Source: Waterburya sp. (GTDB lineage: Bacteria; Cyanobacteriota; Cyanobacteriia; Cyanobacteriales; Xenococcaceae). From it: a DNA stretch of 64,000 nt. The stretch lies in NCBI GenBank assembly GCA_965217895.1, contig CBDCJV010000002.1, positions 256,001 through 320,000 of the forward strand. Direction: 5' to 3'. The position numbers and the translations under genes are program-made. This document shows positions 1 to 64,000 of the stretch, one piece after another; position 1 is the stretch's first letter; every line of letters starts with the position of its first letter. The notes under the pieces are model-generated. The model had not been told where the DNA came from. It worked only from the letters and a program-made list of their open reading frames with translations, and ran no database searches.

Positions 1-425
1 GCAAATCTAAACAAGACTGGACAGCAATAGTAATGCAGCAACCACTGGGGAGATGGTTAGTTGGCATAGCTGGGGCGATAACTATCGGCATTGGTTTTTG
101 GCGACTTTACCAAGCATACAAAATTAAGTTTCGCAAAAAACTAAACCTTAGTGAATTGAATTCTCAACAGCAAAATTGGTTAGTAAACGTTAGTCGTTTT
201 GGCATTGCTGCTAGAGGAGTAGTGTTTGTCGCTTTAGGCTTTTTCATCTTACAGGCTGCTTATCAGTACGATCCTCAAAAAGTAAGAGGACTAGACGGCA
301 TTTTACTTACCTTTGCTCAACAGCCTTTTGGTAAAGTTATTCTGGCTTTGGTTGCAGCAGGTTTAATTGCCTATGCAGCTTATCTTTTTATACAGGCTCG
401 TTATAGTCGAATCAAAACCAGCTAA
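1..425 (+). CDS. DUF1206-family membrane protein, C-terminal part (5'-truncated by window)
   Basis: Frame is open to the window edge; repeated QPxG...A.GLIAY TM units and RFGIAARGVVF motif. Confidence 0.75.
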   Translation, partial: KSKQDWTAIVMQQPLGRWLVGIAGAITIGIGFWRLYQAYKIKFRKKLNLSELNSQQQNWLVNVSRFGIAARGVVFVALGFFILQAAYQYDPQKVRGLDGILLTFAQQPFGKVILALVAAGLIAYAAYLFIQARYSRIKTS

Positions 426-439
426 TAGAAGAGGTCATA

Positions 440-561
440 CTAAATCCTATTCAAGTAGGTTACTTAACTGTTGGGTAGTAGGTAGTTTTCTTTAACTACC
501 TACTACGAACGATCAACTTAACAAATTAATGTTTAAGATATTTTTCCCCAATCGGATTTAG
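440..561. mobile_element. MITE with IS630-type ends, copy 1
   Basis: TA|CTAAATCC...AATCGGATTTAG|TG; right end identical to the IS630 TIR at 13552-13563; internal similarity to 3546-3691. Confidence 0.7.
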
Positions 562-587
562 TGTCAGAGGTCAAAGGTCAGTGAACA

Positions 588-1004
588 TTAAGGTGATTTG
601 TAGCTGGCTACCCGAATTATTAATTTTCCTTGCTGTGGATCGTGAGTAAAAATAAATTCGCCAGATCTTTTTTCTTGGCGGGATAAAAAATCAATTTCTT
701 GTCTACCAGTCTCGGCTAGTTTATTATCCAACAATAGGCTAGCCGTAACTTCTACAGACTCTGCTGTTTCTCCTCCAGAATTACTGACCGTAAAAGGTAC
801 GTAGTACTGTTGATTAATCTCTCTAATTTTAGAGTCTGTAGCGATCGCCAGAATTGGTGGGTTAGTGTCTCCCGTAATCCAAGCAAAACATATTAAGGCG
901 ACAAGAATACCTACAATTGAAAGAGAAACACCAAAGCTAACTCTTTCAGCCATTGATTTACTTTGCCAACCTCTACGCGATCGCCTTCTCGATTTTTCTT
1001 GCAT
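588..1004 (-). CDS. TIGR02588 family protein
   Basis: N-terminal TM, YYVPFTVxNxGGxTA and IDFLS motifs; paired with the TIGR02587 gene. Confidence 0.8.
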   Translation of the reverse strand: MQEKSRRRSRRGWQSKSMAERVSFGVSLSIVGILVALICFAWITGDTNPPILAIATDSKIREINQQYYVPFTVSNSGGETAESVEVTASLLLDNKLAETGRQEIDFLSRQEKRSGEFIFTHDPQQGKLIIRVASYKSP

Positions 1005-1029
1005 TGCTTAACGTTATAAAAATACTATT

Positions 1030-1932
1030 TCAGACTGCCAAACGTCCTGCTGCACCGCCAACTGCTGCTGGTAAACCTAGAATAATGCTGTAGCGTAGCC
1101 AGACAAACCAAGGATCGCTAAAGGCTATTTTTTGAAAAAACCATAGCATTAACATTCCTGTTAGCAAAGATATTAAGTATGATACAACAGTTTCACTTTG
1201 GGGAGATTGAAAGAGTCCCTGCTGCTGACGACGCTGCTTAGAATTGGTAATATTAGAAGCAAAAACAATACCGTAAGAAATTAGTAAAGAAGCTGCCACA
1301 ATAAGTAATAGCCAAAAGGGAGAAGCGGAAGCTGCTAGTACAGTCACTTCATCTGTAGGTGCAATACTAAAGGCAATAAATAAAGCTCCAATCAAGGTGG
1401 CACTAAAGTCGGCTATAGTATCTTGCCAAACTAATCGATCTACAGTATCAGTCTGAGATTTGTTTGGCTTGCGTCGATCTGAATCAACTTCAGATTCATC
1501 GCCCAAAAGCGATCGCGAAAAAGTGACTCCCAAAGAAAAAGGTACGCCTTCAAATACTATTTTGCCTAATGCTTCGCTTAAAGATGTGTGTAAATCGATG
1601 CGCTGTAAAATAATTAACATCATGGTAGCGCAGGTAATACCGATTGCTAAGGTTTCTATAGTTTCGGCGATCGCACCTAGTAAAGTATCACTTTCTTGAG
1701 GACGAAATCCTTCGATGCGATTAAACAAGAAAACAATGATCAGGGTAAGTGCTAATATGCCCAGTAATATTGCTGGTTGAACATAAGAGCCAATAAACCA
1801 GACTTCCATTGTATACAGAAGAGGAATTCCAAAAAGAAAGCCTCCAGATGCTCCGCTAACAATTTCTTTTATTTCGTCCCGCCAATTATCTCCTCGAGGA
1901 GCGTTATGGCGATTTTTGCTTTGTTTTTTCAC
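1030..1932 (-). CDS. TIGR02587 family integral membrane protein (DUF2391)
   Basis: GGFLFGIPLLYTMEVW, IAPTDEV and terminal GGAAGRLAV motifs. Confidence 0.85.
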   Translation of the reverse strand: MKKQSKNRHNAPRGDNWRDEIKEIVSGASGGFLFGIPLLYTMEVWFIGSYVQPAILLGILALTLIIVFLFNRIEGFRPQESDTLLGAIAETIETLAIGITCATMMLIILQRIDLHTSLSEALGKIVFEGVPFSLGVTFSRSLLGDESEVDSDRRKPNKSQTDTVDRLVWQDTIADFSATLIGALFIAFSIAPTDEVTVLAASASPFWLLLIVAASLLISYGIVFASNITNSKQRRQQQGLFQSPQSETVVSYLISLLTGMLMLWFFQKIAFSDPWFVWLRYSIILGLPAAVGGAAGRLAV

Positions 1933-2029
1933 ATACTATGTATTTTTTTGTCAGCAAAAAGGTCGGTAAACGACCGTATTTTATGATAAATTACCGACCT
2001 TATATGTTAACGTCAACCAAGCTTATTGA

Positions 2030-2230
2030 TTAACGAGCTTCTGTACCTTGATTAGGAGAACCTGGAGTTTCGGATCTAGCACCAGGTGCTTCAGGTGCTG
2101 CATTTTTGGTTTCTTGCTTTACACCTTGTCCTGTTAAACGTTGTTCTGGATCTACAGGAGTTTGATATCCACCATCCGCAGCAGGAGTTGCTGTTTCTTT
2201 ATCTGTTTCTTTTTCTTTTGAATCTGCCAT
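2030..2230 (-). CDS. small hydrophilic hypothetical protein
   Basis: 66 aa, ATG start, AGG upstream, charged/Pro-rich composition typical of stress-cluster peptides. Confidence 0.6.
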   Translation of the reverse strand: MADSKEKETDKETATPAADGGYQTPVDPEQRLTGQGVKQETKNAAPEAPGARSETPGSPNQGTEAR

Positions 2231-2294
2231 GATTTTTACCTATTGACATTGTTGTTAGCTATTAATAGTATTTAAGTTTTTTTCAATCATCAAA

Positions 2295-2310
2295 ACTATC
2301 TTGAGATAGA
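2295..2310. promoter_or_regulatory. palindromic motif (a/t)CTATC-N4-GATAGA, putative TF site
   Basis: ACTATCTTGAGATAGA in a divergent promoter; similar site at 7045-7060. Confidence 0.4.
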
Positions 2311-2472
2311 GATGAACTGTGCCTTTAATACAAAGGTTCTATAGTACAAACAACTATATCTATAGTCATATACTATAGAAAAAATAGATATCTCATTGGT
2401 TAGATGTAAGTATATTCAACCAACAATAATATGAGAGTTGAAATTATTTAATAATTTGAGAAAGAAATAATT

Positions 2473-3447
2473 ATGGCATTAGCAAAAATTGCAGATTTAT
2501 ATCCTAATTACAAAGAAGATATTTTTGGTGGCGAAGATATCAAAGATTTTTCAGTATATGACCTTAATAATGATAAAATTGGTTCAGTCTACGACATTAT
2601 TGTTGATGAAACTGGTAGTTTTCGCTACCTAGTTTTGGACACTGGATTTTGGATTTTTGGTAAAAAGGTTTTGTTACCAGTAGGTAAAGCAAACGTTGAT
2701 TATAGCCAACGCCGAGTCTATGCCAAGGGCTTAACCAAAGACCAAGCGGAAAGCTTGCCCGAATATAGCGATGATATGACCGTCGATCATGATTACGAAG
2801 AAAGAGTCAGAAGAGTATATCGCGGTGTGGGATATGATGACACAAATACAGTTCGCGATGGAGTAGCACAAGAATACGATAGCGGTGCTTATAACACTAC
2901 CACAGCCAATGACTACACTTACGATCGTGAGCCAGATTTATACTCTCATCAAGAAGCAGACGGTCTTCAAAGCCTAAAACTTTATGAAGAGCGTTTAGTA
3001 GCCAACAAAGAACGTTTCCGTGCAGGTTCGGTAACAGTAGGAAAAAGAGTTGAAACTGAGACAGCAAATGTCTCCGTCCCTGTAGAAAAAGAAAGAGTTG
3101 TGATTGAGCGTACCACACCTACTACTAATGATGTGGTTACACCTGGAGAAGCTGCCTTTGGCGGAGGCGAAGTTGCTCGTGTAGAACTATATGAAGAGAC
3201 TGCTGATATTCAAAAGCAAGCATTTGTTAGAGAAGAAGTAAGCGTTCGCAAAGAAGTAGAGAAAGATATTGTATCTGCTAACGAAACCATACGTCGTGAA
3301 GAACTTGATGTGGAAACAGACGGTGATGCCGTTGTCAACAGAAACATTGACGGAGACGAAGATATTAACAGAAATAGAGATATTGACAGAAATAGAGATA
3401 TTGACAGAAATAGAGATATTGACAGAAACAGAAGAGACAACATCTAA
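2473..3447 (+). CDS. PRC-barrel + YsnF/AvaK (DUF2382) stress protein
   Basis: FRYLVLDTGFWIFGKKVLLPVG (PRC barrel); LYEERLVANK...VREEVSVRKEV (DUF2382). Confidence 0.9.
   Translation: MALAKIADLYPNYKEDIFGGEDIKDFSVYDLNNDKIGSVYDIIVDETGSFRYLVLDTGFWIFGKKVLLPVGKANVDYSQRRVYAKGLTKDQAESLPEYSDDMTVDHDYEERVRRVYRGVGYDDTNTVRDGVAQEYDSGAYNTTTANDYTYDREPDLYSHQEADGLQSLKLYEERLVANKERFRAGSVTVGKRVETETANVSVPVEKERVVIERTTPTTNDVVTPGEAAFGGGEVARVELYEETADIQKQAFVREEVSVRKEVEKDIVSANETIRREELDVETDGDAVVNRNIDGDEDINRNRDIDRNRDIDRNRDIDRNRRDNI
3361..3432 (+). repeat. in-frame 18-bp tandem repeat x4 (DIDRNR)
   Basis: gatattRacagaaaYaga x4. Confidence 0.9.
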
Positions 3448-3474
3448 GTTACGGATTATTTAATCTTTTCATAG

Positions 3475-3516
3475 TAAATGCAGGTAGGTATTAAACCCTA
3501 CCTGCATTTATTTTTT
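3475..3516 (+). terminator. intrinsic terminator
   Basis: taaatgcaggtagg/cctacctgcattta stem followed by a T-run. Confidence 0.75.
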
Positions 3517-3545
3517 GTCTGTAGTTTTATATTAGCGATCTCATA

Positions 3546-3691
3546 CTAAATCTTGTTGGTATAGGTTACTTAACTGTTGGATTAAGAAGTAGGTAGTAGG
3601 TAGTTAGTCGCTTGTAGTTTTTTGGAATTACGAACTACAAACTACGAACAACTAACTTAATACTTAAGATGCTTTTTCCAATCGGATTTAG
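3546..3691. mobile_element. MITE with IS630-type ends, copy 2
   Basis: TA|CTAAATC...AATCGGATTTAG|TA, TA target duplication, internal heptamer hairpin. Confidence 0.75.
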
Positions 3692-3707
3692 TATCATCCC
3701 TACACCC

Positions 3708-3831
3708 CAATACCGTTCGGTTAAGCCCCCCAGCCCCCAAATTTGGGGGAGTAAGATTCGTTAAAGTCCTCCAAGATTGGGGGATTTAGGGGGCGAACGA
3801 AATAACTTGAAAGACTAACCGAACAGTATTG
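3708..3831. mobile_element. MITE with ~17-bp TIR and 10-bp target duplication (Nezha-like)
   Basis: CAATACCGTTCGGTTA...TAACCGAACAGTATTG flanked by ccctacaccc at 3698-3707 and 3832-3841. Confidence 0.85.
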
Positions 3832-4152
3832 CCCTACACCCTATCCTACCTACTCACGAGCCAACAGTTTTGCGAATAATCATTAACAATAGTATTTATG
3901 ATCTTGACAACAAAAAGTAAATAAATAATAATCATCTAAATAATAAAAATGAAAATCTTGATAAGATAATTTAAGGCGATCGCCAAGCTAGTCAAAGGCA
4001 TCATCTATCTTTAAATTTAATTAAAAATAACTTAATAAAAACTAACTCAATAAATTACGACTTATTATCTAAATTAGGGCAATAAGAATTTTATTGTTTC
4101 ATTCTAGTTAAGCGTCGGTCGTTTCTTAATTAAGAAAAATCAAAAATGGACT

Positions 4153-4572
4153 ATGAAAAAACTATCAAATACAGAATTAGAGGTTGAGCCGATTCCTCTG
4201 ATCCTATCAGTGGAAGACGATCTAGATAATCAGCTACTAATCAAATATATAACTGCCATGTATGGTTGGAGATCCATATTTGCAGCTAATGCTTTAGAGG
4301 CGATTAGCATGGCTAAAAAACATCAACCAGATTTAATTTTGCTAGACATTGTTTTACCTGACATTAGCGGATTACAGATAGCAATGATGCTTAAAACACA
4401 CCATGAAACTCGCAGCATACCTTTAATTGCGGTTACAGGATTGTCTAGAAAACAAGAAAAAGACCTGATCTTTGCAGCAGGTTTTGACGATTATGTTTGC
4501 AAACCTTATGCTTTTAGTGAACTACAAACGGCGATCGCATCGCATCTGAGAAATAAGCTGGCTGCAATTTAG
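4153..4572 (+). CDS. single-domain response regulator (CheY/DivK-like)
   Basis: VEDD, PDLILLDIVLP, IAVT and KP motifs. Confidence 0.9.
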   Translation: MKKLSNTELEVEPIPLILSVEDDLDNQLLIKYITAMYGWRSIFAANALEAISMAKKHQPDLILLDIVLPDISGLQIAMMLKTHHETRSIPLIAVTGLSRKQEKDLIFAAGFDDYVCKPYAFSELQTAIASHLRNKLAAI

Positions 4573-4618
4573 AATTACTAATTACTATATATTTGTAGAG
4601 GCGATCGCAATTCTAAAG

Positions 4619-5506
4619 TTACCCTGCCATACTTGATAAATTGATCGCTCTTTTTTGCAGCAGTTTCATGGCTTTATTTTTAATCTGTCTGACTCTTTCT
4701 CTGCTAATACCACACACCTCGCCAATTTGTTCATAGGTCATAATTTTGCCGTCTTTCAAACCATAACGTAAGATAATTACGTCTCGCTGCTTGGGAGATA
4801 GGGTGTGTAGCAAATTTTCAATCTTGTCAATAATTTCTTTTTCGGATACAAAATCTGCTGGAGAATCAGAATCGTCTGACAAAATTTGTCCTAATTCTGT
4901 TTTATTCTCATCAATAGTAGCGTTTAAGCTTTTCGGTTTGGTAATTCGTGCAGTTTGAGCTAAAGTTCTCAATTTATCAATGTCCATATCCAATTCCGCT
5001 GCTATTTCGCTATCGGTTGGTTTGCGTCCTAGGGTTTGTGAAAGCTGGCGAGTAGTTTTCTTTACTTTATTTAGATCTTGGGTAATATGAATTGGTAAAC
5101 GAATAGTACGAGCCGAATTAGCGATCGCTCTGGTCATTGCTTGCCTAATCCACCAGTAGCTATAGGTAGAAAATTTATAACCTTTGCTAGGATCGAACTT
5201 TTCAGCCGCTCTCATTAGACCAATACTACCTTCTTGGATCAAATCCAGTATAGATAAACCACGATTCTGATATTTTTTAGCTACTGAAACTACCAAACGT
5301 AAATTTGCCTGAGTCATTCTCTTTTTAGCCAACTGACCCTGTTGCACTATTCTTGCTTCTTCTGGGGTTAGGTCTTCTTTCTCGTTTAAAGACAGCATCG
5401 CTTGAATTTGATTAGCAAGCGTGACTTCTTCTTCTGAACTTAATAAAGGAGTACGACCAATTTCTTTTAAGTAGCTAGCTATGCTGTTGTTAGAAATAGT
5501 TACCAT
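4619..5506 (-). CDS. group 2 RNA polymerase sigma factor (RpoD/SigA family, no region 1.1)
   Basis: [51 protein letters not shown]. Confidence 0.92.
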
Positions 5507-5589
5507 GATTAGCTTAATTTACTTAGTATATTTGTTTGACGGTTTATTGTGGGTATGGAGATAGTGACAAAAGATAATACCTGTAACTT

Positions 5590-5865
5590 TTAAATTTCTG
5601 AACAAGAAATAACGTCTGTAATTACCCCAGCACTTGTTTGCTGAGAAATTTCTAGTTCGCAGTCATCGTTTGCTTCAAAGATAAAATTTTCGCCAGGGAA
5701 AATAACTCGCTCACAATGTCGTTCAACTAGTCCGCAAATACGGGTAATAGCGATGCTACCCGTGTTATTTTTGTAACAATACATCTTTTGAGAATCAAGA
5801 CTAGAATCGTTTGGCAGAAATACTTTAGTCATCATTAGAAGGTTGTCGATCTGGCGTAACCTCAC
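5590..5865 (-). CDS. DUF1830 domain protein (true start probably downstream of 5865)
   Basis: YCYKNNT...RI...ERVIFPGE.FIFEA; paralog at 34235. Confidence 0.75.
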   Translation of the reverse strand: MRLRQIDNLLMMTKVFLPNDSSLDSQKMYCYKNNTGSIAITRICGLVERHCERVIFPGENFIFEANDDCELEISQQTSAGVITDVISCSEI

Positions 5866-6139
5866 CAGAAAAAAACACTAAAGGTTTTTTAAACTACACC
5901 TAATTATTCCAATAATGATCGTTATTCGTAATCATCCGCTAGTTATAAAGCTTGTTTTCTTAGTAGGCTATGAGAAAATGTTTGTAAAGCAAATATTAAG
6001 GATGGAGAAGATGGAGGAGAAACTCCAAACACTCCAAATACGACCCTACCCAACAGCAGTAGAATTTTTTTTTCTTTTTGCAAACAGTCTTTGAGATATA
6101 TGACCTTGTTCAAATTAACTAAATTTAGGCTATTTCAAT

Positions 6140-6949
6140 TTATTCTCCCGCAGACCAGGGTTGGAGAAAATCAGGATATAAAGTCAAACCGCCGTCTACA
6201 AATAGAGTTTGACCAGTAATATAGGCTGCGTCATCAGAAGTCAAAAAAGCTGTAATAGCTGCCATTTCTTCAGAAGTTCCAACTCTACCCATAGGAATAT
6301 GACTTTCTACTTCTTTTAGTTTTTGAGGATCTTCAGTCCAGCTATTGATTGGTGTGGCGGTAGCACCAGGCGCGATCGCATTGACGCGAATACCGTAAGG
6401 TGCATATTCTAAAGCCAGAGTTTTGGTCATATTTTCCATGCCACCTTTGCTAATTGAGTAGCTGACGTAGGTAGGACGAGGAATAATTTCATGGACGCTA
6501 GAAACATTAATGATAATTCCCTGGCTGCCACGGTTTAAAAAGTGCTTGATAGCTTCTCTGGCACAAAGATAAGCACCTCGCAGATTAACCTGAATTACTT
6601 TGTCAAAGTCTTCAGTTTTTAGTTCATGGGAAGGTGCAGCAGTTTGAATACCCGCATTATTAATCAGAATATCTAGGCTACCTAGTTGATTGACTGTCTC
6701 ACTGCACATCCGCACGATATCTGCTTCCTCAGACACATCACCTTCTACGGCAATTGTTTTACCAGTACAGCCTTCAGATGGCGAACACATCTGGGCGATC
6801 AATTCTTTGGTGGAGTCAAGCTTTTCAGGGTCGTTACGATAATTGAGTGCCACATTAGCACCTTCTGTAATATAGTAAGCTGCGATCGCCTGTCCAATAC
6901 CCGAAGTTGCCCCTGTGACTAGAACGTTTTTACCTTTAATACCCTTCAT
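6140..6949 (-). CDS. glucose 1-dehydrogenase-like SDR oxidoreductase
   Basis: TGATSGIG, NNAG, SSVHE, YSISK motifs. Confidence 0.9.
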   Translation of the reverse strand: MKGIKGKNVLVTGATSGIGQAIAAYYITEGANVALNYRNDPEKLDSTKELIAQMCSPSEGCTGKTIAVEGDVSEEADIVRMCSETVNQLGSLDILINNAGIQTAAPSHELKTEDFDKVIQVNLRGAYLCAREAIKHFLNRGSQGIIINVSSVHEIIPRPTYVSYSISKGGMENMTKTLALEYAPYGIRVNAIAPGATATPINSWTEDPQKLKEVESHIPMGRVGTSEEMAAITAFLTSDDAAYITGQTLFVDGGLTLYPDFLQPWSAGE

Positions 6950-7163
6950 TTATTAATCAACTTGATTACTAATCTGCTTGTCAACAATCATGTAGCAAAT
7001 TAATTTGCCGTTGCATCCCTCTTTGGTAGCAAATGTATTATCTCTATATCCTGAGATAGAAATATAAACTTTAACTTAGTAATTTTCTGCTTGCGGATAG
7101 AATTGTTTATTAAAAGTATTGCTATAGTCTGTGACAGGACAGGATAACCAGAATATATATTTT

Positions 7164-8177
7164 ATGAATTCACTTAGCCCTTTACAAACCGTCACGCAGC
7201 AATTGACCTCAATGGTCAAAAGTACGATTCAATTGTTGCCGAATATATTAATCGCGGTTGTTGTCTTTATTATCTTCTGGTTTATTGCCAGATTTTCCCG
7301 CAGGTTAATTAAAAATTTTACTAAGCGTAAAAAGTCCCGTAATTTAGGTCTGGTTTTAGCTAGGCTTTCCCAAGGATTGATTATCTTAGTCGGTGCTTTT
7401 ATTGCCTTAGCAATTATTATTCCTTCTTTTAAGCCAGGAGATTTGGTACAGCTATTAGGAGTTAGTGGGGTTGCCGTCGGTTTTGCTTTCCGCGATATTT
7501 TGCAGAATTTTTTGGCAGGTATTTTAATTTTAATTACTGAACCTTTTGTCATCGATGACCAGATAGTATTTAATGACTTTGAAGGTACGGTAGAAGAGAT
7601 TCAAACCCGCGCTACTATGATTAGAACCTACGATGGGACTAGAATTGTAATTCCTAATGCCGAGCTATTTACCAACTCAGTGAAGGTGAATACAGCTTTT
7701 GAAAAACGTCGTTTGCAGTATGATATCGGCATTGGCTATGGTGACGATATTGCCCAAGCCAAGAAAATCATCTTAGATGTACTCCACGACGATCCTCAAG
7801 CTATATCAGATCCACCTCCTGAAGCATTGGTAGTAGAGTTAGCCGATAGCACCGTCAATATTCGCGCTCGCTGGTGGATTAATCCTCCTCGTCGTGCCGA
7901 AGCCATAGACTCTCAAGATATGGTATTAACCGAGTTGTGTAACAGACTAGTAGCTGCTGGTATCGATCTACCTTTCCCCACTCAGCAAATCTTGTTCCAC
8001 GATCAAACAGAAGAGACAGATGGCGATCGCGCTCGTCAAAGAGAAGGCTGGCCCTCGGTTAAAGGTAACAATCCCAAAGCTAGGGGTATTAGCGATTCTC
8101 TGCGACAATTAGCTAAAATACCTAGTAGTAAAGAAGATGACAAGAATAATAACAATGACAATGTACGTCACGGCTAA
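7164..8177 (+). CDS. MscS-family mechanosensitive channel
   Basis: GVAVGFAFRDILQNFLAG, IVIPN, IGIGYGDD; ATG at 7164 preferred as start. Confidence 0.9.
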   Translation: MNSLSPLQTVTQQLTSMVKSTIQLLPNILIAVVVFIIFWFIARFSRRLIKNFTKRKKSRNLGLVLARLSQGLIILVGAFIALAIIIPSFKPGDLVQLLGVSGVAVGFAFRDILQNFLAGILILITEPFVIDDQIVFNDFEGTVEEIQTRATMIRTYDGTRIVIPNAELFTNSVKVNTAFEKRRLQYDIGIGYGDDIAQAKKIILDVLHDDPQAISDPPPEALVVELADSTVNIRARWWINPPRRAEAIDSQDMVLTELCNRLVAAGIDLPFPTQQILFHDQTEETDGDRARQREGWPSVKGNNPKARGISDSLRQLAKIPSSKEDDKNNNNDNVRHG

Positions 8178-8179
8178 TT

Positions 8180-9385
8180 ATGTTCAAGGGATTTAAAAGC
8201 TGGCTGGCTGATAGTCGTAATTTTATCTTTTCTCGGTATACCAAAGACTCCGAAGAAACCCAAGAGCCTGAAAAATCGCTAATTGAATTGCCACCAGAAG
8301 TGCAAAAAAAGCTGGTTGAAGATACTGAAAACCTGCCTAGCAACCCTGCCGATCAAAAAGCGATCGTCGATGCTTTGGATGAAGCTTTTGAACGTTGGCA
8401 GGCTAATCCAAATAACAGCAACAATTCGATAGTTATTCTTAGTAGTCCCGTGGCTGCGGTGTCCCGTATACTATCAGAGACACTAGAAGACTGGACAAAG
8501 CAAAAGCAAATACCGATGAAGCTTTTACCTATGAAAGCTAGACCAATTGCTGCGGAGAAGATTAAATCTAAATTAGAGCATTATCTCAAGCAACAACAGC
8601 CTGAAAATGATGATCCCCAAGAGCAACAGCCAGAGGTAATAGTAATTCCTAACCTTAGCTGGTGTTTTTTGCGATCGCTTGAAGGTTTAGAAGGAATTGA
8701 ATATTTACAGTCATTATTGTGTGATGGCTCTGAAAATCGCTTCTGGATTATTGGCGGAGGTCAAGTAGGATGGGAATATTTAAACTCAGTCTGCAATCTA
8801 GAGGCATATTGCGGAAAAACAATGACGCTACCTAAAATTGAGTCTGAAGAATTTCAAGAATGGCTTGAGCCAATCATTGAGGATTTAGATATTACTTTTG
8901 ATAAGCCAGGCATTGATAAACAGCTTTTAGAAGGTGACAAGTCAAATAAAACCAATTATTTCAATCGTCTAGCCGATATTTCAGAAGGAATTAGCACTGT
9001 CGCCGTACAGGCTTTTTTAAAATCAATTCACTATCAAGAAATAGATGAAGTTGAGGATTTTTTAAAAGATATTGAAACAGATGTAGAACATAAGCTATCT
9101 GAAAAAATTGTAGTGGCTCAAATTCCGCACTTACCCGATCTACCCGATCTAGAGCTAGCAGACCAATATCTTTTGTACTCTCTTTTACTTCATGGAGACA
9201 TAACCATATCGGCCTTAGCTGAAAGTCTGGGAGACGAGAGATCGCAAGTACAAAACAGAGTTTTAGTGCTGCGTCATCAGGGTGTAGTGGAACAACAAGA
9301 AAAAGTTATTAAAATAAATCCCATCTACTATCCCAAGATTAAACGCGAATTAGCACAAAATAACTTTGTCATAAATAGGGATTAG
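8180..9385 (+). CDS. hypothetical protein, degenerate P-loop-like fold with C-terminal winged helix
   Basis: 401 aa ORF 2 nt after the MscS gene; LLYSLLLHGDITISALAESLG...LVLRHQGVV wHTH-like end. Confidence 0.65.
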   Translation: MFKGFKSWLADSRNFIFSRYTKDSEETQEPEKSLIELPPEVQKKLVEDTENLPSNPADQKAIVDALDEAFERWQANPNNSNNSIVILSSPVAAVSRILSETLEDWTKQKQIPMKLLPMKARPIAAEKIKSKLEHYLKQQQPENDDPQEQQPEVIVIPNLSWCFLRSLEGLEGIEYLQSLLCDGSENRFWIIGGGQVGWEYLNSVCNLEAYCGKTMTLPKIESEEFQEWLEPIIEDLDITFDKPGIDKQLLEGDKSNKTNYFNRLADISEGISTVAVQAFLKSIHYQEIDEVEDFLKDIETDVEHKLSEKIVVAQIPHLPDLPDLELADQYLLYSLLLHGDITISALAESLGDERSQVQNRVLVLRHQGVVEQQEKVIKINPIYYPKIKRELAQNNFVINRD

Positions 9386-9391
9386 ATAACA

Positions 9392-10261
9392 GTGAACAAT
9401 TATCAATTCTATTGGTTGGCTCAATCTGCGGGAGATGCTGCCAATGAAACAGCCGAACAAACCAAAAGTATTGTTTCTAAAATTACTACAGGCAAAGTTG
9501 CCCAAGCGATTTTTATCTTAATAGCCACTTATCTAATTGTAAAGCTATTAGATTGGTTAGTTAATTGGCTTTCAGAAAGAATTGCCAGGGGATGGCGACT
9601 ACGAGTCAAACAGGTTTTACCTTTTTTGCGACTGCTGTTGTTTACCTTTGTCACCGTATTTTTGATGAACTTATTTCTCAATTTGTCCAAACAAAACATA
9701 TTGGCGGTAACTGGCACGGTAGCCGTTGCCTTAGGGTTTGCGTTCAAGGATTTTGCCAGTTCAATTATCGCGGGAATAGTCGGCTTATTTGAATCTCCCT
9801 ATCGAGTGGGCGATCGCATTGAAATTGGGGACTATTATGGAGAGGTAATTAGTTACGGTGTACGCTCTATCAAGATTCAAACTCCAGATGATAATACGGT
9901 TACCATTCCCCATAATAAAATCTGGACAGAAGCAGTATCTAACGCTAATGCAGGAGAGTTAGAAGCTCAGGTGGTGACTAAGTTTTATTTTGCTCACGAA
10001 ATTGACATTAATACAGTTAAAAAAATTCTTTATCGAGTGGCTCAGACAAGTAAGTATACCCATCTTAAGCTGCCTATCGTTGTAATTATGGAGGAAAAAG
10101 CCTGGGGGACTTCGTTTAAGCTTAAGGCTTATCCCCTTGATGCAAGGGATGAATTCATTTATAAAACCGATCTAATTGCCAGAGCCAAAAGAGCTTTCGC
10201 TAAATACCAGCTTGCTTATCCCCATCTTCTAGACCTTGAAGAACTTAAAACGAAGGAATAA
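9392..10261 (+). CDS. MscS-family mechanosensitive channel
   Basis: AVALGFAFKD, PYRVGDRI, TPDDNTVTIPHN. Confidence 0.9.
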   Translation: MNNYQFYWLAQSAGDAANETAEQTKSIVSKITTGKVAQAIFILIATYLIVKLLDWLVNWLSERIARGWRLRVKQVLPFLRLLLFTFVTVFLMNLFLNLSKQNILAVTGTVAVALGFAFKDFASSIIAGIVGLFESPYRVGDRIEIGDYYGEVISYGVRSIKIQTPDDNTVTIPHNKIWTEAVSNANAGELEAQVVTKFYFAHEIDINTVKKILYRVAQTSKYTHLKLPIVVIMEEKAWGTSFKLKAYPLDARDEFIYKTDLIARAKRAFAKYQLAYPHLLDLEELKTKE

Positions 10262-10307
10262 ACTTGTTACTTGTTCTATAAATTAGCTAGTTCACCGAGA
10301 TAAATTT

Positions 10308-10703
10308 TTAGTTAAGAACTGGCTGACTAGCATCTGTAAACTCGTCAACTTTTGAAATTAAGTAATTTAGGTCAAATGGCTTATAAATTATGCCATCAGC
10401 TTTGCTATCGTCAAACTGCTTTTCTTCGAGGCGATCGACCGCAGAGACGAGTAAAATTGGTAAAGATTGGTAGTCTGGCTTTGTTTTGATTTCACGAGTA
10501 ACCTGCAAACCACTAATTTCTGGCATCATAATGTCCATCAAAACCAACTGTGGTTGAATTTGAGCGACAGTCTCCAAAGCATTTTTACCATTAGCTATTG
10601 TCTTCACCTGATACCCTGCTGATTCTAAAACCAAACTCAACAACAACGAAATATCGTCGTTATCCTCCACCACTAAAATAGGTTTACGAGACTTACTCAT
10701 CAC
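10308..10703 (-). CDS. single-domain response regulator
   Basis: ILVVEDNDD, LMDIMMP, KPF. Confidence 0.9.
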   Translation of the reverse strand: MMSKSRKPILVVEDNDDISLLLSLVLESAGYQVKTIANGKNALETVAQIQPQLVLMDIMMPEISGLQVTREIKTKPDYQSLPILLVSAVDRLEEKQFDDSKADGIIYKPFDLNYLISKVDEFTDASQPVLN

Positions 10704-10823
10704 GACTTGCTACTGGTCAACTACAATATATTAAATCTAACCAATCATCTGGTTATGAACATCTTAATAAAGATATATATCTTTCGAGTTATAGCTAAAA
10801 TTATGTCCTGGTACTCTTGGCAG

Positions 10824-10858
10824 TAACTACTAACTACTAACTACTAACTACTAACTAA
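10824..10858 (+). repeat. heptamer short tandem repeat (STRR-type, TAACTAC x4-5)
   Basis: Direct reading. Confidence 0.85.
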
Positions 10859-10859
10859 T

Positions 10860-12212
10860 CTATTTCTCTTTTAACTGAACTTGCCCAGGTAGCTCACGCA
10901 AAATTAAGGTGTAAATATCTGTAGGCATATCAATATCTGCTGCTTCTAAAGCTTCTTTAACCTTCTGAGCAACTTTAGAAGTGGTTGCCAAAAACCCAGA
11001 TCTGCGAGAGTCTACCCAAAAGCGAATTTCCAAATTAACCGTACTAGCAGCAAGTTCACTAACTAATACATCTGGTGCAGGATTAGTTTCTACTTCTTTG
11101 AAGTTTTCTAATGCCTGGCTAATTACGGCGATCGCTTCACTAAGATCTTCTCCATAGTCAATTCCTACCATCACCGAACTACGACGACGAGGAGAAGCAG
11201 TATTATTAATTATGCTTGCCTGAAATACTTCTTGGTTAGGAATATAAACTAGCCGACCATCATAAGTTTTCATAGTTGTGGCTCTTAGTTGAACTTGAGC
11301 GATCGTGCCTTCATATTCGCCAATCACCACCTGATCGTTAATCCGAAACGGACGAGCAGCTAGTAAAATAACTCCAGAAATATAGTTACTTAATACATCC
11401 TTGAGGCTAAAACCAATTGCTACACTAGTCAGTCCTAATGCACCCAATAACGCCCCAAAGTCTAGTCCCATTACACCTAGAGCAACGATAAAACCAATTA
11501 CCCAAACTGCACCATAACTAAGTCTGCCAATCAAAAGTTCAGTATTAGAATCTCCTTCTGTTTGCTTTGCCCAAGTGTAAGCCAAATAGCGCAATATTTT
11601 GGCAGCACCCCAGGTAATGCCTATTACAACAATTGCACCTACCAATGAAGGTAAATTACCAACAATATTTTGCAGTAATTCTCTGGTAGTTGTGTACAAA
11701 CGCTGAGTAACGTCGATCGCCAGGGGTGGTTTGTCAAAAGCCGTATCTAGCTGTTGCGACCATCTTTTAGCTAAGGCTTCGGTACTTAGGCCAAAATCCT
11801 CTGCATCTTGCTGGGTAACGGTCATCAAAATGCGATTTTTAATTCTCAGGGTGGCAATTTTACGAGGGTTATCAGGGGTAATTTCTATTTTGTCTGGGCT
11901 TTCGTTTTGTGCCAATAAACTAGCTATACGGCGATTAATAATTTCTGCTCTAGCACTAGCATCAATTTGCGGTAAGCTACCAATTTGAAACACAGGGCGG
12001 TTTCTGACCAAAATATCGGCAAAATAAAGCCCGTCGCTAGGAATAGCTATTGGGGCAGGCTCAGTTGTCGTGGGAATGCTTTCTTCTTCTTGAGTTAGAG
12101 CGATAGGTGCAAAAAAAACTAAAAAAGCGATCGCCATTACTATTGAAGTAAAAAGCGATCGCCTGGCACGAACTAAGTTTAATCGTTTAAAGATAGAAAA
12201 TGAATATGACAT
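10860..12212 (-). CDS. MscS-family channel with periplasmic N-terminal domain
   Basis: GLTSVAIGFSLKDVLSNYISG, VYIPN, VGIDYG. Confidence 0.9.
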   Translation of the reverse strand: MSYSFSIFKRLNLVRARRSLFTSIVMAIAFLVFFAPIALTQEEESIPTTTEPAPIAIPSDGLYFADILVRNRPVFQIGSLPQIDASARAEIINRRIASLLAQNESPDKIEITPDNPRKIATLRIKNRILMTVTQQDAEDFGLSTEALAKRWSQQLDTAFDKPPLAIDVTQRLYTTTRELLQNIVGNLPSLVGAIVVIGITWGAAKILRYLAYTWAKQTEGDSNTELLIGRLSYGAVWVIGFIVALGVMGLDFGALLGALGLTSVAIGFSLKDVLSNYISGVILLAARPFRINDQVVIGEYEGTIAQVQLRATTMKTYDGRLVYIPNQEVFQASIINNTASPRRRSSVMVGIDYGEDLSEAIAVISQALENFKEVETNPAPDVLVSELAASTVNLEIRFWVDSRRSGFLATTSKVAQKVKEALEAADIDMPTDIYTLILRELPGQVQLKEK

Positions 12213-12406
12213 TAGATACTGAATCTTGAGCCAGACTGAAATAATTTAACTTAAGCTCTTATTTGATTGAGAGTTTACAGGTCTAGACTCTTTAATAGTC
12301 TCTATCTAAAGGCATAACCAGCTTGATGCTGATATTTTCTTTTAAGTCTTGGCTGATTGTTTAACAAAGCTATTAGCTTTTAGCTTTTAGCTAAACGGGT
12401 CTAATA

Positions 12407-13563
12407 CTAAATCCGATTTATAAAGTATGTAAACAACAAGCGTTTTTTAGCCAATGATAGTTAGTCAATTTACGAACTTCATCTTTCATTTCACTGACTA
12501 CACAACAACGCTCAACTAAAATGTCCTCTATCTCATTGATAGTTTCAAAATATTGATTTACCAGAGGTTCATCTACTAACTGCCATAACCTTTCGGCTGG
12601 CTGTAACTCTGGAGAATAAGGAGGTAAAAAATCAATCTTTATTCCCTCTGGAATAATCGCTTTTTTGCTGTGATGCCATCCTGCATTATCTTCTATCAAA
12701 AGAATTTTTTTTGATTATTAATTCCAGCATCAATAGCAAACTGTTGATAAACCAGATTCAGCCAATTTGTATTAACTCTGGGAATTAGATACCATAAAGT
12801 TTCTCCAGTTTTTGGCTTAACGAACCCATAAACATACAACCATTCGTATCGATGTTGTACTATTGCTTCTGGTCGATGACCAACTTTTGACCAAACCTTT
12901 TTTAGTATTGGTTTTAATCCTACTCTATGCTCGTCGAAAAACCACAGTTCTACCTCCACATCTGGATTTTCTTGTTCAAGTTGCTTAAGTTTCAATGGCA
13001 AGTTACTTTTGAACATCTCTTGCTCTAATTTATTGGCTTTTTTATGTGTTGGTCTTGGACTTTGCCAAGAGTAACCGCACTTTTTTAAGTAGTCCCATCC
13101 TCTCTGATTCCCGACTTTTTCTCTGCCCGTTTCTTTTTCAATCCAGCGAGCTACCTTAGTTCCTGTCCAGATTCCTCCGTCTGGTAACTCTTTGGCGATC
13201 GCTTTTGTTAGTTTTTCTAATTGTGGTTGTGATAGTAACCTTTTTTTTCCTCTAACATGATTGCTGGTTTTATTTTGGCAATTTTTGACCCCTTCCTCTC
13301 CATAGAGGTTGTACCGACCGAGAATCTTTTGAGCATAAGAATAAGAACATCCCACAGCGAGCGCACTATTTTTAATCGTCCATCCCAAAGATATTTTCGC
13401 GATTCAGATGCCATCTTCTCACTTCCACTGAGTTTTGACTCTTCAGATACTTTTCTTTTAGTTCAGAAGAACTAAAATGTTTTGCTAAATAAGCTGTTTT
13501 TGGCATTTAACATTTTTAAGTTATTCCTCACTATTTTATACACACTTTGGTAATCGGATTTAG
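12407..13563 (-). mobile_element. IS630-family insertion sequence
   Basis: TIRs CTAAATCCGATT(n3)AAAGTnTGTA at both ends, TA duplication (12405-06, 13564-65), DDE motifs FFDEHR / DNAGWH / LPPYSPELQPAE. Confidence 0.92.
12418..13506 (-). pseudogene. IS630 transposase, split by two frameshifts
   Basis: MPKTAYL...RRWHL from ATG 13506; frameshift near 13400; second frameshift at the A8 run 12705-12712 inside the DDE domain. Confidence 0.8.
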
Positions 13564-13565
13564 TA

Positions 13566-13861
13566 TCAATAGCTGGGGCAGCTTATATATCCAGAAAGAA
13601 TTGTTCACTAGAACACAACGCATTCGTGCAATATGCGACCAGCTTGGTCTTGAAACGCTTCCTTCAGAGCGTAGTGCTAAACATATTGTCGGCATAAAAT
13701 TAAAAGCGGAGCAACAACACATAAAGCTGGCAGCCGTTCTCAAATCAGCCAACATTTATGTTAGCGTTCGCAGTGAAACGATAAGGATTGCACCACATCT
13801 TCACACCGATGAGCAAGACATCGAACGATTCTGCTCCGCGCTAGAGGAATATCTTGTTTAA
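13566..13861 (+). pseudogene. C-terminal fragment of class V aminotransferase
   Basis: IYVSVR..IRIAPHLH..EQDIERF motif; N-terminus missing at the IS630 end. Confidence 0.7.
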
Positions 13862-14021
13862 AAAGGCGTAAAATAGAATGTGTTCAATTTAAGATTGAAA
13901 TTAAAGTCCGGTATTCAGTTTAATAAACTAAGTGTGGCAAAAACTCATTTTTTTTAGTTAGGCTGGAGTTATTCTTAAAATCTTATATATGTATCTAGTA
14001 AATAAATAGCTATATATAACT

Positions 14022-15971
14022 ATGAACAAAAGCTGTCAGACAAAAGTAGAAACGCAATTAGCAAATTCTACTGTTTCAAAACTCAGCAATCGAAAGAAAA
14101 ACAGCAAAATAAGCACTTCAGTAAAAAAGTTAGCTGCGGGATGGATAATTTTTCAGACCCTTTTTCTGGCAACTCCTATTTTGGCACAGCAGAAATCTAA
14201 CAATGATCTAGATTACGGTGAGTTTTTAAAAAAATTAGCAGAGAACCAAGTTACAAAAGTAGAAATTGATGAAACTACTAATCTTGCTAGCGTGACCTTA
14301 AAAGGACAGAAAAAAGACTCTCCTCCCCATGAAGTAGCCTTATTTGAGCAAAATCAGGATCTGATTCCGAAGATACGGGCTAAAAACGTCGATTTTACGA
14401 TTAAAACTTCCGTAGATCGCTCAACAACTGTAGGAATTTTGTTAAACCTACTGATCTTTTTTGTTTTGATACTAGGGCTGATTATGATTGTGCGTCGCTC
14501 TGCTAATGCTTCTGGTCAAGCTATGAGTTTTGGGAAATCCAAAGCCAAGTTTCAGATGGAAGCAAAAACGGGGATTCAGTTTAATGATGTAGCAGGAATC
14601 GAAGAAGCCAAAGAAGAGTTACAAGAAGTCGTAACCTTTCTCAAAGAACCAGAAAGATTTACGGCAATTGGGGCAAAAATTCCTAGAGGAGTATTGTTAG
14701 TTGGTCCTCCTGGGACAGGTAAAACCCTCTTAGCAAAAGCGATCGCTGGAGAAGCTGGAGTACCATTTTTTAGCATCTCTGGTTCTGAGTTTGTCGAGAT
14801 GTTTGTTGGGGTAGGTGCATCCCGCGTTCGCGATTTATTTAAAAAAGCCAAAGAAAACGCCCCCTGCATTATTTTTATTGATGAAATAGATGCAGTTGGT
14901 CGCCAAAGGGGTGCAGGGATTGGCGGAGGCAACGATGAGCGAGAACAAACTCTTAATCAATTGCTGACGGAGATGGACGGGTTTGAAGGCAATAGTGGCA
15001 TTATCGTTATTGCTGCTACCAATCGTCCTGATGTTTTAGATCAGGCTTTACTGCGTCCTGGTCGTTTTGATCGTCAGGTAATGGTAGACTATCCTGACTT
15101 ACAGGGGAGACTAGGTATCTTAGAAGTTCATGCCCGTGGCAAGAAAATTGCCCCTGAAGTATCTTTAGAGGCGATCGCTCGCCGTACCCCTGGATTTAGC
15201 GGTGCAGATTTAGCGAATCTCTTGAATGAAGCTGCAATTTTGACTGCTAGAAGACATAAAGACGCGGTGACAATGTTAGAGGTAAATGATGCCGTAGATC
15301 GCATTGTAGCGGGAATGGAAGGCATTCCTTTAGTAGATAGTAAGTTCAAAAGACTAATTGCCTATCATGAAGTTGGTCATGCGATCGTTGCTAGTATGAT
15401 TCCTGGTCACGATCCCGTAGAAAAAGTTACTATCATTCCTAGAGGAGGCGCAGGAGGTCTGACCTGGTTCACTCCAGAAGAAGAAATGGGGCTAGAAACC
15501 AAATCAAAAATTCTAGCAAAAATTACTTCGCTTTTAGGCGGTAGAGCAGCCGAAGAAATAGTATTTGGTACAGATGAGATAACTCAAGGTGCAGGTCAAG
15601 ATATTCAAATGCTGACTTCTCTAGCACGCAAAATGGTAACTAAATTTGGAATGTCAGATTTAGGCGCGTTGGCATTAGAGGGTCAAGAACAACCTGTATT
15701 CTTGGGAGGTGATTCTGGGACGAGAAACGAATATTCAGAACAGGTTGCTGCCCAAATTGATGTGCGTATCCGCAATATATCTTTAGAATGCTATGGCAAA
15801 GCTAAGAAGATAATCGGTGAGAATCGTTTAGCTATCGATCGGATTGTAGATATTTTGATTGAAAAAGAAACAATTGAGGGTAAAGAGTTTCGCAAGTACC
15901 TCGCTCAATTTTCTCCCCATTATCAATCTGAGGAAACAACAGATAAAACTCTTAGTTTGAGTAAGAAGTAG
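14022..15971 (+). CDS. ftsH: ATP-dependent zinc metalloprotease FtsH (FtsH1-like)
   Basis: [27 protein letters not shown]. Confidence 0.97.
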
Positions 15972-15990
15972 CAACTAGTTAAAGCATTTT

Positions 15991-16036
15991 AAAGCGATCG
16001 CCTGTACTTAAATCCAAGCACAGGCGATCGCTTTTT
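15991..16036. terminator. hairpin terminator with HIP1 in both arms
   Basis: AAAGCGATCGCCTGT...ACAGGCGATCGCTTT(TT) between convergent genes. Confidence 0.75.
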
Positions 16037-16071
16037 ATTTTTTAATATACGTCTGTTGTCCGAGATAACTC

Positions 16072-17883
16072 TTAAAAGCCAACGCCGTTAGCATCAATAC
16101 CAACTAACTGATCCAATTGACTTTCTGATAGAGCATCGCCACCAAGATTATCATACTGCTGAATCAAAGCAGAAGCAAAAGGCGCATTGTAGCTTGTTCC
16201 AACTTCATTGGTGATCGCATCATCACGGCGGTCATTGTGAGAATAATCATCCGCATAACGAGGACCACCAACTATTGCACCATAAAGAATATGTTCGGCT
16301 GGTGTTGTAGGTTGAGCGCCTATGTTAGGAGAAGAACCTCGATGGTGAGGACGCTGAGGATAATTATCCCCAAAGCCAATCATATAGCTATAGTTAAGAG
16401 GATTATCACCTAAAATATAGTCCACTTGATTATGAGCAAAGTTGCTGTAGCGAGAATCTTGTTTAACAGTATCATTATAAAGCTGTGCAAAAAACGCAGC
16501 CGAACTAGTTACAGGAATCGAACCCCATTCAGCACGATGAGCAAAACCACCCGCCGTATATTGAATATTAGCGTTGCCATTGACCCAGTTATTTAACCAG
16601 CCTTCTACCTGACCTTTAAAGAAAGGATCTTTACTTTCTTGAGCCAAAATAACCGCAGCATCATAAGAATGCTCATCTGCTGCTGAAGACCAGTCTCCTA
16701 AACCACCAACTTTAGTTTTGAAGTAGTCTTCAGCTTTATTTAGGTAAGACTGTTCTTTTGTAGCTTTGTATAACCAAGCAGCACCAGAAGCTAACTCATC
16801 TCCAAAACCACCCCAGCTAGTATAGAAAGGATTAGCAGCAGCTACTGAATCAGAATATTTGCCCTGATAAGTTTCGGCAAACTCATATAGCTGTTTAGCG
16901 TTGGTGAGTAATTTATCGGCATAGGCATTATCTACTCCACGAAACAGCATCGAAGCTGATGCTAAAGCACTAGAAGTCAAGGCAGCCACATCAGTTCCAG
17001 GATGGGTAGGATCGATAGCAAAGGCATTACGGGTAGTGTGTTGTTCTACCGTCTCTGGCGCACCCCAATAGCCATGATCGTTAGCAACACCGCCTTCTCC
17101 AACTTGAACCCAGAGTTTGGCAGTTTTACCACCACTAGTTTCATGAGCCTTGAGGAAATAATCTGTTCCCCATTTAACAGCGTCTAAGAGTTCGTCAAAC
17201 TGTCCTGACTGCTTGTAAGCATCGGTATACTCCACACCACCCCAAGCCAGCATATTAATCGAGGCTGCCATGGGTTGACCAAATTTGACGTGATCTCCTG
17301 CATCAAAGTAACCGCCTTCTAGGTCGCGACCAACGGTACTACCGTCATGAACTGTAGCATCACCACGCCATTCGATGCGGTTGTCAGGTCCCAAGTCTCC
17401 AGAGCGATTGGCTTCTAAGAAGAGGAAGTTTTTTTGTAGGGCTTCACCGTAGGCGAATTTACCTTTTTGTCCTACAGATTTACCTGGCTCATTGGGAATA
17501 TTAACCGGAGTACTAGGAGTTGTTGGTTTTGGAGTAGAGATTGGGTCTGGAGTAGATATTGGATCGACTAGATTGCTATCAAATTGAGGAGTTAATGCTT
17601 GTTGCCCATTGTCGTCAACGATGAAGATTGGTTTGATAGATTGTCCTGTTTTGAGGCTTACTTGGTCGTTTTGACCGCTAATAGTATACGTGCCGTTGCC
17701 ATTATCTACTAGATCTACGCCATAAGTTTCTTTGATAGTGTAAGGAAGATTAAATTCTAGTTTCCATTGGTTAGCATCTGATTTTGGGGTTAAGTCTAGT
17801 TCTAATTTGTAGCCATTTTGCCAGTCTTCAGTTATCGAAGCGTTGGTGTTGAAAATTGAGTTGGATGTTGTGTTAGTAGCCAT
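16072..17883 (-). CDS. glycoside hydrolase family 9 (endoglucanase) with N-terminal CBM2-like domain and P/T linker
   Basis: DLEGGYFDAGDHVKF, PQRPHHR, YGAIVGGP, NEV..SYNA. Confidence 0.9.
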   Translation of the reverse strand: MATNTTSNSIFNTNASITEDWQNGYKLELDLTPKSDANQWKLEFNLPYTIKETYGVDLVDNGNGTYTISGQNDQVSLKTGQSIKPIFIVDDNGQQALTPQFDSNLVDPISTPDPISTPKPTTPSTPVNIPNEPGKSVGQKGKFAYGEALQKNFLFLEANRSGDLGPDNRIEWRGDATVHDGSTVGRDLEGGYFDAGDHVKFGQPMAASINMLAWGGVEYTDAYKQSGQFDELLDAVKWGTDYFLKAHETSGGKTAKLWVQVGEGGVANDHGYWGAPETVEQHTTRNAFAIDPTHPGTDVAALTSSALASASMLFRGVDNAYADKLLTNAKQLYEFAETYQGKYSDSVAAANPFYTSWGGFGDELASGAAWLYKATKEQSYLNKAEDYFKTKVGGLGDWSSAADEHSYDAAVILAQESKDPFFKGQVEGWLNNWVNGNANIQYTAGGFAHRAEWGSIPVTSSAAFFAQLYNDTVKQDSRYSNFAHNQVDYILGDNPLNYSYMIGFGDNYPQRPHHRGSSPNIGAQPTTPAEHILYGAIVGGPRYADDYSHNDRRDDAITNEVGTSYNAPFASALIQQYDNLGGDALSESQLDQLVGIDANGVGF

Positions 17884-18053
17884 AATGAGTAACTTTTTTT
17901 TTGTTGAACTTGTTACCTTTATAAAAGCTTTACAAACTCTTTACCGTGACTTCATAACTCCTGCCGTGTGGATATAGATCACAATTTTTATTGAGGTGAG
18001 TTTTTGATGGCGAGGGGTGCTACGTGCAGACAAGTCCTTCGTGTTTAGGAAGC

Positions 18054-20231
18054 AAGGAGTTGAGGGAGAGTATTACCTCTGGCCCCTCTCTGTTAGATCT
18101 GTACGTGCGTCTTTCGACGCATACAGCTCCCGAAACTTTTAGCTGTCGCTTTTACGGTTGTGTATATAGTCATGACAGGATTCGTGTATTGCCACTAAAT
18201 TGTTATGACTCCAGTTGTTGTGATTTCCATCTACATGGTGTAGATTTACTTTCTCATTGCCTATGAGTTTTAATCTACAGGCTACAGATGAATGGTTTTG
18301 CCTTCTAAGGGCTTTAGAGGTTTCTCCATCGTATAGTTTGCTGTTGCGTTTACTCCAGTAAACTATATCTCCGTCAAATGGGGATTTATCTCCTTTGACG
18401 TTGATGAATTTATTTTCGGAGTATGGGACTTTTGGGAACGCTATATCCAGAAGTTTTTTGCTAGAATAACGGTCTTGTTTTGTTTGCCGATTAAATACCT
18501 TAAACGCTCTTTTCTGCATATAGTAGAGGCTATTTCTAGCCCCATCCATTTTGCAGTAGCAATGGTAGTTTCTCCATCCTCTAACAACGGCGGCTAGTTT
18601 ACTAGCCTTGACCGTCGCACCATAGTTGGAGTTATTGATGATAGATTTTGTTTTCCTATAGAAAGCTCTGAAGTTTTCCACCGAAGGTCGGCTTCTGAAC
18701 TTTCCATTCTTTTGGACTCGAAAATTCCAGCCCAGGAAGTTGAATCCATCTGTCGTTGCTGTCAGCTTTGTCTTTGTTTCGCTGATTTCCATTCCTCGTT
18801 TGGCAAGGAATTCTTTAACCTCATCAAGTATTTTTTTAGCATCGTCTTGAGGTTTTAGGATGTAAATCATATCGTCTGCATATCTAATACATTTTGATGT
18901 GCTTAATCCCCTGGTGCTTTTATATTCACCAATGTTCTCAATTGCGTTGAGTGCTATGTTAGCTAATAAAGGCGAAGCAACCCCGCCCTGTGGCGTTCCT
19001 TGTTCTGGAAATCCTACATTTGTTCCTGCTTTGAGGCATCTGAAGATGCCAAGCTTTAACCCTGATGGGGCAATTAGGTTCTCCATAATTGTGGAATGGT
19101 TGATTCTATCAAAGCATTTTTTAATATCAATTTCGAGTACTCGTTTATTGATACCTTTCACTCTCGCATTTAAGTTGTCGAACAGGTGCTTTTGCGCGCA
19201 ATGCGTGCTTCTTCCTGTTCTGAAACCGTAACTACGGGCGTGGAAAGTGGCTTCGTGTGCTGGTTCTAAAGCGTATTTTGCCAGGCATTGCCAAGCTCTG
19301 TCGCTAATAGTTGGAACTTTTAAAATTCGTTTAGTACCATCCTTTTTTGGGATAGGTATTTCCCGTAATCCTTGGTGTTTCCAATTATTAACTTTCAACT
19401 TTATTTGTTTTTCGAGTTCAAAGCGTTCTTGAAAATTCAAGTTACCTTTTCCGTCGATACCAGCGGTTTTCTTTCCCTCGTTTAGCTGTGTTACTTGCCT
19501 AATGGCTAAGAATCTTGCTCCTTGAGAGCGGAGTATCAGTTTTTGCAGTGACCTTGCTTTTTGCATATCTGCTGCTCGAACTGCTTTCCATACGCGCTTT
19601 TGTAAGCGGAAAGTCTCTTTTTGGAATTTCTTCCAAGGTAAGAATTCCCAGGATTCACTATTAACTGTGTCAATGTGTCTAATCATGCTTTACTCTAGTT
19701 TGTATGTTCTAAGTTCCTCAGACCAATTACGGTCTGTCCTACCCGAATCTAAGGGATTAATCCTCTCGTCTGGTCTACCGTGGATGCGACCTATCCACAG
19801 ACCTTAGATTCGTTTTTATTCGTTCCATTCGATTGATGTTTATTTCCTTTAGGTAGAATCAATTAAACCGCCTAAATCCCATACTCTTGCCAATGTCTTG
19901 GATAAAACTTGGCGGGATACATAGCTTAGGCAACCTCGGACTAGGAATTGCGTCCGTGTAGGCGTAGGTTTCTTTTCTAGGTTCTGTTTTACCGTGGGAA
20001 TTCCCTATTAGCGTCAGTGTCTTCTGCAATTGAAGTCTGATTACGCCCTGTTCCCAGCTTCGCTCTGTAGAATTCCGAGTCTACTCGGCGTGGGCAGATA
20101 AGGAGTCACCCGTGAGTTTCGGGGGGAGGGCTTGCACCTCCATTAATCGAACAGTTATCATCTAGCTAATGAAAACTAGAAGCCCTGATTTATATGGGTT
20201 TTATCTCACTTTCGTCAGGAACGAATCGCAC
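18054..20231 (-). mobile_element. group II intron (IIB/chloroplast-like type), intergenic
   Basis: 5' GTGCGATTCG at 20231; DI closed by ATTCGTTCC/GGAACGAAT; EBS1 ATCCAA (19898-19903) pairs with IBS1 TTGGGT; DV GAGCTGTATGCGTCGAAAGACGCACGTACAG at ~18099-18129; 3' end uncertain by 1-2 nt. Confidence 0.9.
18139..19686 (-). CDS. ltrA: group II intron reverse transcriptase/maturase with HNH domain
   Basis: GKKTAGIDG, SYGFR, GTPQGG, YADD, GFNFLG, GWRNY, LHHVDGNHNN...CHDYIH. Confidence 0.95.
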   Translation of the reverse strand: MIRHIDTVNSESWEFLPWKKFQKETFRLQKRVWKAVRAADMQKARSLQKLILRSQGARFLAIRQVTQLNEGKKTAGIDGKGNLNFQERFELEKQIKLKVNNWKHQGLREIPIPKKDGTKRILKVPTISDRAWQCLAKYALEPAHEATFHARSYGFRTGRSTHCAQKHLFDNLNARVKGINKRVLEIDIKKCFDRINHSTIMENLIAPSGLKLGIFRCLKAGTNVGFPEQGTPQGGVASPLLANIALNAIENIGEYKSTRGLSTSKCIRYADDMIYILKPQDDAKKILDEVKEFLAKRGMEISETKTKLTATTDGFNFLGWNFRVQKNGKFRSRPSVENFRAFYRKTKSIINNSNYGATVKASKLAAVVRGWRNYHCYCKMDGARNSLYYMQKRAFKVFNRQTKQDRYSSKKLLDIAFPKVPYSENKFINVKGDKSPFDGDIVYWSKRNSKLYDGETSKALRRQNHSSVACRLKLIGNEKVNLHHVDGNHNNWSHNNLVAIHESCHDYIHNRKSDS

Positions 20232-20317
20232 ACCCAATCGCCATGTTGATACTCTCTAATGCTTGTTTTATATGAATCTTATCAGGCTGGTCGTTTAAGA
20301 AATTTTGGAAAAAATGT

Positions 20318-21625
20318 TTATTCGTAGAATTTAACCAGCGTTCTACGAGCGATCGCTCTAGTCTCTAACTTATGATATTGCTCGGCTTGAGACATTTTAA
20401 AATGTAATAATTCGCTTTGAGAAAGATAATTTATCTGCTGGGGCTTAACTGGAATAAATTCCATTGCCTTAATAATCTCTTGGGCGACTGCTTTGGCTAG
20501 CAGAGGCGGAACAGAATTACCAATCTGCCGAAAGCCATGCCACTTAGTAGCATGAAGCATAAACCAATCAGGATAGGAATGCAGCCGTGCAGCCTCTCTA
20601 ACGGTAATACAACGGGGAGTAAGGGGATGAATGGGGCGAGGAGAAGTAAACGCTCCATGATTACTAGCCGTACCTGCCCTGAGGGTTGTACACAGACCGT
20701 TTAAATCTAGACGATGAAAATGACTAATGCGATCGCTTTTTCCAGGAATAGTTGCCGCAAATCTGGCAATAGTTTGGTCGGTGTGTTTGGTACGGCGACT
20801 ACAGGTTAAAAGTTCGAGTTTATATTCGCGCTGATAAGCGTAATCATCGTTTACCAAGGTTAGATTACGCAATTTACTAGCATATTCACTGGGTTGACCA
20901 TAATTGGCTACTACCCAATCTCTAAGCTCTAATTCAGGATAATTATTAGCTTCTGGAAGATCGCCAATAGCATCTTGTACGGTTGGGGTAGGAGGCAAAC
21001 CCCAATACTTTTTTGCTGAAGAATCTAGGGCTTTTTGAATTGAAGGCTGGGTTAAAGGTTGAGGATAATTTAGTAAGGTGAAACCCTGCCGACAGCCAAG
21101 GAGAAATAATCTGCGACGATTTTGCGGGACTCCATAATGGGCAGCATTTAAAACCTGATAGTTTTCCGCAACTTGATAGCCATAACTTTTAAACTCTTCA
21201 ATTATGGTCTGGAGAATTTTTTGATGTTTGCCGATGGTAATTCCCCGCACATTTTCCATCACAAAAAATTTAGGATTTAAATCCAAAACCAGGCGCAGGA
21301 AATGAGACACTAAGGAATTGCGATCGTCGTCAAAATTCCGTTTTCCCATCAGGGAAAAGCCTTGACAGGGAGGTCCTCCAAAGACTACATCAATATCGCG
21401 ATCGCCGATTGTTGATAATTCCCTAATTTCTCTGCCAGTGATTTCAGTAACGCTTTTGCAAATGGTCGTCCAAAAAGGAAAATTATATTCGTGGACGCTG
21501 GCATGAATTGGATCTAATTCTACTGCTGCTAAAACATCAAATCCAGCTTGTTCAAAACCGAGGGTCATTCCTCCCGCGCCAGCGAATAAATCTACAGCTA
21601 TTGGTCGTCGATCGTTAGTAGCCAT
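20318..21625 (-). CDS. dcm: orphan DNA (cytosine-5)-methyltransferase, probably the conserved cyanobacterial CGATCG type
   Basis: FAGAGG, GGPPCQGFS, ENV, QxRxR, QIGNSV; no adjacent REase; specificity inferred. Confidence 0.9.
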   Translation of the reverse strand: MATNDRRPIAVDLFAGAGGMTLGFEQAGFDVLAAVELDPIHASVHEYNFPFWTTICKSVTEITGREIRELSTIGDRDIDVVFGGPPCQGFSLMGKRNFDDDRNSLVSHFLRLVLDLNPKFFVMENVRGITIGKHQKILQTIIEEFKSYGYQVAENYQVLNAAHYGVPQNRRRLFLLGCRQGFTLLNYPQPLTQPSIQKALDSSAKKYWGLPPTPTVQDAIGDLPEANNYPELELRDWVVANYGQPSEYASKLRNLTLVNDDYAYQREYKLELLTCSRRTKHTDQTIARFAATIPGKSDRISHFHRLDLNGLCTTLRAGTASNHGAFTSPRPIHPLTPRCITVREAARLHSYPDWFMLHATKWHGFRQIGNSVPPLLAKAVAQEIIKAMEFIPVKPQQINYLSQSELLHFKMSQAEQYHKLETRAIARRTLVKFYE

Positions 21626-21772
21626 TGCTTACCTCTAGAGGGATCTTTAGAGCCTGGTTTGATTAGCCGAGAAATTTGCTCTATTTTCTCCGCTCAATCT
21701 AAGATTTTAGTCTGATTGACCTAAAATTGCGTAGATATAGCAATATTGACTGTGCTTAAGACAATATAAATT

Positions 21773-21800
21773 GTAGGGGCGAACGACCGTTCGCCCCTAC
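21773..21800. repeat. GTAG-type REP palindrome
   Basis: GTAGGGGCGAACG ac CGTTCGCCCCTAC. Confidence 0.85.
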
Positions 21801-21874
21801 TGGATTTATCTCGCTCTTAATTTATGAGATGATTAAAGGTTATTAACAGATTGTAAAGACAAAGGAGCTAGAGT

Positions 21875-22210
21875 GTGGCAGATATCCAATTTGCTAAAGG
21901 CGTAACTGAGGAGGTAGTCCCTAATATTAAAGTTACTCGTTCTAAGACAGGAAATACCGGTACGGCTACCTTTTATTTTGAAGATCCGCAAATTTTGAGT
22001 AAGGATAGCACGGAAGAAATTACAGGTATGTATCTGGTTGATGATGAAGGAGAAATTGTCAGTCGCGAGGTAAAAGGCAAATTTATTAATGGTGAAGCTA
22101 GAGCAATAGAAGCCGTTTTGATTATGAAATCAGAAGAGGAGTTTGAGCGTTTTGTTCGCTTTATGAATAAGTATGCTGAAGAACACGGACTAGGATTGGA
22201 TAAACAGTAA
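21875..22210 (+). CDS. psb28: photosystem II assembly protein Psb28
   Basis: IQF..G..E.V.P...TRS..G..GTATF.F, ITGMYLVDDEGE, FMNKYAEEHGL. Confidence 0.92.
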   Translation: MADIQFAKGVTEEVVPNIKVTRSKTGNTGTATFYFEDPQILSKDSTEEITGMYLVDDEGEIVSREVKGKFINGEARAIEAVLIMKSEEEFERFVRFMNKYAEEHGLGLDKQ

Positions 22211-22304
22211 TTTATTCAGAATTCTAGCTGAAAACTGGGAAACTTTCGTTAGCAGTGCGAAATTTCCCTTAATTATTTTTAAGCTTATTGCACTTATATA
22301 CGCC

Positions 22305-22808
22305 ATGATTCCTCATCCCGATCCTGAGAATATTATTTTAAATTGCGCCGTCATTACGGTAAGCGATACTCGCAATAGAGAAACTGACAAAAGTGGTCAG
22401 CTAATCCAGCAATTGTTAACAGATGCTGGTCATAAAATAGCAACCTACGCCATTGTTAAAGATGAGCCTAAAGATATAGATGATTGGCTTAATAAGTTAG
22501 ATACCAATTCAGAGTTGAAGGTAATTATCTTTAGTGGCGGTACGGGAATTGCACCTAGAGATACAACTTATGATGTAGTCAACAACTGGTTAGATAAGTT
22601 AATTCCTGGTTTTGGTGAGATATTTCGCTATCTAAGCTATCAAGAAATTGGCTCTAGAGCGATCGCATCCCGTGCCGTGGCTGGGGTTAAAAATAAAAAG
22701 CTAGTCTTTTCGTTGCCTGGATCTGCAAACGCTGTAAAACTGGCAGTTAGCCAACTTATTTTGCCCGAAATAAATCATTTGGTTAGGCAAATTCAGGGCA
22801 AAAAGTAG
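22305..22808 (+). CDS. moaB: molybdenum cofactor biosynthesis protein MoaB/Mog
   Basis: ITVSDTR...DKSG, GGTGIAPRDTT, FSLPGS. Confidence 0.9.
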   Translation: MIPHPDPENIILNCAVITVSDTRNRETDKSGQLIQQLLTDAGHKIATYAIVKDEPKDIDDWLNKLDTNSELKVIIFSGGTGIAPRDTTYDVVNNWLDKLIPGFGEIFRYLSYQEIGSRAIASRAVAGVKNKKLVFSLPGSANAVKLAVSQLILPEINHLVRQIQGKK

Positions 22809-22853
22809 TTTAATTTTGAGTTTTGATGCAGTCTAACAATATAATCTGCGGAT

Positions 22854-23711
22854 TTAAACCAAATTGCGATCGCTCAATATCTCATAACCATCTTTGGTAA
22901 CTAACACGGTATGCTCAAACTGAGCCGATAAATTGTTATCTACAGTAACTACTGTCCAGCGATCGCGCAATGTCCGAGTATGTCTAGAACCAGCGTTGAG
23001 TATGGGTTCTATTGCTAATGTCATTCCTGCTTTTAATTTAACGTTGGGCATCCGCTTAGTACGATGATTAAATACAGACGGTGCTTCGTGCAGATTTTTG
23101 CCTACACCATGTCCTGTATATTCTTCTACTACAGTAAAGCCATTGGCTTTTACATGGTCTTCTACCGCCCCTGCAATATCTAATAGATGATTACCTGCTT
23201 TTACCTGTTCGATTCCTTTGTATAAAGCTTCCTCAGCAACTTTGATTAGCTTTATAGCGTCTTTAGAAACTTTGCCGACGGCAATAGTAATGCAGGAGTC
23301 GCCATGAAAGCCATCGCAATAAGCACCCGTATCTACTTTTAAGACATCTCCGCGACGAATTACTTTTTTATGGTTAGGAATACCGTGTACCACTTCGTTG
23401 TTAACGCTGGCGCAAATCGAAGCAGGGAAGCCATAATAACCTTTAAAGCTTGGGGATGCGCCCATTTCGCGGATACGTTTTTCGGCATATTCGTCTAAAT
23501 CAGCCGTTGTCATCCCAGGCTTAGTCATTGCTTCGATTTCTTTGAGAACCGTTGCTACAATCCTTGCTGAACGTTGCATTTTCTCTATTTCAGGTTCAGA
23601 TTTAATCTGAATACCACGAGGGTTACGATTCAGCACAGGAAGTCCATTGGCTGTTTTTGAATCAGAACTTTTTTTAGACTTAGGAAAGAGAAGATTAGTA
23701 ATAATATTCAT
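22854..23711 (-). CDS. map: type I methionine aminopeptidase
   Basis: [30 protein letters not shown]; start moved to ATG 23711 to avoid overlap. Confidence 0.95.
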
Positions 23712-23796
23712 CAAATAGCTTTTTTTATATATCTTTAAAAAGTATATCGTTCTGGGTAAGGGGCGAACGGTGAGGTAGCACGGACTAAGAAGGTAA

Positions 23797-24726
23797 TCAG
23801 TTATGTTCTTTATATGCAGCATGAACTCCTTGGACATTGTACCAGTTGAGAAAAATGCGTGCTACTTGTTCGGCAAGTTGAGGTTGTCCACGGCTAATTA
23901 GCCATTGCAATAAAGGTTTAAGAGTACGTTCATTTAACTTGCCCCCTAATGATAATACTGCCCAAAGAAGACGATGTAAAAACGTCATTTGGATCATCAT
24001 TTTGACATCCAAGGTTGGATGTTTTTGATAGAAAATAACGCCCATTTTTCCTCTTTGAATTTCTTGTTCGATCATCTGCGGAATTTGTTCTAAACTAAAG
24101 GCAGGATGCCAATGATAACCAACAGCTTCAGGACACTTTATTAATTTTAAATTTAGTTTTTTTAAGCGCACTCCAAGCTCTAGATCTTCCCAGCCATAAA
24201 GTTGAAAACCAGTATCAAATAAGCCTGCTTCTGACAACCATTTACGAGCGATCGCAACATTACCTGTAGCGAAATAGGCTGCGGAAAAATCGGTTATTTT
24301 ATAAGGTTCAGAAGTAGGATCTTCAAAGTTATTAGTATTAATTACTGCACCATAGGTAAACAGGCGATCGCTTTTAAGTTCTTGTTTTCCTTTGACTAAA
24401 GCATCTGCATGGGACTGGAGAAAACTATCAGTAACTACTAAATCACTGTCAATAAAAACTATAGTATCTCCCTGTGCCTTTTTGACCCCTAAGTTTCTTG
24501 CTGCTGCTGCTCCTTGATGATTTTGCTCAAATATTTTAACATGAGGAAATTGAGCTTTATTTTCTGTCAACCAACTCAATGTTCGATCCGTTGAACCATC
24601 ATCAACTAAAGCTATTTCATAACCATCAATCTTATTATCAGTAAGCTCCTGTTTTTCTAAAGCTAGAAGGCTTTTTCGCAAAATTGGTAAACGATTATAG
24701 GTGGGAATTACTACACTGATATACAT
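23797..24726 (-). CDS. glycosyltransferase family 2
   Basis: [28 protein letters not shown]. Confidence 0.92.
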
Positions 24727-24850
24727 TAATAAATAGGTTAGGCGAAATGAAGTTAACTGTGACTATAAAAGGTCAGAGGTCAAGGAAAGTATATTTAATA
24801 TTTATTTTACAAAAAGTTTTTAAGACCAAACTAAGTTTATCTAAAATAAC

Positions 24851-25663
24851 TTAAATCATTTTCTCTAATAACATTTTAATTGTGGGTGCATCTTTACTAT
24901 CTGGGGAAATTTTCAGGAAATACTCTAAATCCACAACTGCCTCATGCCAACGATTCATCTGGTAATATAGCAAACCGCGATCGCGTATTTCCAGAGCATT
25001 TTCAGGAAACAAATTTAAGATGCCACTGATGATGGTCAAAGCTTTATCTAACTTCTGCTGACGCAAGTAAATAAATTTTAAATTATTGAGCATTCGCGCA
25101 AGTATTTGTTTATTGCTCACGGGAACAAGTAAACTAGAGTCTAATTTAACTTGTGGATAAATTTGGTTTAGCTTTGCCTGAGCGTCTTGTTCAAATAAAA
25201 TTTCTCCTTGATTAAAAGCATCTACAAAAATTCCTGCGTTTTCAAATTGAGGACGAATCAAAAAATGTCCAGGCATTCCAATTCCTACCATCGGGAAATA
25301 TAGCCGTTTAGCAATTGCTAAATAAACTACTGATAGGGTTATGGGAATGCCTGTTTTTAGCTCTATTACTCGATTTAAAAAGCTATTGTCTGAATTATAA
25401 TAATCTTGACTGTTTCCTTGGAATTTAAAACAATCAAAAAGATGATAGTTGATTGTTTGAATAACTTTAAGCGGATAAAGTTTTGCTGGTAACTGAGGCT
25501 TTATCTCTGAAGCGATCGCATCTAAAACACTTAGATATTTTTGAACATCTAAATCTGGATATTCTGTTTGAGCATAATACAGTGAAGCTTTAGCCAAGTC
25601 TATCTGCTCGTCTGGCTGGTTAATCTCCTGATAAAAATTATGCCACGATAGTTGATTTTCCAT
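24851..25663 (-). CDS. SirB1/transglutaminase-like TPR protein
   Basis: F.GN..DYY...NSFL..V....GIPITL, PGHFL, RDRGLL. Confidence 0.88.
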   Translation of the reverse strand: MENQLSWHNFYQEINQPDEQIDLAKASLYYAQTEYPDLDVQKYLSVLDAIASEIKPQLPAKLYPLKVIQTINYHLFDCFKFQGNSQDYYNSDNSFLNRVIELKTGIPITLSVVYLAIAKRLYFPMVGIGMPGHFLIRPQFENAGIFVDAFNQGEILFEQDAQAKLNQIYPQVKLDSSLLVPVSNKQILARMLNNLKFIYLRQQKLDKALTIISGILNLFPENALEIRDRGLLYYQMNRWHEAVVDLEYFLKISPDSKDAPTIKMLLEKMI

Positions 25664-25825
25664 GAAGCCGATTTTGGTTTTTTTGTTTATTTAAAATATC
25701 TTAGTATTTTTCGGTATTTACGGATAGATGTCGGCGATTTCGAGTAAAAATGCACAGGGAGCATCCCACTTTTAAGTTAAGCAGAAATACCCAAGAAGTT
25801 TTATAATCAAACTCTAAAAAGTAAT

Positions 25826-26494
25826 ATGGCAAAACTTACCGCAAAGCAAATTAAAGCTGGTCAATCCGTATATACAAAAAGAACTCTTTTAGCTTATGAC
25901 ATTCTTGTTCTAGGAATATCCAATACTCATATTTGGCAGTGTCAGTCTACAAGACTAAAAAAACATTACAATAAGTATGTTTCCGCTAATCATTTAGATA
26001 TCGGTGTGGGAACTGGATATTTTCTGGAGCAGTGCAAGTTCCCCTCTCAGACACCTCGTGTTGCCCTAATGGATCTAAACCCCAACACGCTGGCATATGC
26101 CTCGAAGCGAATTTCTCATTATCAGCCAGAAATTTATAGGCAAAACATTCTTGAGCCAATCTCAATAAATATTCAGCAATTTGATTCAGTTGGCATAAAT
26201 TATCTACTTCACTGTTTGCCTGGCTCAATCTCGGAAAAGGCTGTAGTTTTTGACCATGCAAAATCTCTGATGAATCAAGACGCGCTTGTATTTGGTTCAA
26301 CCATTCTTCAAGGTGGCGTACCCAAGAGTTGGGCAGCCCAACGGCTAATGAACTTCTATAATAAGAAAGGCATTTTCTCAAATACGGCAGATGACCTTGT
26401 AGGATTAGAAAAAGCTCTGCAAGAAAGGTTTAAAAAAGTGCAGATAGATATTGTCGGCTGTGTTGCACTATTTTCTGGGCGTTGCTCTTGGTAG
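25826..26494 (+). CDS. class I SAM-dependent methyltransferase
   Basis: HLDIGVGTG, YLLHCLPG. Confidence 0.85.
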   Translation: MAKLTAKQIKAGQSVYTKRTLLAYDILVLGISNTHIWQCQSTRLKKHYNKYVSANHLDIGVGTGYFLEQCKFPSQTPRVALMDLNPNTLAYASKRISHYQPEIYRQNILEPISINIQQFDSVGINYLLHCLPGSISEKAVVFDHAKSLMNQDALVFGSTILQGGVPKSWAAQRLMNFYNKKGIFSNTADDLVGLEKALQERFKKVQIDIVGCVALFSGRCSW

Positions 26495-26610
26495 CAACCT
26501 TTCTAAGTCAGAGACAGTCATGCCAATCTGGAAAACAGTTAGTTTAAAATGATTTAATTTTAGATTAAAGCATTACATTAAATGATTAACTCCCCAACAT
26601 AAACTGAACT

Positions 26611-27252
26611 ATGAGCGAATTAAATAGCTGGATTGATATTTCTTTAACCATTCATCCAGGAATGCCTTACTGGCCCGATAATCCCGCTGTAAATATTGAA
26701 CCTAGTCAATGTTTAGCTCATGGGGATGTGTGCAATGTTTCTAAGCTGACGATTGGGACACATACAGGAACGCACGTAGACGGTATCAATCACTTCATCA
26801 AAGGCGGTATGGGTATCGATCAAATGCCTCTAGAGGCTACCATTGGTAAAGCTAGAGTGATTGAGATTAAAGATCCTCAACAGATTAAGGTAGCAGAAAT
26901 TGAGCCTTACAATATTCAAGCGGGAGAAAGAATATTATTTAAAACTCAAAATAGTAACAAGGCTTTAAAATCTGACAAATTCATCGAAGACTTTGTACAT
27001 ATCTCTACGGACGCAGCAAAATATTTAGCTAAGAAAAAAGTTCGCACTGTTGGAGTAGACTATCTCTCTGTTGGCGGTTATGAAGGGAATGTAGTTGAAG
27101 TGCATCAGGCTTTATTAGGTTCTGGTATCTGGGCAATTGAAGGCTTGGATTTATCTCAGGTAGAGCCTGGAGAATATGAGCTTATCTGTTTACCTATTAA
27201 ACTCAAAGATGGAGACGGTGGTTTAGCTAGGGCAATCTTGCGACCCATGTAA
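26611..27252 (+). CDS. cyclase family protein (kynurenine formamidase-like)
   Basis: HTGTHVD, GVDYLS, H..LL....IEGL, CLPIK. Confidence 0.9.
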   Translation: MSELNSWIDISLTIHPGMPYWPDNPAVNIEPSQCLAHGDVCNVSKLTIGTHTGTHVDGINHFIKGGMGIDQMPLEATIGKARVIEIKDPQQIKVAEIEPYNIQAGERILFKTQNSNKALKSDKFIEDFVHISTDAAKYLAKKKVRTVGVDYLSVGGYEGNVVEVHQALLGSGIWAIEGLDLSQVEPGEYELICLPIKLKDGDGGLARAILRPM

Positions 27253-27277
27253 ACATTTTAAAATTTTTAATGTTTAA

Positions 27278-27318
27278 AGAAGAGCGATCGCTAATTATTT
27301 AAGGCGATCGCTTTTTCT
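27278..27318. terminator. hairpin with HIP1 arms between convergent genes
   Basis: agaagagcgatcgc...gcgatcgctttttct. Confidence 0.55.
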
Positions 27319-27334
27319 ATACAATCATTCTTAC

Positions 27335-27722
27335 CTAAAAAACAAGCAGATCGCTATTAGAAGCAACTTCAGCGATGCTAGCTTGAGCGTCAAAGTTATT
27401 TGAGGAAAACAGATCGTAACCGTAACTTTCTAGAAAAGAATCAATTTCTTGTCCGTTAATTAGCATCCCATTGTTGAGATCGTCAATAATGATATCTTCT
27501 CCTGCACTATCAACAATTACGTTGTTACCGCCTCCTGCGAAAATGATATCTTGACCTGCGCCACCGTCGATAGTGTCGTTTCCTCCACCACCAAAGAGCA
27601 AATTATTGCCGTTGCCACCACAAATTAAGTCGTCTCCTGCGTCACCAAAAATAATATCTTTACCATCATTACCATTAAGAGAATCATGACCATCCTTGCC
27701 GAGAATTAAATCTGGCGATCGC
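27335..27722 (-). pseudogene. C-terminal RTX/hemolysin-type Ca-binding repeat fragment
   Basis: GGxGxDx nonapeptides; recognisable sequence starts at the HIP1 site near 27715-27722. Confidence 0.65.
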
Positions 27723-27745
27723 TTTATAATATATTGGTCAAGCAA

Positions 27746-27831
27746 ACATAACGGCTAGGTTGAGCGGAGGCTAATATCCTTTGCCTCCCCACCAAGATCT
27801 CTCGGACATCCGCTCCAACGTTTTGTTAGAC
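27746..27831 (-). other. integron attC-like recombination site (solitary)
   Basis: GTCTAAC-5nt-GTTGGAGC...GCTCAAC-6nt-GTTATGT, with one extra-helical base in L''. Confidence 0.75.
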
Positions 27832-27982
27832 CGCGTTTTCGTGACAAGCTTACAATCTCTCTTCCACTTTCAGCTTGTTGCTTTTGCAAGCCAGCAAAGA
27901 TGGCTCTTAAATCATGATTGAATGACCGAGAGTATTCTTCACGGGTTCTATGTATCTTTTCTATAAGATCATCCTGATACAG
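27755..27982 (-). CDS. small putative antitoxin-like cassette protein (CTG start, reads into attC)
   Basis: GGAGG 6 nt upstream; (L)YQDDLIEKIHRTREEYSRSFNHDLRAIFAGLQKQQAESGREIVSL; preceded by the end of a gene (ELLGG*). Confidence 0.5.
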   Translation of the reverse strand: MYQDDLIEKIHRTREEYSRSFNHDLRAIFAGLQKQQAESGREIVSLSRKRGLTKRWSGCPRDLGGEAKDISLRST

Positions 27983-28123
27983 GATTAACCTCCAAGCAGT
28001 TCGTTAAAGGTTATTGCCAGTTCCTATTCCGCACCAAGGGCGACAAAATGATCGTGAAAGGTCGTGCGCGCCATAGCTAAAAACCAGTTGACCAAAAGCG
28101 TAGTCTTTCAACTTGTCACAGAT

Positions 28124-28200
28124 GCTTAAAGATAGATCTCCTGCGCTAAAATCACCATCATTTTCATCTTCTAGGGTTGAACTATAAAATCTTGATTCAT
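28124..28200 (-). pseudogene. N-terminal CSLREA-domain remnant (frameshifted)
   Basis: MNQDFIV/-TLEDENDGDFSAGDLSL across a 1-nt frameshift. Confidence 0.6.
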
Positions 28201-28435
28201 TGCTAAGTAAAGGTAATTAGTTTTGCCAAGCACAAAGGAAAAGTAATCGAACTCACCAAGTAACAAATACTATCAAATTGAGCGTAATTGTGATTGTAGC
28301 GCAAATTAATCTCAAAGCCATGAAGTTTGAATGAAGTATATTTTAGTTCATAAGTTTTGATGAAGCACTAGAGAAGGAAAAGTTATATGCTGAAAGTTGT
28401 CGAGACAATAATTATTTGCCGATTTGTAACTATTT

Positions 28436-29059
28436 ATGATGCCAAGTATCGAAGCTATTTCTGCCATGCCCAATGGCGAAAGACCAATCTATTTATTAGT
28501 TGTGCTGCATGGTTGGGGAGCTAATTATCAAGATTTTGTTCCCTTTGCCAAGGTGCTTAATTTTCCTGATTTTGGCTATATGTTTCCCAACGCTCCTTTC
28601 GATCATTTTCAAGTGCCTGGAGGAAAAGCTTGGTATGCCTTAGAAAATAAAGAATTTACTGGTTTAGCTGAAAGTAGAGAGCTACTGCGTGAATGGCTGC
28701 TGTCTTTAGAAGTTTCTACGGGAGTACCTTTAAACAGAACAATTATGGCGGGGTTTTCTCAAGGAGGAGCAATGACTCTAGATGTGGGTTTAACTCTTCC
28801 TTTTGCTGCCTTGTGTAGCTTTAGCGGTTATCTACACTATCAGCCTCAACCTCAAGAAAACAAGATATTTCCGCCAACTTTGATAATTCATGGTAGACAA
28901 GATTCTGTTGTCCCAATTGAAGCTGCCATTAAAGCCAAGGATGAGTTGACTAATATCGGTGTTTCGGTGCAGTATCAGGAGTTTGACATGGCTCACGAAG
29001 TTAAAGATGAGGCGATCGCTTTATTTAAACAGTTTATTACCAACAAGGTTTTGAAATAA
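28436..29059 (+). CDS. phospholipase/carboxylesterase (alpha/beta hydrolase)
   Basis: LHGWGAN, GFSQGG, HGRQD, H at MAHE. Confidence 0.9.
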   Translation: MMPSIEAISAMPNGERPIYLLVVLHGWGANYQDFVPFAKVLNFPDFGYMFPNAPFDHFQVPGGKAWYALENKEFTGLAESRELLREWLLSLEVSTGVPLNRTIMAGFSQGGAMTLDVGLTLPFAALCSFSGYLHYQPQPQENKIFPPTLIIHGRQDSVVPIEAAIKAKDELTNIGVSVQYQEFDMAHEVKDEAIALFKQFITNKVLK

Positions 29060-29060
29060 A

Positions 29061-29402
29061 CTACTGTTGCTCATATAAAATCTTTTCAAAACAAACTTGT
29101 CCAACCTCAACCAAAGCAGTCTCCGCCTTTTTATCCGTTGCTGAAGCGGTAGTTAGCTGTTTAAACTCTGCTTGGCTGTATTGTCTCTGAAACTCCTCGA
29201 TGGTGCAGTTACAAAGCTGTTTGGCTTCTGGCTCTTCTAACCCTTCTCCCATAGAAGTTTGCATACATTCACGGTTATAACTCTGGATAAATTCAGGAGA
29301 ATATTTATTTTCTGGTTGAGGAGATATCTTGCCATAGGCAACTGCCACATTGCCTATGGCAAGTAAGGATAAAGTCAATAAAGAGGAGTAAAAATACTGC
29401 AT
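29061..29402 (-). CDS. secreted hypothetical protein, 4-Cys
   Basis: Signal-like N-terminus; Y..EF...Y...C...C.C...C pattern. Confidence 0.7.
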   Translation of the reverse strand: MQYFYSSLLTLSLLAIGNVAVAYGKISPQPENKYSPEFIQSYNRECMQTSMGEGLEEPEAKQLCNCTIEEFQRQYSQAEFKQLTTASATDKKAETALVEVGQVCFEKILYEQQ

Positions 29403-29588
29403 AGCGATCGCGATATGATTAGATAAGACTGCAAGAGAAATAATAGATGTTTCTTGTCTTAAATATGTTCCTCTTTGAGCAAGTTTAAATATTTAGTTTG
29501 TAGTTCGTAGTTAGTCGTTTGTAGTCAAAAAAAAATACTTTAACTGCCCATACTTAATACTTGTTAAATGCTAAATGTTAAATGTTAA

Positions 29589-30521
29589 ATGCCATTAGAT
29601 AGCTCTCAAATTAAAACTGCCGCCATGGAAATCGGCTTTCATTTGGTGGGTATTGCCACGATAGACAACCATCAAGATAATGCGGTGGCACATCTTAAAA
29701 GCTGGTTAGATTTAGGCTATCAAGCTGATATGGCATGGATGGCAAGCCCAAAAAGAGAAGATATTCGTCGCTGTCTACCCCAGGTAAGATCGCTTATTGC
29801 CGTGGCTCTTAATTACTATACTCCTCATCAGCACTCTAACGATCCACAGGTAGGTAAGATTTCTCGTTATGGCTGGGGTAGAGATTATCATAAGGTTATG
29901 GGCAAGAAGCTCAAGGTTCTAAACAACTGGTTGCGATCGCAAGACGAGTCTATTATTACTCGCTACTATGTAGATACTGCCCCCGTACAGGATAAGGTTT
30001 GGGCGCAACGAGCGGGATTAGGTTGGATTGCTAAAAATGGTAATCTAATCAGTCCAAAGTACGGTAGCTGGATCTTTTTGGGTGAAGTGTTAACTAATTT
30101 AGAATTAATTCCAGATACAGCCCATACCAATCATTGTGGTACTTGTACTCGCTGCTTGGAAGCTTGTCCCACTCAGGCAATTGTTACGCCTTATGTAGTA
30201 GACGCTAATCGCTGTATTGCTTATCATACAATTGAAAACCGTGAGCCAAAATTACCTCAGGCGATCGCTAATAATTTATCAGGTTGGATAGCTGGTTGTG
30301 ATATCTGTCAAGATGTTTGTCCCTGGAATCAGCGTTTTGCTCAAGAAACAAACATAAATGATTTTCAGCCTTATCCTGATAATATTCAACCTCAACTAAA
30401 GGAATTAGCATCTATTTCTGAAGTAGAATGGGACGGAAGATTTCGTGCTTCTGCCTTAAGGAGAATTAAGCCTAATATGTGGCGACGGAATGCCCGTGCT
30501 AATCTAGATAAAGAAAAATAA
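29589..30521 (+). CDS. queG: epoxyqueuosine reductase
   Basis: [43 protein letters not shown]. Confidence 0.95.
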
Positions 30522-30572
30522 TTATTTCTTGAAAATCACCTAATATAATATACTTTTAATAATTTTAATTTA

Positions 30573-31238
30573 ATGTCTGCTCAGGTAATTCTATTTGATT
30601 TTGACGGCACGATTGCTGATACATATCAGGCGATCGTTGATATTACTAATAACTTGTCTACGGAATTTGGTTATAAAGCTTTAGCTCAAGAAGAGTTGTT
30701 ATTAATCAAAAACTTAAGCTCTCGCGAAATAGTTAAACGTTCAGAAATATCTATATTTAAACTACCTTTTTTAGTCAGAAGAATTAGAGCCGAATTAAGC
30801 AAAGAGATTGCCGAACTATCGCCAATTCCAGATATGAGTCAGGCATTGTTTGAACTACAAAATAGAGGATATATTTTAGGTATTGTAACTTCAAATATCA
30901 AAGAAAATGTCGAGACGTTTTTAAACAAAAACCAATTAAATTCTCTTTTTAGCTATGTTTATTCCAGCACCTCTATCTTTGGTAAACATCGAATAATTAA
31001 TCAAGCAATCAAAGCCAATAATTTAAATAGATCTCAGGTGATTTATGTAGGCGATGAAACCAGAGATATTAGATCTGCTCGCAAAAGTCAGATTGGCATA
31101 ATATCTGTTGGTTGGGGCTTTAATTCCAGAGCAATATTAGCAGAGTATCAACCTGACTATTTAGTCGATCGCCCTCAAGAATTGCTTAAGGCGATCAAGC
31201 TATATTATTTTCAGCGTACAAAAATTATTGCTAAATAG
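30573..31238 (+). CDS. HAD-family hydrolase
   Basis: FDFDGT, TSN, YVGDETRD. Confidence 0.9.
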   Translation: MSAQVILFDFDGTIADTYQAIVDITNNLSTEFGYKALAQEELLLIKNLSSREIVKRSEISIFKLPFLVRRIRAELSKEIAELSPIPDMSQALFELQNRGYILGIVTSNIKENVETFLNKNQLNSLFSYVYSSTSIFGKHRIINQAIKANNLNRSQVIYVGDETRDIRSARKSQIGIISVGWGFNSRAILAEYQPDYLVDRPQELLKAIKLYYFQRTKIIAK

Positions 31239-31312
31239 CTGTCGTCGGCAAGAATAATTAAACTGATGTTACGCACTCATCGATCTGTAAGGCTTGGGGA
31301 CTTGGGGACTGT

Positions 31313-31403
31313 AGAAAGTAAAAAGTAAAAAGTAAGAAGTAAAAAGTAAGAAGTAACACTGCTCCCCGTCACCTCGTCACCCGCGCTCCTCGTCACCTCG
31401 TCA
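31313..31403 (+). repeat. short tandem repeats (AAAAGTA/AGAAGTA heptamers; CCTCGTCA-type octamers)
   Basis: Direct reading. Confidence 0.7.
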
Positions 31404-31435
31404 CAGCAGTTAGATTAAATACGTAACGTCAGTAA

Positions 31436-31840
31436 CTAAAGGTTAGTGGAAATGGCAGCTACGGGACAAGTAGGAATGCACTGTTCACAAACGATACAGC
31501 GCGATCGCTTGAATTCCAGTCTAAATGTCTCTGGATTTAATACCAAAGCCTGGGTAGGACATACCCCCGTACATAAACCACAGTCTACACAGCTTTTTTC
31601 ATCTATTACAATCTCGCCAGTGGCAGAAAATACATTGATGTCTCGCATTCTCATCCACTCGATCGCAGCATCAATTTGGTCGATGTCTCCCTGCAATTCA
31701 ACGACTAGTTTACCCATTTGGTTAGGGGCAACCTGAGCGCGGATAATATTGGCAGCTACATTAAAGTCTTTGGCTAAACGATAAGTAAGGGGAATTTGCA
31801 CCGCCGTTTTAGGAAAAGTTATCGTTACCCGTTTTTTCAT
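31436..31840 (-). CDS. NIL-domain 4Fe-4S ferredoxin
   Basis: NVAANIIRA; CVDCGLCTGVCP and CIVCEQCIPTCP. Confidence 0.9.
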   Translation of the reverse strand: MKKRVTITFPKTAVQIPLTYRLAKDFNVAANIIRAQVAPNQMGKLVVELQGDIDQIDAAIEWMRMRDINVFSATGEIVIDEKSCVDCGLCTGVCPTQALVLNPETFRLEFKRSRCIVCEQCIPTCPVAAISTNL

Positions 31841-31895
31841 AGAGAGTTATAGATAGAATAAGAAACGCGAATAGATAATATCTCTAAGTTTAATA

Positions 31896-32459
31896 ATGAG
31901 CGAAACACAACTAAAACCCAATACTAACAATTCTGTCAGAAATATAGTTATAGCGATCGCAGCAGTGGTCTTAAGCGTTGCTTTGTTTTTAGGTTTGCAA
32001 ACTGAAACTAGTTCTTTATCTTTAGAGTCTCAGGTGAAAAAATCTACTTCTTTAGACGTGGCTCTAAACAATAATAAACCGACCCTGACGGAGTTTTATG
32101 CAGATTGGTGTACTAGTTGTCAGGCGATGGCGACCGATTTGGGACAAATAAAACAGGCTTATGGCGATCGCGCTAATTTTGTGATGCTCAACGTAGATAA
32201 TACCAAATGGCTGCCAGAAATGCTCCGTTACCGAGTTGATGGTATTCCTCACTTTGTATTTATGGATAATGAGGGAAAAGCGATCGCCGAATCTATAGGA
32301 GAACAACCTCGCGGAATTTTAGAGGCGGATTTGGATGCTCTAATTGCTAACAATCCTATTCCTTACGCTAATAACCGAGGTCAAGTTTCGCAGGTAGAAT
32401 CAAAAGTTACGGTTACCGACAACAGCGATCCTCGCAGTCATGGTGCAGATGTTAAATAA
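31896..32459 (+). CDS. txlA: membrane-anchored thioredoxin (TxlA/HCF164-like)
   Basis: EFYADWCTSC, NVDNTKW, VDGIPHF. Confidence 0.85.
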   Translation: MSETQLKPNTNNSVRNIVIAIAAVVLSVALFLGLQTETSSLSLESQVKKSTSLDVALNNNKPTLTEFYADWCTSCQAMATDLGQIKQAYGDRANFVMLNVDNTKWLPEMLRYRVDGIPHFVFMDNEGKAIAESIGEQPRGILEADLDALIANNPIPYANNRGQVSQVESKVTVTDNSDPRSHGADVK

Positions 32460-32838
32460 CTAATAGGTAATGACCTCGTGTGCGATTTTTAATCAGAAAT
32501 AAGTTTTGAAAACGAATTGGATAAACAAAGTGGTAATTAAGTCAAAAAGCAACAGTATGTGCCAGAAGTGGGCGATTGATACGACTAGTAGATATGGGCG
32601 TAAATAGAGTAACTATTCAGATGGGATTTTCATTTTCAAATTAAAAGTTGCACACGGCACATATACTACGATAAATATAACTTCTACCTCAATCTCTCTA
32701 GATAAATACTAATAAAATTGCCAGTTAAATATCTGTCCTACGATGTAGATAGTTTTAGCGATATCGAATAATATTAATTACCTAAGCTTGTATAAGCTTG
32801 GCTAAAGAATTTGTATTTAATTGTGTGGTGTGAAAAAC

Positions 32839-33582
32839 ATGAATATTAAAACTAGTATTTTGGCAGCATTGGCTGTAGCGATAGTTCCCGCAGCAGTTCA
32901 AGCGCAAGAAACTAACGGCTATGAAAACTATAAGGTAGCCTGTGAATCTGGTGCTAATTGCAGCGATTTTAAGGTGGATTATCAGCAGCCTAACAGCAAT
33001 GACGAAATTGCTCAGTATGGATCTGAATACGGAAGAACCAGAAGAACTCGTCGCACTCGCAGTACTTTTGATAGTCAGTTGAGCAAGATCTACGTGAGAG
33101 GAAATCTTGGGGTATTTCTTCCTGGTGGTAATGCAAATACAGGTTTTGGTGGAGGCGGTTTGGTTGGCTACAACCTCACCAAGAACATTGCAGCAGAATT
33201 AGAAATTTTTGACTATTTTGGCGGCACGGATGTAGATAATCTCGATTATAACTATCTGGGCATTGTTGCCAACGGTGTGTATAAATATCCTTTTGGTACC
33301 GATTCAAAAAGTCCCTACGCTTTTGGTGGTGCGGGCATAGGTGTTGGTGTCAGCAATCTTAGTGGCAGCGTTGCCGATGCGGTTGATGCTGTAGGTGGTG
33401 ACACTAGTGGAACAGGCTTTTTGTTTCAAGGTAAAGTTGGTGCAGGCTATCCCATTACAGATAAGATCGATGCTGTTGGTCAAGTGCGGTACGTCAATAC
33501 GTCTACTGATTATGCTGTAAGCGGTGTAAGCGGTGTTGATGATTCTTTCGCTATCGATCTAGGTGCAACATATAAGTTTTAG
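32839..33582 (+). CDS. outer-membrane beta-barrel (OmpA-like/porin) protein
   Basis: Signal peptide, alternating beta strands, PYAFGGAG, C-terminal YKF. Confidence 0.8.
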   Translation: MNIKTSILAALAVAIVPAAVQAQETNGYENYKVACESGANCSDFKVDYQQPNSNDEIAQYGSEYGRTRRTRRTRSTFDSQLSKIYVRGNLGVFLPGGNANTGFGGGGLVGYNLTKNIAAELEIFDYFGGTDVDNLDYNYLGIVANGVYKYPFGTDSKSPYAFGGAGIGVGVSNLSGSVADAVDAVGGDTSGTGFLFQGKVGAGYPITDKIDAVGQVRYVNTSTDYAVSGVSGVDDSFAIDLGATYKF

Positions 33583-33624
33583 TTTGAATCACAGCTAGGT
33601 TACTAAATCTATAAATCGATCTGG

Positions 33625-33654
33625 ATGGAAGCTTGAAATCAAGCTTCCATTTTT
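33625..33654 (+). terminator. intrinsic terminator
   Basis: atggaagcttga aa tcaagcttccat tttt. Confidence 0.75.
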
Positions 33655-33678
33655 GATGTTTATTTATTGGCAATTGAA

Positions 33679-34113
33679 TTATAGATATTTCTGCACTACA
33701 TCCCAACCTGTCCAGGATACATAAGCTAACCCAACAAACAGAATAGCATTAGTAGTAATGTGAAGCGATCGCGCCCAGCTATTACGGGAATCGATCTGGT
33801 TAGCACTCCAGGCAGACAGACAAATTAGCCCAACGACAAATAATCCTGCCCATAAATGGGAAGAATGCCCAAGACTGCCATAGTAGCCTACTGTACCAAC
33901 TATACCGATCGCCAGCAGCAAAAGAACAAGAAAGACAATTATAATTCCGCTAACAAAATGTGCGTTTCTCAGCCAAGCAGGACGACCAATTTTCGTAGCA
34001 CGTCCATAAAACATCCAAGTTCCTGAAAAGAGAAGCAGAAAGTAAAAAGCGATCGCGCCTCCCATTGCCCAAGCAGCAATTTTCCACAGCCAAATAAAAG
34101 ATGGTAAATCCAA
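33679..34113 (-). CDS. DUF4079 membrane protein
   Basis: LPSFIWLWKIAAW, GHSSHL, RSLH, TGW.VVQKYL. Confidence 0.75.
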   Translation of the reverse strand: MDLPSFIWLWKIAAWAMGGAIAFYFLLLFSGTWMFYGRATKIGRPAWLRNAHFVSGIIIVFLVLLLLAIGIVGTVGYYGSLGHSSHLWAGLFVVGLICLSAWSANQIDSRNSWARSLHITTNAILFVGLAYVSWTGWDVVQKYL

Positions 34114-34234
34114 ACCAATTTATTACACAAAATTTTGCATCTATCTCTTAGTATAAACATAGGGGCCGCTAAATATAGCAACCCCACAAAATATGCTCTT
34201 TAATTTGAATCAATTTTCTAGCTTGTTAATAACT

Positions 34235-34588
34235 TTATACGGAAATGTTGAATGACGTAGAAACTTTCTGACTATTTTGGGAATTATTTTCTATTTGCTT
34301 ATCTTCTTGATTCTTTTTTTCCTTTTCATCTATTGCCTGTAAAGCAAGTCTAAGACAAGGAATAGTATCAGAAAGTATTGAGCTTGCCATCATTCCTGAA
34401 TGTATTTCTAAAATAGCCTTGATATTTGCTTCAAACACTAATCTTTGACCAGGAAAGACGACTCGTTCAAAATACCAGTTCGGTATATTAGTAATTCTAG
34501 CGATCTGAATTTGGCTAGTTGCGTTTACATAACAACATAAAATGCTGTCATTTTCATCATTTGGCAGAGGATCTAAAATTTGTGACAT
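34235..34588 (-). CDS. DUF1830 domain protein
   Basis: CCYVNAT..IQIARITNIPNWYFERVVFPGQRLVFEA; start at ATG 34588. Confidence 0.85.
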   Translation of the reverse strand: MSQILDPLPNDENDSILCCYVNATSQIQIARITNIPNWYFERVVFPGQRLVFEANIKAILEIHSGMMASSILSDTIPCLRLALQAIDEKEKKNQEDKQIENNSQNSQKVSTSFNISV

Positions 34589-35017
34589 AGCTGTTGAAGA
34601 GAGTTGTTTAAAAACGTTTTTTATTGGCTTATATAAGCTAACATTCTCCGATCCCAATTAGTTGTAAAACTAGCTACCGATGGATATTTATCTGTTCTTT
34701 GATTGGTATCTATAAAGACAGGATTGAAGATTTCTCTTTAAAAATTTTTTCTGATTTTCAAAAAATAAATAAATCTAAACATATTTTTGCAAAATTGGGC
34801 AACTAAAAATTTTGTATTTATATTTACAAAAAGCCTTTACAGCTTCAATAGAAAAATAGGGCTGATTTATAAACATTTTGCAGATTTGGTTGATCGTAGT
34901 AAATAATATCGCTAAAGTTAAGTTATATGAATAAATTATTCTCACTGAAAGCTAAAAATAGATATTTGCCGCCCATAAGCTCATAAAGTTTGTAAAAATT
35001 AATAATATAATTAAGCT

Positions 35018-36589
35018 ATGACTCAACGGATTCTCTATGTTCGTCTTCCCTGTAACCCAATTTTTCCAATTGGGGTAGTATATTTAGCCGATCACGTTCA
35101 TAAGCTGTTTCCTCAAGTTCAGCAGAAGATATTTGATTTAGGTACAGTTCCTCCCTTAGATTTTAATAATGCCTTAGATAAATGTATTGATGAATTTAAA
35201 CCATCATTATTGGTCTTTTCTTGGCGAGATATCCAGATTTACGCACCAGTAGGAGGAAGAGGCGGAAATCCTTTACAAAACGCTTTTGAACTTTACTATG
35301 CCAAAAATCCTCTGATCAAACTTAGAGGAGCGTTAGGTGGTTTAAAAGTAGCTACTGCTTATTATGGAGAATTATGGCGAAACGTAGGTTTGGTTAAACG
35401 AGGACTAAAAAGAGCCAGAAAACATACCCCAAAAGCCCGTACTATTGTTGGAGGTGGTGCAGTCAGCGTATTTTATGAGCAGTTAAAACAAGATTTGCCC
35501 AAGGGAACAATTGTTTCTGTTGGGGAAGGAGAACAGTTGCTAGAGAAAATTTTAAATAATCAGGAATTCCGCGACGAACGCTGTTATGTAGTAGGAGAGA
35601 ATAACATTAGGGACAGGCTAATTCATGAATGGCCTACTCCTATTGAAAAAAGTGCCTGCAACTACGACTATATTGCCACTATTTGGTCTGAATTTGCCTA
35701 TTATCTCCAAGAAAACGATTTTTACATTGGAGTGCAAACTAAAAGAGGTTGTCCTCATAATTGCTGCTATTGTGTCTACACAGTGGTAGAAGGTAAACAA
35801 GTAAGAATCAATCCTGCTGATGAAGTAGTCAAAGAAATGCGTCAGCTTTATGAACGAGGGATTCGCAATTTTTGGTTTACTGATGCTCAATTTATTCCCG
35901 CCAAAAAATATATTCCTGATGCCATCGAATTACTCCAGAAAATAGTTGATTCTGGAATAAAAGATATTCATTGGGCAGCATATATCAGGGCAGATAATGT
36001 AACTCCTGAACTAGCTGATTTAATGGTTAAAACAGGAATGAATTACTTTGAGATTGGTATTACCAGCGGTTCACAAGAACTTGTTCGTAAGATGCGGATG
36101 GGCTATAATCTGCGGACTGTTTTACAAAACTGTCGAGATCTCAAAACAGCAGGCTTTAACGATCTGGTTTCGGTTAACTATTCTTTCAACGTTATCGACG
36201 AAACCCAGGAAACAATTAAGCAAACTGTTGCCTATCATCGAGAGTTAGAAACAATCTTTGGTGCAGATAAAGTAGAGCCGGCAATTTTCTTTATCGGTTT
36301 ACAACCCCATACTCATTTAGAAGAATATGCCTTTGAGAAAAATATTCTTAAGCCTGGATATAATCCGATGAGCTTAATGCCTTGGACAGCCAAAAAACTG
36401 CTTTGGAATCCTGAACCATTGGGTTCTTTCTTTGGTGAAGTATGTCTTCAAGCCTGGAAGCAAAACCCCAATGACTTTGGTAGAGAAGTGATGCAAATCT
36501 TAGAAAATAAGTTAGGTAAAGCTCCTCTAGAAGAAGCGTTAACTGCTCCTGTAAAATTAGATCGGCAAAAGATCACTGCTGCTGTTTAA
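35018..36589 (+). CDS. photosystem II high-light acclimation radical SAM protein (Slr0320-like)
   Basis: RILYVRLPCNPIFPIG; RGCPHNCCYC. Confidence 0.88.
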   Translation: MTQRILYVRLPCNPIFPIGVVYLADHVHKLFPQVQQKIFDLGTVPPLDFNNALDKCIDEFKPSLLVFSWRDIQIYAPVGGRGGNPLQNAFELYYAKNPLIKLRGALGGLKVATAYYGELWRNVGLVKRGLKRARKHTPKARTIVGGGAVSVFYEQLKQDLPKGTIVSVGEGEQLLEKILNNQEFRDERCYVVGENNIRDRLIHEWPTPIEKSACNYDYIATIWSEFAYYLQENDFYIGVQTKRGCPHNCCYCVYTVVEGKQVRINPADEVVKEMRQLYERGIRNFWFTDAQFIPAKKYIPDAIELLQKIVDSGIKDIHWAAYIRADNVTPELADLMVKTGMNYFEIGITSGSQELVRKMRMGYNLRTVLQNCRDLKTAGFNDLVSVNYSFNVIDETQETIKQTVAYHRELETIFGADKVEPAIFFIGLQPHTHLEEYAFEKNILKPGYNPMSLMPWTAKKLLWNPEPLGSFFGEVCLQAWKQNPNDFGREVMQILENKLGKAPLEEALTAPVKLDRQKITAAV

Positions 36590-36661
36590 GGAACATAATA
36601 TATTTACTTAAAGGTGTATTGTATTCAATCGCGCTTTAATTTAATTAATTATTTATTTACT

Positions 36662-38035
36662 ATGCTGGAAGGTTCAATATTACAGAGATTAGACGAAGCT
36701 CATCGTCACGGCAAACGACCTTTAAACTTTGGAGTTTATTACAAAAACACTTTAGTTGCTCTATGTCATGCGCTAGAGGACTTCATTTTAGATTCAAATA
36801 GCCCACCTCTGATGGTAACAGCTTTTCAGCGTGGTAAATGGTATTTAGAAGAAGCCGATCGCTATAATGATCTGGCAGATAAATCAAATCATGTAGTCAT
36901 AATGGCAACCCCCGAAGCTGGGTTTGATAGCCATCCTACTAGCCAGAAAGAAAACGTATCCCTAATCGATCTCAAGCCAGAAGATCCCGTTGCCGAAGAG
37001 TGGCATTTGATGATTCTTTCACCTACCTATACAGCCATGGTGCTATGCCAGGAACTGTCTGATGCTGATTATGGTAATAACAAACCCCAAAAAGATTTAG
37101 AGCGAAAATTTTATGGCTTTTGGACGTTTGAACCAAAGTTAGTGCGCGAAACAGTCGAACTGGCGATCGATCATATAAGAGGCTACAATTCAGAGCTAGC
37201 TGAAATAATGACAACAAAAGTAGCTAAAATGACTGCTGAGTCGGGTACAAGACAAAGAGATGACTTAGATGCAGTGGTGTCTCAGGTAGTCAAGTATCTG
37301 CAAGACTCCAAAAAAACTCTCCATCAACCAGGGCAAGGTTCTAGCTTCAAAGGTTTTGAAGATTTGGATGAAAATATCGTGTCCAATGAGATGCAAGCCT
37401 TCTTACGCATGGCGCAGCTACTAGATACTACTGACGTTAGCAATCCGATGGCTGCATCTGAGGTGGCAGCAATGGCTGAAGCAATGGCACAATTATTGGA
37501 TCTTCCTGCTTGGCAGGCAAAACGACTTTATTTATCGGGATTGTTGCATCGCGTTGGGTTACCTGAAGTAACAAGAAGCCATAATAAGCAGTCTCAAACA
37601 CAAGCAAAAACTTCAGATCATAGTAAATTTTTGCCTAAAGCCTCAGTATTACGAGCTATGTCCCAATTAGAAGCCGTATCAGAAATACTCATCCATCAAA
37701 GGGAAGCTTGGGATGGTTCGGGGATTCCTGCGGGGCTAGCTTACGATGCTATTCCTTTAGAGTCGAGAATCTTGTGTTTATTGGCAGACTTTCAGCAAAA
37801 AATGAAGGCATACAAGCAGTATTCTGGGGATAAAAATCCTGCTGCTAAAGCTTTAGAAGATTGTCAGGCCTTAGCAGGTAAGAGATACGATCCTAAACTG
37901 TTAGATGCTTTGTCGCTTTTGGTTATGGGTATACAGCAGGGTATGACTCTTGAGACTTATCGACCTAAAATTGCTGCTGGAATGTGGTTAGTAGATTCGG
38001 AAAATGCTCGTAAAAATAAGACAACATCTTCTTGA
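36662..38035 (+). CDS. DICT sensory + HD-GYP-like domain protein
   Basis: MLEGSIL...YYKNTLVALCHALED (DICT); WDGSG.P.GL....IPLESRI. Confidence 0.85.
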   Translation: MLEGSILQRLDEAHRHGKRPLNFGVYYKNTLVALCHALEDFILDSNSPPLMVTAFQRGKWYLEEADRYNDLADKSNHVVIMATPEAGFDSHPTSQKENVSLIDLKPEDPVAEEWHLMILSPTYTAMVLCQELSDADYGNNKPQKDLERKFYGFWTFEPKLVRETVELAIDHIRGYNSELAEIMTTKVAKMTAESGTRQRDDLDAVVSQVVKYLQDSKKTLHQPGQGSSFKGFEDLDENIVSNEMQAFLRMAQLLDTTDVSNPMAASEVAAMAEAMAQLLDLPAWQAKRLYLSGLLHRVGLPEVTRSHNKQSQTQAKTSDHSKFLPKASVLRAMSQLEAVSEILIHQREAWDGSGIPAGLAYDAIPLESRILCLLADFQQKMKAYKQYSGDKNPAAKALEDCQALAGKRYDPKLLDALSLLVMGIQQGMTLETYRPKIAAGMWLVDSENARKNKTTSS

Positions 38036-38121
38036 ACAATTTAAGACTTATAGCTAAAAGCCTAAAGCTTTTAAATAAAATCCATCTTTAATCTTTAATA
38101 AATACCGAAGCAACATTTACA

Positions 38122-38772
38122 ATGACCGTAGAACAAATTCGCACAGGACAACAAAAGCACTTTCCTGGTATAGATTTAGAAGATGAAGAATTAGATAATT
38201 GTCAACTGGAAAAAATTAATTTGGCTGGGGCAAATTTAGTCGGAGTCGATTTTTCTCACTCTAATCTCAAAGGAGCAAGATTGGATGGAGCAAATCTTTT
38301 AGGAGCAAATTTTAAGTTAACAGATCTTCGAGCAAATCTTTTGGGTGCTAATTTAATGCAGGCTGATCTTAGTAATGCGGATTTGCGCGGTAGTAATTTA
38401 CGGGGAGCAAACTTAATGGGGGCAAAATTGTCTCAAGCCTCCCTTTCTGGAGCATTCTTAAGTGGAGCAAATTTAACTGGAGTTAATTTGAAAGGAGTGG
38501 ATTTGCGAGGTGCGGACTTGCGAGGGGTAAACCTTAATAGTGCTAATCTCAAAGGCGCAAACTTATCTCAAGCTGATTTACAGGGGGCGAACCTTAGTGA
38601 TACCAACCTGGAAGAAGCTGATTTAAGAGGTGCAAACTTAGCTGGGGCTGACTTATCGGGGGCTAATCTACTTTGTGCTGAATTAGAAGGTAGTAATTTA
38701 AATGGTGCTAACTTAGAGCGAGCCTGTATGTTGGGTACTGAAATATCAAGTAATTTGAAAGAAAAACGCTAG
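38122..38772 (+). CDS. pentapeptide repeat protein
   Basis: Continuous A(N/D)LxG repeats. Confidence 0.95.
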   Translation: MTVEQIRTGQQKHFPGIDLEDEELDNCQLEKINLAGANLVGVDFSHSNLKGARLDGANLLGANFKLTDLRANLLGANLMQADLSNADLRGSNLRGANLMGAKLSQASLSGAFLSGANLTGVNLKGVDLRGADLRGVNLNSANLKGANLSQADLQGANLSDTNLEEADLRGANLAGADLSGANLLCAELEGSNLNGANLERACMLGTEISSNLKEKR

Positions 38773-38928
38773 AGGTAATTGACAATTTGGAAAAGGAAAT
38801 AGAATCAACTGATATTTCCAAACCTAGTAAATCTTTGGTTCAGTTGTGTTGAGTTGTTTTTCAAGTGGGCATAACGCTTATTTATTAATCAGACCTTTAA
38901 TGTCCACTTGATTTTAATCAATCGACTA

Positions 38929-40044
38929 TTACCTAATTTCTTCTACTTTTCTTAGTTCCTCAACATATTGACCGTTGGTTAGAAAGTTAACCCTAGCTTT
39001 TAGGAATTCGCTATATCTATAAATATCGTCTAAACAATTAATTCCTTCTTTAACTCCTTGGTCATTAACGCCCATAACGAATATACTTTGATTTTTTGAA
39101 TTAAGATAAAGTCTGCAAATAGTTTGATTTACCCTTCCATCTAAATTTATGCCAAAGTAGTTCACTGTATCTTTATATTGCAATCTGTTGATATCAAAAA
39201 CTTCTCGAAGAATTGCTTTAACAATATAAAATCCTTCTAATTCCTGTTCTGTGGTCACAATTTTCTTGTCTTCGGGATCATCAATCTTAGGCTCTGCTTT
39301 TGATTTTTCTTTGGTTGAGGTGTCGTTATCATCATCCATTGCAGACTTAATTTTTTCTGCAATTATTTCATTGATAAACTCTTTTAGCGATGTTTTAGTA
39401 ATTTCAGTAAACTTTTCTACTGCGAGTGCGGTCATACTTTTAGAATAAACTTGCCTACCAAAAAATTTGACAAAATCAGGAGAGGGATTTCCTAATTGCT
39501 CTGCCATAATTCGTTTAATTTCTTTAGTAAACAAGAGGGTTTCAGCAGCATTACTCAACACTTTGGGGTCAAAACTTGTTTTGGAAAATCCTTTTAGTTC
39601 ATTTATATCTGAATCACCAAACTTGAGCATATTAAACTCAAAAAATGGTTTGGTGTCCATAACATGGTTTTTATCAATATCTGTGTAGAAACGATAAACA
39701 ATACCATTGGTCAAGATGCCAAATCTTGCTTCTGTATTTTGAAAATATTTGTGTAACTGTGCAGTATGTCTTACGTTATCTAGTTTATCGTGACAACATT
39801 TACATTCAATCAACATTATTGGTTTGCTATCTGCCAAAATTGCGTAATCTACTTTGTCATTTCTTAATACTGGAATATCAGCGGTAAACTCTGGAAACAC
39901 TTCAAAAGGATCACGAGTATCGTATCCCAAAGCTTCTATAAAAGGCATAATAAAAGAGTTTTTTGTAGCTTGCTCATTTAAAGCTCCGCCTTTTATCTTT
40001 TCAATATTTTGAGCTATTGTTTTTATTTGATCTACAAAGTCCAT
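38929..40044 (-). CDS. stand-alone type I restriction HsdR-N-like PD-(D/E)xK endonuclease protein
   Basis: EQATK..FIMPF..ALGYD..DP.EV.PEF, VDYAI, IECK, QL.KYF, ILTNG. Confidence 0.85.
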   Translation of the reverse strand: MDFVDQIKTIAQNIEKIKGGALNEQATKNSFIMPFIEALGYDTRDPFEVFPEFTADIPVLRNDKVDYAILADSKPIMLIECKCCHDKLDNVRHTAQLHKYFQNTEARFGILTNGIVYRFYTDIDKNHVMDTKPFFEFNMLKFGDSDINELKGFSKTSFDPKVLSNAAETLLFTKEIKRIMAEQLGNPSPDFVKFFGRQVYSKSMTALAVEKFTEITKTSLKEFINEIIAEKIKSAMDDDNDTSTKEKSKAEPKIDDPEDKKIVTTEQELEGFYIVKAILREVFDINRLQYKDTVNYFGINLDGRVNQTICRLYLNSKNQSIFVMGVNDQGVKEGINCLDDIYRYSEFLKARVNFLTNGQYVEELRKVEEIR

Positions 40045-40130
40045 AAAATTGACCTACACAAAATATTTTAATTCATAAGCCAATTTTCTCAAAAAATAAA
40101 ACTTGAGGCAGGATCTCGATCACTTTATCG

Positions 40131-40169
40131 ACAGATTTTATTTTTCTTAGTACATATTTGAGCGATCGC
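40131..40169 (+). repeat. 39-bp diverged copy of dnaB internal segment 40609-40647
   Basis: 36/39 identity, ends at GCGATCGC. Confidence 0.85.
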
Positions 40170-40422
40170 CATATTCCACGTTTTAGAAGGGTACGCTATA
40201 CGGTACATGATAAAATCCATTTCCATGAAACCATTTACTGTCAGAGAAGCAGAAAATATAGTTCGAGTCTTAAAAATGGGTCGTCATTACGAGTATTTGT
40301 CAGCTAGGATGTCTATATCTAACTAGCAATCGCTGTGTTTGCTCCCCCAACATTTTCTTAAATTACTTCAAAAAAGTAGGATATTTGTTCTATAGTGATG
40401 CTGTAAGAATCCAAAGTGATTA

Positions 40423-43242
40423 ATGGCAGAAATAAATAACTTACCTCCAGCTAGTATCGAGGCAGAAGAAGCAATCTTGGGCGGCATCCTGTTCGATCCA
40501 GAGGCAATTACTAGAGTTGCAGAACTAGTGGTTAAAAATGCTTTTTATGTTAAAGCTCATCAAGAGATATATCAGGCTGCATTGACGCTTAACAGCAAAG
40601 GGAAACCCACCGATTTTATTTCTCTTAGTACATACTTGAGCGATCGCGATTTACTAGAGCAGGTTGGCGGTATAACTAAGTTAGCACAGCTACTTAACCG
40701 TACTGTGTCGGCGGTTAATATCGATCGCTATGCCAACCTGATCATGGAAAAATATATCCGTCGTCAGTTAATCACTTCGGGACACGAAATTGTCGATCTT
40801 GGCTACGATAACGCCACCGAATTAGAAGTAGTCTTAGATTCTGCCGAACAAAAGATATTTCGCCTAACTCAAGAACGTCCTCAAGAGGGTTTAGTTCCTA
40901 TTGCCGAAACTTTGGTAAATACCTTTAATACCATTGAGGAACTACATCAGAATACAGCTTTACCTGGTGTTCCTTCTGGTTACTATGATTTAGATGCCAT
41001 GACTAGCGGTTTTAGTCGTTCTGACCTAGTTATTATCGCTGGCAGACCATCAATGGGAAAATGTTTGGCTGCTGATGCGGAATTAGTCTGTCAAGACGGC
41101 AGCGTTAAAACTATCGAAGAGATTTATAATCGTCAACAAGATTCGCTATTGACTCTACAATCTGACTGGCGATTTACCTGGACAAAACCATCAGCTTTTG
41201 TTGACGATGGCATTAAACCTGTCTATCAGGTGACTACTCGTTTAGGCAGGAAAATTACAACTACTCTAACTCATCCTTTTTTGACTATTCACGGCTGGCG
41301 TAGTTTAGGAACATTGCAAGTGGGAAATAAAATTGCTGTCCCGCGACAGATTAAGGTGTTTGGAGATCAAAGAATTTCTCAAGCCAAAGTCAAGTTGCTA
41401 GCTTATTTAATTGGTGATGGATGTTTAACGAAAACCTGTCCAGAGTTTACTAACAATAGTCCAATCTTACGAGAGGATTTTGTCAATGCCGTTGCTAGTT
41501 TATCTGGACTTACCTCAAAAGAATATGACTCTAACGGCACAAGAACAATATCTATCAGAGTTAGTAAGAATCGAGCTTTTCTCGATCATCAACGTCAAAT
41601 TTTTGCTCGAAATTTAAAAGAGGCAATTAATGATCAGCATCGTTCTCTTGCTCAAATTGCTTCATTATTAAAAGTCAGTTCTTCACTAATTAGATTTTGG
41701 ATTAAGGGAGTTTGCGTCCCCAATCAAGAAACATTTATACAACTATGTAAACTGCTAGAACTTAATCCTCAAAATCTTACCTCAGAAATATTAGCAATTA
41801 GTAAAAATAGTCCAAATACCCTAACTCTTTGGCTGCAAGAACTTGGTTTGTGGGGTAAGAATGCTCATGCTAAAACTATTCCTCAGCTTGTATTTGGGCT
41901 GCAACCTAATTTAATTGCTTTGTTCCTCAACCGTTTGTTTGCCACTGATGGTTGGGCTACTGTATTAACTAGCGGTCAATCTCAATTAGGTTATGCAACC
42001 GTCAGCGAAAAACTGGCTAGACAAATACAGCATTTATTATTGAGATTTGGGGTTATTGCTGCCTTGAAAAATCGTTCTATTAAATATCAAAATGAGCGTA
42101 GACAAGTTTGGCAGCTAGATATTACTGATGCCAAATCGATTAAGAATTTTATTGATGAGATTGGAATTTTTAGTAAAGAAAAAGCTATCAGTGCTGTTCG
42201 AGAAGCGATATTGAAAAGAAGATATCAGACAAATAAAGATTTAATTCCTGTAGAAATTTGGCAAGAGTTAAGGCAGGTAAAAAGTGAAGAACCTTGGGTG
42301 TCTGTCGCCAAACGTTCAGGAATTCAAGGACATAGCAATATTCATGTAGATAAACGAGCTTTATCCAGAGAAAGATTATTTAAGCTAGCTTATGCCTTAG
42401 ACGATATTCCCTTGCAAAACTTGGCAACTAGTGAAGTCTACTGGGATGAGATTGTCAGTATTGAATATGTAGGAAAACAACAGGTTTACGACTTGACTAT
42501 TCCTGAAACCCATAATTTTGTAGCTAACGATATTTGTGTTCACAATACGGCATTTGCTTTATGTGTGGCATCTAACATTGCTAGAGATTCTAAGTTACCT
42601 ATCGCTGTATTTAGTTTAGAAATGTCGCGGGAACAGCTAACCCAAAGACTGCTATCAAGTGAGGCGAGGATTCCTAGCAACCGCCTGCGTTCGGGTAGAA
42701 TTGCTCAAAATGAGTTTGGACAATTGATTGACGGTGTAGAAAAACTATCAGAGTTGCCAATTTATATAGACGATACGGCTAACTTAACTGTAATGCAAAT
42801 GCGATCGCAAGTACGCAGACTTCAAGCGCAGCAAAAAGATCCTTTAGGCTTAGTAATGATCGACTATCTTCAGCTAATGGAAGGGGGCGATAACGACAAC
42901 CGTGTACAGCAGCTATCGAAGATGACGCGGAGTTTGAAAGGTTTAGCTAGGGAGTTGAATGTGCCAATTGTAGCTTTATCTCAGCTAAGTCGCGGGGTAG
43001 AACAAAGAACCAATAAACGCCCGATGCTATCTGATTTGAGAGAAAGTGGCAGTATTGAGCAAGACGCGGATTTAGTGATGATGATTTATCGCGATGAATA
43101 CTATAATCCTGATACGCCCGATAGAGGCATTACTGAAGTTAGCATTGTTAAGCATCGTAATGGTCCAGTTGGAACAGTTAAATTATTATTTAACGCTGAA
43201 CTTACTAAATTTGAAAGTTTAGCCAAACCAAGCGGATATTAA
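40423..43242 (+). CDS. dnaB: replicative DNA helicase DnaB with intein
   Basis: PP.SIEAE..ILG, GRPSMGK/T, FSLEMS, IDYLQL, DLRESGSIEQDAD, KHRNGP. Confidence 0.97.
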   Translation: MAEINNLPPASIEAEEAILGGILFDPEAITRVAELVVKNAFYVKAHQEIYQAALTLNSKGKPTDFISLSTYLSDRDLLEQVGGITKLAQLLNRTVSAVNIDRYANLIMEKYIRRQLITSGHEIVDLGYDNATELEVVLDSAEQKIFRLTQERPQEGLVPIAETLVNTFNTIEELHQNTALPGVPSGYYDLDAMTSGFSRSDLVIIAGRPSMGKCLAADAELVCQDGSVKTIEEIYNRQQDSLLTLQSDWRFTWTKPSAFVDDGIKPVYQVTTRLGRKITTTLTHPFLTIHGWRSLGTLQVGNKIAVPRQIKVFGDQRISQAKVKLLAYLIGDGCLTKTCPEFTNNSPILREDFVNAVASLSGLTSKEYDSNGTRTISIRVSKNRAFLDHQRQIFARNLKEAINDQHRSLAQIASLLKVSSSLIRFWIKGVCVPNQETFIQLCKLLELNPQNLTSEILAISKNSPNTLTLWLQELGLWGKNAHAKTIPQLVFGLQPNLIALFLNRLFATDGWATVLTSGQSQLGYATVSEKLARQIQHLLLRFGVIAALKNRSIKYQNERRQVWQLDITDAKSIKNFIDEIGIFSKEKAISAVREAILKRRYQTNKDLIPVEIWQELRQVKSEEPWVSVAKRSGIQGHSNIHVDKRALSRERLFKLAYALDDIPLQNLATSEVYWDEIVSIEYVGKQQVYDLTIPETHNFVANDICVHNTAFALCVASNIARDSKLPIAVFSLEMSREQLTQRLLSSEARIPSNRLRSGRIAQNEFGQLIDGVEKLSELPIYIDDTANLTVMQMRSQVRRLQAQQKDPLGLVMIDYLQLMEGGDNDNRVQQLSKMTRSLKGLARELNVPIVALSQLSRGVEQRTNKRPMLSDLRESGSIEQDADLVMMIYRDEYYNPDTPDRGITEVSIVKHRNGPVGTVKLLFNAELTKFESLAKPSGY
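41062..42546 (+). mobile_element. intein (495 aa) with LAGLIDADG homing endonuclease and HTH insert, in the DnaB P-loop
   Basis: GK|CLAAD...T..HPF...LAYLIGDG...LFATDG...VYDL..PETHNFVAN.ICVHN|T. Confidence 0.95.
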
Positions 43243-43829
43243 AGTTGTAAAAATTTTTCTATAGGACGAACATCCCATATCTGGGCTTCGATGAAACGAT
43301 CATAACGCCATGCTTCTTCAACTTTCCATTTATTCCCTGGTAGCCCATAGGTTTTAACAACCTCAATTATCTCATCTTTGGTAAAAACTTTACCGTGAAA
43401 TGGTTTTAAATAAAATTCACCTCTTTCTGTTCGAGGAATATTAAAACTAGGCATACTGTCAGGATATGTAAATGAAATCATATCACTGTCAAAAAGCGAT
43501 AGAGGAATACTTAATTTAGCAGGGTTAGCTGAAGAAAAGAAACCACCTTTTTGAAATAAATCATCATGTTCTCCGAAAACAAAATAAAGAGGATGTTGAA
43601 GATATGGTTTTTTCCCTTTATTGGTAAAATCATTGTAAAGCCATGCTTCAATTTCGCGCCGTTCTTCGAGATATCCAGGATGTAACCAGGTTCTTTGTCC
43701 AGATTTAGATAAACTAGTTAATATTGCTTGTGCTTCAACATCATCGTAGTTGCAAATATTCTTGAGCTGAATATTTCCTTCTTCGTAGTAATAAGTAAGA
43801 TAGTCAGGAATACTATGTATTTTATTCAA
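43239..43829 (-). CDS. hypothetical protein
   Basis: 196 aa ORF convergent with dnaB, 4-nt stop overlap. Confidence 0.7.
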   Translation of the reverse strand: MNKIHSIPDYLTYYYEEGNIQLKNICNYDDVEAQAILTSLSKSGQRTWLHPGYLEERREIEAWLYNDFTNKGKKPYLQHPLYFVFGEHDDLFQKGGFFSSANPAKLSIPLSLFDSDMISFTYPDSMPSFNIPRTERGEFYLKPFHGKVFTKDEIIEVVKTYGLPGNKWKVEEAWRYDRFIEAQIWDVRPIEKFLQL

Positions 43830-43878
43830 TTTAACCTTTAATTATTATCTTGTGGTAAATAAAATCATGAGAGATTCT

Positions 43879-45321
43879 TTAATGATTTTCCTGAAAAGTA
43901 TTATATTGCTTCTCTGTAATGCGTCCAGCTTCGTATAAAGTATTGGTAATTTCAGAAATACTAAGAACTGAATGAGCGCGATAACCATTATCTGCTAGGC
44001 GATCTTTTACTCCACCTTCGTGATCGATAAAGACGACAATATCGTTAATTATTAAACCAGCAGACTTAAGCTTTTCTGCCCCTTCCATCACGCTTTTGCC
44101 ACTAATTAAAATGTCGTCAATTACAACCACTTTTTCCCCTGGATTAAAACCACCTTCAATCAAACGTCGAGTACCATGAGCTTTTACTTCTTTGCGGGGA
44201 AAAATCATCGGACGCTGAAGATTTAACGCTAGTCCTGTTGCCGTAGGTAATGCACCATAGGGAATGCCTGCAATCCGATCAAATTCCAAGTTCTGCACTA
44301 TATCGCCGTAGGCACTCAATACCTGATTAAAAATTTGCGGATTAGAAATTATTTTACGCAGATCTATATAGTAAGAAAAAGTTGCTCCCGAAGCCTGGAC
44401 ATATTCTCCAAATAGTAAACAGCCAATATCAAATAGCTGGAGAATTAAAGACTGATAGGGATGCTGGGTAAACAAACATACATTAGATGTCCAAAGCTCA
44501 CAGCTTGACCCCTGCTTGATTCTTAACTCTCGATACTTGTTAACATTTTGATTAAGTTGTGCAACCTCGGCAGCAAGATTATTTGTAGCCAAAAAGTCCT
44601 GGGGAATGGGAATTAGTAATCCTTCACCATTGTCATCTAACCCTGTATTAATTAGGAATTCAAAATTATTACTACTCCAAAGACTACGGAGTAAAATTGT
44701 CCTTTCTGGTGCGATCGCTCTAATTCTACTCAATATTTCAGGATTAGTTGTCCCTACTTCTAGATATAGCTGTTTTGGAGTTGCCCAAGTTTGAGCTTCT
44801 TTAACTACCTGTAGATAAAAGGGTTGCTCTTGACTAGGATATCTTTGTAGCTTTTCTGCTTGAGGATTGGAGGTATGGCTAAGAATAAATACGGCTTTAT
44901 CTGAATAAACTAAAAAAGGTGCAGCGTGATCTTGTCCTGCAAAGGGAGTCAGGGTTACAGCATCTACCTGCCAGCGAGCAAAAATAGTTTCAGCAAAGAC
45001 AGTACTGGTATTAAGATCGCTGTGTTTGGCATCCAAGATGACGGGAATTGCTGCGGGAATAGCCAACAAAATACGCTCTAATAACTGTAACCCCTCTACC
45101 CCTAGTGCTTGATAAAAACCTAAAGTGGGTTTGTAGGCGCAAACGCGATCGCTAGTTGATTTAATTACCCACAATAACCAAGCTTCTATAGAGCTAATTA
45201 GATTATCGTCATCTTTTTTTAGATAATCAGCAGGCATCATTTCAGGATTAGGATCGAGTCCCACAACCAAGAGACTGTTATTCGTGGCGATCGCCTGATT
45301 GAGTTTTTCTGTAAAGTGCAT
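43879..45321 (-). CDS. pyrF: bifunctional OMP decarboxylase / orotate phosphoribosyltransferase
   Basis: VGLDP, YKPTLGFY, ILDAKH (PyrF); YYIDLR, RKEVKAHG, VIDDILISG (PyrE). Confidence 0.9.
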   Translation of the reverse strand: MHFTEKLNQAIATNNSLLVVGLDPNPEMMPADYLKKDDDNLISSIEAWLLWVIKSTSDRVCAYKPTLGFYQALGVEGLQLLERILLAIPAAIPVILDAKHSDLNTSTVFAETIFARWQVDAVTLTPFAGQDHAAPFLVYSDKAVFILSHTSNPQAEKLQRYPSQEQPFYLQVVKEAQTWATPKQLYLEVGTTNPEILSRIRAIAPERTILLRSLWSSNNFEFLINTGLDDNGEGLLIPIPQDFLATNNLAAEVAQLNQNVNKYRELRIKQGSSCELWTSNVCLFTQHPYQSLILQLFDIGCLLFGEYVQASGATFSYYIDLRKIISNPQIFNQVLSAYGDIVQNLEFDRIAGIPYGALPTATGLALNLQRPMIFPRKEVKAHGTRRLIEGGFNPGEKVVVIDDILISGKSVMEGAEKLKSAGLIINDIVVFIDHEGGVKDRLADNGYRAHSVLSISEITNTLYEAGRITEKQYNTFQENH

Positions 45322-45502
45322 TTTGAATCAAAAAAGAGAAACAGCCGAATACAGGAAGATTCTTTATTGGTATACTTTACATTGTCTTGAAATACAATGA
45401 AGATATAAACTAATCTCCTAATCTTAAACGAGTAAACATCTAAATAATTTAAGGTTGGCTCGTAAAATTTTAGGTTTAAATTGACACCAAGACTAACTAC
45501 TA

Positions 45503-46105
45503 GTGTTTACAGATATACTAAACATTTCCATCGATCGCGATCGCGCCAGTCGTGCCGACCAAATTTTAAGTTTGGCAGAAATGACCTGGGATGATTACGA
45601 AAAACTAACTCAAGAATATTTAGAATATCGCATATCGTATTTAGATGGAGTAATAACCATCGTGTCTCCAAGCAAAAACCACGAGAGGATTGCCGAGGTT
45701 ATTAATGGTTTGATTAAAACTTTTTGTCGTAAGTATGATTTGGCTTATTTTCCCATGGGTTCGACTACATTAAAAAATCCTCCCTTGGCTGGTAAAGAAC
45801 CAGACCATAGTTTTGCTTTCGAGACGGATAAATCTCTGCCAGATTTGGCTATAGAAGTTACTTATACTAGCGGTAGTCTGAGCGATCTAGAAAAGTACAA
45901 ATATTTGGGCATTCGAGAAATTTGGTTTTGGCAAAACGGAAAAATCAGCTTCTACTATTTAACTGGTGGTGAATATAAAGCAGTAGATGAAAGCGTTTGT
46001 TTGCCCCAACTGAACGCAGATTTTTTAATTATTTTCATTAATAGAGGATTGACTGAAACCCCCCTGACTATTGAAGCAGATTTTTATCGACAACTAGACT
46101 CGTAA
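45503..46105 (+). CDS. Uma2-family endonuclease (DUF820)
   Basis: SP...HE, GSTT, KEPD, PDLAIEV..TS...Y..LG..E.W. Confidence 0.9.
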   Translation: MFTDILNISIDRDRASRADQILSLAEMTWDDYEKLTQEYLEYRISYLDGVITIVSPSKNHERIAEVINGLIKTFCRKYDLAYFPMGSTTLKNPPLAGKEPDHSFAFETDKSLPDLAIEVTYTSGSLSDLEKYKYLGIREIWFWQNGKISFYYLTGGEYKAVDESVCLPQLNADFLIIFINRGLTETPLTIEADFYRQLDS

Positions 46106-46124
46106 CTTTTTTGGTAGATATAAT

Positions 46125-46526
46125 TTAGTCAAAAAATATTGCAGGAGAAACATGAAATCGTTCCGCTAACATTTGAATCTGTCTTACATTTAACTTTCTT
46201 TTGTCGTTGAGGATTTCGGAAACAACTCCCTGAGAACCTATTTCTGGCAAATCAGATTGTGATAAAGAATGTTCTTCCATTAGATAAATTAAAGCGTCTA
46301 TTCCCCTGCAATTTGGTAGTGGGAAATGTTCGTTATCATAAGATTCAATTAATATCCCTAAAGTATCTAGTAAGCTATAAAGAGGATGAGATTCATCATC
46401 TCCCACTTGCTCAAGCAGAAAGTTAAGTCTTTCTACCGCTTCATCGTATTCTTGCTCGTTGGTAATCGTTAAATAAGGCGCGATTGCCTTCCATTGTCGT
46501 TTTAATTCTGGTGCAATAACTGTCAT
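46125..46526 (-). CDS. higA: HigA-type antitoxin / HTH regulator
   Basis: LMEEHSLSQSDLPEIGSQGVVSEILN.KRKLN; ATGA overlap with the higB remnant. Confidence 0.85.
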   Translation of the reverse strand: MTVIAPELKRQWKAIAPYLTITNEQEYDEAVERLNFLLEQVGDDESHPLYSLLDTLGILIESYDNEHFPLPNCRGIDALIYLMEEHSLSQSDLPEIGSQGVVSEILNDKRKLNVRQIQMLAERFHVSPAIFFD

Positions 46527-46636
46527 AATTTCCAATTACCTTTATCGTATTCAGCGTGAGTTAATATATGACGAATGTAGACTTTGTGGCGATTAAAGTG
46601 GATAGCAGCAATTAACCTGTATTTGTTTCCTCTGAT
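46523..46636 (-). pseudogene. higB: 3' remnant of HigB toxin gene
   Basis: IRGNKYRLIAAIHFNRHKVYIRHILTHAEYDKGNWKL*, no start, preceded by a stop. Confidence 0.85.
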
Positions 46637-46651
46637 CTAATTTTTCATAAC

Positions 46652-47038
46652 CTAACTTTCTAGCCAATGATATGGAAGCAGATCGCTTAGCTTTATAGTT
46701 CGAGTGTGAGAAATTATGATGTCAGTATTTCGGTTTTCAAAATTAGTCAGCATGATTAATTCTCGGCAACGTCCACAAGGAACACGAACTTTTTCTATAT
46801 CTACAGCTACAATTTTGATAATTCGAGTTTCGCGATGTTTAAGCATTTCTGCCACGGCTGCGTGTTCGGCACAAAAACCTAAACTACAGGCATAGTCCAG
46901 ACAAATACCACTATATATATTTCCTTTAGCTGTAAGTAATGCTGCACCTACTCTTCCTGCGGAACTTCCATTACTATTGCTAACAAAAACTTCCCCTACG
47001 AAAGATCTAGCAAAATCGATCAATTCATTGTTTTTCAT
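46652..47038 (-). CDS. cytidine deaminase family protein
   Basis: VGAAL, CAEH, PCGRCRE; ATG 47038. Confidence 0.85.
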   Translation of the reverse strand: MKNNELIDFARSFVGEVFVSNSNGSSAGRVGAALLTAKGNIYSGICLDYACSLGFCAEHAAVAEMLKHRETRIIKIVAVDIEKVRVPCGRCRELIMLTNFENRNTDIIISHTRTIKLSDLLPYHWLES

Positions 47039-47091
47039 CGCAAATTTTTTAATTGCTTTGATCAATAAAAGACTGACGGAAACCCTCATGA

Positions 47092-48108
47092 CTATTGGAG
47101 TAAATTGCGATCGGTAACTGAACTCGTAACTTTTACTTTCATTGATTGAACAAACCAGTTTACAGCTTCGGTTAAAGCGAGATTAATATCAGACTGGGGT
47201 AATTTTAATTCTCGAACAGCTTTACTCGGATCATAAAACATCTTTTGTCTTGACATTCGCACCCCATCTATAGCAATCGTCGGCTGCTTACCCAGTCTTG
47301 CGACAACGTTTTCTTCTAGCCAAGCAACACTATAAGGTATCCAATAGGGAATAGTAGATTTTGGTGCGGGTAAACCTGTAATTTTGGCTAGCTTATCAAG
47401 TAATTGGGCAAAAGTTAAATTTTGATTGCCTAAAATATAGCGATCGCCTGTTACACCTTTTTCTAGTGCCAAAATATGTCCCCAAGCTACATCCTTGACA
47501 TCAATTAAATTTAATCCCGTGTCCACGTAAAAAGGCATTTTTTGCTGCAAAAACCTGACAATAATCTCCCCTGTGGGAGTTGGTTTAAGATCGTACGCAC
47601 CTATAGGCGTACTAGGGTTAACGATTACTATATCTTGTCCCTGCTGGGCTGCTTTGACTGCTTCTTGTTCGGCGTAATACTTAGACTTTTTATAATATCC
47701 CACCAGCTTATCTACGGGGCTTTGATAGGTTTCGTTGACTGCCACGCCATCATTGACTCCAATCGCTGCTACTGAGCTAGTATATACAGTTCTCTCAATA
47801 CCTGCTTGACGGGCGCAGCTTAAAATATTGCGCGTACCCAAAACATTGCTACGGTAAAGTAATTCGCGATCGCTTTGCCACAGAGAATATTGAGCAGCAA
47901 CATGAAACAATACCTGACAGTCAGACATTTGTTGATCTAAATGGCGATCGTTTAGATCTCCTTGCACAATTTCTACATCCAAAGATGCCAGGTTATCTAA
48001 ACAGCTATTTTCTCTTACTAAAGCTTTAACTACATACCCTTGCTGTAACAACAGCCTAACTAAATTTGCGCCGATAAAACCTGTTCCACCCGTAACAAAT
48101 GCCCGCAT
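47092..48108 (-). CDS. hpnA: hopanoid-associated NAD-dependent epimerase HpnA
   Basis: TGGTGFIG, HVAA.YSLW, YKKSK, PSTPIG..D.KPTPTG. Confidence 0.88.
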   Translation of the reverse strand: MRAFVTGGTGFIGANLVRLLLQQGYVVKALVRENSCLDNLASLDVEIVQGDLNDRHLDQQMSDCQVLFHVAAQYSLWQSDRELLYRSNVLGTRNILSCARQAGIERTVYTSSVAAIGVNDGVAVNETYQSPVDKLVGYYKKSKYYAEQEAVKAAQQGQDIVIVNPSTPIGAYDLKPTPTGEIIVRFLQQKMPFYVDTGLNLIDVKDVAWGHILALEKGVTGDRYILGNQNLTFAQLLDKLAKITGLPAPKSTIPYWIPYSVAWLEENVVARLGKQPTIAIDGVRMSRQKMFYDPSKAVRELKLPQSDINLALTEAVNWFVQSMKVKVTSSVTDRNLLQ

Positions 48109-48217
48109 TTATTTAATCTACGATCCTAAAATATAAAATTCCTTGATTCTTGGTCTGAATCAATTACGCTATCTTTAAAGAATATAAGCAAACTTTAATA
48201 AATAACTTGATTAACAA

Positions 48218-48430
48218 ATGAATAGTCAAGAATTGGCTCAATATATTGAAGCTACTGACGGTATATCCAAACCTTGGTTGTTAGTGCAGTTAAGATTAAA
48301 AAAATTACAAGAACGCAAAGACGAAATTCCACCCCAAGAATATATGAAAGAATTAGAAGATATTCAAGCTGACTTGCTTAAGTTAGGGGAATGGTGGAAA
48401 GGCAGAGAAAGCGAAGTTTTTGGTTCATAA
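48218..48430 (+). CDS. conserved cyanobacterial hypothetical protein
   Basis: LAQYIEATDG.SKPWLLVQLRL...LGEWW.G.E.EVF. Confidence 0.75.
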   Translation: MNSQELAQYIEATDGISKPWLLVQLRLKKLQERKDEIPPQEYMKELEDIQADLLKLGEWWKGRESEVFGS

Positions 48431-48437
48431 TCAGCAA

Positions 48438-48502
48438 GTAGGGTGGGCAAACTAAAAGTGAAGTTTAACAGCCTACTTGAACAACAATCTTGCCCACCTT
48501 AT
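48438..48502. repeat. GTAG-type REP pair
   Basis: GTAGGGTGGGCAA...TTGCCCACCTTAT. Confidence 0.7.
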
Positions 48503-48514
48503 AAGATTGTGTTT

Positions 48515-49046
48515 CAATAACAGCATTAGTAAGATATACAAACATTTCAGCACCTCTACGGGCTAAATACTGCCATTGTGCAGGAAAGCGAATTTCACGA
48601 CAAAGTTGAATTCATAGCCTGATACTACGATCATCAAAGTCAAGTTCGACTAGAGAAAGTTGAGAACCTGCGGTAAATACAGAGTACGTTCACTCGTTGC
48701 TAGATTAACTTTACGCTAGACAAATCGCTCTTGTCGTGAACCGTAATATATCCCAGCATTGTACCACTTCCAATTTTCCAATAAACAAGACCCAAAGATT
48801 AAATGGATGGATCTCAGACTGTACAACTACTTCTTGTAGTTTCCGCAATGAAAGTTCCAGAAGTTGTTGATTTATTTTATGAAGAAATTCTATGTCTTCT
48901 GCATAACCAGAGAGTGCGCCTTCAGGCAATATGACGAGCGTATTAGGTTCGGCTTGTGAAAGAATAGACAAAATAGTATCCAAATTGTGTTGGATATCAA
49001 GCATCACTGGAAATTGTGCTACAAGTGTAAAAATAAAGTTACTCAT
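48515..49046 (-). pseudogene. carbon-nitrogen hydrolase (nitrilase family) pseudogene
   Basis: AQFPV, LPEGALSGY, then frameshifts; downstream frame IQLCREIRFPAQW...LTNAV; breaks off near the REP. Confidence 0.8.
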
Positions 49047-49392
49047 CTTTTTTTGTCTAAGAATCTCGCCTTCATTGTGACAGATAGGGGACAAGGCTTT
49101 ATTTTTCAAGAATAAGTTTAGAACTAACGCAATCAAACCTATAAGTTTAGCTAAATTTCTTTAAACTGACTATTTAGAAATTTTTAACAATTGGTTACAG
49201 TACCGTGATATGATCGCTGGGGACTGCGACGTAGAAGCATTGCTACCAGGTTCGTAGTAATGCCAAGTAACACTTTGGTAAACAACTGTTTGGCTGAGGT
49301 GAACTGCATAATCCGTCTGGATAAGTAGTTGCTTGAATTGATACATTAAATATAGATGTAGAAAAATCAGGTTGCAGTAACCAAAATACAGA

Positions 49393-49866
49393 ATGAGTCA
49401 GCATTCGAGAAAGGTAACTTTGTCTAATCAATCTCACGAACCATTACCAGTTCAAGAGCAAATTACTCCTGATGATTCTAAGTCTTTAGAAGATCGTGAC
49501 TCAATGGCAGATTTTTATCAGCTACAGCGATCGCTGTTGTTGACTACTCTGGCATTGACAGGAATACTTGTTTTTCCTGTGTGGTATTTTTTCTCGCTCA
49601 ATATTGCTTTCAACTATTTAGTTGGTGCAGTTGTCGGACTGGCGTATTTGAGAATGTTAGCCAAAGATGTTGAACGCCTAGGTCAACAACGCCTCGGTGC
49701 TAAAGGATTAGGACTTTTTGTCATCCTGATACTGGTCGCTAGTAAATGGCAGCAGTTGCACATTCTTCCTGTCTTTCTTGGATTTCTAACTTATAAGCCA
49801 GCAATCATTATCTATACTGTAAAGTCAATTCTTTGGCCCGCAGAAAAATCAGAAAATGACGCTTAA
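49393..49866 (+). CDS. atpI: ATP synthase protein I (Atp1)
   Basis: YLRMLAKDVE, VFLGFLTYK; first gene of the atp operon. Confidence 0.9.
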   Translation: MSQHSRKVTLSNQSHEPLPVQEQITPDDSKSLEDRDSMADFYQLQRSLLLTTLALTGILVFPVWYFFSLNIAFNYLVGAVVGLAYLRMLAKDVERLGQQRLGAKGLGLFVILILVASKWQQLHILPVFLGFLTYKPAIIIYTVKSILWPAEKSENDA

Positions 49867-49931
49867 AATAAGGGATTTTTAAAGAAACCACCAGAAAGAT
49901 TTTAATTTAATGTTTTGCTTAATCTAGGTAT

Positions 49932-50672
49932 ATGGAAATTCTAGGTGCTTTGACTTTTCTAAATATTTATACCCTGGCTGAATTAGAAGTTGGCGAACAT
50001 TTTCTTTGGAAAATCGGCAATTTTTCAGTTCACGGACAGGTTTTTCTCAATTCTTGGATAGTAATAGCTCTTTTAGTAATAGCTTCTTTAGCTGCGACTC
50101 GGAATATTCAAAAAATTCCGAGCGGCATCCAAAATTTCATGGAGTATGTCCTCGAATTTGTTCGAGATTTGGTGAGAAATCAGATCGGCGAAAAAGAATA
50201 TCGGGACTGGGTGCCTTTTGTCGGCACTTTGTTTTTGTTCATTTTTGTGTCAAATTGGTCAGGTGCGCTGGTGCCTTGGAAACTCATTGAGTTACCATCT
50301 GGTGAATTGGCTGCCCCCACAAACGACATCAATACAACGGTGGCTCTAGCATTGCTCACTTCCTTGGCGTATTTCTACGCTGGGTTGAAAAAGAAGGGAC
50401 TAGGGTATTTCAAGCACTATATTGAACCAACTCCTATTCTTCTTCCCATCGCAATCTTAGAAGATTTCACCAAGCCTCTTTCTCTAAGTTTTCGTCTCTT
50501 TGGTAATATTTTGGCTGACGAACTAGTAGTTGCTGTATTAGTACTTTTGGTTCCGTTATTTATACCATTACCAGTGATGGCACTAGGTTTATTTACCAGT
50601 GCAATTCAGGCTTTAGTATTTGCTACCCTCGCAGGAGCATATATACACGAGGCTTTAGCAGATCACGATTAA
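49932..50672 (+). CDS. atpB: ATP synthase F0 subunit a
   Basis: [24 protein letters not shown]. Confidence 0.97.
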
Positions 50673-50776
50673 GAGGTTTATTTTGGAAGTAACTTAGCTT
50701 CTAAATTTTGTTTAAGTGTTGAAGCATATTATTTTTATAGCTTCACTTCATTTTCGAGTTCTCTCAGTAAATTTAA

Positions 50777-51031
<255 letters not shown>

Positions 51032-51039
51032 GCTTTTTT

Positions 51040-51075
51040 AAGGTCTGTGGAAATGCCAACGTTTCCACAGACTTT
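51040..51075 (+). promoter_or_regulatory. intercistronic stem-loop after subunit c gene
   Basis: aaggtctgtggaaatg/cgtttccacagacttt. Confidence 0.6.
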
Positions 51076-51105
51076 GATTGTTCAATCCAATTTGTCATAT
51101 AAAAA

Positions 51106-51537
51106 ATGTTTGATTTTGATGCAACTTTACCTTTAATGGCAGTGCAGTTTTTGCTTTTAACAGCACTGTTAAACGTAGTATTTTACAAGCCATTAATGAA
51201 GGTGCTGGATGAACGAGAAGAATATCTTCGTGGTGGCGATACTGGTTCTAAAGAAAAGTTAGCTAAAGCTGAAAGCATAGTCAAAGAATATGAGAAACAG
51301 ATAGCCGATGCGCGCCGAGAATCTCAAAATCTAGTACAAAAAGCCCAAGCTGAAGCGAAAGAAATTACTGCTAGCAAAATAGCAGCGGCACAGCAAGAAG
51401 TTCAGTCCCAAAGAGAAGCAGCAACTCAAGAAATAGAGCAACAAAAAGCGACAGCTTTTGAAACTCTAGAGCAGCAGGTAGATTCTTTGTCTCGTCAAAT
51501 CTTAGAAAAAATACTCGACCCAGAATTAATTAAATAA
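51106..51537 (+). CDS. atpF2: ATP synthase F0 subunit b' (atpG in cyanobacterial nomenclature)
   Basis: [14 protein letters not shown]. Confidence 0.93.
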
Positions 51538-51591
51538 AAATGATTAATAGCTGGCATAAATGAAAAAAATAACAAAACTCAAGATCTGGGT

Positions 51592-52131
51592 ATGATAGAG
51601 ACTTTATTATTTCTAGCAGAAGCGCACTCAGAGGTTGAAGGCGGTTTTGGTTTAAATTTAAACATTTTTGAAACAAACCTAATCAACCTCCTACTTTTAG
51701 TAGGAATACTAATTTATTTTGGTAAACCCTTACTAACCAAAATTTTGAGCGAAAGACGTTCAAAAATTGCCGAGCAAATCAAGGCAGTTGAGCAGAAACA
51801 AAAGCAAGCTGAAGTAACTTTAGCTCAAGAACAGAAGAAGCTAGAATCAGCTAAAGAAACAGCAGCTACAATTCGCTCCCAAGCCCAAGCTAATGCTCAA
51901 AAAGCCAGAGAAACTATCTTGGCTCAAGGAGAAAAAGAGGTCGAACGCCTCAAAGAAGCGGCAGGTAAAGATCTAAGCTCCGAACAGGAAAGAGCGATCG
52001 CTCAATTAAGAGAGCGTGTTGTCGCTTTAGCTCTAGAAAGTGCCAAATCCCGTGCGGGGGATGCGCTAAGAAATGAAGCCGAAGCACAACGCAAGCTAAT
52101 CGATAGCAGCATCGCTAAATTAGGAGGTTAA
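51592..52131 (+). CDS. atpF: ATP synthase F0 subunit b
   Basis: [15 protein letters not shown]. Confidence 0.95.
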
Positions 52132-52136
52132 TAATC

Positions 52137-52688
52137 ATGAGTGGAACTTTAATTAATAGCGAAGTTGGCGAACCCTATGCTCAGGCATTGATGTCTTTAG
52201 CACAGCAAAACGACTTAACCAACCAGTTTGGCGACACCTTTCGTTCTCTAAGTTCTCTTCTATCAGAGTCGAGAGAATTTAAAGACTTTGTTCTTAATCC
52301 AGTAGTAAAAGGAGAAGACAAAAAAGCAGTACTAAAGCAAGTATTGGGTAACGACGCAAATCCTTACTTGGTAAATTTTATGATGCTGCTGGTTGACAAA
52401 AGACGAATTGTCTTTCTAGAACCGATTGTGGAGCAATACCTCAGCTTATTACGTAAGTTAAATCAGACCGTTTTAGCCGAAGTTGCTTCTGCCACCGAAC
52501 TGAATGAAGAACAAAAGCAAAACGTAATTGGGAAAGTAAAGTCGCTCACTGAAGCTCATGATGTAGAGCTAAAAACTAGCGTTGACCCCGATTTAATTGG
52601 GGGAGTCATCATTAAAGTTGGCTCAAAAGTAATTGATGCCAGCATTAGTGGTCAACTCCGTCGTATTAGCATCAGCTTAAATCAATAA
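52137..52688 (+). CDS. atpH: ATP synthase F1 subunit delta
   Basis: [26 protein letters not shown]. Confidence 0.96.
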
Positions 52689-52752
52689 ACCACAAACTAG
52701 GCGCAGGATCTTAGAGTGATTGCGTCTTTAGACTGAGATAAACTAAAACTAA

Positions 52753-54288
<1,536 letters not shown>

Positions 54289-54339
54289 TTAGCGATCTGG
54301 GACAGGGAATCAGCGATAGGGGGTTGTAGCAAAGGTAAG

Positions 54340-54500
54340 AGTAAGTAACAAATAATATTTACCTATTACCTATTACAAAAAGTTGGTAGTTCGTAGTGAG
54401 TAGTAAGTAGTTTGAAAAGACTACAAACGACAAACTAACAACTACTAACTAGTTATTACCTATTACTTTTTCCTCATCCCTCATCCTCCATCCTTCATCC
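54340..54500. repeat. STRR-rich intergenic insert (heptamer repeats)
   Basis: ttaccta, gtagttc/ctacaaa and tcatccc units. Confidence 0.6.
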
Positions 54501-54509
54501 TTTAAAATC

Positions 54510-55451
54510 ATGGCTAATTTAAAAGCGATTCGCGATCGCATCGCGTCGGTAAAAAATACGAAAAAAATCACAGAGGCAATGCGTCTGGTTGCTGCTGCTA
54601 AGGTTCGTCGCGCCCAGGAACAGGTAAACTCTACTCGTCCTTTCGCCGATAGTTTGGCACAGGTTCTTTACAATATTCAGAATAAACTTCAGTTTGAAGA
54701 TGTCGATCTACCTCTCTTGGAGCAAAGAGAAATCAAAAAAGTTGCTCTTTTGGTAGTCAGTGGCGATCGCGGTTTGTGCGGTGGCTATAACACAAACGTA
54801 ATTCGTAGAGCCGAGATCAGAGCTAAAGAACTTGAAGCACAGGGCGTTGAATATACCTATGTTTTGATTGGACGCAAAGCCAAGCAACATTTTCAAAGAC
54901 GTAATGCTCCGACTGAAAAAACCTTTATTGGTTTAGAGCAGATTCCTACCGCTCCTGAAGCAGCAGAAATTGGAGATGAATTGCTGTCTCTTTTCTTAGC
55001 TGAAGAAGTAGACAAAGTAGAGCTTATTTATACCAAGTTTGTATCTCTAATTGCTTCTAAGCCTGTGATTCAAACTTTACTCCCTTTGACAACTAAAGGA
55101 TTAGCAGTAAAAGATGATGAAGTTTTCCGTTTAACAACCAAAGGTGGAGCATTTGGCGTAGAAAGAGAAAGCGTAACTTCAAAAGTTGATGAATATCCTC
55201 AAGATACAATTTTTGAGCAAGATCCAGTGCAAATATTGGATGCTTTGCTTCCTTTGTATCTCAATAACCAAATTTTGCGTTCTTTACAAGAAGCAGCAGC
55301 TAGCGAACTTGCAGCCAGAATGACTGCCATGAACAACGCTAGCGAAAATGCCAGCGAATTAATGGATAATTTAACCTTGTCCTACAACAAAGCAAGACAG
55401 GCAGCAATTACCCAAGAACTTTCTGAAGTGGTTGCAGGTGCAAATGCTTAG
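54510..55451 (+). CDS. atpG: ATP synthase F1 subunit gamma (atpC in cyanobacterial nomenclature)
   Basis: [33 protein letters not shown]. Confidence 0.98.
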
Positions 55452-55510
55452 TAATTCTCTAGCTATTAGCTCTTAGCTTAATTGTGATTCGTCTTTTATT
55501 ATATTTATTC

Positions 55511-55538
55511 AACGTCTAGGTTAACCTGGGCGTTTTTT
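55511..55538 (+). terminator. intrinsic terminator of atp operon
   Basis: aacgtctagg ttaa cctgggcgtt tttt. Confidence 0.7.
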
Positions 55539-55949
55539 AATTGTTTTTGGATAAAGGAAAATTTGCTAAAAAATGGAATATCTTTTACTTCTGAGTCTTA
55601 TCTAGATAGTGGGGATATCAAGGAAGCTTATCAGAGGCGATCGCCAGAGCCTGATGTAGATATTAAAGTCTTGAATTATTGCTACAAATTTCTTTCCAAA
55701 AGCGATCCAAATCACATACCAGCATAAAAACACAAGATATATCAGATATATAAACAAACAAATGAGAAAAAACAATGTATAGTAAACTTCAGCAATTCAG
55801 ACACTTTGCAAGACATTCTAAAATTAACAAAAGCTGGAAAGCTAATTTAATCGTCGGAGTTTCTTTTTACTTGTTTGCTGCCATTTGTATGACAAATTGG
55901 CACTTGAGCGAGATAGGGATAAGAAACGGAGGGGTTGAAGTTAAGCTAG

Positions 55950-56160
55950 GCGATCGCTTTGACCAAATAGATAGAAAACTAGAGAATCAAATCAATGAGA
56001 TCAAAATAGAGATAGTCAAAGTAGAATCTAAATTAGGTTAAGAGATAGCCAGAATTAAAGTTGATGTTAATTGGGTCAAATGGCTGTTTGGGGGACTACT
56101 CAGTGTAGTTTTAATTTTGTTGAGCATAATTACTTTACTATTTCCTGAATGTGCGATCGC
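55950..56160 (+). pseudogene. HIP1-bounded partial duplicate of the 56195 gene
   Basis: Near-identical to 56237-56558, with a CAA>TAA stop, fewer repeats and an internal deletion. Confidence 0.8.
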
Positions 56161-56194
56161 CTAGATTTAAAACCAAAACCGCTACAATATTTTT

Positions 56195-56515
56195 ATGGCT
56201 ATTGAAAAAGAGACAGAAATTGAGAGATTGATAGTTGCTCGCTTTGACCAAATAGATAGAAAAATAGAGAATCAAATCAATGAGATTAAAATAGAGATAG
56301 TCAAAGTAGAATCTAAATTGGGTCAAGAGATAAACAAAGTAGAATCTAAATTAGGTCAAGAGATAACTAAAGTAGAATCCAAACTAGGTCAAGAAATAGC
56401 AGGAATTAAAGTTGATGTCAATTGGATTAAATGGTTGTTTGGGGGATTACTCAGTGCAATTTTAATTTTGTTGAGCATTATCATTACTATTCTTTTTAAG
56501 CTAGTCAATCCTTAA
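56195..56515 (+). CDS. membrane-anchored coiled-coil protein with 11-aa repeats (Bdr/DUF1640-like)
   Basis: EIxKVESKLGQ x3 (33-bp repeats), C-terminal IKWLFG + TM. Confidence 0.8.
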   Translation: MAIEKETEIERLIVARFDQIDRKIENQINEIKIEIVKVESKLGQEINKVESKLGQEITKVESKLGQEIAGIKVDVNWIKWLFGGLLSAILILLSIIITILFKLVNP

Positions 56516-56579
56516 TTTTGAGCATAATTGCTTTACTATTTCCTGAGTAGGCGATCGCCTGGTATGAGTGATCCGATCT

Positions 56580-57452
56580 CTAAACGCTACTTGGTGAAGA
56601 CCTCACTACAAGATATTGCAAATAGGATTCAAGGTCAGACAGTGCGGGAAAATCATGCTTTAACTGAGCAAAATCTGCTGTATAGCCTACTTTCTCAAAC
56701 CAGCGAAACATAATTGTCACTTCTTCGCCTGCTTGCTCCTCGAAGGCTTCAAATGGAATTTGTTGATACTCGACTTTTTTGCCTAAAACGTGGCTAAATG
56801 CTGTCGCAACCTCTGGCATAGTCATCTCGACGCTGGCAACTTCGATCGCACGATTGGCAAAATCTACGGGACGCTCGAACACCTCGGCAACCATCATGCC
56901 ATAATCTTCTTCGGACAGTTGCTGCAACTTAGTATCAGGGCTGAGGGGCTGGGGTAATGTGCCATTTTCAACCATTGGCAGCATCCCTTTATAGTTGTAA
57001 AAGAAAAACACTGGACGCAAGATAATGTGAGGCAAACCGAGTGAGCGGATATATTCTTCGACTTGAAACTTGCTATCGAAATGGGGAATCTCCGTGTTAC
57101 GTTCTGCACTTCCTACCGAACTGTAGACAAAATGCTCTATGCCAGCTTCTGAGGCTGCATCGGCAACCGCCTTGCCCTGACGGATTTCGACTTCCGCGCC
57201 ATCGCGAAAATCCTGCATCGAAAAGATGCCGTAAACGCCCTGCATAGCCCGATCTAGTGACGCGCGATCGTTGAAGTCGGCTTTAATAAGTTCTGCACCT
57301 AGTTCTTTGAGCGCGATCGCAGCAGGTTTACTTTCATTACGAACCATTGCTCGCACCTTGAATTTACCACGTTGTAAAAGATGACGGGCGATCGATCCAC
57401 CCTGGTTGCCAGTTGCACCAGTTACTAAAATTGTTCGATTTAAATTTTCCAT
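56580..57452 (-). CDS. NmrA/HSCARG family protein
   Basis: TGATGNQGG, HFVYSSV, PHFDSK, LRPVFF. Confidence 0.9.
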   Translation of the reverse strand: MENLNRTILVTGATGNQGGSIARHLLQRGKFKVRAMVRNESKPAAIALKELGAELIKADFNDRASLDRAMQGVYGIFSMQDFRDGAEVEIRQGKAVADAASEAGIEHFVYSSVGSAERNTEIPHFDSKFQVEEYIRSLGLPHIILRPVFFFYNYKGMLPMVENGTLPQPLSPDTKLQQLSEEDYGMMVAEVFERPVDFANRAIEVASVEMTMPEVATAFSHVLGKKVEYQQIPFEAFEEQAGEEVTIMFRWFEKVGYTADFAQLKHDFPALSDLESYLQYLVVRSSPSSV

Positions 57453-57734
57453 GATAATTTTTGCTAACTATTTACTTACAATGAATTTAAATCAAACAGA
57501 TAGAGCGTCGCTTCCGTATTCTTGCTTCAAGTTGCCAAATCTTGCACTGTGCGAGCGAAAGATATGTCTGCAAAGAGATAGTCAATTAAAGAGTCTTGAT
57601 TAAATTCTTGAGGCTGCTCTATCTGGGCAATTATTGGTTGTTGCGATCGCCCTTACTCATATTAGTTCTATTGACCACAAAATCTGTAAAATCTAGAGCA
57701 GTAAATTTAGTAGCGCGTTCTAAATACTGTTTAA

Positions 57735-58919
57735 CTAATTTACCATTTTACGTCTAAATTCAACGTCATCATATTTTAGGTCTTCTAAGTCAATCTCTTG
57801 GTTTCCAACTAAGTACTTTTCAAAAAAACAAGAGTGATAATTAGTAATAATTTCGCGAAATTCATATTTTTCTCTTTTTCCTATTTGATTAATTATATTT
57901 ACTTGTCTTGATATAAACAGTCCATCGGAATAACCTAAATGTTGCGTATCATCTAGAGTCACTATATATGCGTCTTTAGTGTTATATATGTAGGTCGTTC
58001 GGGAAATATTTTTGATTAAATGAGTCCCCATAAGCATGAAGGGTTTATTAATATCTTTATATAAAAAGTCTCCACAACTTCCTCCATCAATATTTATTCT
58101 GGCCACGAATCTATCACTATTTAGACAAGCTTGAGCAGCAGTTGCACCTCCATAGGAATGACCTGTTATTCCAATACCTAGATCGAGCTTTAACCTATTT
58201 TCAAAAATAGATTCTATTTCACCTTTATTTAAAGCGGATAACTGTTCGGCAACAAAGACAGAATCTTCTACCCATATTTTGACATTCTTATTCAAATCTT
58301 CAGCAATTTCTCTATAAATATAATCTGCTATTTTCATCGCTTTAATATCTGAATAATATTCTTTAGTAGACGCTTTCAACATTTTTACAAAATATTGAAA
58401 AGAAATGCCAGATTTTACACTTTGTTGAGCAGTTTTATTCATTATAATAACGCTGCCGTCCAAGTATTTTATCCCTAAAGACTCGTAGGGATGACCAACA
58501 GAAACAACTATGTATCCTAAACTAGCTAAATCGGAGCATAGTACCGTACTCTGCATCATATAACCACCATATCCGTGATTAAAAATAATAACTGGATAGT
58601 TATTTTTACTGCCTGAAATTGGTGTATTTTGATAACAATTAGTCTTGACTTTAGCGACACTTTTTGAGATGAGTCCGAATGTCATTTTACTCAAAGCCTC
58701 TAATAATTCTGGAGAGGAATAAGGTGCGCTATCTTTACCGCGATCGCTCTCTGCTGGATAAAAGATAGTTACAGGAATCTTTCTAAATGCGTTATCTTCT
58801 TCAAATTGAAACACCTTGGTTCGACTTTTATCAGTAAAATCCAACTGTGTGATTCCAACAACATATTTACCGACTGGTTTTGGTAGTTCTGTTAAATTTA
58901 CCCACAAATTCCCCAACAT
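57735..58919 (-). CDS. PAF-acetylhydrolase-like alpha/beta hydrolase
   Basis: LPKPVGKY.VG, IFNHG, LAS.GYIV, GHSYGG, NIDG. Confidence 0.85.
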   Translation of the reverse strand: MLGNLWVNLTELPKPVGKYVVGITQLDFTDKSRTKVFQFEEDNAFRKIPVTIFYPAESDRGKDSAPYSSPELLEALSKMTFGLISKSVAKVKTNCYQNTPISGSKNNYPVIIFNHGYGGYMMQSTVLCSDLASLGYIVVSVGHPYESLGIKYLDGSVIIMNKTAQQSVKSGISFQYFVKMLKASTKEYYSDIKAMKIADYIYREIAEDLNKNVKIWVEDSVFVAEQLSALNKGEIESIFENRLKLDLGIGITGHSYGGATAAQACLNSDRFVARINIDGGSCGDFLYKDINKPFMLMGTHLIKNISRTTYIYNTKDAYIVTLDDTQHLGYSDGLFISRQVNIINQIGKREKYEFREIITNYHSCFFEKYLVGNQEIDLEDLKYDDVEFRRKMVN

Positions 58920-59249
58920 AATGGTTTCCTCTTTTCTAATTACATTAAAAAGTATTCGTACCCAAAGTATGTCAAGTTAAATTTAGGACTGTTCATCACC
59001 AGCCTTAATTACTTCTGCTTCTATATCTCGATTATGAGCTTGAAGAATTTTCGCCACCTTAGCTAAAATAATAAGTCAGGCATTTCCTCCTTCTCAAAGC
59101 GTTGCAGAAATATAAAATATTGTAATCGGTGGATTGCAGAAAATGGATGTTCTAACTACTGCAAAGATCCAATCGAGCAACCATTAAAGTTTCCTATAAT
59201 AGAATATTAAGTCGCTTTCAAATAGGGTTTAGCTTAAAAAGATCCTAAA

Positions 59250-60092
59250 TTAATTGAGAAACTTAGGTCTAGCTTCGTTATTTTTCTGGAGTATCTGTTC
59301 TAAATCGCCCCAATTTTCGGACTCAATCAAAGTAGTAATCTGCTCTAAATTATCTCGGTAATTATAAAGCGATCGCAATAACTCAGTTCGATTGTATTTT
59401 GCCATCATTACCCCTAATTCTGGATTTCCAGCACCAACACGACTAGTATCTCGAAAGCCTGAACTAGCTAGAGTTTGTGACAATTCTAAAGTGTCTGGTG
59501 GTTCTTGTAGACAAGCCTGTATTAAACTTGCACTAATCATCACGGGTAAGTGAGAAATATAGCTAACGGCGCGATCGTGTACTTGAGCATCGCAAATATA
59601 GGGAACAGCATTTAAATCTAGGGCGATCGCTTTTAATTTGGCTATATTTTCACGCTTAGTCTGTTCCGTAGGCGTAAATACATAGGCTGCACCTGTGAAC
59701 AAATTTGCCTGTGCTGCCTCAATACCGCTTTCGGCTGTTCCTGCCATGGGGTGTCCACCAATAAAGTTTGACCACAGCTGGCTACAGGTTTCGACTACAG
59801 GATATTTGACAGAGCCTACGTCAGTAATGATAGTATCAGGATAAAGATGGGGGATTATTTGCTTAATGGTAGATGCGATCGCCGAAATGGGAGTACAGAC
59901 AATTACTAGCTCTAAATCTTGCAGCAAATCAAATTTGGTACTAGCTCGATCCACAACGCCTTTAGTGATGGCAGTCTTACAGGTAGTTTCTTGACGGGAA
60001 ATGCCTGTGATCTGGTGTCCTTGCGATCGCAAATCGATGCCTAAAGAACCACCGATTAAACCCAAGCCCACAATACCAATTTTCATTATCAA
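59250..60092 (-). CDS. tyrA: prephenate/arogenate dehydrogenase
   Basis: GLGLIGGS, TDVGSVK, GGHPMAG, HD.AV..ISHLP, GFRDTSRV. Confidence 0.93.
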   Translation of the reverse strand: MIMKIGIVGLGLIGGSLGIDLRSQGHQITGISRQETTCKTAITKGVVDRASTKFDLLQDLELVIVCTPISAIASTIKQIIPHLYPDTIITDVGSVKYPVVETCSQLWSNFIGGHPMAGTAESGIEAAQANLFTGAAYVFTPTEQTKRENIAKLKAIALDLNAVPYICDAQVHDRAVSYISHLPVMISASLIQACLQEPPDTLELSQTLASSGFRDTSRVGAGNPELGVMMAKYNRTELLRSLYNYRDNLEQITTLIESENWGDLEQILQKNNEARPKFLN

Positions 60093-60173
60093 TTTTATTG
60101 CTCAAAGGAATAGGATACAAAACTGGGGATCGTTTTAGGATAGCAGCTAGAATTGGCTTTTGAAGAAAATTTA

Positions 60174-60349
60174 TAGCCTGTAGCCTGTAGCCTGTAGGGT
60201 GGGCAAAGTAATGATACCAGCAAATTAGCGTTTCAAAAACAGCTTATTGCCCACCAAATTAGACCATCATCTATCTTGGTGCAGTTGCAGTGGTAGGCAT
60301 TACAATGTTAATCTTTTTGTTCTACATATCTTTCCAATGCCTACCCTAC
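60174..60349. repeat. TAGCCTG heptamers followed by two REP-like inverted pairs
   Basis: GTAGGGTGGGCAA/TTGCCCACC and GGTAGGCATT/AATGCCTACCCTAC. Confidence 0.65.
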
Positions 60350-60849
60350 GTTTTGCTGGAAGCGCGAGAGCGATCTGTTTAATCGATCGCACTATAGACA
60401 AACCTAATTTCTGATAGAAATAAATACTTAACAAAAGTTTTTGTTATCGAGACGTTATTAACCATCAATTCAATTGTCAGAACATATATCCTGCAATTGT
60501 TTGGTAGATTTTATATCTTGAGAAAAAGCTAGAAATATATCTAATAATTACTAAGACAAGTTAAAGATTGCTAGACAAAAATGGGGATCGTTTTAGGATC
60601 GTAACCAGAAACAAATAATAAGGAGTAGTTTTATTGTCAAGATACTTTAAGCAAAGTAAAGACATATCTATATAAAAATGTTTCCTTAACATAATCGTTA
60701 AAGCCTTAAGTTTTAGTGAAATAAAATCTATAAAGTTTTCTTTTCCCTTCAAAATATATAGCTACAAATTGTTGAAATTAGCATCTAATCATTGCTAATC
60801 TTAATTTTCTAGTTCTTATATTTACCATCAACATTATTTAGGAGAATCT

Positions 60850-62439
60850 ATGACCGCAACTGTCGATAGGCAAACACAGGATAGCAATCAGCCACAAGGT
60901 AAGCAAGCTCCTCGTAAAATTGGCATACCAAAAGAAATATATAACAATGAATGCCGTGTCGCAGCTACACCTAATACAGTTAAAAAGCTACAAAAACTAG
61001 GCTTTGAAATTTTAGTAGAAAGTAATGCAGGGGCAGCAGCTAATTTTACAGATCGAGCCTATCAAGAATCAGACTGTACCATTGTCAGTGATGCAGCCTC
61101 TCTTTGGTCAGAAGCGGATATTATCCTCAAGGTTCGCGCCCCTGAAGATTCCGAAATTGAGGTGATGCCTGAAGGTAAAACTATTATCAGCTTTATTTGG
61201 CCCGCACAAAATGAAGAATTATTAAACAAGCTAGCAAATCGCCAAGCAACAGTTTTGGCGATGGATGCAGTGCCTAGAATTAGTCGCGCCCAAAAGATGG
61301 ATGCTCTATCTTCGATGGCGAATATTGCTGGCTATCGGGCAGTTATTGAGGCTGCTAATAACTTTGGTCGTTTCTTTACAGGTCAAATTACTGCTGCGGG
61401 TAAAGTTCCTCCTGCAAAAGTGATGGTAATTGGTGCTGGAGTAGCAGGTCTAGCAGCCATCGGCGCAGCTAGAAGCCTTGGTGCAATTGTGCGGGCTTTT
61501 GATACTCGTCCTGCGGTGAAAGAACAGGTAGAAAGCCTGGGTGCAGAATTTTTGGAACTTGAGTTTGAAGAAGACGGTAGTGGTGCTGGTGGCTACGCCA
61601 AAACCATGAGTAAAGAGTTTATCGATGCCGAGATGGCTTTATTTAGAGAGCAGGCTAAAGAGATCGATATTATTATTACTACGGCTTTAATTCCAGGCAG
61701 ACCAGCACCTAAACTGATTCTTACTGATATGGTAGAGATGATGAAGGAGGGTTCTGTAGTTGTAGATTTGGCTGCCGAACAAGGCGGTAACTGCGAAGTT
61801 ACCAAACCCAACGAAATCTATAAATATAACGGCGTAACTATTATTGGTTTAACAGACTTACCTAGTCGTATGGCGGCACAGTCTAGTCAGCTATATGGGA
61901 CAAACCTTTGGCACTTACTTAAAGATATGGGTGGGGCAGAAGACTATAAAGTTGACTACGAAGATCAGGTTGTACGGGGTGCATTAATCGTCCACGAAGG
62001 CAAAGTAACTTGGCCCCCTCCAAAAATCGACAACCCTTCGCCTACGCCTCCTGCCAAGGCAAAATCTGTAATTACCCCCGTTGCTCCAAAAGAGAAAAAA
62101 TCTAGCGGGCTTTTATGGGTAATCATCGCTGGTTTAGCTTTACTGGGAATCGGTATTGGTGCGCCTACCTCTTTCTTATCTCACTTTACCGTTTTTGTCT
62201 TAGCTTGCTTTATCGGCTATCAGGTAATTTGGAATGTTTCTCCTGCTTTACATACACCTTTGATGAGTGTAACTAACGCCATTAGCGGAATTATCATTCT
62301 TGGCGGTATGTTACAGATTTCGGGTGAAATAACTTCACCTTCGGTAATTCTAGGCGCGATCGCAATTCTAGTAGGAACAATCAACATCTCTGGTGGCTTC
62401 CTCGTTACTCAACGGATGCTCAAAATGTTCCAGAAATAA
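60850..62439 (+). CDS. pntA: NAD(P) transhydrogenase subunit alpha
   Basis: [34 protein letters not shown]. Confidence 0.97.
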
Positions 62440-62461
62440 CCGATACATATTATATACACCC

Positions 62462-62491
62462 TGTAAGGGCGTTTCGCGAAACGCCCCTACA
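62462..62491. repeat. REP palindrome
   Basis: TGTAAGGGCGTTTCG/CGAAACGCCCCTACA. Confidence 0.8.
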
Positions 62492-62514
62492 ATTCATCTT
62501 CACAAAATAAATTC

Positions 62515-63930
62515 ATGACAAATAATCTTGTGGCGGTTGCCTATATTGCAGCCAGTGCCTTATTTATCCTCAGCCTGGGAGGATTATCCAACCAGGAAAC
62601 AGCCCGTCGGGGTAACCTGTTCGGAATTATTGGTATGGCGATCGCTTTTGTCGCTACTGCCCTTAGCGCGCAGGTAAACGGTTACGGAGTTTTGGTTGGT
62701 GCGATCGTTCCTGGGGCTATTATTGGCTCAGTTCTCGCTGCTAGAGTAGCTATGACTTCTATGCCCGAACTTGTAGCTATTCTCCATAGTTTTGTTGGTT
62801 TAGCTGCGGTATTGGTTGGTTTAGCTACTTATCTTCAGCCTGAAAACACTCTAGTTGGTGTAGAAGCTACTATTCACGAACTAGAAATCTATATCGGTAT
62901 CTTTATTGGTGCTGTTACCTTTGCTGGTTCAGTTGTGGCTTTTGGTAAGCTAAACGGTTCTTTTGGTAGCAAGCCTCTTATGTTACCCGCCCGTCACTTA
63001 ATTAACATTGCTTTATTGGTTGGTTCTGTTGTTCTCGGCGTACAGTTTATGCAAACCGCCGATGGCTTACAGCCACTATTAATCATGACTGGATTAGCCT
63101 GTGTACTGGGCTTCCTTCTCGTCATGGGTATCGGTGGTGCAGATATGCCCGTGGTAATCTCCATGCTCAACAGCTATTCAGGCTGGGCTGCTGCTGCTGC
63201 TGGCTTTATGCTTTCCAACGACGTACTGATCGTAACTGGCGCATTAGTAGGTAGTAGTGGGGCAATTCTGAGCTACATTATGTGTGAAGCCATGAATCGT
63301 TCCTTTATCAGCGTTATTCTTGGCGGTTTTGGGGAAGGTTCTGCGGCAGCACCTACAGGTGAAGCTAAACCCATGGGTGAGGCTACTGTTACTAATGTGG
63401 AAGAAGTAGCAGAAATGCTTAACGATGCGAAAAGTGTGGTTATTGTACCTGGTTATGGTATGGCGGTTGCTCAAGCACAACATTCTGTTTCCGACATTAC
63501 TAAAATCCTGCGTAAGCAGGGCAAAGAAGTCCGTTTTGGTATCCACCCCGTAGCAGGAAGAATGCCTGGACACATGAATGTACTCTTAGCAGAAGCTAAT
63601 GTACCCTATGACATCGTATTAGAGATGGACGAGATTAACGATGATTTATCCGATACTGATGTTGTCTTGGTAATTGGCGCAAACGACACCGTTAACCCCA
63701 GCGCATTAGACGATCCTACCAGCCCCATTGCAGGTATGCCAGTAATGGAAGTATGGAAAGCTCAAAACGTAATAGTTATGAAGCGTAGTCTCGGTATTGG
63801 TTATGCAGGAGTAGATAATCCTTTGTTCTACATGGATAATAATCAAATGTTATTCGGTGACGCGAAGGCTAATGTTAGCGCGTTGTTAAATGAGTTATCT
63901 AAGACTGAGAAAGAATTGGTTGCTGCTTAA
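62515..63930 (+). CDS. pntB: NAD(P) transhydrogenase subunit beta
   Basis: [38 protein letters not shown]. Confidence 0.97.
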
Positions 63931-63950
63931 TTTGGTTTAAGTTATTTTTG

Positions 63951-63980
63951 ATTCCTCCTAGTTTTTAGGGGGATTTTTTT
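63951..63980 (+). terminator. intrinsic terminator
   Basis: attcctccta...tagggggat + T-run. Confidence 0.65.
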
Positions 63981-64000
63981 GGTCTCGCGCAAAGTCGCAA

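What the first reader, a model, noticed from the sequence alone, without database searches (positions are those of the whole stretch)
18007..20244. Three-level nesting: group II intron inside a ~46-nt palindromic micro-element that splits a HIP1 site
Seen: removing the intron (18054-20231) gives, on the minus strand, CATGGCGA-TTGGGT|GCTTCCTAAACACGAAGGACTTGTCTGCACGTAGCACCCC-TCGCCATC. Its GGGTGCT/AGCACCC arms only pair once the intron is removed. Removing the 46-nt insert then restores ATGGCGATCGCCAT, an intact HIP1. EBS1 (ATCCAA, 19898-19903) pairs with TTGGGT of the insert. A candidate EBS2 (CGCC) pairs with GGCG of the HIP1 half-site, so the target would span the HIP1/insert junction. Established: very small repeats that insert into HIP1 (SDR-type) occur in cyanobacteria. 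Inference: this intron homes into a multicopy HIP1-inserting micro-element, a parasite of a parasite using an intergenic safe harbour.
Basis: partly seen in the sequence, partly recalled or inferred. Interest (0 to 1): 0.78.

Follow-up and report, generated by a model that had tools for sequence, protein, structure and literature searches.

The report
Mobile intron inside tiny hairpin repeat
A mobile self-splicing intron sits in all three copies of one variant of a 50-base hairpin repeat in this cyanobacterial genome: one genetic parasite lodged in another, but the hairpin did not land in a HIP1 site.

Summary
The sequence observation holds. A group II intron lies on the minus strand (window 20231 to about 18056) inside a small palindromic element. 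It has three near-identical copies in the genome, all in the same about 70-nt context. EBS1 (19898-19903) pairs with TTGGGT. A CGCC at 19961-19964 pairs with GGCG. Both positions covary with the 5' exon in related introns.

Orthologous and paralogous empty sites read ATCAA followed directly by the flank, with no HIP1. The inserted unit is about 49 nt and brings its own GCGA/TCGC arms plus a second ATCAA. The element belongs to a family of about 37 hairpins: CAAC, 7-nt arm, about 30 nt, complementary arm, CAA. About 22 of these have arms that are not HIP1 halves.

Its 19-nt core is a dispersed repeat found in 24 of 39 genus genomes.

The window copy lacks 3 nt at its 3' end and is probably splicing-impaired.

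Verdict: an ordinary homing intron using a multicopy hairpin micro-element as its site.

The parts
20246..20250 (-). ATCAA: the target or left direct repeat. It is the only part of the site present in the empty orthologous allele.
   Evidence: Empty site in G023 (L023) reads ...gagagcATCAA|AAACTCACC. The same logic holds at locus B and in MITE-like repeat ends.
20232..20245 (-). 5' part of the hairpin micro-element: C, basal arm ATGGCGA, then the first 6 nt of the interior (TTGGGT). IBS2 GGCG is at 20239-20242 and IBS1 TTGGGT at 20232-20237.
   Evidence: Shared by all 3 intron copies. Continuous with the 3' part in intron-less relatives. Pairing partners identified.
18056..20231 (-). Group II intron, copy A (2176 nt). 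It lacks 3 nt of the 3' tail that copies B and C have.
   Evidence: GTGCG start; RF00029 hit; three-copy alignment; 3' end consensus of relatives. The B/C-type tail appears in independent contigs at about 2:1 depth over the A type.
19961..19964 (-). EBS2 candidate CGCC. It pairs with GGCG at exon positions -11 to -8.
   Evidence: The homologous alignment column pairs with each relative's own exon: G019 GAGTT/GACTC, G035 GACAG/CTGTC, G026 CCTAA/TTAGG. Coordinates come, corrected by one base.
19898..19903 (-). EBS1 ATCCAA, in the loop of the GCCAA/TTGGC hairpin. It pairs with TTGGGT, with one G-U pair.
   Evidence: Covariation with the exon in relatives: G026 TCGACC/GGTCGA, G015 CGAAGC/GCTTCG, G019 GGATTC/GAATTC. 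Coordinates.
18139..19686 (-). Intron-encoded protein, 515 aa: RT, maturase, and an HNH-like C-terminal stretch. The YADD motif is present.
   Evidence: Pfam RVT_N, RVT_1 and GIIM; translation; nearest solved chain 6me0_C at E 6.4e-64. The ORF is intact in all three copies.
18054..18131 (-). Domains V and VI as matched by Rfam. The last 2 nt of the match are exon by my boundary.
18004..18055 (-). 3' part of the hairpin micro-element (52 nt). It ends in arm TCGCCAT (18007-18013) and CAA (18004-18006). The right-hand ATCAA is at 18004-18008.
   Evidence: Shared by the 3 copies with 3 single-base differences. Homologous to the intron-less elements of relatives.
18022..18042 (-). 21-nt loop module (ACGAAGGACTTGTCTGCACGT). 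It stands where relatives have 3 nt (GGA). It is a copy of a genus-wide small dispersed repeat.
   Evidence: Comparison with the short-loop elements. The 19-nt core is found in 24 of 39 genus genomes, up to 44 copies per genome, with reversed-pattern controls at 0. Seven further copies lie in this genome in other contexts.
20318..21625 (-). Upstream neighbour: C-5 cytosine DNA methyltransferase gene, on the same strand as the intron.
16072..17883 (-). Downstream neighbour: glycosyl hydrolase family 9 gene, on the same strand. The element ends 120 nt before its start codon.

Best explanation
This is a standard mobile group II intron with an RT-maturase protein that has an HNH-like tail. It finds its site by base pairing, and its homing site lies inside a tiny mobile hairpin repeat.

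The hairpin. It is a discrete insert of about 49 nt. The framed sequence reads CAAC, 7-nt arm, about 30-nt interior that is itself a hairpin, complementary arm, CAA. It lands at (A)TCAA and leaves ATCAA on both sides. The GCGA and TCGC that look like HIP1 halves are the inner ends of its own basal stem.

The pairing. EBS2 (CGCC) pairs with the arm (GGCG). EBS1 (AUCCAA) pairs with the first six interior bases (UUGGGU). Insertion falls between interior bases 6 and 7. Every copy of the TTGGGT variant in this genome (3 of 3) is now occupied.

The loop module. Before the intron arrived, these three hairpins had each acquired a 21-nt small-dispersed-repeat module in their loop. The window locus is therefore nested four deep: TCAA site, hairpin, then loop module and intron.

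The state of the copies. The window copy lost 3 nt at the 3' splice region and has a changed first exon base, so it is probably splicing-impaired. Copy B has an extra T in domain V. Copy C carries neither of these two changes and is the likely active copy.

Shown: copy number, boundaries, empty sites, family architecture, pairing and covariation. Inferred: the order of events, the splicing defects, and how the hairpin itself moves (enzyme unknown).
For: Intron identity.

Three copies with shared flanks.

Empty and filled alleles:
- Locus A: G023 empty, G017 filled without intron.
- Locus B: G017 empty; G019, G020 and G023 filled without intron.
- Within this genome: 8 MITE-like ends, of which 6 read ...GTCATCAA followed directly by the rest of the repeat and 2 carry the hairpin after ATCAA. 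A third hairpin-bearing end, with ATTAA on its right side, was seen.

Family census: 47 perfect-arm hits, against 2-13 for five control frame words. By my reading, 37 have the family's structured interior. Of these, 15 have GCGA...TCGC arm ends and 22 do not. Compensatory arm changes are seen within one variant (AAGTCGA/TCGACTT; GCCTCC/GGAGGC).

Hairpin stability: the simple element folds at -15.7 kcal/mol with DNA parameters, z = -6.9.

EBS1/EBS2 covariation.

Lineage tie to the family: of the 5 closest 5' fragments of this intron lineage in other species (84-93% identity over the first 104-160 nt), 4 follow [C/T][C/A]AAC + 7 nt + 6 nt in the same register. These are G036, G022, G020 and G006.

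Relative ages: the element flanks are more diverged than the introns. There are 3 differences in 213 nt against 3 events in 6535 nt, Fisher p = 0.0006. If the exon +1 change is counted together with the deletion, p = 0.009.

The copy A tail variant is real: contigs of run X1 show the B/C form at depth 435 of 597.
Against: - The 21-nt loop module and the intron are perfectly associated: 3 of 3 occupied elements have the module and 0 of 9 unoccupied TTGGGT elements in relatives do. This hints at joint spread or co-conversion rather than independent events.
- At loci A and B the relatives carry the short-loop form. This genome's long-loop form at both loci therefore needs parallel module insertion, conversion or re-insertion.
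- No intron-less long-loop TTGGGT element was found anywhere.
- EBS2 pairing is only 4 bp.
- GCGA...TCGC arm ends are the largest single class (15 of 37, plus the 3 occupied copies), so a historical link to HIP1 is not excluded.
- Pfam did not call an HNH domain. I read the motif by eye.
- No transposase for the hairpin was identified; the genome gave one weak Y1_Tnp hit at 28 bits.
- No RNA data are available.
- The TTGGGT target variant was found in only 4 of 38 other genus genomes.
Confidence: 0.75

Rival explanations
1. A generic HIP1 site (GCGATCGC) pre-existed. An SDR-type palindromic module inserted into its centre, and the intron then entered the module.
For: As strings, removing the interior leaves ATGGCGATCGCCAT. 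Passages of two papers state that Elhai et al. 2008 reported precise insertion of a 21-nt module, SDR5, into HIP1 in heterocystous cyanobacteria (PMC4390886; PMC13756078; PMC5861425). GCGA...TCGC arms are the commonest arm class. The interiors are modular: the same core hairpin occurs with different second tiers and arms, as expected if modules drop into carriers.
Against: All empty alleles found lack HIP1 and lack the arms. None of the 13 uninterrupted ATGGCGATCGCCAT sites in this genome has the CAAC/CAA frame. A carrier-only pattern gave 0 exact hits and only 4 one-mismatch hits in 3 of 39 genomes, in unconvincing contexts. Twenty-two of 37 family members have non-HIP1 arms. The interior is 30 nt, or 48-49 nt here, not 21.
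Confidence: 0.1
2. The composite (hairpin + loop module + intron) spreads as one unit. Either the hairpin's own transposition carries the intron as cargo, or intron homing co-converts about 35 nt of 3' exon. Under this model the three copies are not independent homing events into pre-existing identical sites.
For: The loop module and the intron co-occur perfectly (3 of 3 against 0 of 9). This genome has the long-loop form at two loci where relatives have the short-loop form. The module begins at exon position +14, close to where En-type introns are known to cut the bottom strand (about +9/+10; this figure is my recollection, not a call).
Against: Flank divergence is about 30 times that of the intron (Fisher p = 0.0006 to 0.009), which fits older elements invaded later. 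A diverged hairpin in G017 carries the same module at the same loop position without any intron (L008, L013), so the module-in-loop state exists independently of the intron. Bacterial retrohoming is not known to co-convert distal 3' exon sequence (recalled).
Confidence: 0.15
3. The hairpin family is not mobile DNA but a set of structured RNA or regulatory elements kept by selection, and the intron simply targets a conserved functional motif.
For: Compensatory changes keep the arms and inner stems paired. The fold is strongly non-random (z = -6.9). The frame is oriented (CAAC ... CAA).
Against: Presence/absence polymorphism at orthologous sites is precise to the base and duplicates ATCAA. The element inserts inside other repeats. 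No Rfam family comes near its gathering score. The contexts are heterogeneous. Palindromic DNA can also keep its arms matched by templated repair.
Confidence: 0.05

Closest known systems
Mobile bacterial group II introns with homing-site (EBS/IBS) specificity. The nearest solved relative of the protein is PDB 6me0 chain C, 'Maturase reverse transcriptase'; I recall this as the Thermosynechococcus T.el4h intron RNP.
   Same: GUGCG 5' end, domains V/VI, ORF in domain IV with RT and maturase domains and YADD, EBS1/IBS1 and EBS2/IBS2 pairing, several near-identical copies per genome, mostly outside genes.
   Different: The homing site is not a gene or a unique intergenic sequence. It is the 5' arm of a roughly 50-nt multicopy hairpin repeat, and 4 of the 5 closest fragments in other species sit at the same register of that repeat family.
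Class C (IIC) group II introns that insert at transcription terminators or integron attC stem-loops (review PMC4424553, passages read).
   Same: An intron associated with a DNA inverted-repeat motif that occurs many times per genome.
   Different: IIC introns lack the En domain and insert at the hairpin motif of terminators or attC sites. That they sit just downstream of the hairpin and lack EBS2 is my recollection. This intron has EBS2, a C-terminal HNH-like stretch, and sits inside the 5' arm. It is selected by about 10 bp of sequence pairing.
Small dispersed repeats (SDR) of heterocystous cyanobacteria, including SDR5 inserted in HIP1 (Elhai et al. 2008). I know this work only through passages of PMC4390886, PMC5861425 and PMC13756078; the primary paper is not held.
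   Same: Very small, nested, hairpin-forming repeats in a HIP1-rich filamentous-type cyanobacterial genome. The 21-nt loop module here behaves like such a repeat, and the hairpin interiors are modular.
   Different: The empty sites of the hairpin carry ATCAA, not HIP1. The insert is 49 nt, not 21. Sequence identity to any named SDR family could not be checked.
Twintrons and introns lodged in other mobile DNA (review PMC4424553).
   Same: A retroelement that uses another selfish element as a harmless landing site. True twintrons of a sister intron lineage occur in the same genus.
   Different: The host element here is not an intron or an IS. It is a protein-less micro-hairpin about 1/40 the size of its guest.
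Insertion sequences that target REP/BIME palindromes (titles seen in the reference list of PMC3116915).
   Same: A larger mobile element specialised on a small extragenic palindromic repeat.
   Different: Those are DNA transposons that recognise the palindrome through a transposase. Here recognition is RNA-DNA pairing by a ribozyme.

Membership tests
Group II intron (mobile, ORF-containing) | 5' GUGYG and conserved domains V/VI | tested here: met
   GTGCG at 20231. RF00029 scores 46.7 bits against a gathering score of 40.
Group II intron (mobile, ORF-containing) | Intron-encoded RT with maturase domain and YADD | tested here: met
   RVT_N, RVT_1 (E 2e-37) and GIIM. YADD seen in the translation. 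6me0_C at E 6.4e-64.
Group II intron (mobile, ORF-containing) | EBS1-IBS1 and EBS2-IBS2 pairing with the 5' exon | tested here: met
   ATCCAA/TTGGGT and CGCC/GGCG. The homologous columns covary with the exon in at least 3 relatives each.
Group II intron (mobile, ORF-containing) | DNA endonuclease (HNH) domain | tested here: inconclusive
   No Pfam HNH hit at E <= 0.001. An H-H...N...H-type stretch is visible at the C-terminus.
Group II intron (mobile, ORF-containing) | Intact 3' end (domain VI basal helix plus tail) in this copy | tested here: not met
   Window copy A lacks 3 nt that are present in copies B and C and in 30 of 30 related 3' ends. Exon +1 is changed from A to T. Copies B and C meet this feature.
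Class C (IIC) terminator/attC-targeting introns | No EBS2; insertion just downstream of a stem-loop; no En domain | tested here: not met
   An EBS2 homologue is present. Insertion is inside the 5' arm, 13 nt after CAAC. The protein is 515 aa with an HNH-like tail.
SDR5-type insertion into HIP1 | The empty site is an intact GCGATCGC | tested here: not met
   Empty alleles read ATCAA|flank.
SDR5-type insertion into HIP1 | 21-nt module of defined sequence | not testable with these tools
   The length comes from a passage of PMC13756078. The sequence is in Elhai 2008, which is not held. The interior here is 30 nt in relatives and 48 nt in the window copy (49 nt in copies B and C).
MITE-like non-autonomous DNA element | Terminal inverted repeats and a target-site duplication, with presence/absence polymorphism | tested here: met
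   7-nt complementary arms, ATCAA on both sides, empty and filled alleles.
MITE-like non-autonomous DNA element | A cognate autonomous element or transposase | tested here: inconclusive
   Only Y1_Tnp was tried: one 28-bit partial hit. The repeat context around four copies is a mosaic of short repeats, not an IS.
HIP1 (GCGATCGC) | Intact octamer at the site | tested here: not met
   No intact octamer at the site in the window or in the empty alleles. The genome as a whole is HIP1-rich: 5,824 plus 82 copies.

The most novel reading that the evidence does not exclude
This intron lineage is a dedicated hyperparasite of the CAAC-arm-hairpin-arm-CAA micro-element family across the genus. Its protein would read the constant frame: CAAC lies at exon positions -17 to -14 in the G000 copies and in G036, G022 and G006, with TAAC in G020. 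The ribozyme's EBS2 and EBS1 would track the variable arm and second tier. Small EBS changes would then let the intron hop between hairpin sub-variants (TTGGGT, TTGGAC, TTTTAC, TTGCAG). A bolder corollary is that intron integration or its RT contributes to the turnover of the hairpins themselves. That would explain why the loop module and the intron travel together.
Probability: 0.3. Interest if true: 0.6.

Novelty: new member of a known kind. Interest (0 to 1): 0.42.

Why it matters
This is a clean, dated example of layered selfish DNA in a bacterium: a TCAA site, a 49-nt hairpin, a 21-nt module and a 2.2-kb retroelement. Empty, half-filled and filled alleles are all preserved in sister species.

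It corrects a tempting misreading. Some hairpin repeats in HIP1-rich genomes only look like insertions into HIP1, because their own stems end in GCGA/TCGC.

For intron biology, it shows an EBS-guided intron of the homing-site type using a multicopy micro-palindrome as a safe harbour. In the review passages I read, hairpin-motif targets are described only for class C introns.

If the lineage-level specialisation holds, the system would be a natural experiment in intron retargeting.

None of this changes the known mechanism of group II mobility.

Tried and rejected
- **Intron-less copy of the exact 46-nt core in this genome.** None found. blastn-short with the computed exon junction hit only the three occupied copies.
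- **Intron-less long-loop element elsewhere.** None in 61 relatives. Zero exact hits in metagenome contigs.
- **More 5' exons of this lineage from metagenomes.** One hit (L155): a roughly 55-nt intron fragment whose upstream sequence begins TCAAC but is not in register. Uninformative.
- **Closer intron relatives via the protein in 185,579 species genomes.** Eight loci, the best at 74% identity, with unrelated or twintron sites.
- **Family-level DNA search with the first 160 nt.** Ten of 61 genomes matched. Only one match lay outside the genus (G083, 80%), and its CAAC is in a different register.
- **3' arms matching the four fragment-bearing hairpins.** Not found in the held loci.
- **Carrier-only HIP1 form.** See rival 1.
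- **IS200/IS605 idea for hairpin mobility** (the reverse strand reads TTGAT|...TTGAT|). Only one weak Y1_Tnp hit, so I dropped it as unsupported.
- **Rfam at E <= 5 on an intron-less element.** Only noise, far below gathering scores.
- **Locus C orthologues.** Flank homology ends about 180 nt before the site in all 5 relatives. Uninformative.
- **Expression.** No RNA holder was listed for the stretch. The laid runs were contigs only.
- **Literature.** The primary SDR paper (PMC2527708) is not held. Searches listed no paper whose title or abstract start describes a group II intron homing into SDR-like or HIP1-associated hairpins. This covers only the held library.
- **Earlier scan notes.** None for this genome.
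- **Folding error.** The first fold of the long element was one base short because of a slicing error of mine. I repeated it correctly: -12.4 kcal/mol, z = -2.9.
Full report
**What is at the coordinates**

On the minus strand, GTGCG begins at window 20231. Rfam's group II intron model (domains V/VI) matches 18054-18131 at 46.7 bits, above the gathering score of 40. A 515-aa ORF at 18139-19686 carries RVT_N, RVT_1 and the maturase domain GIIM. It has YADD and an H-H...N...H-type C-terminal stretch that Pfam did not call. Its nearest solved relative is chain 6me0_C, 'Maturase reverse transcriptase', at E 6.4e-64. The neighbours are a C-5 DNA methyltransferase gene upstream and a GH9 glycosidase gene downstream, both on the same strand. 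The genome (5.29 Mb, 39% G+C) holds 5,824 + 82 copies of GCGATCGC.

**Copies**

The genome has three copies that are more than 99.9% identical:
- A is the window copy.
- B is at C2:35432-37611.
- C is at C2:2702008-2699830.

All three share the 19 nt ATCAACATGGCGATTGGGT on the 5' side and about 52 nt on the 3' side, ending in TCGCCATCAA. Beyond these the flanks are unrelated.

**The 3' boundary**

Thirty related 3' ends from the genus all read ...CTC[T/A]A[C/A]C. In my table 29 show the final C directly. The thirtieth (L057) is shifted by one base in my extrapolation and reads ...CTCTAAC.

Two comparisons with uninterrupted sites place that C in the intron:
- Relatives' intron-less hairpins read TTGGGTATGCTTCC, whereas copies B and C read TTGGGT[intron...CTCTACC]ATGCTTCC.
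- The twintron site reads GGAATTC[...CTCTACC]TACAG, against the uninterrupted GGAATTCTACAG.

Copies B and C therefore end ...CTCTACC. The window copy reads ...CAACTCC followed by TTGCTTCC. It lacks 3 nt of the tail and has T for A at exon +1.

Contigs of run X1 show the B/C form (an extra 3 nt and the other base) at depth 435 of 597, so the difference is not an assembly slip. X1 may, however, be the sample the genome came from.

The other copies differ as follows. Copy B has an extra T just after the AGC of domain V. Copy C differs only by a synonymous C>T. All three ORFs are intact. I infer that C is the active copy and that A, and perhaps B, are impaired. This was not tested.

**Exon-binding sites**

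I aligned the first 470 nt of 14 related introns. The loop of the GCCAA/TTGGC hairpin holds ATCCAA in this intron (19898-19903). The same columns hold TCGACC, CGAAGC and GGATTC in relatives whose exons end GGTCGA, GCTTCG and GAATTC. EBS1 is therefore confirmed by covariation.

A scan for exon complements found one common alignment column where relatives pair with exon positions -12 to -7/-8: G019/G020 GAGTT/GACTC, G035 GACAG/CTGTC, G026/G025 CCTAA/TTAGG. At that column this intron has CGCC (19961-19964), which pairs with GGCG at -11 to -8. Two other CGCC-containing candidates lie in conserved stems. The recognised sequence spans the hairpin's basal arm and the first six bases of its interior.

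**Is a HIP1 site split? No.**

At the orthologous methylase/GH9 spacer:
- G023 reads ...gagagcATCAA|AAACTCACC..., with no hairpin and no HIP1.
- G017 has, after ATCAA, a 49-nt insert that runs C-ATGGCGA, a 30-nt interior, TCGCTAT, CAA, and no intron.
- G019 and G020 lack a whole segment of about 130 nt that includes the site.

At locus B:
- G017 is empty (...gataATCAA|ATCCCAGC).
- G019, G020 and G023 carry the 49-nt hairpin without an intron.

Within this genome I found eight ends of a MITE-like repeat. Six read ...GTCATCAA followed directly by the rest of the repeat. Two carry a family hairpin after ATCAA. A third hairpin-bearing end, with ATTAA on its right side, was seen.

None of the 13 uninterrupted ATGGCGATCGCCAT sites has the CAAC/CAA frame. 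A carrier-only pattern gave no exact hit and 4 one-mismatch hits in 3 of 39 genus genomes, in contexts that look like ordinary HIP1 sites.

The unit of insertion therefore includes the GCGA and TCGC, and the target is (A)TCAA.

**The family**

A census for CAAC + 7-nt arm + 15-100 nt + reverse-complement arm + CAA gave 47 hits, against 2-13 for five control frame words. By my reading, 37 have the characteristic structured interior, mostly 30 nt.

The arms are:

| Arm | Count |
|---|---|
| ATGGCGA | 9 |
| AGCGGAG | 8 |
| AGGCGAG | 5 |
| AGCGTGG | 4 |
| AAGTGCG | 3 |
| AAGGTGA | 2 |
| six others | 1 each |

Only 15 of the 37 give GCGA...TCGC at the junction.

The interiors are modular. The same core hairpin occurs with different second tiers, and the reverse is also true. 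Within the TTGGGT variant, relatives show compensatory changes: arm AAGTCGA/TCGACTT and inner stem GCCTCC/GGAGGC.

The simple element folds at -15.7 kcal/mol with DNA parameters (z = -6.9). The long-loop form folds at -12.4 kcal/mol (z = -2.9). The spacing spectrum of GGCGA...TCGCC has a peak at 30 nt (20 against a background of about 7) that is almost entirely this family. No Rfam family fits.

**A further nested layer**

The nine unoccupied TTGGGT elements lie in G017, G019, G020 and G023. These are the only four of 39 genus genomes that have this variant, 2-3 copies each. All nine have a 5-nt loop: TAAAC, TAGAC, TTAAC or GTTTA.

The three occupied elements here have 21 nt (18022-18042) where those have GGA. 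The module's 19-nt core, with two Y positions, occurs in 24 of 39 genus genomes, up to 44 times (G023), with controls at 0. It occurs 7 more times in this genome in unrelated contexts. Two diverged hairpins in G017 carry the same module at the same loop position without an intron (L008, L013). The module behaves like a small dispersed repeat.

**Order of events**

The shared flanks differ at 3 positions in 213 nt. The introns differ by 3 events in 6535 nt. Fisher's test gives p = 0.0006, or p = 0.009 if the exon +1 change is lumped with the adjacent deletion. This favours older, already long-looped hairpins invaded recently by the intron.

Against that reading, the module and the intron co-occur perfectly (3 of 3 against 0 of 9). 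In addition, loci A and B have the short-loop form in relatives. I could not resolve whether the module inserted in parallel into all three loops, whether copies were converted, or whether the composite re-inserted at the same ATCAA sites.

**Lineage behaviour**

Full-length relatives in the genus are only about 75% identical and use other sites. Several sit inside fragments of this intron type, as true twintrons.

The closest sequences are 5' fragments: G020 93%, G006 91%, G036 91%, G022 86% and G015 84% over the first 104-160 nt. Four of these five follow a 5' exon of the form [C/T][C/A]AAC + 7 nt + 6 nt, in the same register as here. Examples are CTCAAC-AGCGTGG-TTGGAC| in G036 and G022. That exon matches an intron-less family member of this genome at 17 of 18 positions. 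This suggests, from a small sample, that the lineage is tied to the hairpin family.

**Setting**

- Copy A lies 86 nt after the methylase stop and about 120 nt before the GH9 start.
- Copy B lies between divergent genes, about 50 nt upstream of a FolD-like ORF and in its orientation.
- Copy C's hairpin overlaps the last codons of a 196-aa ORF on the opposite strand.

'Intergenic safe harbour' is therefore broadly right, but not strictly so for C.

**Comparison with what is known**

Passages of the review PMC4424553 make three relevant points:
- Bacterial group II introns mostly lie outside housekeeping genes, often among other mobile DNAs.
- Three target specificities are known: homing sites, terminators and attC.
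- Twintrons occur in bacteria.

This intron uses the ordinary homing-site mode. What is unusual is only the nature of the site.

Passages of PMC4390886, PMC5861425 and PMC13756078 report that a 21-nt SDR5 inserts precisely into HIP1. I could not see the primary paper. Whether the present hairpins or the loop module equal a named SDR remains open.

I did not test it.

**Verdict**

The 'parasite in a parasite' reading is supported, and the 'splits a HIP1 site' reading is refuted for this locus and family. The case is a new member of a known kind and of moderate interest.

Noticed in passing
L052 (G036:C10, locus 1340-3660); L081, L082 (G019); L085 (G020): True twintrons. A sister intron type (starting GTGCGGTTCG) sits at ...GACTCGGAATTC| inside 5' fragments of the window's intron type. 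The same site occurs as a stand-alone fragment in L053.
   Followed up: partly
G023:C1, e.g. L133 locus 1501 and 2683: The 19-nt loop-module core occurs 44 times in G023. Many occurrences are same-strand pairs about 1,182 nt apart with identical 80-nt surroundings, which indicates tandem or long-terminal repeats of a roughly 1.18-kb unit holding a 197-aa ORF.
   Followed up: partly
G000:C2:700968, 755068, 755228, 1386394, 2240190, 2433528, 3629898, 4783919: A MITE-like repeat with ends GGGCGTGTCATCAA and a matching inverted end (...GATGACACGCCC). Two of these eight ends, plus one more seen, carry a family hairpin inserted after ATCAA.
   Followed up: partly
Orthologous spacer: L023 (G023), L002 (G017), L024/L025 (G019/G020) against window 17884-18003: The spacer is a hotspot of tiny indels. 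G023 has another 45-nt palindromic insert about 15 nt downstream of the empty site, G017 has a 15-nt insert there, and G019/G020 lack about 130 nt.
   Followed up: no
L002 (G017 locus A) against L093-L095 (locus B): The 5-nt loop of otherwise identical hairpins is GTTTA at one locus and its reverse complement TAAAC at the other. This is a loop inversion, as expected from strand switching in a palindrome.
   Followed up: no
window 17986-20309, run X1: Run X1 also holds a second, related organism or allele at depth about 229. Its contig skips 2,322 nt here and matches the G019/G020-type spacer. Another contig (depth 134) carries a different 30-nt hairpin interior that begins TTGGGTGTGCG, mimicking the exon-intron junction.
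   Followed up: no
G000:C2:2699231-2699830 (L092): At intron copy C, a 196-aa ORF on the opposite strand reads into the hairpin element and stops inside it. The hairpin insertion seems to have replaced the gene's last codons.
   Followed up: no
G000:C2 genome-wide: GGCGA...TCGCC spacing has a second sharp peak at 8 nt (56 cases) and at 7 nt (26). An example is the GGCGAGGAAACCTCGCC-type mini-hairpin, which also appears as the core of some family members.
   Followed up: no
G000:C2:2075882-2076459, 5130232-5131327, 3418654-3419130: Three further diverged group II intron fragments (70-79% identical to parts of this intron) lie elsewhere in the genome.
   Followed up: no
L148 (named Pleurocapsa MAG contig) against L057 (G015:C124): The same intron 5' flank of 70 nt appears in a genus-g1 genome and in a contig labelled as a different order. 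This suggests recent transfer or bin contamination.
   Followed up: no
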